Below are positions 1-32,000 of a stretch of DNA of 32,000 nt, piece after piece. Under the pieces are notes generated by a model. It did no database searches and had not been told where the DNA came from. It saw only the letters and a program-made list of their open reading frames with translations. Positions within the stretch are counted from its first letter, which is position 1. Each line of letters starts with the position of its first letter. Both the position numbers and the translations under genes were made by a program. The DNA comes from Vibrio vulnificus CMCP6 (GTDB lineage Bacteria; Pseudomonadota; Gammaproteobacteria; Enterobacterales; Vibrionaceae): assembly GCF_000039765.1 (NCBI RefSeq), contig NC_004460.2, forward strand, positions 1,470,001 through 1,502,000, given 5' to 3'.

Positions 1-188
1 ACCGAGTTCACTTCCTTTTACGGGTTATCGTTCCACACCTAAGCACAGCTATTTAGTATCACTATTTGATACCAGTCGTGCCAAATTTCTAGTTCATCGA
101 ATTTTAAGTTGTTATGGGGGATTCCGACACGTCACCATTTAATGTCTACTTTAAGTAGAAAGCAATATCAGACACATGGAATAATAGA

Positions 189-668
189 ATGTTAAAAATT
201 ATAATAAATGGCGTTAAGGAAATTAGATCAAAATCTCAACTCTTTTTTCTATCTCTTGGCTCACTTCTTCTCTCACTATTTCTATTCTATTTATTTTCAC
301 TACCTCAAATTTCACTTCTAATCTCAGTCGAGAAAGAAATATCAGGCTATACAAACTTTGATATCGTATGCAAGTCTAGGAAACCACAAGCAATAAAAAT
401 AGCTGAATACTCATTAGATTTAGATTACGAAAAATGTAAGGAAATACAAAAAACCAAAGGAGAAATAATTATAAAAGTTTATGAGTCAGAGTTTTACTCG
501 AAAATATCTGAACTATATACCAATAACATCAAAGTAATAAGCAAAGACCACTCTTATCGCTATTACTTATTTTCCATATTATTAGGATTACTTTGGCTAT
601 CAATAAGCCTTCTACTTCTAACCATGTCAGTAATATATGCTATTTACTTTCTCAAAAGATTAAAATGA
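189..668 (+). CDS. hypothetical membrane protein with two predicted TM helices flanking a hydrophilic loop of about 85 aa
   Basis: 159-codon ATG ORF in a strongly AT-rich patch. Hydrophobic stretches QLFFLSLGSLLLSLFLFYLFSL (N-terminal) and YYLFSILLGLLWLSISLLLLTMSVIYAIYFL (C-terminal). No family recognised. Confidence 0.5.
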   Translation: MLKIIINGVKEIRSKSQLFFLSLGSLLLSLFLFYLFSLPQISLLISVEKEISGYTNFDIVCKSRKPQAIKIAEYSLDLDYEKCKEIQKTKGEIIIKVYESEFYSKISELYTNNIKVISKDHSYRYYLFSILLGLLWLSISLLLLTMSVIYAIYFLKRLK

Positions 669-787
669 AAATGGATGAAATATGTCCATATATGGGCGAT
701 GAAGAATGTGTTGAAAACAGAACAACAAACAATGAGGCTTGTATCCCCTATGGGAAAGGGTATAGCAATGGCTCTCGCCTCATTTAG
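665..787 (+). CDS. possible 40-aa Cys-containing peptide, translationally coupled to the upstream ORF
   Basis: The ATG at 665 overlaps the TGA stop (666-668) of the upstream ORF in an ATGA arrangement. Peptide is MKMDEICPYMGDEECVENRTTNNEACIPYGKGYSNGSRLI. It is the in-frame 3' part of track ORF 593..787. No homology recognised. Confidence 0.25.
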   Translation: MKMDEICPYMGDEECVENRTTNNEACIPYGKGYSNGSRLI

Positions 788-971
788 CGATTAGAAAGCG
801 ATGCAGGCTAATTCCCCGTGAATCTGCCACTCTCGGTTTGTCCCAACTAAAAGTCAAAAATCGAGCAACCGTTGGCAATCAAATGCGCCGAAATCACTGG
901 ATAATAGCCATAGCGCCATCATTCATCGCCCCATCTTCTGTTTGTGTATGAGGACAACATGCCAATCCCCT

Positions 972-999
972 TTAGCTCATCGCGGCTTTGCTCTATAAT
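972..999 (+). promoter_or_regulatory. candidate sigma70 promoter for the methyltransferase gene
   Basis: TTAGCT (972-977), a 16-nt spacer, then TATAAT (994-999), lying 28 nt upstream of the ATG at 1027. It overlaps the TTG start at 988 used by the ORF track, which argues against that start. Confidence 0.3.
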
Positions 1000-1026
1000 T
1001 CGCACGCTTTTATCTGGGACAATGCA

Positions 1027-1761
1027 ATGATTTCAAAAAACCAACTAAAACTGCTTCGAGCTTTGGGGCAAAAGAAACAGCGCAAAGCGCTTGGCTTATT
1101 TCTGGTTCAAGGTGAAAAAAATGTCCTTGAGTTGGCCAACAGCACGCTCAAGGTGAAACAGGTGTTTGCCACGGCAGAGTTTCTACAGCAACATGCGGTT
1201 GAGCTGGCAGGTTATGAATGCATTGAAGCATCGCTGGACGATTTGACGAAGGCGAGCACGCTGGTGAGCAACAACGCGGCGATTGCGGTGGTAGAAATCC
1301 CTGCGATTGAAACGCCAAAAGCACAAGGTTTGATGATCGCCCTTGATGGTGTGTCTGACCCCGGTAACCTTGGCACCATCATCCGCGTGGCGGATTGGTA
1401 TGGCATCAAACACATTATTGCCAGCAGCGATTGTGCCGACCCATACAACCCGAAAACCATCAGTGCCACCATGGGCAGCTTTGGCCGTGTGCAGGTGAGC
1501 CTGGTTGATCTGCCCAGTTACTTAGAGCAGGCAAATTTGCCAATTTATGGTGCGTTTCTTGAAGGGGAAAGTGTTCACAAAACGACGTTCTCAGCGCAAG
1601 GCATTTTGCTGATGGGCAGTGAATCTCACGGTGTTCGTGAACAAGCGTCGAAGCTCGTCACCGACAAGATCACCATTCCGACGTTTGGTGGGGCAGAATC
1701 GCTCAATGTGGCGATGGCAACGGGCATTATTCTCGACAATATTCGCCGTCAGCACAGTTAA
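1027..1761 (+). CDS. TrmH/SpoU-family RNA 2'-O-methyltransferase
   Basis: Contains the SpoU-type C-terminal motifs LDGVSDPGNLGTIIRVADWYG, LLMGSESHGV and ESLNVAMATGIIL. I prefer the in-frame ATG at 1027 (MISKNQLKLL...) over the TTG at 988. Confidence 0.85.
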   Translation: MISKNQLKLLRALGQKKQRKALGLFLVQGEKNVLELANSTLKVKQVFATAEFLQQHAVELAGYECIEASLDDLTKASTLVSNNAAIAVVEIPAIETPKAQGLMIALDGVSDPGNLGTIIRVADWYGIKHIIASSDCADPYNPKTISATMGSFGRVQVSLVDLPSYLEQANLPIYGAFLEGESVHKTTFSAQGILLMGSESHGVREQASKLVTDKITIPTFGGAESLNVAMATGIILDNIRRQHS

Positions 1762-1826
1762 GCGTATAGTTTTGCTGCTGTGAAATAATAAGTGGTTTCA
1801 ATAGCAAACCGTTTACTTGAAATAGC

Positions 1827-1857
1827 AAAAAAGCGTCGTGGAATACGACGCTTTTTT
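1827..1857. terminator. bidirectional rho-independent terminator between convergent genes
   Basis: A6 run, then GCGTCGT (1833-1839), loop GGAAT, ACGACGC (1845-1851), then a T6 run. Confidence 0.75.
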
Positions 1858-1909
1858 ATTGAATCCGTTTTTCTCGAATCTGGTTAACCCATCGATTCGC
1901 TGGGAAAAC

Positions 1910-2233
1910 TTATCTTTCGAGCATGTCCAACTTGTTTGGCACGCCATTCCACTTTTCTGCCTCATCCATTGCTGGCTTCACTTCGGTTTGTACTGGCCAG
2001 AGCTCGGCTAATTCCGCATTCAGCTCTTTGTAGATCACTTGATCTTCTGGCAACTCATCTTCTTGGAAGATTGCCGCGGCGGCACACTCGTCCACACACA
2101 AACCACAGTCGATGCACTCGATGGGGTTGATCACCATGAAGTTCGGCCCTTCGTGAAAGGCATCCGCCGGGCAAACGGCGACACAATCCGTGTATTTACA
2201 TTGGATACAGTTATCAGTTACCACAAATGCCAT
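1910..2233 (-). CDS. fdxA: 7Fe (3Fe-4S/4Fe-4S) Azotobacter-type ferredoxin
   Basis: [21 protein letters not shown] ... [11 protein letters not shown] ... NAELAELWP closely parallels the Azotobacter FdI-type ferredoxin sequence as I remember it. Confidence 0.9.
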
Positions 2234-2521
2234 GACATAGCGCTCTTTAGTTCAGTGAAACACATTCTTCAATGACACGTTGCGGTCAAAAATGAAGAAG
2301 GGGGATGATACTGATCCCAAGGCAAAATTCAACATTGGTGACGGCGATTGTTATGGTGAACTTTGCTTCGTTCTGGTTTTTAGTATGACCCAGTTCTGCT
2401 TTTTGTATGACATAGAAAGCAATTTCTCGTAAAATGCGCGCCATTGTGAGCTGCGCTGGTTGTTTTTTTTAGAAGGAAATGATCCAGCAAGGCTAAGACA
2501 CCAACTGTAACGAGATATCCC

Positions 2522-4138
2522 ATGATACGTTTAACTGAACTTCGACTTCCTCTCGACCATGAGGAAGGCGCGCTTCTCGAAGCCATTACCGCCAAGCTCG
2601 GCATTTCCGCAGAGCAGGTTCTTTCTTTTTCCATGTTTAGACGTGGTTACGATGCTCGTAAAAAGACCAACATCCAGTTGATTTACACGCTGGATATTGA
2701 AGTGGCGAATCAAGACAAGTTGTTAGCGAAGTTCAGTAACGATCCCCATGTTCGTGAAACGCCGGACATGGAATACAAGTATGTGGCTCAAGCGCCAGCG
2801 AACCTCACTGAGCGCCCAATCGTGATCGGTTTTGGCCCTTGTGGCTTGTTTGCTGGCCTTGTGTTGGCGCAAATGGGTTTCAACCCAATCATTGTTGAAC
2901 GCGGTAAAGAGGTGCGTGAGCGTACCAAAGATACCTTCGGTTTTTGGCGTAAGCGTACGCTGAATCCGGAGTCAAACGTACAGTTTGGTGAAGGCGGTGC
3001 GGGCACCTTTTCTGACGGTAAACTTTACAGCCAAGTGAAAGATCCTAATTTCTACGGCCGCAAAGTGATCACCGAATTCGTTGAAGCGGGCGCGCCAGAA
3101 GAGATCCTCTACGTGAGTAAGCCGCACATCGGTACCTTTAAGTTGGTTACGATGATCGAAAAAATGCGCGCGAAAATTCTTGAGCTCGGCGGTGAGATTC
3201 GCTTTAGCACGCGTGTTGACGATATCCATATGGAAGATGGCCAAATCACGGGCGTGACGCTGTCTAACGGTGAAGAGCTGAAATCTCGCCATGTGGTGCT
3301 CGCTGTCGGTCACAGTGCGCGCGATACCTTTGAAATGTTGCATGAGCGCGGCGTTTATATGGAAGCGAAGCCGTTCTCTGTCGGTTTCCGTATCGAGCAC
3401 AAACAGTCGATGATCGACGAAGCGCGTTTTGGTTCAAACGCGGGCAATCCAATTCTCGGCGCGGCAGATTACAAACTGGTGCACCATTGTAAGAATGGCC
3501 GCACGGTTTACAGCTTCTGTATGTGTCCGGGTGGCACGGTAGTAGCGGCGACCTCTGAAGAAGGCCGCGTTGTGACAAACGGCATGAGCCAATACTCACG
3601 TGCTGAGCGTAACGCCAACAGTGCGATTGTGGTGGGCATCTCTCCTGAGATCGATTACCCGGGCGATCCGCTCGCGGGTATCCGTTTCCAGCGCGAGCTT
3701 GAATCCAATGCTTACCGTCTTGGTGGTGAAAACTACGACGCACCTGCACAGAAAATTGGTGACTTCCTAAAAGGTCGCGATCCAAGTGCTCTTGGTGACG
3801 TGGAGCCATCATTCACGCCAGGTATTAAACTGACGGACCTTGAGAAGGCGTTGCCACCCTTCGCTATTGAAGCGATCCGCGAAGCGATTCCCGCGTTTGA
3901 TCGCAAGATCAAAGGTTTTGCGTCTGAAGACGGTTTGCTCACCGGTGTGGAAACGCGTACCTCTTCTCCTGTGTGCATCAAGCGCGACAAAGAATACCAA
4001 AGCGTTAACCTCAAAGGTTTCTACCCAGCGGGTGAGGGTGCAGGTTATGCTGGCGGTATCCTTTCTGCGGGTATCGACGGCATTAAAGTGGCCGAAGCCG
4101 TTGCGCGTAGCATGGTGGCTCAGCTAGAAAACGCCTAG
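2522..4138 (+). CDS. FAD-dependent oxidoreductase of uncharacterised function (COG2509-like)
   Basis: 538 aa. Rossmann dinucleotide motif IVIGFGPCGLFAGLVLAQ and C-terminal FYPAGEGAGYAGGILSAGIDG motif, both typical of this family. Confidence 0.85.
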   Translation: MIRLTELRLPLDHEEGALLEAITAKLGISAEQVLSFSMFRRGYDARKKTNIQLIYTLDIEVANQDKLLAKFSNDPHVRETPDMEYKYVAQAPANLTERPIVIGFGPCGLFAGLVLAQMGFNPIIVERGKEVRERTKDTFGFWRKRTLNPESNVQFGEGGAGTFSDGKLYSQVKDPNFYGRKVITEFVEAGAPEEILYVSKPHIGTFKLVTMIEKMRAKILELGGEIRFSTRVDDIHMEDGQITGVTLSNGEELKSRHVVLAVGHSARDTFEMLHERGVYMEAKPFSVGFRIEHKQSMIDEARFGSNAGNPILGAADYKLVHHCKNGRTVYSFCMCPGGTVVAATSEEGRVVTNGMSQYSRAERNANSAIVVGISPEIDYPGDPLAGIRFQRELESNAYRLGGENYDAPAQKIGDFLKGRDPSALGDVEPSFTPGIKLTDLEKALPPFAIEAIREAIPAFDRKIKGFASEDGLLTGVETRTSSPVCIKRDKEYQSVNLKGFYPAGEGAGYAGGILSAGIDGIKVAEAVARSMVAQLENA

Positions 4139-4157
4139 TTGAAACGAAGTGAAATAG

Positions 4158-4188
4158 AAAAAGCAACTCCGAAAGAGTTGCTTTTTTT
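4158..4188. terminator. bidirectional rho-independent terminator
   Basis: A5 run, then GCAACTC (4163-4169), loop CGAAA, GAGTTGC (4175-4181), then a T7 run. It sits between convergent genes. Confidence 0.75.
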
Positions 4189-4203
4189 GTCGATTTTATT
4201 TGG

Positions 4204-6369
4204 TTAGAAGCCGTAATTCACGTTGAGCTCGACGGTTTGCTCCGCGCCAAACCAGCAGTTGGTCTGGTTGTAGCATGAGTAATATTGCTCATTGAACAGG
4301 TTGTTCACCACCAAGTTAACTTGCGCGCCATTGAGTGAATCACTCGCGCTGCCCAGGTCGTAACCAAGCGAGAGGTCAGCGACCGTGTACGATGGCACCT
4401 TGCCTTGGGTGTTGGTAGCATCCATTTCCATTTCGCCCACATAACGCACACCACCACCAATACGAGCACCACTTAAAGCACCGGAAGTGAGGTAGTAGTT
4501 CGTCCAAAGATTTGCGCTGTGTTTTGGCACATAAATCGGTGTCGTTCCGACAAGCGTGGCATCGGTGGCTTTTTTCACTTCCATATCAAGGTAGGTGTAA
4601 GAGGCCAGCACATCCCAGTTATCAGCCAGATAGGCTTGCCCTTCAAGCTCGACACCTTGAGACGTTACTTCGCCCAATTGGATCTTTGCACGGAACGTTG
4701 GGTCGTTAGGGTCGGCGGCAATGGAGTCAAATTTGGTAATGTTGAAGTAAGACGCGGTCAACGTGTTGGCCATGTCTGCAGACATGTACTTAAAGCCCAC
4801 TTCGATCTGCTCGCCCGTTTGCGGTTTCAAGCTCTTGCCGTTGATGTCGGTGCCTGCCGCGGGTTCAAAGCTGGTGGCATAGTTGGCAAAGGGTGACAGG
4901 CCATTGCCAAGCTCATATAAAGCACCAACACGATAGGAGAACTGGTTGTGATCGGACGTTTCTTTGCCATCATACGTTGGCGCAGTACTTGTCTTATCAT
5001 CGTGGGATTTGAACAGATCGTAACGTCCGCCTGCCAGCAAAATCAGTTGGCCGTGGCGTATTTGATCTTGGAAATAGACGCCCAGCTGTTCAAAGCCAAT
5101 ATCGTGGCGCTCTGAATAGACTTCGTTGAGTTGGCTTTTGTCTAACAGATTGTTGTTTGGTTGATAGGCATTGAAGGTATAAAAAGCAGCGTTGCCAGCG
5201 AACTCTTTGTATGAAGAATCCCCATCGAGATCTTGGTAATCGACGCCAACCAGCAAGTTGTGCTGCCAATTGCCCATCGTCACTAGACCAGAAAGCTGGT
5301 TGTCTATCACCACACTCTTGTAACTTTCATCGGTAGTATAGATATTTCGAGACAGCGCACCCGTCGCCGCTGTAAAGCCGGTATCAAGGTGATAAGTGTT
5401 CTCTTGGTACAACGAGGCATCGGTATAACGGGCATTTTGTAGAAATGACCAGTTGTCATTGAACTCGTGATTGAGCTTATAGCCAAGCATGAGTATGTCA
5501 CGCTCGAAGGTACTCCAATTGGTATCTCCCATCGAGACCGAAGGCGATTGTCTTTTCACCACTTCAACAGGCATGGAAGAGTTGATGCCCATGGCGGGAT
5601 CGTTCTGATAGTAAAGATTTACGTTGATCAGAGTGCGATCGGTTACTTGCCAGTCGAGAGACGGTGCGATGAGATAACGTTCTTCATCGGCACCGTTGAC
5701 TTGGCTATCTTGCTTACGTGCCATGGCCACCAGTCGGTAGGATAGGTTGCTGTCACCGATTTGCCCGGCAGAGTCCAGCGACGCTTGTACAAGATGACGC
5801 GAGCCCGTTGCCAGCCCTACCGATGTGCTTTGTTCCTGTTGCGGTGATTTGGCAATGATGTTGACCATGCCGCCCGGAGGCATGGTTCCGTAGAGCACCG
5901 AGGTTGGGCCTTTAAACACTTCTATTTGCTGAATTGCGACTGGGTCAATTTGTGGATGCAAGTTCCAGCCTGCTAAGTAAGGCAAGATCAAACCATCGTA
6001 ATAGTTCTGGTTGTTTGTCTCAAAGCCGCGGATAGAAAAGTTGTCGTACATGGTGACCGCAGCACCTTTTTGTTCCGTCACTACGCCCGGAGCATAGCGC
6101 AGGGCTTCATTGACCGATTTAACACCGCGCTGATCCAGCAGTTCTTTATCAATGATCGTCACACCTTGTGGTGTCTCCTCGGGCTCCAACGCCGTTTTGG
6201 TCGCCGTATTGCGATAGACCTTGCCAAGCACCGTAATGGTTTCAAGTTGGGTCGTTTCAAGCTGAGCGTTTTCGATGCTGCTTTGCTCGGCGGCAACAAG
6301 AGGAGTGGTAAACGTAGCCATGATCGCAAGCGCGATAGAGGAAGTTTTAAATGGAGTTGTTGTGTTCAT
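4204..6369 (-). CDS. TonB-dependent outer-membrane siderophore receptor (hydroxamate/FhuA-FhuE-like class)
   Basis: Signal peptide MNTTTPFKTSSIALAIMATFTTPLVAAEQ, TonB-box-like ETITVLG, plug and barrel motifs, and a terminal aromatic residue (...NVNYGF). Start moved to the ATG at 6369, which gives a normal signal peptide. Confidence 0.9.
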   Translation of the reverse strand: MNTTTPFKTSSIALAIMATFTTPLVAAEQSSIENAQLETTQLETITVLGKVYRNTATKTALEPEETPQGVTIIDKELLDQRGVKSVNEALRYAPGVVTEQKGAAVTMYDNFSIRGFETNNQNYYDGLILPYLAGWNLHPQIDPVAIQQIEVFKGPTSVLYGTMPPGGMVNIIAKSPQQEQSTSVGLATGSRHLVQASLDSAGQIGDSNLSYRLVAMARKQDSQVNGADEERYLIAPSLDWQVTDRTLINVNLYYQNDPAMGINSSMPVEVVKRQSPSVSMGDTNWSTFERDILMLGYKLNHEFNDNWSFLQNARYTDASLYQENTYHLDTGFTAATGALSRNIYTTDESYKSVVIDNQLSGLVTMGNWQHNLLVGVDYQDLDGDSSYKEFAGNAAFYTFNAYQPNNNLLDKSQLNEVYSERHDIGFEQLGVYFQDQIRHGQLILLAGGRYDLFKSHDDKTSTAPTYDGKETSDHNQFSYRVGALYELGNGLSPFANYATSFEPAAGTDINGKSLKPQTGEQIEVGFKYMSADMANTLTASYFNITKFDSIAADPNDPTFRAKIQLGEVTSQGVELEGQAYLADNWDVLASYTYLDMEVKKATDATLVGTTPIYVPKHSANLWTNYYLTSGALSGARIGGGVRYVGEMEMDATNTQGKVPSYTVADLSLGYDLGSASDSLNGAQVNLVVNNLFNEQYYSCYNQTNCWFGAEQTVELNVNYGF

Positions 6370-6399
6370 AGTGTCCCTAAATACCAATGCATACTTAAT

Positions 6400-6418
6400 G
6401 GTAGTAATTCTCATTTGC
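6400..6418 (-). promoter_or_regulatory. candidate Fur box upstream of the receptor gene
   Basis: The minus-strand sequence GCAAATGAGAATTACTACC matches 13 of 19 positions of GATAATGATAATCATTATC. It lies 31 nt upstream of the receptor start. Confidence 0.45.
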
Positions 6419-6512
6419 ATTGTATTGGGCAGCTCAAAAGATAGTTAACAATTTGGTGCAACTTCAACACAAACTTAAAGTCACTTGTTGATATACATGA
6501 GCTTGGATAACC

Positions 6513-7454
6513 TCATACTTTTTGGATCGGTACCCAGTACTCCATTTCAGCATTGAGTGAGTTGGGGTGATAGTCAGTGGGGTAGACTTCCAGTTCATAA
6601 CCATCTATGCCGCGATAGCCAGAATTTGGCAGCCAATGAATAATGAACCATTCCAGCGTTTTCGGAAGTCGCTCAATCGGGCCTTTGTGTTTTACGATCG
6701 CGTAAGTTTGTTGGGGTACTGCCAGCGTTTCGAGTTGATCGGAAATCAAACTGGGCAGTTCTGGAAGGGATATGTTCGAATCAAGTTCGATACCTGCCCA
6801 ATACTTGATGTGGCTACCATCGAAACTCGCTTGAGTTACATCCACGACACCAAGTCTTCGGTTCATTAATGGCGGAAGGTTTGTGGCCGCTTCTTCAAGG
6901 TTTTTCCAAAGCAGAGGGACGACTTGTGCGAAATTGGGCTTAAGAGAAAATAAGCCATTCATTTCCCCACGAACCCCTTTCAGCAAAAACGCCTCTTTGG
7001 TGTCGACTTTCACTTCAACAAACGAGCTTGCATTGATGCCTGCGTGATTAATTTCTGATATTTCGATGGGTTTCTTTAGGCCAAAGCGTTGCGCTTGCTT
7101 GCGATAGAGGCGAGGGCTGTAGCCAAACAACTGCTTGAATGCGCGGCTAAAGGCGATCTCGGAGTTAAAGCTAAGGGAAAGGGCGATATCAATGACTCGC
7201 TGATCCGTATCCAACAGCATTTCAGCGGCAGTGCTCAGTTTCAATTCACGTACATAGTGCGCGACGGTTAAGCCCGTTTCCGCTTGAAAGACGCGTTGCA
7301 ATTGCCAGCGTGACCAGCAACTTTGTTCCGCAATTTCTTCCAGAGACAGCGGCGCATCAAGGTTGTTATGAATGAACGACAACACCTTGCTGATGCGATT
7401 GAATGTCGATACAGATCTGTCTCTACTTTGTGCTGTTGCCACAATGAATACCAA
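6513..7454 (-). CDS. AraC-family transcriptional regulator with a GyrI-like effector-binding C-terminal domain
   Basis: N-terminal AraC HTH (LSLEEIAEQSCWSRWQLQRVFQ ... FNSEIAFSRAFKQLFGYSPRLYRK) followed by a C-terminal domain of about 180 aa. There is no ATG near the 5' end, so the start is a TTG (7454) or GTG (7442) and is uncertain. Confidence 0.85.
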   Translation of the reverse strand: MVFIVATAQSRDRSVSTFNRISKVLSFIHNNLDAPLSLEEIAEQSCWSRWQLQRVFQAETGLTVAHYVRELKLSTAAEMLLDTDQRVIDIALSLSFNSEIAFSRAFKQLFGYSPRLYRKQAQRFGLKKPIEISEINHAGINASSFVEVKVDTKEAFLLKGVRGEMNGLFSLKPNFAQVVPLLWKNLEEAATNLPPLMNRRLGVVDVTQASFDGSHIKYWAGIELDSNISLPELPSLISDQLETLAVPQQTYAIVKHKGPIERLPKTLEWFIIHWLPNSGYRGIDGYELEVYPTDYHPNSLNAEMEYWVPIQKV

Positions 7455-7522
7455 GCATACGGATTGAATTGTACCTCAACCATGAGGGTGGCATCAGAGT
7501 ACAACTGTTAAGTCAATCAAAA

Positions 7523-7541
7523 GAGAATGGTTATCATTTTG
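7523..7541. promoter_or_regulatory. candidate Fur box in the divergent araC-like / fhuF-like promoter region
   Basis: GAGAATGGTTATCATTTTG matches 14 of 19 positions of the Fur consensus GATAATGATAATCATTATC. Confidence 0.5.
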
Positions 7542-7614
7542 CACCGTATTGTTAAGTTTTACAATTCCTGTTGCGTTAAGGTATTGGCCAACTCACACTC
7601 GATATTAGTTGTCT

Positions 7615-8370
7615 ATGCGCCCAGAATGGCTCAAACGTTTTTGGTTTCGTCCACCTCCACCCGCTATTTATCAATTAATTTTCACGCACTCGAAGCAGGT
7701 TTCCCCCTATTTAAAAGGCTCATTCGGAGAGTTGCCGAAAGCGTGTATCTTGGTCGGAAATCCAAACAGCACTGCCATCATACAGAGCATTTATCACCAG
7801 CTTACGCAGGCTAATCCAGAAGCGGGCAGCAGTTACTGGTTAACGCGTACTTGGGACTTGCTCTGTTGGCAACCTATCTATCTCAGTTTTCTCTCCATCT
7901 ATGGGTTAAAGTCGTTGCCAGATTTTGCGCACTTTGGCCAGTTCCAGCATCGTGGCTTTATTGCGGGATACCGCTTTGCCTCTGAAATGCACTGGCATGG
8001 CGAGCCGGAGGTATTGGTCCCGAGAGCTGGTGAGCAGTTATTAATTTTGTTTGAGCAATACCGTCAACAAATCAACCACTGGACACGAATTCGCCCCGGA
8101 TTTAGCAACCACTTGCTCGCCGATTTGATTTTAAGTTGTCTGATCAAGCTTCAAACCATGAGACCTGAACTCAACAATGGCTATATCGAGCAGCAAGCGA
8201 AACTTTGGTTGGATGCGTTTCATTTATCTGACAAACACTTAGCGAGTCTCATCCAAGAGGAAACTGAAGGCAGGCTCAAACACATTAGGATGAGCTGTTG
8301 TTTAGCATACAAGTGCCGCAACGGAACCCTCTGCCAAGATTGCCCCAGACTTTCCACGAACAAACGTTAA
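7615..8370 (+). CDS. FhuF-like ferric-siderophore reductase, (2Fe-2S)-binding
   Basis: The C-terminal motif CC-x10-C-x2-C (MSCCLAYKCRNGTLCQDC, nt 8296-8343) is the FhuF-type 2Fe-2S signature. First ATG is at 7615; the track uses the TTG at 7609. Confidence 0.8.
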   Translation: MRPEWLKRFWFRPPPPAIYQLIFTHSKQVSPYLKGSFGELPKACILVGNPNSTAIIQSIYHQLTQANPEAGSSYWLTRTWDLLCWQPIYLSFLSIYGLKSLPDFAHFGQFQHRGFIAGYRFASEMHWHGEPEVLVPRAGEQLLILFEQYRQQINHWTRIRPGFSNHLLADLILSCLIKLQTMRPELNNGYIEQQAKLWLDAFHLSDKHLASLIQEETEGRLKHIRMSCCLAYKCRNGTLCQDCPRLSTNKR

Positions 8371-8680
8371 AGGCTTGTGAGCTGGGGGAATGCCAGTGTT
8401 TTGGTGATCGACTCTATCACGTTGAGTTTGAAAGGGGCGAGGAGGTGAATGCTGGTGCCTATTATTTAATGCGAGTCACATGAAATCTACAAAATAGTTA
8501 CTTTCACAGGTGACTTAAGTACGTCTCATTTTTCTGAATGAAATGAGCATTTGATCTGAGGCTGTGAATTTTTAATTTAGTATTGATATTTGCAATGACA
8601 AGCCTGTTTGACAAATCCATAAAACTGAATGCGAATGTCATTAAAGGGCTGATGGTGATTTTTATCAGAGGAAAAATATC

Positions 8681-9496
8681 ATTATTAAGTATCTTATTGA
8701 TGGTTTTAGAGGAAAACCCAATTTTGTAAGCAGAGCTCATGCTCGATATCGAGTTGATGAGCACCTCTATGAATTCTCCTTTCCCGATAATTACTCTAGT
8801 TTTAAATACTATCTTCAGGAAACGAACTTAGACGTACTTAACGACAGTGCCGATCCCAACTTTTTTGAGCATAAAGTTGATCTGGGTTTCTTCTCATATC
8901 GATTTCACAACGTCATTATCAACCCTATCGATCTCTATAATAGCCAAGGCTTACTGCTAGTGATCTTGAGGCTTAAAAAAGTGCCACAATCATTTGATGG
9001 CATTGAATCGTTAAACGCTGTGATAGAACAAGAATATCTAGACTTTTATCATGATCCTGTACCAGTAGAAAGAACGTTGCGTGGTCGGCATACCGAGGAT
9101 ATGAATCACGCCTCTGAATATGCAAAGAAAAGATGGGAGGATTATTCGGATGATGAGGATAAGAAATCAAGAGATGCCTATATTTTAGGGAACTACATGA
9201 GGGCCTATCCGCCAATAAAATGTACATCTATTACACTTGGTAAACATACATATTCTAAGTACGTTGAAGGTGATATTAACTACAAACATATTTTCCAACG
9301 AGTGTACAACCTTCCGCTCAAAGACAACTATATGTTGAGCTTTTTGTTTAAATATCGTTTAGAAGGCGAAGCGTCTAAGAAAAAATTCCGAAAGTGGCTT
9401 CTTTCTTCGGATGAAACGTTTGAACATAAAGTCCTTGAAACGCTCGAGATATCTCGTTTGGTCGATCCCCAGTTAAACGCTATTTTCGCTAAGTGA
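8681..9496 (+). CDS. orphan protein, paralog A of a tandem pair; the full-length frame has no canonical start codon
   Basis: The track ORF (8960..9496) starts at an internal GTG. The same frame stays open back to 8645 and aligns residue for residue with the N-terminus of paralog B (DGFRGKPNF, SFP-NYSSF, LGF-SYRF-NVI-NP, NSQGLLLVI). A GAGGA Shine-Dalgarno at 8668-8672 is followed by ATC (8678), ATT (8681) and ATT (8684). There is no ATG, GTG or TTG before 8960. Confidence 0.6.
   Translation: MIKYLIDGFRGKPNFVSRAHARYRVDEHLYEFSFPDNYSSFKYYLQETNLDVLNDSADPNFFEHKVDLGFFSYRFHNVIINPIDLYNSQGLLLVILRLKKVPQSFDGIESLNAVIEQEYLDFYHDPVPVERTLRGRHTEDMNHASEYAKKRWEDYSDDEDKKSRDAYILGNYMRAYPPIKCTSITLGKHTYSKYVEGDINYKHIFQRVYNLPLKDNYMLSFLFKYRLEGEASKKKFRKWLLSSDETFEHKVLETLEISRLVDPQLNAIFAK
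9347..9417 (+). repeat. 71-nt near-identical segment, copy 1 (partner at 10179..10249)
   Basis: 70 of 71 nt are identical between the copies, with a single A/T difference at 9391/10223. The rest of the two genes is much more diverged at the nucleotide level. The segment encodes FKYRLEGEASKKKFRKWLLSSDE. Confidence 0.85.
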
Positions 9497-9506
9497 TAGA
9501 TATATT

Positions 9507-10349
9507 ATGTTTATTAAAAACTTTCGAGATGGTTTTAGAGGTAAACCTAATTTTGAAAGATTAGAACTAGCTCAATATAAAATAGATAATTATTTCTACG
9601 AGTGCTCATTTCCAAGCAATTACTCTAGCTTTGTCTATGAGAGGGAGTGTGTGTCTTTACCTATATCTAATGATGCTTTTGTTAATGATGGCCATGAAGA
9701 CATTGTTCATCTTGGTTTTGTGTCCTATCGATTTAGCAATGTCATTAAAAATCCTTTACTTCCATGCAATAGTCAGGGTTTGCTACTTGTGATCGTAAGA
9801 ATAAAACAAGTAAAAGAAAAAATTGATGATGTTGAATCCCTTGGTCGTATTCTTGAAAAAGAGTATGTTGACTATTATCACGACCCAAATCCAGATCATA
9901 AAAGCCAGCGCGGAAGGCATACGGAGGATATGGAAAATGCATATAGATACGCTAATAAAGTTTGGGGGAATTTACCAGATAGTGACGATGATTCTATAGA
10001 AAGAAATGACTATCTGCTTGGTTCGTATCTGAGGTCATATCCGCCAATAAAATGTGAATCTGTGAAAATAGGAAAATACGGTTATTCTAAGTATGTAGAG
10101 GGGAACATCGATTATAAAAATACCGTTAGAAGATTCTATAATTTGCCTATTAAAGATAACTATATATTGAGCTTTGAGTTTAAATATCGTTTAGAAGGCG
10201 AAGCGTCTAAGAAAAAATTCCGTAAGTGGCTTCTTTCTTCGGATGAAACCTTTGAGCATAAAATACTCGAAACATTGGATATTTCTCGTTTGGTGGATGC
10301 CTCTACTGAGAACGAGATCGCGTTCATCTCAAGCCAAGGTAAGCAGTAG
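9507..10349 (+). CDS. orphan protein, paralog B of a tandem pair (280 aa, soluble, no signal peptide)
   Basis: ATG ORF starting 10 nt after the paralog A stop. By eye a bit over half of the residues are identical to paralog A over the full length. No family recognised. Confidence 0.7.
   Translation: MFIKNFRDGFRGKPNFERLELAQYKIDNYFYECSFPSNYSSFVYERECVSLPISNDAFVNDGHEDIVHLGFVSYRFSNVIKNPLLPCNSQGLLLVIVRIKQVKEKIDDVESLGRILEKEYVDYYHDPNPDHKSQRGRHTEDMENAYRYANKVWGNLPDSDDDSIERNDYLLGSYLRSYPPIKCESVKIGKYGYSKYVEGNIDYKNTVRRFYNLPIKDNYILSFEFKYRLEGEASKKKFRKWLLSSDETFEHKILETLDISRLVDASTENEIAFISSQGKQ
10179..10249 (+). repeat. 71-nt near-identical segment, copy 2 (partner at 9347..9417)
   Basis: Same comparison as copy 1. 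The offset between copies is 832 nt. Confidence 0.85.
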
Positions 10350-10371
10350 ATTCGGCACATGGTTATGTTTC

Positions 10372-10392
10372 GGGGCTCATTGAGCCCCTTTT
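10372..10392 (+). terminator. rho-independent terminator after paralog B, abutting the norR stop codon
   Basis: GGGGCTC (10372-10378), loop ATT, GAGCCCC (10382-10388), then TTTT. The norR stop codon begins at 10394. Confidence 0.7.
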
Positions 10393-10393
10393 G

Positions 10394-11926
10394 TTACTTA
10401 ATACCTAATCGCTTGGCTAGACGATGAAGGTTGCCACTGTCGAGCTCTAGTTGCCTTGCGGTGGCGGCCCAGTTGCCTTGGTTAGACTCTAATGCTCGTA
10501 AGATAAGTTTTTTTTGAAAGGCGTCGGTTGCCTGTTTCAAACCGATGTCGCTGTGAATTTCGTGTTGAGCTTGCGAGGCTGCAACGGTTGGCATCATGGG
10601 AGAAGTCGGCGTTTTGATGTCGAAATCTTGCGAGATCAGTTCGATGTCCATTTGCGGCGTGCGCGCTTTGGCCAAAACGGCGGCGCGTTTTATGACATGC
10701 TCCAACTCGCGTACATTGCCCGGCCAGTGGTACTCCCTAAGCTCTGCGACCAGAGAAGGGGAGAGCCGAACGCTGTGTAAGCCGAGTTTGCCTCGGACTT
10801 GTTCAGCAAAAAATCCGGCTAGCAAAATCACATCCTCTTCGCGCTCGCGTAGGGGTGGCACATGCAACGGAAAGACACTGAGCCGGTGATAGAGATCAGC
10901 ACGGAAACGCCCCGCTTTGACTTCCTCATGCAGTACTCGGTTGGTTGCGGCGACGATACGCGTATTAACGCGAATATGACGATCATCACCAACGCGTTGA
11001 ATGTCGCCATATTGCAGCGCTCGCAATAGCTTGGCTTGTAGCTCTAACGATAATTCACCCACTTCATCGAGGAACAGCGTGCCACCATCGGCTTGCTCAA
11101 ATTTCCCTTTGCGGTGGCTGATGGCGCCAGTAAATGCCCCCTTGATGTGACCAAAAAGTTCGCTCTCCGCTACCGATTCCGGCAGCGCTGCACAGTTGAG
11201 GTAAACCAAGTTGTTTGACGCTCGGTCAGAACGATGATGAATCGCATTGGCGACCAGCTCTTTGCCCACTCCAGTTTCGCCCATGACCAGCACAGACAGC
11301 TCGGTGTTGGCGACCGCATCAATCTGATCTTGCAGTGTTCTCATCCCCTGTGAGTTACCGATGATCTCATTACTGAGCGTGCGCTTCTCGGCGTAAGATT
11401 CACGCGGCAAGCTGGCTTGGGTTTCCAACTGTTCCAAAAGCAGCGCGGTATGCAAGCCACCGGCGGCCAACGCACTGATAAAACGCAATTCTTGGTTTTT
11501 TAGCTGATCAAATTGGTTTGGGTCTAACGCATCGATGGTGATGGCACCAATCAGTTGGTCATCAATCAGCAATGGTAAACCAATGCACGAGTGAACGTGG
11601 AGTTTGCCTTGGTGGTTGGTGATCAGGCCATCGTAGGGATCGGGCAAAGTGCTTTCAGAGGGAAAGCGCACAATGTCTCCTGCTCGCGCGATGGCTTCCA
11701 AGCGAGGATGCTGTTCAATGGAGAAGCGTCTGCCAAGAACTTCTTTGGCCAAACCATTGATTGCTAACGGCTTAAAGTGTTGATCTTCAAATAAAAGCAG
11801 CGCAGAGGAGTCGCAATTGAGTACGTCGCGAATGGTGGTGAGCAGGGTATCGAATCGCGCTTGGCGTGTGAGCGCAGAGTTGAGGTCCTGAGTGATGTGC
11901 AACCACTGGGCGATAAGCGAAGTCAT
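10394..11926 (-). CDS. norR: NorR, NO-responsive sigma54-dependent transcriptional activator (GAF, AAA+ and HTH domains)
   Basis: N-terminal GAF domain. AAA+ motifs [12 protein letters not shown] and GAFTGA (the sigma54 contact loop). C-terminal Fis-type HTH. Divergent from norVW. Confidence 0.92.
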
Positions 11927-11943
11927 AAGGTCATACCAATAAT

Positions 11944-11998
11944 GTCAATATGACAATTGTAGTGTCTAAATGACAAAATTCAATAGTGTCATTTAGAC
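11944..11998. promoter_or_regulatory. three NorR-type GT-N7-AC binding sites (upstream activator sequence)
   Basis: GTCAATATGAC (11944-11954), GTCTAAATGAC (11964-11974) and GTCATTTAGAC (11988-11998). The last two sit within perfect 15-nt inverted arms, AGTGTCTAAATGACA (11961-11975) and TGTCATTTAGACACT (11987-12001). Confidence 0.75.
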
Positions 11999-12052
11999 AC
12001 TGTTAAAAGTTGGATTGATTTTAACTTATTGAAATATATTGGTTTTAAAAGT

Positions 12053-12068
12053 TGGCATGGTCGCTGCA
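12053..12068 (+). promoter_or_regulatory. sigma54 (-24/-12) promoter of norV
   Basis: TGGCATGGTCGCTGCA has GG and GC separated by 10 nt, fitting TGGCAC-N5-TTGCW. It lies about 60 nt upstream of the norV ATG. Confidence 0.8.
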
Positions 12069-12129
12069 ATAAGAATAAGTAGATGTTTAACCAAGAAAAA
12101 ATTTTCACTTATTTTGCAAGGTAGTAATC

Positions 12130-13614
12130 ATGACGATTCATGTAAAAAACAATATTCATTGGGTAGGACAACGCGATTGGGAAGTACAAGATTTTCACGG
12201 TACAGAATACAAAATGACCAAAGGTACCAGTTACAACAGCTACTTGATTCGTGAAGAAAAGACCGTACTGATTGACACGGTTGATCATCGCTTTAGCCAG
12301 CAGTTTATTCAAAACCTGCAAATGGAAATCGATTTGCAAAGCATCGACTTCATTGTGATTAACCATGCTGAAGAAGATCACTCAGGCGCACTTTCGGCGC
12401 TGATGGAGAAGATCCCCAACACACCAATTTACTGCACAGAAGCCGCAATTGATTCCATTGTTGGTCATCATCACCACCCTGAATGGAACTTCAAAACGGT
12501 CAAAACGGGTGACAGCATTGATATCGGTAATGGCAAGCAATTGGTGTTTGTTGAAGCCCCAATGCTGCATTGGCCAGACAGTATGATGACGTATCTGACT
12601 GGCGATGCAGTACTGTTCAGTAACGACGCTTTCGGCCAGCATTACTGCGATGAGCGCTTGTTCAATGACGAAGTGGATCAAGCGGAGTTGATGGAGCAGT
12701 GCCTTCGTTACTATTCCAACATCCTGACGCCTTTTAGTGCTTTGGTGACGGCGAAGATTCAGGAAGTGCTGAGCTTTAACCTTCCTGTCGATATGATTGC
12801 CACCTCACACGGGATTGTCTGGCGTGAGAATCCAACCCAGATCATCGAGCAATACTTGGCTTGGGCGAATGACTACCAAGAAGACCGCATCACCATCTTC
12901 TACGATTCCATGTCGAACAACACACGCATGATGGCCGATGCGATTGCTCAAGGTATTCACGATGTTGACCCGAGTGTTGCCGTGAAAGTATTTAACGTTT
13001 CCAAGCAAGATAAGAACGAGATCTTAGCCAATGTGTTCCGTTCCAAAGGGATTCTGGTTGGCTCTTCAACCATGAACAACGTGATGATGCCGAAAATCGC
13101 TGGCATGTTAGAAGAGATCACCGGGCTGCGTTTTAAAGCGAAAAAAGCCGCGGCTTTTGGTAGTTATGGCTGGAATGGTGGTGCAGTTGATCGTATCCAC
13201 GCGCGTTTAACCGATGCAGGGTTTGAGACGGCGATTAGCTTGAAAACCAAGTGGCGTCCGGATGGAAAAGCGATGCGAGAGTGTCGTGAGCATGGTCAGC
13301 AGATCGCCAAACTGTGGGCCGTTAAAGATAAATCGACCTTGAGTACGCCTGTAAATGCCTTTCAGTCAGCAACACCAATCGAGGGGATCGAAGCGCAGCA
13401 ACCGTTAACAGAAACCACGCCAACCGCAGACGCCGCACATTCAGCCGATTGCCAATGCATGGTTTGCACCGTTTGTAATTGGGTGTATGACCCCGCTAAA
13501 GGGGAGCCCAATCAAGGCATTGAAGTGGGCACCACTTGGGCCGATGTACCGGATTATTTCCTTTGCCCAGAATGCCATTTAGGCAAAGACGTTTTTGTTG
13601 AATACCAAGGGTAA
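12130..13614 (+). CDS. norV: anaerobic nitric oxide reductase flavorubredoxin
   Basis: Metallo-beta-lactamase-like di-iron domain ([12 protein letters not shown]), a flavodoxin domain, and a C-terminal rubredoxin with [10 protein letters not shown] ... FLCPEC. Confidence 0.95.
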
Positions 13615-13624
13615 GGAGGGTGTG

Positions 13625-14773
13625 ATGTCCGATCCCATTATCATCATTGGCAGTGGTTTTGCTGCCTACCAGTTGGTCAAAAGTGTGCGTCGTTTAGACG
13701 CACATATCCCAATTCAGATCTTCACTGCCGATGACGGTGCCGAGTACAACAAACCGGATTTGAGCCACGTGTTCAGCAAGCGTCAAACCGCGGCAGACTT
13801 GGTGGTGAAAAGCGGCGAGGCATTTGCCGAAGAATACAACGTGCAACTGCACGCTCACACGCAGGTCGAACGCGTGCTGACCCAGCAACAGCAAGTGGTG
13901 GCTAATGGCCGTTGCTACCCTTATTCCAAACTGGTGTTTGCCACCGGAGCACAAGCGTTTGTGCCGCCGATGCGTGGGGATGGTCTGGCAAAAGTGATGA
14001 CGTTGAACTCGCTGCAAGAGTATCAAGCGGCTGAGCAGCCGTTAAGCCGTGCTCAGCATGTGTTGGTGATTGGTGGCGGATTGATTGGCGTGGAGATCGC
14101 GCTGGATTTGGCAACCTCCGGCAAACAGGTAACGGTGGTGGAGCCCAATGCACGCCTGTTAGCCAATTTGCTGCCGGAGTTTATTGCTCTGCCATTAGAA
14201 CAGCAGTTGATGAAGCATGGCATTCAGTTGGCGCTAAATAGCCGTGTGGAAAGCGTGACAGAGCAGGGTCAAACGTTGGCGATTGCGCTGCACGATGGAC
14301 GTGAGTTTGCCGTGGACGCGGTACTATGCGCGGCGGGGCTCAAAGCCAATACCGCTGTGGCGCGAGAAGCAGGGTTGAGCGTTGAGCGAGGAATTTGCGT
14401 TGATCATCAGCTCAACACATCCGATCCGCACATCTATGCCTTAGGGGATTGCGCGCAAATTGAAGGGCGTATGTTGCCCTATTTACAACCGATTGTGCTG
14501 AGCGCCAATGTGTTGGCCAAGCAGTTAGTCGGTCAAGAGGCACGGTTGACGCTCCCACCCATGATGGTGAAGGTGAAAACGCCAAGTTATCCCATTCAGT
14601 TGGCCGGCGATTTTTCGCCAGAATCGCATTGGCAGGTGCAGCTTTCGCCAGAGGGTATCGTGGCTAAAGCGCAAAGCCCACTGGGGGATTTTACTGGCTT
14701 TGTGGTCACAGGTGAGTATGTAACGCAGGCGTTCCCATTGTTGCGCGAGCTGTCTCAGCGCGCGAATGGATAA
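13625..14773 (+). CDS. norW: NADH:flavorubredoxin reductase
   Basis: Pyridine nucleotide-disulfide oxidoreductase with IIIIGSGFAAYQ and VLVIGGGLIGVEIA dinucleotide motifs. The ATG at 13625 is preceded by AGGAGG (13614-13619). Confidence 0.9.
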   Translation: MSDPIIIIGSGFAAYQLVKSVRRLDAHIPIQIFTADDGAEYNKPDLSHVFSKRQTAADLVVKSGEAFAEEYNVQLHAHTQVERVLTQQQQVVANGRCYPYSKLVFATGAQAFVPPMRGDGLAKVMTLNSLQEYQAAEQPLSRAQHVLVIGGGLIGVEIALDLATSGKQVTVVEPNARLLANLLPEFIALPLEQQLMKHGIQLALNSRVESVTEQGQTLAIALHDGREFAVDAVLCAAGLKANTAVAREAGLSVERGICVDHQLNTSDPHIYALGDCAQIEGRMLPYLQPIVLSANVLAKQLVGQEARLTLPPMMVKVKTPSYPIQLAGDFSPESHWQVQLSPEGIVAKAQSPLGDFTGFVVTGEYVTQAFPLLRELSQRANG

Positions 14774-14801
14774 GTAACAAGCAAATTAAAGAGGACAGAC
14801 G

Positions 14802-15143
14802 ATGTCACATATGCGCATTCCAAAAGAGTGGACGATTCAACGCTCCACCCCATTTTTTACCAAACAAACCGTGCCAGCAGCGCTGCTGACACACCACAAT
14901 ACCGCGCAAGGGGTATTTGGCCAGCTGTGCGTGATGGAAGGGACGGTCACGTACTATGGTTTTGCCAACGAAGAGGCAACGGAAGCAGAGCAAGTGGTGG
15001 TGATCACCGCGGGGCAGTTTGCGACCAGTCCGCCACAATATTGGCATCGTATCGAGATGAGCGACGATGCGCAGTTCAATATCAACTTCTGGTCGGATCG
15101 TGATAAACGAAGTGAGGTGATGTTCCACGCGAAAACGGAGTGA
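14802..15143 (+). CDS. DUF1971-family protein (YeaR / TehB N-terminal domain-like)
   Basis: 113 aa, with the cupin-like pattern TPFFTKQTVPAALLTHHNT ... GQLCVMEGTVTYYGF ... PPQYWHRIE that I associate with the DUF1971/YeaR family. GAGGA Shine-Dalgarno at 14791-14795. It begins 28 nt after the norW stop. Confidence 0.75.
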   Translation: MSHMRIPKEWTIQRSTPFFTKQTVPAALLTHHNTAQGVFGQLCVMEGTVTYYGFANEEATEAEQVVVITAGQFATSPPQYWHRIEMSDDAQFNINFWSDRDKRSEVMFHAKTE

Positions 15144-15144
15144 G

Positions 15145-15199
15145 AACCATGAGAAGCCGTGTTGCTGGTCAGTGGTTACCATCAACACGGTATGGTTTT
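15145..15199 (+). terminator. candidate long-hairpin terminator after the DUF1971 gene
   Basis: Outer pairing AACCAT (15145-15150) with ATGGTT (15192-15197). Inner stem CCGTGTTG (15157-15164) with CAACACGG (15183-15190). A short T run follows at 15196-15199. Confidence 0.4.
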
Positions 15200-15219
15200 A
15201 TGCTTGTTGTGTCTCAAGC

Positions 15220-16416
15220 TTACTTGATTCGGCTGAAGGTGAAATTCTCATCTGAGTTAGTAAAGTTGAGGCTTTCATTGTCTGTTACCGTGACAGTTGC
15301 GCTAAACATGGGGCTATCTTTATCATATAAGCCGCCCGGACCGTCTGCTTCGCTAGTGATGCTGGTGACGGTGAACACACCACCATTGAGGCTAAAACTA
15401 CCAAATTCGCCGGATGTGGCCATAACCGCTTCACCATTGTAGGCTTCTTGGTTATTGCTGTGCACAATCACATATTGATTATTTGGTAGTATGGTTAAGA
15501 TGTTATCGCTGCTAATGTCATCTTCTCTCAAGTACCAAGCACCCACCATGGCATTACTGCTGTCGGTGATTTTGCTAAATTGAACCTGCTCACCGGCTTC
15601 ATCAGCGAAAGTGATGTCTAGAGTCGTTTGTGTGGCCTGAACTTCGAGAGTGATTGAGCCAAAGTCGTCTGCTAATCCGCCGGAGTTATCCGATTCACTG
15701 GTCACGTTAAGCGCCAACATTTGCGTGGCAGGATCGTAGGTATAAGTCCCGTATTCTGCCGAGCCCGCAGGTTGGTCGCCATCGTCAGGAATGTCGGAAT
15801 GTTCGTGCACTATGATGTAGTTGTTATCGTTGAAAAAGGTCAGCACATTGCGCTTTCCTGCGCCTTCACTCAATAACCAACTGCCGGTCAATTGGCCTTT
15901 TAAGGTATCGGTAAAGTGAGCCTGAGCGTCCTCTTCGGTGACTAAGGTTTTACTTATGCTGGTTAAAATGGCGCTAGCATCTGCGTCAAAGCTATCACTG
16001 CCGACATCTAATCCTGTGCCGACAAAAGCATCCTTACTGGCATCGCTAATGGTGATGCCATCAGAGAGATCACCGTTTTCGTCTAGGCTTTGCAGCAACT
16101 GCAAAATGTTAACTGTAGTGGTGGTTGCGAGTCCGCCACCGATATCAGCTGGCGTCACTTGAGCAGCTGCTTTGACGGCTGGAAAGGTGAGATCGCCAAG
16201 GTAAAAGGTGACCGTTTCACCTTCTAAATATGTAAATTTGCCGCCTTCTGTGGTCACACCTTCACTAATGGTTGCGGTGCGATAATTCATGCCGATAACG
16301 GGACTATCTAGAAAGACACCCGTTTTGGTTTGTGGTGTCGGGGTAGATGAATCGCTACTGCCGCCGCAGCCAGCCAAAGCAAGTGCCACACATCCTGTTA
16401 GTAGTCGTATTTTCAT
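15220..16416 (-). CDS. lipoprotein of unknown function with two tandem C-terminal repeat domains of about 108 aa
   Basis: Lipobox LALAG-C (Cys17) after MKIRLLTGCVA. GGAG Shine-Dalgarno 5 nt upstream of the start. Internal duplication of aa 176-284 and aa 290-398, sharing G-W-L, NN-Y-IVH, EYG/EFG, VTSE/ITSE, GGL and FSKI/FSRI. Confidence 0.8.
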   Translation of the reverse strand: MKIRLLTGCVALALAGCGGSSDSSTPTPQTKTGVFLDSPVIGMNYRTATISEGVTTEGGKFTYLEGETVTFYLGDLTFPAVKAAAQVTPADIGGGLATTTTVNILQLLQSLDENGDLSDGITISDASKDAFVGTGLDVGSDSFDADASAILTSISKTLVTEEDAQAHFTDTLKGQLTGSWLLSEGAGKRNVLTFFNDNNYIIVHEHSDIPDDGDQPAGSAEYGTYTYDPATQMLALNVTSESDNSGGLADDFGSITLEVQATQTTLDITFADEAGEQVQFSKITDSSNAMVGAWYLREDDISSDNILTILPNNQYVIVHSNNQEAYNGEAVMATSGEFGSFSLNGGVFTVTSITSEADGPGGLYDKDSPMFSATVTVTDNESLNFTNSDENFTFSRIK

Positions 16417-16544
16417 ATGTGCTCCAATCGGTTTTTATTTTGCACAAGGCAACCCTTGTCTTGTCATCCAAGCTTAGTATTTCATCGAGAATTTTGCCCA
16501 ACAATACCCATATGGGTAATGCTGTTAACATTTCTCACATTTAT

Positions 16545-16572
16545 TTGACATTGCCGAGTGGGGGTTTAATAC
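16545..16572 (+). promoter_or_regulatory. candidate sigma70 promoter for the LuxR-type regulator
   Basis: TTGACA (16545-16550), a 16-nt spacer, then TAATAC (16567-16572). Confidence 0.3.
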
Positions 16573-16611
16573 TTTTTGCGCAGTTGACTGCTTCTAGGTT
16601 GATGGGTGGAT

Positions 16612-17736
16612 ATGAGTCAAGTTGATCAGATTGATATTGTAAAACAGATTTACAGCACCATTGAAAAGCCAGAATTATGGCAAGAGGTGTTGGTCCGCCT
16701 GAGTGAAGTATTAGGGTCTTCGCACGCATTTATTGCTAGCCGATCGAGTGTTGATCATTCGCCGTCTCGGTTTGTTGCCCATGGCTTTGAATCTGGCCAT
16801 TTTGAAACCTATCAAGAGCATTTCTATAAAGTAGATTTGTGGACGCAGGGATTGGCACAGCACGATGCCAACCAGTTTCATGCTAGCCATTTGGTTTGCA
16901 ATGATAAGGACTTTGTTGGTTCCGAAATTTACTCGGATTTTGCGAAGCCGGCGGCAATCAGAAATTCAATTGGCTGTTTACTCGCTAAACCGGATAGCCC
17001 ATTGATCACCGAAATTGCGTTTATGTCAGGGCCTGACACGGCTTACTATTCTCAGCAGCAGGTGGCGGCTGCCAATGCGTTTCTTCCGCATATTGATCAC
17101 GCTTTGGGAATGTCACTGCGTATGCAGCAGGCCAACGCGGCAGGCGCTCAAGATGCGTTACTGGATGTGTTGCCTGAAGCCATTTTTGTTTGTGACCACC
17201 ATGCTGAGCTGCGTTACTTGAATGCATCGGCTCAAGTTTTATTGTCTAACAGCACGTTGTTTCAATCGTCGACTTTCTTTTCACGTCGATTAAGCTTCGC
17301 TTCAGCGCAGACAGATGCTCAATTTAAACTCGGTTTAAATCAATCCGCCGCTATCCTTGGCGCAGAGTTTGATAAGCGTTTTTATGCTTGGGATAAGCAT
17401 ATTGTTTATCGAGTGACATTAAAGCCTTGGTTTTACCAAGTCGTGACACCGATTGGACCACACAATGTCGCTTGTTGTTTAGTGGTGGTGCAAGCTTGCG
17501 CGAGTCGGTTAAAAATTCATCCTCAAGAAATCATGTCTTTGTTTTCATTAACCTTAGCGGAAGCGGAAGTGACCAGTTTACTTTGCTCTGGCTCTTTGGT
17601 TGATGAAATTGCCGTGCTACGTGCTGCAACCAGCAACACGATTCGACAGCAGATTAAAGCGTGCCTAGCGAAGACCGCAACCCGTAATCAGGCTGAACTG
17701 GTTGCTAAAGTCATTCGGAGTTTTACTCTGAGTTAG
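16612..17736 (+). CDS. LuxR/GerE-family HTH transcriptional regulator with an uncharacterised N-terminal sensor region
   Basis: C-terminal LTLAEAEVTSLLCSGSLVDEIAVLRAATSNTIRQQIKACLAKTATRNQAELVAKVI is a GerE-type HTH. First ATG is at 16612; a GTG lies at 16606. Confidence 0.8.
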   Translation: MSQVDQIDIVKQIYSTIEKPELWQEVLVRLSEVLGSSHAFIASRSSVDHSPSRFVAHGFESGHFETYQEHFYKVDLWTQGLAQHDANQFHASHLVCNDKDFVGSEIYSDFAKPAAIRNSIGCLLAKPDSPLITEIAFMSGPDTAYYSQQQVAAANAFLPHIDHALGMSLRMQQANAAGAQDALLDVLPEAIFVCDHHAELRYLNASAQVLLSNSTLFQSSTFFSRRLSFASAQTDAQFKLGLNQSAAILGAEFDKRFYAWDKHIVYRVTLKPWFYQVVTPIGPHNVACCLVVVQACASRLKIHPQEIMSLFSLTLAEAEVTSLLCSGSLVDEIAVLRAATSNTIRQQIKACLAKTATRNQAELVAKVIRSFTLS

Positions 17737-17782
17737 AGTACTCGGTGAGCTGAGTTCAGCAACCAAGCCTTCTTTCGCATCC

Positions 17783-17805
17783 AAAATTGGGGCGAAGAGC
17801 GCCCC
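17783..17805 (-). terminator. rho-independent terminator downstream of manA
   Basis: GGGGCG (17789-17794), loop AAGAG, CGCCCC (17800-17805). On the minus strand this is followed by AATTTT. Confidence 0.55.
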
Positions 17806-17815
17806 TCGAAGGTGC

Positions 17816-19033
17816 TTAACTCAACGCTCTTGCCACTCGGCCTTGGCTGGTGATGGTGTAGTGTTCACAGTAAGCGGGAATGAACACCGATTGGCCCTTT
17901 TTGAGCAAACAACGTTCGCCATTAGCGTGGTTGAGTTCGAGATCGCCATCCAGAGGCAGCAAGATTTCCGCGCTGGAAACGTTGATCGTCAGCTTTTCTG
18001 CTGGCGGTAAAATCGCAAATTTAAAGTCGGCGACAGGAATGGGGTAGTGCAGGCTACCGTCACTCAGGTTTGGCTCAAGGTGCAGTTGTTCCAACGGCTT
18101 GTGTATGAACTGAGTGCACGCCACCAGTTCATCAATATCCATGTATTTTGGCGTTAAACCCGCGCGCAACACATTGTCGGAGTTGGCCATGATTTCTAAG
18201 CCCGTGCCATGCAAATAGGCGTGCGGTGTCTCGGCGTGCAAGAACATCGCTTCCCCCGGCTGTAAGGTAATTACATTGAGCATCAATGGCGCGAACAAGC
18301 CGATGTCGTTGGGGTACTGTTTTTCCAGTTCAACAATCAAGGCAAAGAGCGGCAAATCAACCTGTTTTGCTTGGTGGATCAAGGCCTCTACGGCGTTGGT
18401 TTTCGCTTCGCCTTGCAATGAGAGTAAGCCAGAGAAAAAGTCACTCAACCCTGGTTCGGTTGGGTTAGTTGAGAACGCATCCACGAGGGAGCTCAACTCG
18501 TCAATCGCCAGCTCGGTGAAGACATTGAGAATTTCATCGATAGCGCGAAAGCCGTTCATCGCGTGGTATTCGGTAAGCGCGTAAACCAGCTCTGGCTTGT
18601 GGTTTGGATCTTTGTAATTGCGGTTGGCGGCGGTCAACGCAATACCTTGCTGCTCTTCACGGGCAAAGCCCAATTCAGCTTGCTGCTTGTTGGGGTGCAC
18701 CTGAATCGACAGCGCGTTTTCAGCGGCGAGAATTTTAAATAGATAAGGCAGCTCCCCAAACTGTGCGGCGGTCTGCTCACCTAAAATCAGCGCTGGATTT
18801 TGCGCAATAAAGTCAGACAATTTAACTTGCTGACCTGCCATCGTGACGCATGAACAACCATTGGGATGCGCTCCCATCCACAGCTCTGCTTGGGGTTCAT
18901 TGGTTGGATTTTCGATGGCAAACAATTGCTGCATGGCGGTTTTGCTGCCCCACGCATAGTTTTGTATCGGATTGGTCATAGGGAAAAACACCGCCTGCGG
19001 CAGGGTTGCTTGCGAAGCTAGAATCTCAGACAT
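17816..19033 (-). CDS. manA: mannose-6-phosphate isomerase, class I
   Basis: IQNYAWGSKTAMQQLF, ELWMGAHP, QVHPNK and the C-terminal cupin region match class I PMI. Start placed at the MSEIL ATG (19033), which has a purine-rich AAGGCAAGAAAG upstream. The track ORF extends to 19123 through an in-frame repeat region. Confidence 0.9.
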   Translation of the reverse strand: MSEILASQATLPQAVFFPMTNPIQNYAWGSKTAMQQLFAIENPTNEPQAELWMGAHPNGCSCVTMAGQQVKLSDFIAQNPALILGEQTAAQFGELPYLFKILAAENALSIQVHPNKQQAELGFAREEQQGIALTAANRNYKDPNHKPELVYALTEYHAMNGFRAIDEILNVFTELAIDELSSLVDAFSTNPTEPGLSDFFSGLLSLQGEAKTNAVEALIHQAKQVDLPLFALIVELEKQYPNDIGLFAPLMLNVITLQPGEAMFLHAETPHAYLHGTGLEIMANSDNVLRAGLTPKYMDIDELVACTQFIHKPLEQLHLEPNLSDGSLHYPIPVADFKFAILPPAEKLTINVSSAEILLPLDGDLELNHANGERCLLKKGQSVFIPAYCEHYTITSQGRVARALS

Positions 19034-19042
19034 CTTTCTTGC

Positions 19043-19102
19043 CTTCAGAAAAGTTATCTTTAGAAAAGTGACCTTCAGAAAAGTCACCATCGGAAAGATG
19101 GC
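19043..19102. repeat. four imperfect 15-bp tandem repeats in the PTS-manA intergenic region
   Basis: CTTCAGAAAAGTTAT, CTTTAGAAAAGTGAC, CTTCAGAAAAGTCAC and a degenerate CATCGGAAAGATGGC. The 15-nt period is in frame with manA. Confidence 0.65.
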
Positions 19103-19141
19103 TTGAGCGTGCGCCCAAGCCATACGGTGAAAAGAGGGGAG

Positions 19142-21043
19142 TTAAGCGGTTGCGGCCGCCAGTTTTTGTGCGCGGATTTTCTTCAGCGTCACACAAGTGA
19201 TTGCTGTAACCGCAGCGCCTGAAACCATGCAAATTAGCGCCAATAACGGGTAGTTCATCGCGCCAAGCAGTGCTACCACAGGGCCACCGTGCGCCACGCT
19301 GTTGGTGATGCCGAAAGAGAACGCCATTACCGCTGCAACCATAGAGCCCAATACGTTGGCAGGAATAACCGACATCGGATCTTGCGCCGCAAATGGAATC
19401 GCCCCTTCAGAGATACCGACTAAGCCCATTGCGCCCGCCGCTTTACCTGCTTCAATTTCTGACGATTCAAATAAATCGAACTTGCGACCCATCGCAGTGG
19501 CGAGCGCCATGCCAAGTGGTGCAACCGGAATGGCACACGCCATCGCGCCCATGAATTGGGTTTGGCCACTGGCAATCATGCCGACAGAGAACAAGAACGC
19601 CACTTTGTTGAATGGGCCACCCATGTCAAAGCCGGCCATACCACCCAGCACAATGCCCAGTAGAATCACGTTACCAGTACTCATGCTGGTGAGCAGGGCG
19701 GTGAGACCGTCCATTAAGCTGGCAATAGGGGCGCCGATGACGAAGATGAACAGACCAGCAATGAACAGCGATGCGGTGATGGGCGCAATCATGATCGGAA
19801 CGAGTGGCTGAATGAACTTGTGGTAGTTGATGGAGGTGATCCACTTAACGAAGTAACCAACAAGCAAGCCCGCGATGATGGCACCAATAAAGCCTGTTCC
19901 CGCTTCTGCGCCGTAGAAAGAGCCGTTGTTCGCAATCCAACCTCCGATTAAACCCGGAGCCAGTGCTGGTCGGTCTGCGATCGCGTAGGCAATGTAACCC
20001 GCCAAAATCGGGATCATCAGTGTGAAAGCAACCACGCCCACTTCAAGAATTTGGTTCCACATACTGCCGGGAGGAATCGCCATGCCCGCTTCGGTTGGCT
20101 CGCCGCCGACCGCAAGGGCTAAGGCAATCAGAAGACCCCCTGTGACCACGAATGGGATCATGTGAGACACGCCGTTCATCAAGAAACGATAGAGATCAGA
20201 GCGCGCTTGGGACGCTTTGTTCGCCACCGACTGCGTGCTGGCGCTTTCGGCTTGGTAGCTTGGCGCGTTTAACGCTTCGTTAATCAGCTTCTGAGCATCG
20301 CGAATTGGGGCTTTGACGTTGGTTTTGACAACACGTTTACCGGCAAAGCGCGCCATGTCGACCTGTTTGTCACATGCGACAACAATCGCCTCTGCGCGTT
20401 CAATTTCTTCTGCGGTTGGGCTGTTTTTTACCCCAATCGAGCCGTTGGTTTCCACTTTGATTTGGTAGCCCAACGCCGCCGCGCCTTTTTCCAGCGCTTC
20501 TGCCGCGAGGTAAGTGTGGGCAATACCTGCAGGACAACCCGTCACACCGATGATCAACCCTTTGCTCTCCGATGGGTGGGTCTCTGGCGCAGGTTCGGCC
20601 TTTTTCAGCAATAGCTGCAGCGCTTGCTCTGTGTTTTCGGCATTAAGGAATGCGTCGATAAAGCCTTCTTCGATCAGCTTGGAAGAGAGTTCAGCCAACA
20701 CTTCAATATGGTGGTTATCGCCTCCATCGGGGGATGCGATCATGAAAAAGAGTTTGGAAGGCAAACCGTCTTCTGCGCCGTACTCAATGCCCTGTTTGCT
20801 CACGCCAATGGCGACGGCAGGTTGGGTCACGGCGGCACTTTTCGCATGAGGGATCGCGACGCCGTCTTCAAATCCGGTGTTGCCTAACTCTTCACGCGCT
20901 TGGATGTCTTGTAGGAAGGCCGCTTTATCTGAAATACGTCCTTGCGAATGCAGGATGTCAATCAGCTCTTCAAAAACGGCTTGTTTTGTATTTGCTTGCA
21001 GATCAAGCTGAATTAAATTGGCATTAATCAGTTGGTTGATCAT
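19142..21043 (-). CDS. fructose-family PTS permease, EIIA-EIIB-EIIC fusion (probably mannose-specific, ManP-like)
   Basis: EIIA motif GVAIPHAKS, EIIB motif GVTGCPAGIAHTY, and a long polytopic EIIC. AGAGG Shine-Dalgarno 5 nt upstream. It lies immediately upstream of manA on the same strand. Confidence 0.9.
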   Translation of the reverse strand: MINQLINANLIQLDLQANTKQAVFEELIDILHSQGRISDKAAFLQDIQAREELGNTGFEDGVAIPHAKSAAVTQPAVAIGVSKQGIEYGAEDGLPSKLFFMIASPDGGDNHHIEVLAELSSKLIEEGFIDAFLNAENTEQALQLLLKKAEPAPETHPSESKGLIIGVTGCPAGIAHTYLAAEALEKGAAALGYQIKVETNGSIGVKNSPTAEEIERAEAIVVACDKQVDMARFAGKRVVKTNVKAPIRDAQKLINEALNAPSYQAESASTQSVANKASQARSDLYRFLMNGVSHMIPFVVTGGLLIALALAVGGEPTEAGMAIPPGSMWNQILEVGVVAFTLMIPILAGYIAYAIADRPALAPGLIGGWIANNGSFYGAEAGTGFIGAIIAGLLVGYFVKWITSINYHKFIQPLVPIMIAPITASLFIAGLFIFVIGAPIASLMDGLTALLTSMSTGNVILLGIVLGGMAGFDMGGPFNKVAFLFSVGMIASGQTQFMGAMACAIPVAPLGMALATAMGRKFDLFESSEIEAGKAAGAMGLVGISEGAIPFAAQDPMSVIPANVLGSMVAAVMAFSFGITNSVAHGGPVVALLGAMNYPLLALICMVSGAAVTAITCVTLKKIRAQKLAAATA

Positions 21044-21459
21044 AGAAACCTCTGTGTTTTGTCTTTTTTATCCCGCGCCGACCTCACGCTGCTGCGCCAA
21101 GTGGCCTGGGTATTTGTCAGAGATATTGTTTAATTTTGCGGATCGAGCGAGTAGTGAAGAAATAGAACATTTACTGGACAATTGTATCGGTATGAGTTGA
21201 ATGTGATTTGGATCGCTATGAGATTTGGTGAGTGTTTCTGCCTCAAAATTAGTCTTTGTTAACGTTAAATTTCTGTTATTTCATTAAGTTAAAGTGTGTT
21301 TGTTGTTTTTAAATAAGAAAATGGGCACTAGAGAATTGGTGCTGTGACTGGATTTTTGTATCATTTGGCCGGGAGTGTGATTTCGTTCAAGGAGTGATGG
21401 TAACAATCGTTGTATACCTTACGCCGTTACGAACTGAACAATGCGATGAGAGACGAGAG

Positions 21460-22299
21460 ATGATGTTTGATGATTTGATTTCATCGGTACTAAATGAACG
21501 TGAATCCTTTCATCATATTTGGTTCGCTGGCGATTTTCATACGCCACCTGAATTTAGCTATCAGGTTAACTTTCCCCGTTTGGAGTTAGTCTTGGATGGG
21601 GAATACATTAATGAAATGGAAAGCCACGATCGCAAAGTGAGCAAAATTGTCGCCAAAGCGGGTGATGCGATTTTTATTCCTTCTAACTGCTGGAATAAGC
21701 CGAATTGGGATACCGATTGCTCGGTGCTGAGCATGTTGTTTGGTCGCCGCCAGTTGGGGCTCAGTTTGGTGAGTAAGCGCAAAGGCGAAGCCAACTTTTA
21801 CGATATCCAAAAGCACAGTATCCAAACCCGTTCAGGTTTTGCCATCGATAACATCTTAGAGGCACTCAGCTCATTGGCGCGTGAAAATCACAAGAAGCCG
21901 ATGGACGAGTTGTTGCTGCAAGCCTTGCTGCAATACGCCAAAACCATGCTCAATGCCCCCGTTGAGCAGTCGCACAACCGCGTACAAGATCTCTATCAAG
22001 GGATCTGCATTTATATCCAAGAGAATTTCCATCGGCCAATTACCCGGGAAAGTATTGCATCGCGTTTTAGCATCTCTGCCAATCATTTATCGCGGCTGTT
22101 TCGCCAGCAAGGGCATATGACGTTGGCCGATTACATCACTTGGGTAAGGGTGGACCGCGCCAAGTTTATGCTCAAGAAGTATAACTTTAAGCTCAATGAA
22201 GTGGCGCTGCGCTGCGGGTTTAAGGATGTGAACTACTTCTGCCGCGTGTTTAAAAATCGCACGGGGCGCACGCCAACCGATTACCGCGCCTCAATTTAG
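21460..22299 (+). CDS. AraC-family transcriptional regulator (cupin-type sugar-binding N-terminal domain plus a double HTH)
   Basis: C-terminal ISANHLSRLFRQ ... CGFKDVNYFCRVFKNRTGRTPTDYR. I prefer the ATG at 21460 (MMFDDL...). The upstream GTG/ATG at 21394/21397 sits too close to its AAGGAG. Confidence 0.8.
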   Translation: MMFDDLISSVLNERESFHHIWFAGDFHTPPEFSYQVNFPRLELVLDGEYINEMESHDRKVSKIVAKAGDAIFIPSNCWNKPNWDTDCSVLSMLFGRRQLGLSLVSKRKGEANFYDIQKHSIQTRSGFAIDNILEALSSLARENHKKPMDELLLQALLQYAKTMLNAPVEQSHNRVQDLYQGICIYIQENFHRPITRESIASRFSISANHLSRLFRQQGHMTLADYITWVRVDRAKFMLKKYNFKLNEVALRCGFKDVNYFCRVFKNRTGRTPTDYRASI

Positions 22300-23070
22300 C
22301 AGGCGCGACATGGCGTACATCAGCAGCGCTTGCAGATCGACGCCACTGCGAGTCAGCAGTAGCCGCTCAACCATCTGATCACACAGTAAATTACGCGTTA
22401 AATTGGTCGCGGCGATGATCTGTTCTCGATTGGGCTTGCTTGGCATCACTAAAGCAATGGCCAAATGCACCTCGCCCATTTTTGAAGCCCAATCCATCGA
22501 TTCGTCGTTTTTGATCACCGCCACAGCAATGTGTTCAATGCCTTCAAACATCACATGAGGAATCGCGATGCCGGGCGCGACGCTGGTGGAAGAGCGCTCT
22601 TCTCGCTTGATAAACGCCAAAATCAGTTCATCGGGCGAAACGGGGTAGATCAGTTGCGCTAACCCTTTCAAACACTCGAATTTGGTGAGTTCGGTGTGTG
22701 CTTTGGCATAGTGCCATTTGACCTCGGCTGGTGGGCAAATTTGCGGTAGACGCTCGGCCAGATGGCTGGAGAACTCATAGTTGATCTTTGAACCGACCAC
22801 GGTGAAGTGATCCGAGAGCATGTCTTTAATCACAAAGCAGGCGAGTTCGGCATCAATGCCAATGGCGGTGATTTGGCAAAAATCCCCTTCTTGCAACCCT
22901 ACTTGCAGTACCGAGAGTGACTTTGCCAACTCTGCGCTGCGATTTTGCGTGATATTGATGATGTGTAGCGTGCTTTTGAACTTTCGCGCAACACGAGACA
23001 ATGGCTGGGCCACATGGGCGCTGGCGTTAACATCGTTCACCAAGAAGGTGACTTGATATTCATGCATCAT
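22291..23070 (-). CDS. two-domain PTS phosphocarrier: N-terminal HPr-like domain fused to a fructose/Ntr-type EIIA domain
   Basis: aa ~5-90, ...SAHVAQPL...SAELAKSLSVLQVGLQEGDFCQITAIGIDAELA..., parallels E. coli HPr ...GLHTRPAA...[33 protein letters not shown].... aa ~105-259 carry the EIIA motif GIAIPHVMF and the LAIALVMP region. Confidence 0.8.
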   Translation of the reverse strand: MMHEYQVTFLVNDVNASAHVAQPLSRVARKFKSTLHIINITQNRSAELAKSLSVLQVGLQEGDFCQITAIGIDAELACFVIKDMLSDHFTVVGSKINYEFSSHLAERLPQICPPAEVKWHYAKAHTELTKFECLKGLAQLIYPVSPDELILAFIKREERSSTSVAPGIAIPHVMFEGIEHIAVAVIKNDESMDWASKMGEVHLAIALVMPSKPNREQIIAATNLTRNLLCDQMVERLLLTRSGVDLQALLMYAMSRLLN

Positions 23071-23078
23071 GCTGGTGT

Positions 23079-23378
23079 TCAGCGACAGTGGACAAGAAAC
23101 ACTTTGTCGACGTTGAGCAGCACATCTTCGATGGAGAGTTTCACCACGTTCATACCTTCAAAACGTCCTGGCTGTTCGATTTCGATATCCGAGACAATCA
23201 ATACCTTATCCGCATGAGCCACATCATGAGGCGTCAGTTGATTTTCGATCCCCATCGCACCTTGGGTTTCGACTTTGATCTGCACATTGTACTTTGGTGC
23301 GGCTTTGGTTAATGCATCGGCCGCCATGTAGGTGTGCGCAATGCCCGTTGGGCAAGCGGTGACCGCAACAACTTTCAT
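23079..23378 (-). CDS. standalone fructose-family PTS EIIB
   Basis: MKVVAVTACPTGIAHTYMAADAL...IKVETQG is the EIIB(Fru) active-site Cys motif. Start set at the ATG at 23378. Its stop lies 8 nt before the next gene's start. Confidence 0.85.
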   Translation of the reverse strand: MKVVAVTACPTGIAHTYMAADALTKAAPKYNVQIKVETQGAMGIENQLTPHDVAHADKVLIVSDIEIEQPGRFEGMNVVKLSIEDVLLNVDKVFLVHCR

Positions 23379-23623
23379 CGGACTATCTCGTGGTAACGTT
23401 TGGCGGGATATTAGCACAGCGTAAGTCAAATGCGGCTTTTTCGCAGCAGACCCAGTTCACAATTCGCTTTTGATGTTACAAAAATCCAGTTATTGCATCT
23501 TTCGTCCTATGTTTTGAAACCGCTTGGCTGGTTAATCTAGCCTACACGCGCGTGCGCGAACCTACGCACGCCTCAATAACATGGACAACAGTATGGACAA
23601 CGCAAGGTAAAGCCATCGTGGAT

Positions 23624-25483
23624 ATGACCAACCTGATCGAACCCGAAGTCATCTGCTTAGATCTGAACGCCAACAGCAAAGAAGAAGTGCTGATTGAATT
23701 GGTGGAGTTGTTGGATAAAGCGGGGAAATTGACCGATAAACAGCAATTTTTAAAGGATATTTGGCTAAGAGAAGAGATTGGCAATACCGGTTTTGAAGAG
23801 GGAATTGCCATTCCCCACGCCAAAAGTCACGCTGTTGCCTTACCCGCTGTGGTGGTGGGGATCAGCCGCCAAGGGATTGATTATGGCGCGGAAGATGGTC
23901 AGCTTTCCGACGTGTTTTTTATGCTCGCCTCCCCCGATGGCGAAGATCATCACCACATTGAAGTGTTGGCACAAATCTCCAGTAAATTGATTGAAGAGGG
24001 TTTTGTTGAGAAGCTCAAAGCCGCGGAAAATGTCGATCAGGCGCGAGCGTTGTTTGTGGACCACAACGGTGCAAACACCACGCAAGGGCATGGCATGGGT
24101 GAGTATGTTCATCAGCCGCTTAGCCCGATGGCGCAACGCGTCGCACGTATTAAGGAGCATCTGTTGTTTGGCACCTCTCATATGATGCCGTTTATTGTCG
24201 CGGGTGGGGTGCTACTGTCGCTTTCTGTAATGATCACCGGACATGGCGCCGTGCCAGAGCAGGGAGTATTAGCGGACATCGCGCAAATGGGTATTGCTGG
24301 CCTCACCTTGTTTACCGTGGTACTTGGTGGTTACATCGCCTATTCCATGGCAGACAAACCGGGTTTAGCGCCGGGGATGATTGGCACTTGGATTGCGGTC
24401 AACCAATACCATACGGGCTTTTTAGGCGCGATCATTGTGGGCTTTTGGGCGGGGTTTGTGGTGCGTCAGCTGAAAAAAATCGAGCTTCCCGACAGCATGA
24501 GCTCACTCGGCTCCATTTTCATCTATCCTCTGGTCGGAACGTTCATCACTTGTGGCGCGATCATGTGGGTGATTGGCTCTCCTATCGCCAGCAGCATGTT
24601 ATGGCTCAATCAATTTCTGGCTTCGATGGCCGATTCTGGCAAAGTTGCTTTAGGCGCAGTGCTGGGAGCGATGACCGCGTTTGACATGGGCGGGCCAATC
24701 AACAAAGTCGCCACGCTGTTTGCCCAAACGCAAGTGAACACCCAACCTTGGTTGATGGGCGGGGTCGGCATTGCAATTTGTACCCCACCATTGGGGATGG
24801 CGCTGGCCACGCTGTTGTCACCCAGTAAATTCAAACGTGATGAACGTGAGGCGGGTAAAGCGGCCGGCATTATGGGCATGATTGGCATCAGCGAAGGGGC
24901 GATTCCGTTTGCAGCGGCGGATCCCGCACGTGTGCTGCCGGCAATCATTGCTGGTGGCATTGTCGGCAACGTGATTGGCTTTCTCTTCCAAGTACTCAAT
25001 CATGCGCCTTGGGGTGGCTGGATTGTGCTTCCTGTCGTTGATGGAAAAATTGGCTATATCGTCGGCACGATTGCTGGTGCCATGACCACGGCGCTGATCG
25101 CCATTGCTCTGAAGAAAACCGTCAATGAAGACGAGAATTCGCCAGGCGATACACTGGCATACTCTTCGGTAGTGGGGGAAGGCCAAGCCGATATTCTCGC
25201 CGTCACTTCGTGCCCTTCTGGTGTTGCGCATACTTTCTTGGCCGCGAAATCGCTGGAAAAGGCGGCATGCCTGCTCGGAGTGAAAATCAAAGTGGAAACG
25301 CAAGGCGCCAACGGCATCATTAATCGAATTACTGCCAAAGATGTCCAAAGGGCCAAGTTGGTGATCTTCGCCCACGACGTCGCCATCAAAGAACCTGAAC
25401 GCTTTAAGCACATTAAGGTCATCGACGTCACCACCAAAGATGCAATTTTGAATGCCGCGGCATTGATGCAGATGAAAAAGTAG
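23624..25483 (+). CDS. fructose-family PTS permease, EIIA-EIIC-EIIB fusion (substrate unknown)
   Basis: EIIA GIAIPHAKS. EIIC LLFGTSHMMPFIVAGG ... AFDMGGPINK ... GISEGAIPFAA. C-terminal EIIB AVTSCPSGVAHTF. Start placed at the ATG at 23624 (MTNLIEPEV...), which aligns with the other EIIA N-termini. Confidence 0.9.
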   Translation: MTNLIEPEVICLDLNANSKEEVLIELVELLDKAGKLTDKQQFLKDIWLREEIGNTGFEEGIAIPHAKSHAVALPAVVVGISRQGIDYGAEDGQLSDVFFMLASPDGEDHHHIEVLAQISSKLIEEGFVEKLKAAENVDQARALFVDHNGANTTQGHGMGEYVHQPLSPMAQRVARIKEHLLFGTSHMMPFIVAGGVLLSLSVMITGHGAVPEQGVLADIAQMGIAGLTLFTVVLGGYIAYSMADKPGLAPGMIGTWIAVNQYHTGFLGAIIVGFWAGFVVRQLKKIELPDSMSSLGSIFIYPLVGTFITCGAIMWVIGSPIASSMLWLNQFLASMADSGKVALGAVLGAMTAFDMGGPINKVATLFAQTQVNTQPWLMGGVGIAICTPPLGMALATLLSPSKFKRDEREAGKAAGIMGMIGISEGAIPFAAADPARVLPAIIAGGIVGNVIGFLFQVLNHAPWGGWIVLPVVDGKIGYIVGTIAGAMTTALIAIALKKTVNEDENSPGDTLAYSSVVGEGQADILAVTSCPSGVAHTFLAAKSLEKAACLLGVKIKVETQGANGIINRITAKDVQRAKLVIFAHDVAIKEPERFKHIKVIDVTTKDAILNAAALMQMKK

Positions 25484-25510
25484 CCAACGACACGGCTGTT
25501 ATTAGGTGCG

Positions 25511-26893
25511 TTAACAGGATTGGGTTATTGCTGCAGCGAGCAGACTCAGCTCATCTTGCACTTCTTGGGTTAATTCAAACCCAATGTTGATGCGCAGGCA
25601 GTCGTTGTAGAGCGACAACGTACTGAACAGTTGCCCTAAGCGGATATCGATCCGGTTCTCTTCGAGCAACGCGGCGAATTGGCTCAGATTCAAACCAGGA
25701 ACTTGCAGCCAGAGCACCATGCCTCCTTGTGGGTGACTGATATTCACTTTACTTGGTAGCCGCTCAGACAAAAAGGCGAGATAGGCTTGTCGTAAGGACA
25801 ACAGCTTGCTGCGACGGCGCTTTAACTGCTTAGCGTAGTGGCCCGTTTCGATAAAGTCGGCAATAGCTAACTGGATCGGTAAAGAGACGCCAAAACAGGC
25901 TGCACTGTGCTGTTGCTGATAGCGCTCCATGAACCGTCCGGGTAGACACCAGCCGAGACGATAACTGGGCGACAAACTCTTAGAGACAGAGCCACACCAA
26001 AGGATGAAACCATCTTGGTCATAGCATTTCGCTGGCAGAGGTGTGTGCTCAGAATAGGACAGTTCTAAGTAGACATCATCTTCAATCATCGGCACTTGAT
26101 AGTGATTAGCAAGCTCGGCCAGCTTCTGTTTTTGCTGCGCCGACATGGTGATCCCCTGAGGGTTCATGTGCGAGGTGCAAAATACGCCCGCTTTTACGAC
26201 GCCTTGTTGCAAATGCGCTTCCAACTGTTGCAGATCGATCCCATCGTCCAAAGAGGGGATTTCGACGATCTGTCGTCCCATTTGCCCAAGCAAATCCAAA
26301 ATTCCACTAAAACAAGGTGAACTAATCGCGATGGTATCACCGACTTGGGTACAGGCTTCAAGTGCAGCCTTGATGGCTGGCATGCAGCCTGAGGTGATGA
26401 TCAACTCAGCCGGATTGATATGCAGCCCAAGCTTGGCGAAATGATCGCTCAGCGCGTGACGCAAAGATGGTTCCCCACGGGTGTTCGGATATTGGTTGAG
26501 GCGTTTTCCTATCCGTTTACTCGCACGTCGAAAACTACGCTCCAACTCGTTTAACGCAGTTTCATCGATATTGGTGCTGGAAATGCCGAGCGGCCCATTA
26601 TGTGGGGAGTGAATCGCGAAGCTTTGATTGACGGTTGAGACCTGGCTGACAAATTGCGCCCATTCTGGCGTTTTGTGTTTGCTGCGCTGTGGTGCAACGT
26701 AATAGCCCGCTTGCGGGCGAGCATGAATCCATCCTTGGGATTCTAATTCCTGATAGCAACTGACGGCAGTCGACATACTTACGCCCTGCTGCTTAGACAG
26801 CTGACGGAGCGAAGGCATTCGGTTTCCTTCTGCAAGTTTTCCTGTTTCGATTTCACGAATAAACTGATTTGCCAACGCTCTATAAATGCTCAT
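25511..26893 (-). CDS. MocR/PdxR-type regulator (GntR wHTH fused to a fold-type I aminotransferase-like domain)
   Basis: N-terminal MSIYRALANQFIREIETGKLAEGNRMPSLRQLSKQQGVSMSTAVSCYQELESQGWI is a GntR HTH. A PLP-enzyme-like domain of about 350 aa follows (...SVSKSL...). Start set at the ATG at 26893. Confidence 0.9.
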   Translation of the reverse strand: MSIYRALANQFIREIETGKLAEGNRMPSLRQLSKQQGVSMSTAVSCYQELESQGWIHARPQAGYYVAPQRSKHKTPEWAQFVSQVSTVNQSFAIHSPHNGPLGISSTNIDETALNELERSFRRASKRIGKRLNQYPNTRGEPSLRHALSDHFAKLGLHINPAELIITSGCMPAIKAALEACTQVGDTIAISSPCFSGILDLLGQMGRQIVEIPSLDDGIDLQQLEAHLQQGVVKAGVFCTSHMNPQGITMSAQQKQKLAELANHYQVPMIEDDVYLELSYSEHTPLPAKCYDQDGFILWCGSVSKSLSPSYRLGWCLPGRFMERYQQQHSAACFGVSLPIQLAIADFIETGHYAKQLKRRRSKLLSLRQAYLAFLSERLPSKVNISHPQGGMVLWLQVPGLNLSQFAALLEENRIDIRLGQLFSTLSLYNDCLRINIGFELTQEVQDELSLLAAAITQSC

Positions 26894-26900
26894 TGCCTTC

Positions 26901-26950
26901 AACTGTACTGGTTTTTGCGTAAAAAATTGTATCTGTACCGTTAACTGTAC
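26901..26950. promoter_or_regulatory. three CTGTAC-containing direct repeats in the mocR-eamA divergent region; candidate MocR operator
   Basis: AACTGTAC (26901-26908), ATCTGTAC (26931-26938) and AACTGTAC (26943-26950) lie in the 96-nt intergenic region. Confidence 0.35.
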
Positions 26951-26989
26951 CCAAGTCATACTCTTTTTCAACCAAAAGGGAGGAGAGTG

Positions 26990-27889
26990 ATGAGTCGAAA
27001 CGATTTATTTTTAGCCATTTTTGTTATGGCAATATGGGGATTTAACTTCTCGATGATCAAGTTGGGGATTACGGACGTGCATCCACTATTGGCCACCGCA
27101 GCGCGATTTAGTTTGGCGGTGATCCCCGCGATATTTTTTATTGCCCGTCCCAACGTTGCTTGGCGTTATCTATTGGCTTACGGCGTGGTGTTTGGCGTGG
27201 GCATCTGGGGCATGGCTTCTTGGTCGATCACGGCAGGCCTCTCATCGGGTATGTCTTCGGTTTTACTTTCATCGAATGCATTGATTAGCATGGCCGTTGG
27301 TATCTTGGTTCATAAAGAGTCGGCGTCAAAGCGTAAAGTGCTTGGCGCGGGTATGGCGTTGGTCGCTCTGCTGATATTGGTTTCCGCGACGAATGGCAAC
27401 ATTACCATGCAGGGGCTGATGTTTATTATGATTGCAGCCACGTGCTGGACGGTGATGGGGATGATCGTCAAAGCCTCTAAAACCACTCAAGCGTTTGCTT
27501 TCAATGTATGGGGGATGCTTTTTGCGCCCATTCCGCTGGTGCTGTTTGCCGTGGTGCTCTATGGCCCTGAGATCATTGAACAAGCAGTGAAGGTTTGGGA
27601 TGTCAGCACCACCGTGGCGGTGGTTTTTCAAGCTTATCCCACCACCTTGTTTGGTTATTGGGTGTGGAATCGACTACTGATTCGCTACCCACTCAGTACC
27701 ACAGCACCACTGACTTTGTTGGTGCCCGTGTTTGCCTTGGTCTCTGGTTATTTTATGTATGATGAAGTGCTTGGCAGTGCGCAAATTCTCGCGTGTGTCC
27801 TGTTTTTTGTGGGCATCGGTTTGATTGTGAAACCGGCAGGGAAGGGGCAAACGTTGTCACGCTATTCTCCTCAAGTCAGCAAAACCTAA
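26990..27889 (+). CDS. EamA-family (DMT superfamily) transporter
   Basis: About 10 hydrophobic helices and a two-EamA-repeat architecture. GGGAGGAG Shine-Dalgarno at 26978-26985 precedes the ATG at 26990. Confidence 0.85.
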   Translation: MSRNDLFLAIFVMAIWGFNFSMIKLGITDVHPLLATAARFSLAVIPAIFFIARPNVAWRYLLAYGVVFGVGIWGMASWSITAGLSSGMSSVLLSSNALISMAVGILVHKESASKRKVLGAGMALVALLILVSATNGNITMQGLMFIMIAATCWTVMGMIVKASKTTQAFAFNVWGMLFAPIPLVLFAVVLYGPEIIEQAVKVWDVSTTVAVVFQAYPTTLFGYWVWNRLLIRYPLSTTAPLTLLVPVFALVSGYFMYDEVLGSAQILACVLFFVGIGLIVKPAGKGQTLSRYSPQVSKT

Positions 27890-27895
27890 TGCTGG

Positions 27896-27928
27896 AAATA
27901 AAAAAGAGCCCTTGGGGGAAAGGGCTCT
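27896..27928 (-). terminator. rho-independent terminator of the EIIA-EIICB operon
   Basis: AGAGCCCTT (27905-27913), loop GGGGGA, AAGGGCTCT (27920-27928). On the minus strand this is followed by TTTTTTATTT. Confidence 0.75.
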
Positions 27929-27946
27929 GGGGGAGGAGCTTAAGAT

Positions 27947-29350
27947 TTAAGCTTGGATAAGTTCGGCGGCTTTTTTCATCGCCTCCTTGGTCGAACATTC
28001 GATGACTTTCGCGTTGGCAAAGCGGTGTGCATCTTTCACTTGGATATCGTGAGCCAGAATAACCAGCTTCGCGTTTGCCACATCTAGGTCTGTGATGCGG
28101 TTTTGAATGCCGTTTTGACCTTGTGTTTCTACTTTGATCTTGATTCCCGCTGCCGCGCCTGCTTTCTCTAGCGCTTTCGCAGCCATAAAGGTGTGTGCTA
28201 CGCCAGATGGGCAACATGTTACTGCGACGATGTCGTACTCGCCTTCGCCTGCTGCTGGAGCCGCTTGAGCTTGTGCAGGTGCTGCTTCAACGATTTCGTC
28301 TTCTGCTTCTTCTTCCGCGACTGGTTTCCAGAAGCCAACGATAAGAGCGGTTGTTAGTGAGCCTAGTGCGATACCCACAACGTACATTGGGATGTTGCTT
28401 GATACAGGAGCTGTGATTAGACCACCCCATGGTGCGTGCAGTAGTACGTCTGTTAGGAAGCCGAACACACAGCCAACGATACCACCAGCAACGATTGAAG
28501 GAAGCACGCGCATTGGGTCATTTGCTGCGAATGGGATAGCACCTTCAGAGATACCGATAGAGCCCATGATTGCTGCTGCTTTACCTGCTTCTTGCTCTTG
28601 CTTAGTGAACTTCTTCTTGAATAGGAATGTTGCTAGTGCCATACCTAGAGGAGGCGTACAGATTGCGATACCAACACCACCCATTAGCCATGGTTGAGTA
28701 TCAACTTGAGTTTGAGCGAATAGCGTTGCGACTTTGTTGATTGGACCGCCCATATCGAACGCCGTCATACCACCAAGAATCGTACCTAGAACCACTTTAG
28801 AAGCGCCAGCCATAGAAGCTAGGAATTCGTTCATAGAAGCCATGAAGATCTTGATTGGCTCACCGATACCCCATAAAACGATACCTGCAGAGATAAGCGT
28901 ACCTAGTAGAGGGTAGATGAAGTAAGCGCCCAACGCAGTCATGTTAGCAGAAAGAGGGATCTTCTTAAGTTGGAATACCACACCACCTGCGATGAAGCCC
29001 GCTACGATACAACCAAGAAAGCCGCCGCCCATGTCAGCCATGATGCCAGAAGAGATCATCGCTGGCGCTAGTGCTGGTTTGTCTGCAATGGAGTAACCGA
29101 TGAAGCCACCAAGAATAATTGGGAACAGCACCAGACCTTTAATGCCGATATTAGAAATATCCGCCAATAAACCGTCCGCAGGAACCGCACCTTTACCTGA
29201 TGCCATGACCGCCAGCGCCAGTAGTACACCACCGGCAACGATAAATGGCAGCATGTGAGAAGTGCCAAATAAAAGGTGACCTTTCATGGTACTGAGAATT
29301 TTTTTGAAATCGCTACTATTATTAGTAGCTTGAGCGGTTAGGGTACTCAT
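27947..29350 (-). CDS. fructose-family PTS EIIC-EIIB (substrate unknown)
   Basis: LLFGTSHMLPFIVAGG ... AFDMGGPINKVATLFAQTQVDTQPWLMGGVGIAICTPPLGMA ... C-terminal AVTCCPSGVAHTF. Very similar to the EIIC-EIIB part of 23624..25483. Confidence 0.9.
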   Translation of the reverse strand: MSTLTAQATNNSSDFKKILSTMKGHLLFGTSHMLPFIVAGGVLLALAVMASGKGAVPADGLLADISNIGIKGLVLFPIILGGFIGYSIADKPALAPAMISSGIMADMGGGFLGCIVAGFIAGGVVFQLKKIPLSANMTALGAYFIYPLLGTLISAGIVLWGIGEPIKIFMASMNEFLASMAGASKVVLGTILGGMTAFDMGGPINKVATLFAQTQVDTQPWLMGGVGIAICTPPLGMALATFLFKKKFTKQEQEAGKAAAIMGSIGISEGAIPFAANDPMRVLPSIVAGGIVGCVFGFLTDVLLHAPWGGLITAPVSSNIPMYVVGIALGSLTTALIVGFWKPVAEEEAEDEIVEAAPAQAQAAPAAGEGEYDIVAVTCCPSGVAHTFMAAKALEKAGAAAGIKIKVETQGQNGIQNRITDLDVANAKLVILAHDIQVKDAHRFANAKVIECSTKEAMKKAAELIQA

Positions 29351-29361
29351 AATTTCACGCC

Positions 29362-29802
29362 TTATGATTGAATTAAAATATTAAGAATTTGAAGTTCGTC
29401 TTTTGCGTTATGAATATCTTCAATAAACTCTTCGCTAAATTTTCCGAATAATTCTTGAAGAACATAAATATGGTGGTTGGCACCGTTATCGGGTGAGGCA
29501 ATCATGAAGAATACGGTCGGTTTGACGCCCTCTTCGTCGCCATACTCGATGCCTTCGCGCTTTACGCCAACAGCGATGGCAGGCTCTGTCACCGCTTTGC
29601 TTTTTGCGTGCGGGTAAGCGATGCCGTCCATTGAAGTCACGCTTAATGCTTCACGTGCTTCGATGTCGGTTAAAAAAGCCTCTTTGCTACTGATTCGATT
29701 ATTTTCGAATAGCATTTGTGCGAGTTCCTCAAAGACTTCTTTTTTATTATTTGCTTGAAGTTTGCCTTTGATTAAATTGACGTTTGTTAGTTCGGTAATC
29801 AT
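29362..29802 (-). CDS. fructose/Ntr-type PTS EIIA (standalone)
   Basis: 146 aa with the GIAYPHAKS phosphorylation motif. Its stop lies 11 nt before the EIICB start. Confidence 0.9.
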   Translation of the reverse strand: MITELTNVNLIKGKLQANNKKEVFEELAQMLFENNRISSKEAFLTDIEAREALSVTSMDGIAYPHAKSKAVTEPAIAVGVKREGIEYGDEEGVKPTVFFMIASPDNGANHHIYVLQELFGKFSEEFIEDIHNAKDELQILNILIQS

Positions 29803-30069
29803 TTATTTGCTCATGAAGGTATTTAACTGATGAGCTAAAATTAATGGATGTAGAGTGTTACCGAAATAGCAAAAATAATTCACTCACTATACTTTTGTAC
29901 CACACGTAATTAAGTGTGATGGAAGTCATTCTGTAAAAGATGATCGGAATTGAGCGTAATTGAAGGGGATTTTATATATTGTTTGTCATTTTTCGCTTGA
30001 AAAATAGTGCGATAGTCAGTGACCACAACAAAGCTATCACACTCGTGAGTAAAAAGGAGGACGAACAAA

Positions 30070-30729
30070 CTAACCCCAATGCAATACCGTCCAGTTGGGG
30101 CGATGGGCATGTTGCTTAAGTAGCGGACAGGGATTCACCAAATAGGCGAAATCGGCGTACTCGCACAAGGGTAAATCGTTGATGGAGTCGGTATAGAAGT
30201 GAATCTCGCTGTAGTGCTTTGGCTGAGTTTCTTGCCACTGTTGTAACCGAGTGACTTTACCTTGGCGGTAGCTTGGTACGCCCTCAATTTCTGTGCTATA
30301 GCGGCCATGAACTTCCCGCATATTGATGCCTAAAGTTTGTCGGATCCCGATACATCGGCCGACTTCTGCTACTAAAAAACTGACACTGGCAGAGATGATC
30401 AACATATCTATTCCCTCATTAGCCAAGTGGTTAATGAGCGTGTTCGCTTGCGGGAAAAGCTTGTCCAAAATGCGCGTTTCAACGCACTCTTTGACCAACA
30501 GCTCAACCTCACAGGTAGTGAGGTTTGCAAGGGGAGCGATGGAGAAGCGCAGGTAATCTTCCATGTCCATTTTTCCCTGTGCATACAACGCCATAAGGCG
30601 TCGGTCTTCGGCGATAAAATCTGGAGAAGTGGCAATGCCTTTATCCACCAGAAACGCATTCCAGATCATCGCACAATCGCCTTGAATTAAGGTTTCATCA
30701 AGGTCAAATACATATAGGGGTGAAGGCAT
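30070..30729 (-). CDS. HAD-IB family hydrolase (SerB-like phosphatase fold)
   Basis: Motif I VFDLDETL directly after the ATG at 30729. DMLIISAS and FYTDSINDLPL are later HAD motifs. Confidence 0.85.
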   Translation of the reverse strand: MPSPLYVFDLDETLIQGDCAMIWNAFLVDKGIATSPDFIAEDRRLMALYAQGKMDMEDYLRFSIAPLANLTTCEVELLVKECVETRILDKLFPQANTLINHLANEGIDMLIISASVSFLVAEVGRCIGIRQTLGINMREVHGRYSTEIEGVPSYRQGKVTRLQQWQETQPKHYSEIHFYTDSINDLPLCEYADFAYLVNPCPLLKQHAHRPNWTVLHWG

Positions 30730-30991
30730 CGCACATCTCTTGGGTTGGTGTTGGCTGGGCTCGACTATCGCAGAGAGAGGAGCAAGCATGGTGTGATGAG
30801 ATTACGTCATTTCTATTGCAGGTTTATGTCAGGTGTTTTTGGTGGCTATTGTTTTTGGCAGCAATTGTTTGTCGGGAGAAACTGCTTTCGCCTCTGAGTA
30901 TTTGGTTGAGATTATTGAAAATAAAAAACGACGTGCAAAATTAAATTGAACTGCTATCATTCCTTGCATCAATAAGTTGAGGGTGTTGAAT

Positions 30992-31288
30992 ATGAAGTCT
31001 CTATTTGCGGTGTTATGCGCTGTTTCTTTGCCACTATGGGCGCAAGAGTCAGAGATTTTTCTACATCAATTAACCGAGTCCAAATTACTTGAAGAGGCGC
31101 CCATTCCGCCGGAATGTTTTAGCGACGCTTGTTTGGAAAAAGGGATGCGCAGCACTGTCCCTACTGCCGATGCGCCACCACGCGAGCCAAATGAAACGCT
31201 CGCCGTGATTGGGAGTGTTGTTTATGTGCTTGGTGAGTTTGGTTTGGCCGATCAGCGCTTCAAGGAAAGTGAACAACCGCTCAACTAA
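30992..31288 (+). CDS. small secreted protein of unknown function
   Basis: Signal-peptide-like MKSLFAVLCAVSLPLWAQE. GAGGG lies 8 nt upstream of the ATG at 30992. Confidence 0.55.
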   Translation: MKSLFAVLCAVSLPLWAQESEIFLHQLTESKLLEEAPIPPECFSDACLEKGMRSTVPTADAPPREPNETLAVIGSVVYVLGEFGLADQRFKESEQPLN

Positions 31289-31581
31289 TGTTCAATTCTT
31301 CTACTATTTCCCTCGTTTATCATTTGAACAAATTAGAGTAAAGACTCTGCTGTGCAGCGCCTTTTTGCTTATATCCGCTTCACATTCTGCATGATATTTC
31401 CCTAGGAAAGTTATGGATATTGAGTATGATGTCACACGGAGATTCCCCTAAATTTACTAGGGTTAAAAATGATAACAATTGAAGTAGCTCAGCGAGGCTG
31501 GAAAGTGGCCTCGTTTAAAGTAACTACGTTGCTTTTTTGCTGCCAAAGTCCGGTGAAACATCCCGGCCTAAGGGGTAACGT

Positions 31582-32000
31582 ATGATCCAAATTGTCATAG
31601 ACGGTAAATACCGTATCGTTGAGGCGGGGCAAACCGTTCTGCAAGCCGCCAAAGTGTGTGGGGTTGAGATTCCGTCTCTGTGTGGCATGAATCGTTCTGG
31701 TGAGAAGATTCCATGCGATTTGTGTGTTGTTGAGGTCGAAAGTGGCGGCACCCGCCGTGCTTGTGAGCTTGAAGTCTACAACGGCCTAACGGTAAACACG
31801 CAATCCGAAGCGCTGTCTGCGCATCGTAAACAGGCGCTCAACCGCATCATGAGTGACCACTACGCCGACTGCGAAGCGCCGTGCAAAACGGCGTGCCCTG
31901 CGGGCGTGGACATTCAATCCTATCTTTACCATATTGCGCAAAACGACCATCAAAAAGCGATTGAAGTGATCAAACGTACGCTGCCGATGCCTTTGTCAAT
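31582..32000 (+). CDS. 2Fe-2S ferredoxin-domain / glutamate synthase small-subunit-like NAD(P)H oxidoreductase; 5' part only, running off the window
   Basis: Absent from the ORF track because it has no stop codon. ATG at 31582 follows AAGGGG. Translation: MIQIVIDGKYRIVEAGQTVLQAAKVCGVEIPSLCGMNRSGEKIPCDLCVVEV...CEAPCKTACPAGVDIQSYLYHIAQNDHQKAIEVIKRTLPMP. That is a 2Fe-2S domain followed by a GltD-type N-terminal Fe-S region. Confidence 0.8.
   Translation, partial: MIQIVIDGKYRIVEAGQTVLQAAKVCGVEIPSLCGMNRSGEKIPCDLCVVEVESGGTRRACELEVYNGLTVNTQSEALSAHRKQALNRIMSDHYADCEAPCKTACPAGVDIQSYLYHIAQNDHQKAIEVIKRTLPMPLS

Follow-up and report, generated by a model that had tools for sequence, protein, structure and literature searches.

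What function is served by two adjacent paralogous genes of no assignable family that form an AT-rich islet between two core genes of Vibrio vulnificus CMCP6? An earlier note on the window (by which we mean the whole 32,000-nucleotide stretch of DNA that was analysed) had proposed an immunity or antitoxin array of undescribed function, and comparative genomics supports this proposal through the linkage of the family to a partner gene, the alternative alleles found at the same junction, the arrays of family genes and the copies that have no partner. We consider it likely that the two genes, here called A and B, are antidote genes to this partner, a candidate toxin. The more specific reading, namely that A and B make up the orphan immunity array of a toxin-antidote module and protect their host against the toxin of armed relatives, has in our estimate a probability of about one half.

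The islet and its two genes

The low GC content that had drawn attention to the islet is real: it amounts to 0.365 in the interval 8392-10392, as compared with 0.489±0.025 in non-overlapping 2-kb windows (z = -4.9), and the GC3 values of genes A and B (0.37 and 0.31, respectively) lie below those of the FhuF-like gene, norR and norV (0.53-0.56). The flanking genes are what they had been taken for, a FhuF_C-containing gene on one side (E = 2.5e-4; 21.2 bits against the Pfam cut-off of 20.5) and norR, with its GAF and sigma-54 activator domains, on the other (Table 1). A hairpin (10372-10388) and the T-run behind it immediately adjoin the stop codon of norR (10394), as described in the earlier note, and no mobility gene flanks the islet. 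A simple promoter scan of the plus strand detected nothing resembling a sigma-70 site ahead of gene A.

Table 1. Features of the islet, its flanks and the second insertion site (positions in the window)
Feature	Position	Strand	Remarks
FhuF-like gene	7609..8370	+	Left flank; core, host-like GC; Pfam FhuF_C
Variable segment	8392..9527		Gene A here, ~408-aa partner in L028 (7718-9240); blastn
Shine-Dalgarno-like AGAGGA (8667-8672), then ATC 8678	8667..8680	+	ATC where the paralogs have ATG
Gene A	8678..9496	+	Family member, 272 codons, without canonical start
84-nt block in gene A	9347..9430	+	Near-identical to the block in gene B (81/84)
Gene B	9507..10349	+	Intact family member, 280 aa
84-nt block in gene B	10179..10262	+	Counterpart of the block in gene A
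Terminator-like hairpin GGGGCTCATTGAGCCCC and T-run	10372..10397	+	Between the stops of gene B and norR
norR	10394..11926	-	Right flank; core; ortholog with GAF and Sigma54_activat
Second site	25478..25517		Empty here, 40 bp; flanked by convergent PTS and GntR/aminotransferase-like genes

The two genes are indeed arranged in tandem, their co-oriented frames ending at 9496 and 10349 with a gap of 10 nt, but the start at 8681 that had been assigned to gene A is impossible, because the codon at this position is ATT. The frame of gene A is open from 8645, its first ATG, GTG or TTG codon is the GTG at 8960 (which leads to a product of 178 aa), and the alignment of copy starts places the ATC at 8678 opposite Met1 of the paralogs. 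V. floridensis and further V. vulnificus strains have the identical ATC allele. Between gene A and the nearest startless alleles, one synonymous and five non-synonymous changes were counted; given these changes and the lack of a canonical start, gene A may therefore be decaying, and its expression may be poor or absent. Elsewhere in public annotation, gene A is entered as a hypothetical protein of 171-186 aa, beginning with the GTG at 8960.

The products of A and B share 60% identity over 264 aa (E = 9e-114), which agrees with the paralogy along the whole length that had been noted before. The two genes share a near-identical 84-nt block, outside of which they are about 70% identical; to judge from its sequence, this block is a likely substrate for recombination or gene conversion. 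Gene B is chimeric with respect to the three-copy strains, its nt 1 to ~650 corresponding to their copy 2 and its nt ~660-843 to their copy 3, and the breakpoint of this chimera is located just upstream of the block.

The motifs shared by both proteins had not been assigned to any family, and A and B have in fact no match in Pfam, NCBIfam, PADLOC or PHROGs; no confident match to any characterised family was found, and a comparison of PDB sequences with the family profile gave chance matches only. However, the description of the two genes as orphans, in the sense of lacking relatives, was wrong, as the family is spread across marine Gammaproteobacteria. The family protein is acidic, and the products of A and B are globular proteins of 272-280 aa; their maximum Kyte-Doolittle value in a 19-aa window (1.28-1.44) bears out the reported absence of a signal peptide and of transmembrane segments. 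The AF2 model of the gene B protein (pLDDT 89, pTM 0.86) predicts an antiparallel beta-sheet with a three-helix insert, and the best Foldseek matches of this model, PsbP, Mog1 and LpqN, are weak and not significant (best E ~1e-2, TM 0.28-0.46). Among 24 diverse family members, only P36, L112, G136 and F225 are invariant, as is expected for a binder.

The two-gene module and its partner-less variants

The check suggested in the earlier note, whether homologs of A and B sit next to toxin, effector or phage genes, led to the following result: the family gene sits directly behind the gene of a hydrolase-like partner, the candidate toxin. The partner is a basic protein of ~400 aa with a conserved N-terminal domain of ~130 aa, and occurs in Vibrio, Photobacterium, Shewanella, Pseudoalteromonas, Rheinheimera, Marinomonas, Colwellia and related genera. 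Sixty-two of its columns are invariant in 26 diverse members, including those of the motifs HSQG (H268-S269-Q270-G271), NPxD (N327-P-x-D330) and SPH (S365-P-H367), which we read as a putative Ser-Asp-His triad with a nucleophile elbow, in the canonical order. The C-terminal part of the protein thus read looks like an alpha/beta-hydrolase-like domain, as predicted from its sequence; matches to the alpha/beta-hydrolase family DUF900 were obtained for 16 of these 26 partners (best E = 2e-4) and matches to DUF7379 for 10, all of them below the curated cut-offs. No secretion or trafficking Pfam domain was found on the partner. In one JGI record the partner is named RelE.

Partner and family gene are tightly linked. 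In 68 of the 72 loci that have an intact partner, this is followed immediately, on the same strand, by an intact family gene; as to the other four, one runs off the contig end and three contain an unrecognised ORF of 251-288 aa in that position, and no intact partner was seen without a downstream ORF. The two genes are separated by -8 to +21 nt in the 14 curated modules. Loss is asymmetric: the family gene stands alone in 12 loci, and in 10 interior loci the partner is disrupted or reduced to a remnant, while the family gene is intact. Furthermore, two to four family copies follow the partner in 14 loci, and there are arrays that have no partner at all, with three copies in L008-11 and four copies in V. 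harveyi L003; the fourth gene of the latter array comes from the clade cognate to a divergent partner clade, two cognate clades being mixed in it. The identities of partner and family proteins co-vary (r = 0.94; Mantel test, 0/5000), and the family gene is the more divergent one in all 91 pairs compared, with a mean identity of 32% against 53% for the partner; for instance, the partner alleles P0151 and P0152 are 79% identical and their respective cognates 63%. Taken together, the linkage, the asymmetric loss, the arrays and the faster divergence of the family follow the logic of toxin and antidote.

Comparison of the junction between the FhuF-like gene and norR across strains revealed that it is polymorphic and not universally conserved. 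In V. vulnificus L028 and L037, it is occupied by a partner and a single family gene. Each gene of the islet resembles the cognate of a different partner allele: for gene A it is that of P0151 in L037 (93.5% identity), and for gene B that of P0152 in L028 (94%). In blastn alignment with L028, the window is 98% identical at positions 7001-8391 and 97.5% identical at positions 9528-11000, whereas the segment between them is unrelated. No remnant of a partner was detected in the window by tblastn, and this strain contains at the junction both cognates and neither partner. Alternative alleles at one site are also present in the harveyi clade, and the orphan gene of V. diabolicus shares 96% identity with the cognate that V. 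parahaemolyticus carries at this position. Judging by dN/dS ratios of 0.25 for gene B and of 0.26 (against L037) and 0.27 (against V. floridensis) for gene A, and by the V. diabolicus orphan, such orphan copies are maintained. At the second site, which is empty in the window, V. vulnificus L033 has 2269 bp in place of the 40 bp; they encode a divergent partner of 403 aa and a 259-aa family protein.

The neighbours of the module are mostly housekeeping genes, and neither T6SS, CDI or Rhs linkage nor a recurrent secretion gene was found among the top 25 neighbour families in ~35 contexts. Some of the distant modules are found within defence or mobile islands, where they adjoin BrxR-DdmDE, type I restriction-modification and reverse transcriptase genes, or an integrase; the module is present in defence islands of Rheinheimera and Alkalimonas, and also beside a P4-like integrase/primase element. 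A tRNA call in L038 was judged spurious, being located within a primase gene.

Proposed mechanism and competing explanations

We propose the following mechanism. In a complete module, the first gene would encode a hydrolase toxin and the second one, translationally coupled to it, a non-enzymatic family protein of ~280 aa, which would bind the cognate hydrolase and thereby block it. Strains of V. vulnificus would hold alternative alleles of this module at the junction of the FhuF-like gene and norR; CMCP6 would have lost the toxin gene, or would never have had it, and would keep in tandem the cognates of two toxin alleles, assembled and reshuffled by homologous recombination via the conserved 3' block. 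Such an array would guard the cell against the toxin delivered by armed relatives, that is, provide interbacterial immunity. Here we infer the toxicity of the partner, its physical neutralisation by the family protein and its delivery between cells. A bolder version, which we regard as doubtful, would see in the partner a basic toxin of the serine-hydrolase type, standing alone and equipped with a RelE/ParE-like N-terminal domain, that reaches neighbouring cells by a route not marked by any known trafficking domain. The module would then represent a widespread new class of antibacterial weapons in marine Gammaproteobacteria, structuring kin discrimination and strain competition in V. vulnificus and the harveyi clade, with two hot spots in the 32-kb window.

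Since no linkage to a secretion system was observed, an intracellular toxin-antitoxin origin stays a rival to the orphan immunity array. In this case A and B would be the remnant of an addiction or abortive-infection module whose toxin acts solely within the cell that makes it, and in which the antitoxins persist after toxin loss as harmless or 'anti-addiction' genes rather than as a protection from neighbours. This is compatible with the translationally coupled two-gene organization, with the stand-alone islets scattered among housekeeping genes and with the lack of a secretion marker, and the copies in defence or mobile islands fit it equally well; moreover, toxin-first loss is the sole viable route of decay for a toxin-antitoxin pair. 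HigBA is a reverse-order type II pair of the RelE/ParE superfamily, and the module resembles pairs of this type in that the toxin gene precedes the antidote gene and is translationally coupled to it, and perhaps also in the N-terminus of the partner, which has sub-threshold ParE_toxin matches in 4 of 26 members (best E = 1.7e-3), to which the RelE label may be added. However, the search of PDB sequences with the N-terminal profile gives no support to the ParE similarity; with this profile, as with that of the whole partner, chance matches only were obtained. In contrast to HigBA-type pairs, both proteins are 3-4 times larger, far above the classical type II size, a hydrolase domain is fused to the presumed toxin, and the antidote forms arrays and has no DNA-binding domain (no HTH, RHH or AbrB Pfam domain was found in the family protein). 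The arrays join cognates of different toxin alleles or clades, both with and without a toxin, which would require repeated acquisition and retention, unusual for antitoxins. The orphans are also conserved species-wide under purifying selection, and the module was not found in plasmid and phage collections. On balance, we find an intracellular origin possible, and rather unlikely.

Considering the defence islands of Rheinheimera and Alkalimonas, the adjoining P4-like element and the GC content of the islet, low as in much defence cargo, the module might also be a two-gene anti-phage system, with the family protein as a sensor or regulator, the hydrolase as the effector, and the window copies as decoys or decaying leftovers. 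We hold this to be improbable: PADLOC gave no match for A, B, distant family members or partners, the contexts are dominated by housekeeping genes rather than by defence islands, and arrays of sensors without an effector have no obvious use. In addition, family genes often occur without the partner, whereas the partner was in no case seen without a family gene, an asymmetry that fits an inhibitor and not a sensor.

A role of the family protein as an Eag/DUF1795-like chaperone or adaptor of PsbP-type fold, which would load or stabilise the hydrolase instead of inhibiting it, is very unlikely. DUF1795 adaptors belong to the PsbP/Mog1 fold class, to which the weak Foldseek matches recurrently point, and the tight linkage to the partner would be consistent with such a role; nevertheless, the fold similarity is not significant, the family gene is located downstream of the partner and not upstream, it outpaces the partner in divergence, and its retention, duplication and diversification without a client would not be expected. 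Finally, the names 'Mg-dependent DNase' and 'DNAase', which Vibrio members bear in NCBI and UniRef, can hardly be correct, and a TatD-type enzyme, resembled in length only (~270-280 aa), was rejected, as neither TatD_DNase (PF01026) nor another Pfam model matched A, B or any of 10 distant members at E <= 1, NCBIfam gave no match at this level either, the AF2-predicted fold is not a TIM barrel and found no TIM-barrel match in Foldseek, no His, Asp or Glu is invariant family-wide, so that there are no conserved metal ligands, and the members outside Vibrio are simply called 'hypothetical'.

Known systems and implications

The orphan immunity array that we favour has parallels in systems already described. 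Like the T6SS arrays of V. cholerae, it would consist of tandem diverged immunity genes of low GC content at a fixed chromosomal site, where strains hold alternative toxin/immunity alleles and recombination displaces the toxin and keeps the old immunity genes; the V. cholerae arrays arise by such effector displacement (Kirchberger et al. 2017, PMC5361080). In contrast to them, the module is neither in nor beside a T6SS cluster, its toxin has no known T6SS marker, the strain of the window has no toxin gene whatever, and both families are unrelated to those of known T6SS effector-immunity pairs (no Pfam matches).

The acquired interbacterial defence (AID) clusters of Bacteroidales, or orphan immunity islands, are likewise made up of immunity genes without the cognate toxin, for which protection from the toxins of neighbours is inferred, and types are mixed in these arrays as well. 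They are large and located on mobile elements with recombinases, and their protective effect was demonstrated experimentally (bioRxiv 10.1101/471110; PMC12247911), whereas the arrays considered here comprise 2-4 genes, lack a mobility gene and have a protective role that is deduced from sequence. As for the hydrolase, alpha/beta-hydrolase toxin domains and both homogeneous and heterogeneous polyimmunity loci were described by Zhang et al. 2012 (PMC3482391). The polymorphic toxins with the Tox-ABhydrolase-1/2/3 domains share with the module the order of a serine-hydrolase-type domain followed by an immunity gene, as well as polyimmunity loci. However, these domains are found at the C-terminal end of large, secreted polypeptides that also bear trafficking domains such as RHS, filamentous or PAAR ones, while the partner, compared by architecture, is a stand-alone protein of ~400 aa with an N-terminal domain of no assigned family.

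Our analysis offers a testable function for a family whose members carry the erroneous name "DNase" in hundreds of Vibrio genomes, and points to a predicted, uncharacterised family of serine-hydrolase toxins across marine genera. V. vulnificus is a human pathogen, and the polymorphism between armed and immune-only strains at a fixed site provides an easy marker and a system for the study of strain competition. If delivery between cells is true, a secretion route beyond the markers currently used for effector prediction would be needed.

No description of either family was found in the literature searched, which covered DUF900, the T6SS effectors of V. vulnificus and the name Mg-dependent DNase. 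The two mentions of "Mg-dependent DNase" in V. vulnificus papers refer to other loci.

Linkage of the two paralogs to a partner gene

Genes A and B form a compositionally distinct islet, whose GC content (0.365 at 8392-10392) contrasts with 0.489±0.025 for the rest of the window, taken in non-overlapping 2-kb steps (z = -4.9); third-codon GC is 0.37 and 0.31 in the two genes against 0.53-0.56 in the FhuF-like gene, norR and norV. Their same-strand frames are separated by 10 nt, and the products (pI 6.6 for A and 5.95 for B) share 60% identity across 264 residues (E = 9e-114); both lack a hydrophobic N-terminus and any segment of TM grade. The earlier note's picture of an AT-rich islet holding tandem paralogs without signal peptides or TM segments and closed by a terminator at the norR stop codon is thus borne out.

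Full-length relatives of A and B (the family, 260-285 aa) came up, in an exhaustive profile search, in genomes of Shewanella, Pseudoalteromonas, Agarivorans, Rheinheimera, and Alkalimonas; there the family gene comes, without exception, after a ~392-396-aa gene that has no Pfam assignment (the partner), the two overlapping or lying 3 nt apart. By tblastn, five Vibrionaceae (Vibrio sp. YIC-376, V. diabolicus, V. rotiferianus, Photobacterium nomapromontoriensis, and P. aphoticum) have this partner too, at 44-47% identity and immediately 5' of the family gene, and a metagenome scan added 72 loci. An intact partner is directly followed by an intact family gene at 68 loci; an intact family gene accompanies a partner disrupted or reduced to a remnant in the contig interior at 10 and occurs without partner at 12. 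Four intact partners have no family gene detected by the HMM: one runs off the contig end, and at the other three the position is taken by a same-strand ORF (251-288 aa) which the HMM does not recognise. Directly 3' of the partner (89 loci) there is one family copy in 75 cases, two in 7, three in 6, and four in 1.

Across 14 modules the identities of partner and family proteins co-vary (r = 0.94, Mantel 0/5000), and in every pair (91/91) it is the family gene that has diverged further (mean identity 32% vs. 53%). The dN/dS ratio is 0.10 for two V. vulnificus partner alleles, 0.26 for their cognates (the family genes directly downstream of them), and 0.25 for gene B against its cognate. Since linkage, asymmetric loss, a faster-evolving non-enzymatic second gene, and arrays together make up a toxin-antidote signature, we suppose, with a probability of about 0.75-0.8, that the family and the partner are antidote and toxin, which lends support to the immunity or antitoxin array guessed in the earlier note.

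Several further arrangements were seen around the module. Same-strand ORFs of 215-288 aa, unseen by the family HMM, follow the partner in five loci and may represent more divergent antidote families. One metagenomic lineage has a third co-oriented gene (370 aa, no family match) after the module. In P. aphoticum, a family copy split into 163-aa and 104-aa pieces stands upstream of an intact partner and family pair; this is suggestive of an older, decayed immunity gene at the opposite flank of the putative toxin.

Features of the window and of the compared loci (window positions unless a contig, L, is named)
Feature	Position	Remark
Left neighbour		FhuF-like gene, above Pfam FhuF_C threshold
Gene A	8678-9496 (+)	
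Gene B	9507-10349 (+)	
Repeated 84-nt block	9347-9430 (A); 10179-10262 (B)	81/84 identical
Gene B recombination breakpoint	10137-10167	
GC-rich hairpin and T-run	10372-10397	abuts norR stop codon
Right neighbour		norR
Two ~380-400-aa ORFs	15220-16416 (-); 16606-17736 (+)	downstream of norVW region; no Pfam match at E <= 0.01
Empty second site	25478-25517	40 bp
HMM-unrecognised ORFs after partner	L081 2803-3663; L086 2387-3142; L091 8108-8974; L103 1905-2603; L107 286-933	
Third co-oriented gene	L025 7834-8946; L027 3194-4306	
Split family copy	L006 5684-6510	P. aphoticum
88-aa ORF	L012-L016 5345-5611; L029, L034 7060-7589	harveyi clade
Module in defence island	L019 8971-14593	Alkalimonas
Module by integrase	L038 2968-9823	IMG/VR UViG_637000128_000005

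Alleles at the V. vulnificus site and the state of gene A

In one V. vulnificus strain (L028, GCA_044537305.1), whose flanks are 98% (7001-8391) and 97.5% (9528-11000) identical to those of the window, the space between the FhuF-like gene and norR holds a partner (P0152, 408 aa) and a 280-aa family gene, the partner lying where the window has gene A. In another (L037, GCA_003258475.1), a second partner allele, P0151, adjoins norR, and its downstream gene encodes 279 aa from an ATG start. The two partners are 79% identical, their cognates 63%. Because gene B is 94% identical to the cognate of P0152 and gene A 93.5% to that of P0151, the window carries in tandem the cognates of two putative toxin alleles circulating in V. 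vulnificus, with neither partner present. Other V. vulnificus strains have three copies, namely a startless A-type, a B-type, and a third type (P0003), and gene B is a chimera of the latter two positions: nt 1 to ~650 match copy 2 (97-100%) and nt ~660-843 copy 3 (95-100%). The 84-nt block shared by A and B, which are ~70% identical elsewhere, is a plausible substrate of unequal recombination changing the copy number, or of gene conversion.

A second integration site of this module family, empty here, lies elsewhere in the window: a 40-bp stretch between a gene for a PTS EIIABC and one that is GntR/aminotransferase-like, replaced in V. vulnificus L033 by 2269 bp with a divergent partner (P0260, 403 aa) and a 259-aa family gene. 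All three known module sites lie between convergent genes and have no mobility genes.

As to the start of gene A, the position proposed earlier did not stand: the frame has no ATG, GTG or TTG from the upstream stop (8642-8644) until GTG 8960, and for this reason public annotation gives a hypothetical protein of 171-186 aa. The ATC at 8678 aligns with Met1 of all paralogs and is preceded by AGAGGA, a good Shine-Dalgarno motif (region 8667-8680); the frame of 272 codons stays fully open, and the identical ATC allele occurs at homologous positions in V. floridensis and four other V. vulnificus assemblies (L001 and L008-L011). Evidence of selection gives mixed signals. Compared with the V. floridensis allele, which likewise has no start, dN/dS is 0.27 (p = 8e-4 against neutrality), from 14 synonymous and 15 non-synonymous changes, of which 7 and 6, respectively, fall in the 94 codons that precede GTG 8960. 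The closest V. vulnificus alleles differ from gene A by 1 synonymous and 5 non-synonymous changes. Gene A could be translated from a non-canonical ATC or ATT, or could be a young, decaying pseudogene.

Mixed arrays and the role of the proposed antidote

One site in the harveyi clade (RND pump, 88-aa ORF, variable interval, HAD hydrolase) has three alternative states: P0144 with a 279-aa gene, a divergent partner (P0258, 37% identical) with a 272-aa gene, or a lone 277-aa gene 96% identical to the P0144 cognate. The 88-aa ORF, conserved and without Pfam matches, precedes the site whether or not a partner is present. By HMM (E ~1e-23), the genes that follow partners of the divergent clade also belong to the family, and the fourth gene of a partner-less four-gene array in V. 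harveyi falls into this cognate clade (46% identity); therefore, arrays mix cognate types.

That arrays unite family genes matched to distinct putative toxin alleles and clades, together with orphan copies kept by purifying selection and conserved species-wide in V. diabolicus, argues for interbacterial immunity, which we favour, at roughly even odds, over a remnant of an intracellular toxin-antitoxin pair. However, the partner has no trafficking domain, no T6SS, CDI or Rhs gene recurs in about 35 neighbourhoods, and some distant copies lie in defence or mobile islands. The intracellular remnant, with a sub-threshold ParE_toxin match covering the N-terminal ~130 aa of 4/26 partners, is rather unlikely. 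As for a defence-system component, which we consider improbable, the Alkalimonas module has a DdmD/DdmE pair (PADLOC E = 5e-264 and 1e-82) and a BrxR-like regulator for neighbours, in an island also carrying AlpA, RadC, and an integrase fragment, and the Rheinheimera module lies beside R-M and reverse transcriptases. Searches of plasmid and phage collections did not turn up the module; its only match among viral contigs, a 29%-identical partner and family gene directly 3' of the genes for a tyrosine integrase and a large primase-like protein, belongs to a predicted integrative element. An adaptor role for the family protein is highly doubtful.

The behaviour of the module resembles that of the V. 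cholerae T6SS orphan immunity arrays (PMC5361080), the Bacteroidales AID islands (bioRxiv 10.1101/471110), and the alpha/beta-hydrolase toxins and polyimmunity loci of Zhang et al. (PMC3482391). Since neither protein family has a curated model or a description in the searched literature, they would be two new families of a known toxin-immunity type.

Partner and family proteins

Among 26 diverse members, the basic partner (pI 9.5) has 62 invariant columns; the invariant H268-S269-Q270-G271, N327-P-x-D330, and S365-P-H367 form a putative Ser-Asp-His arrangement in alpha/beta-hydrolase order. Pfam gave consistent matches, none of which reached threshold (DUF900 in 16/26, DUF7379 in 10/26), and PDB profile searches gave no match.

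Pfam, PADLOC and PHROGs yielded no match to proteins A and B at E <= 1, and NCBIfam a single chance-level one (TIGR04553, E = 0.033, 13.6 bits vs. a cut-off of 250); a PDB sequence search with the family profile found no relative. The confident AF2 model from a 24-sequence alignment (pLDDT 89, pTM 0.86) consists of an antiparallel sheet into which three helices are inserted; Foldseek against PDB returned nothing at E <= 1e-3, the weak recurrent matches being PsbP/CyanoP, MTC28, LpqN, Mog1, and Tsi3 (TM 0.23-0.49). Only P36, L112, G136, and F225 are invariant across the family. NCBI and UniRef call the Vibrio members "Mg-dependent DNase" or "DNAase", an annotation that is almost certainly wrong, with no TatD profile match, no TIM barrel, and no support from conserved residues. 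These names are spread over hundreds of Vibrio entries (public annotation of P0001-P0055), and non-Vibrio members are called "hypothetical".
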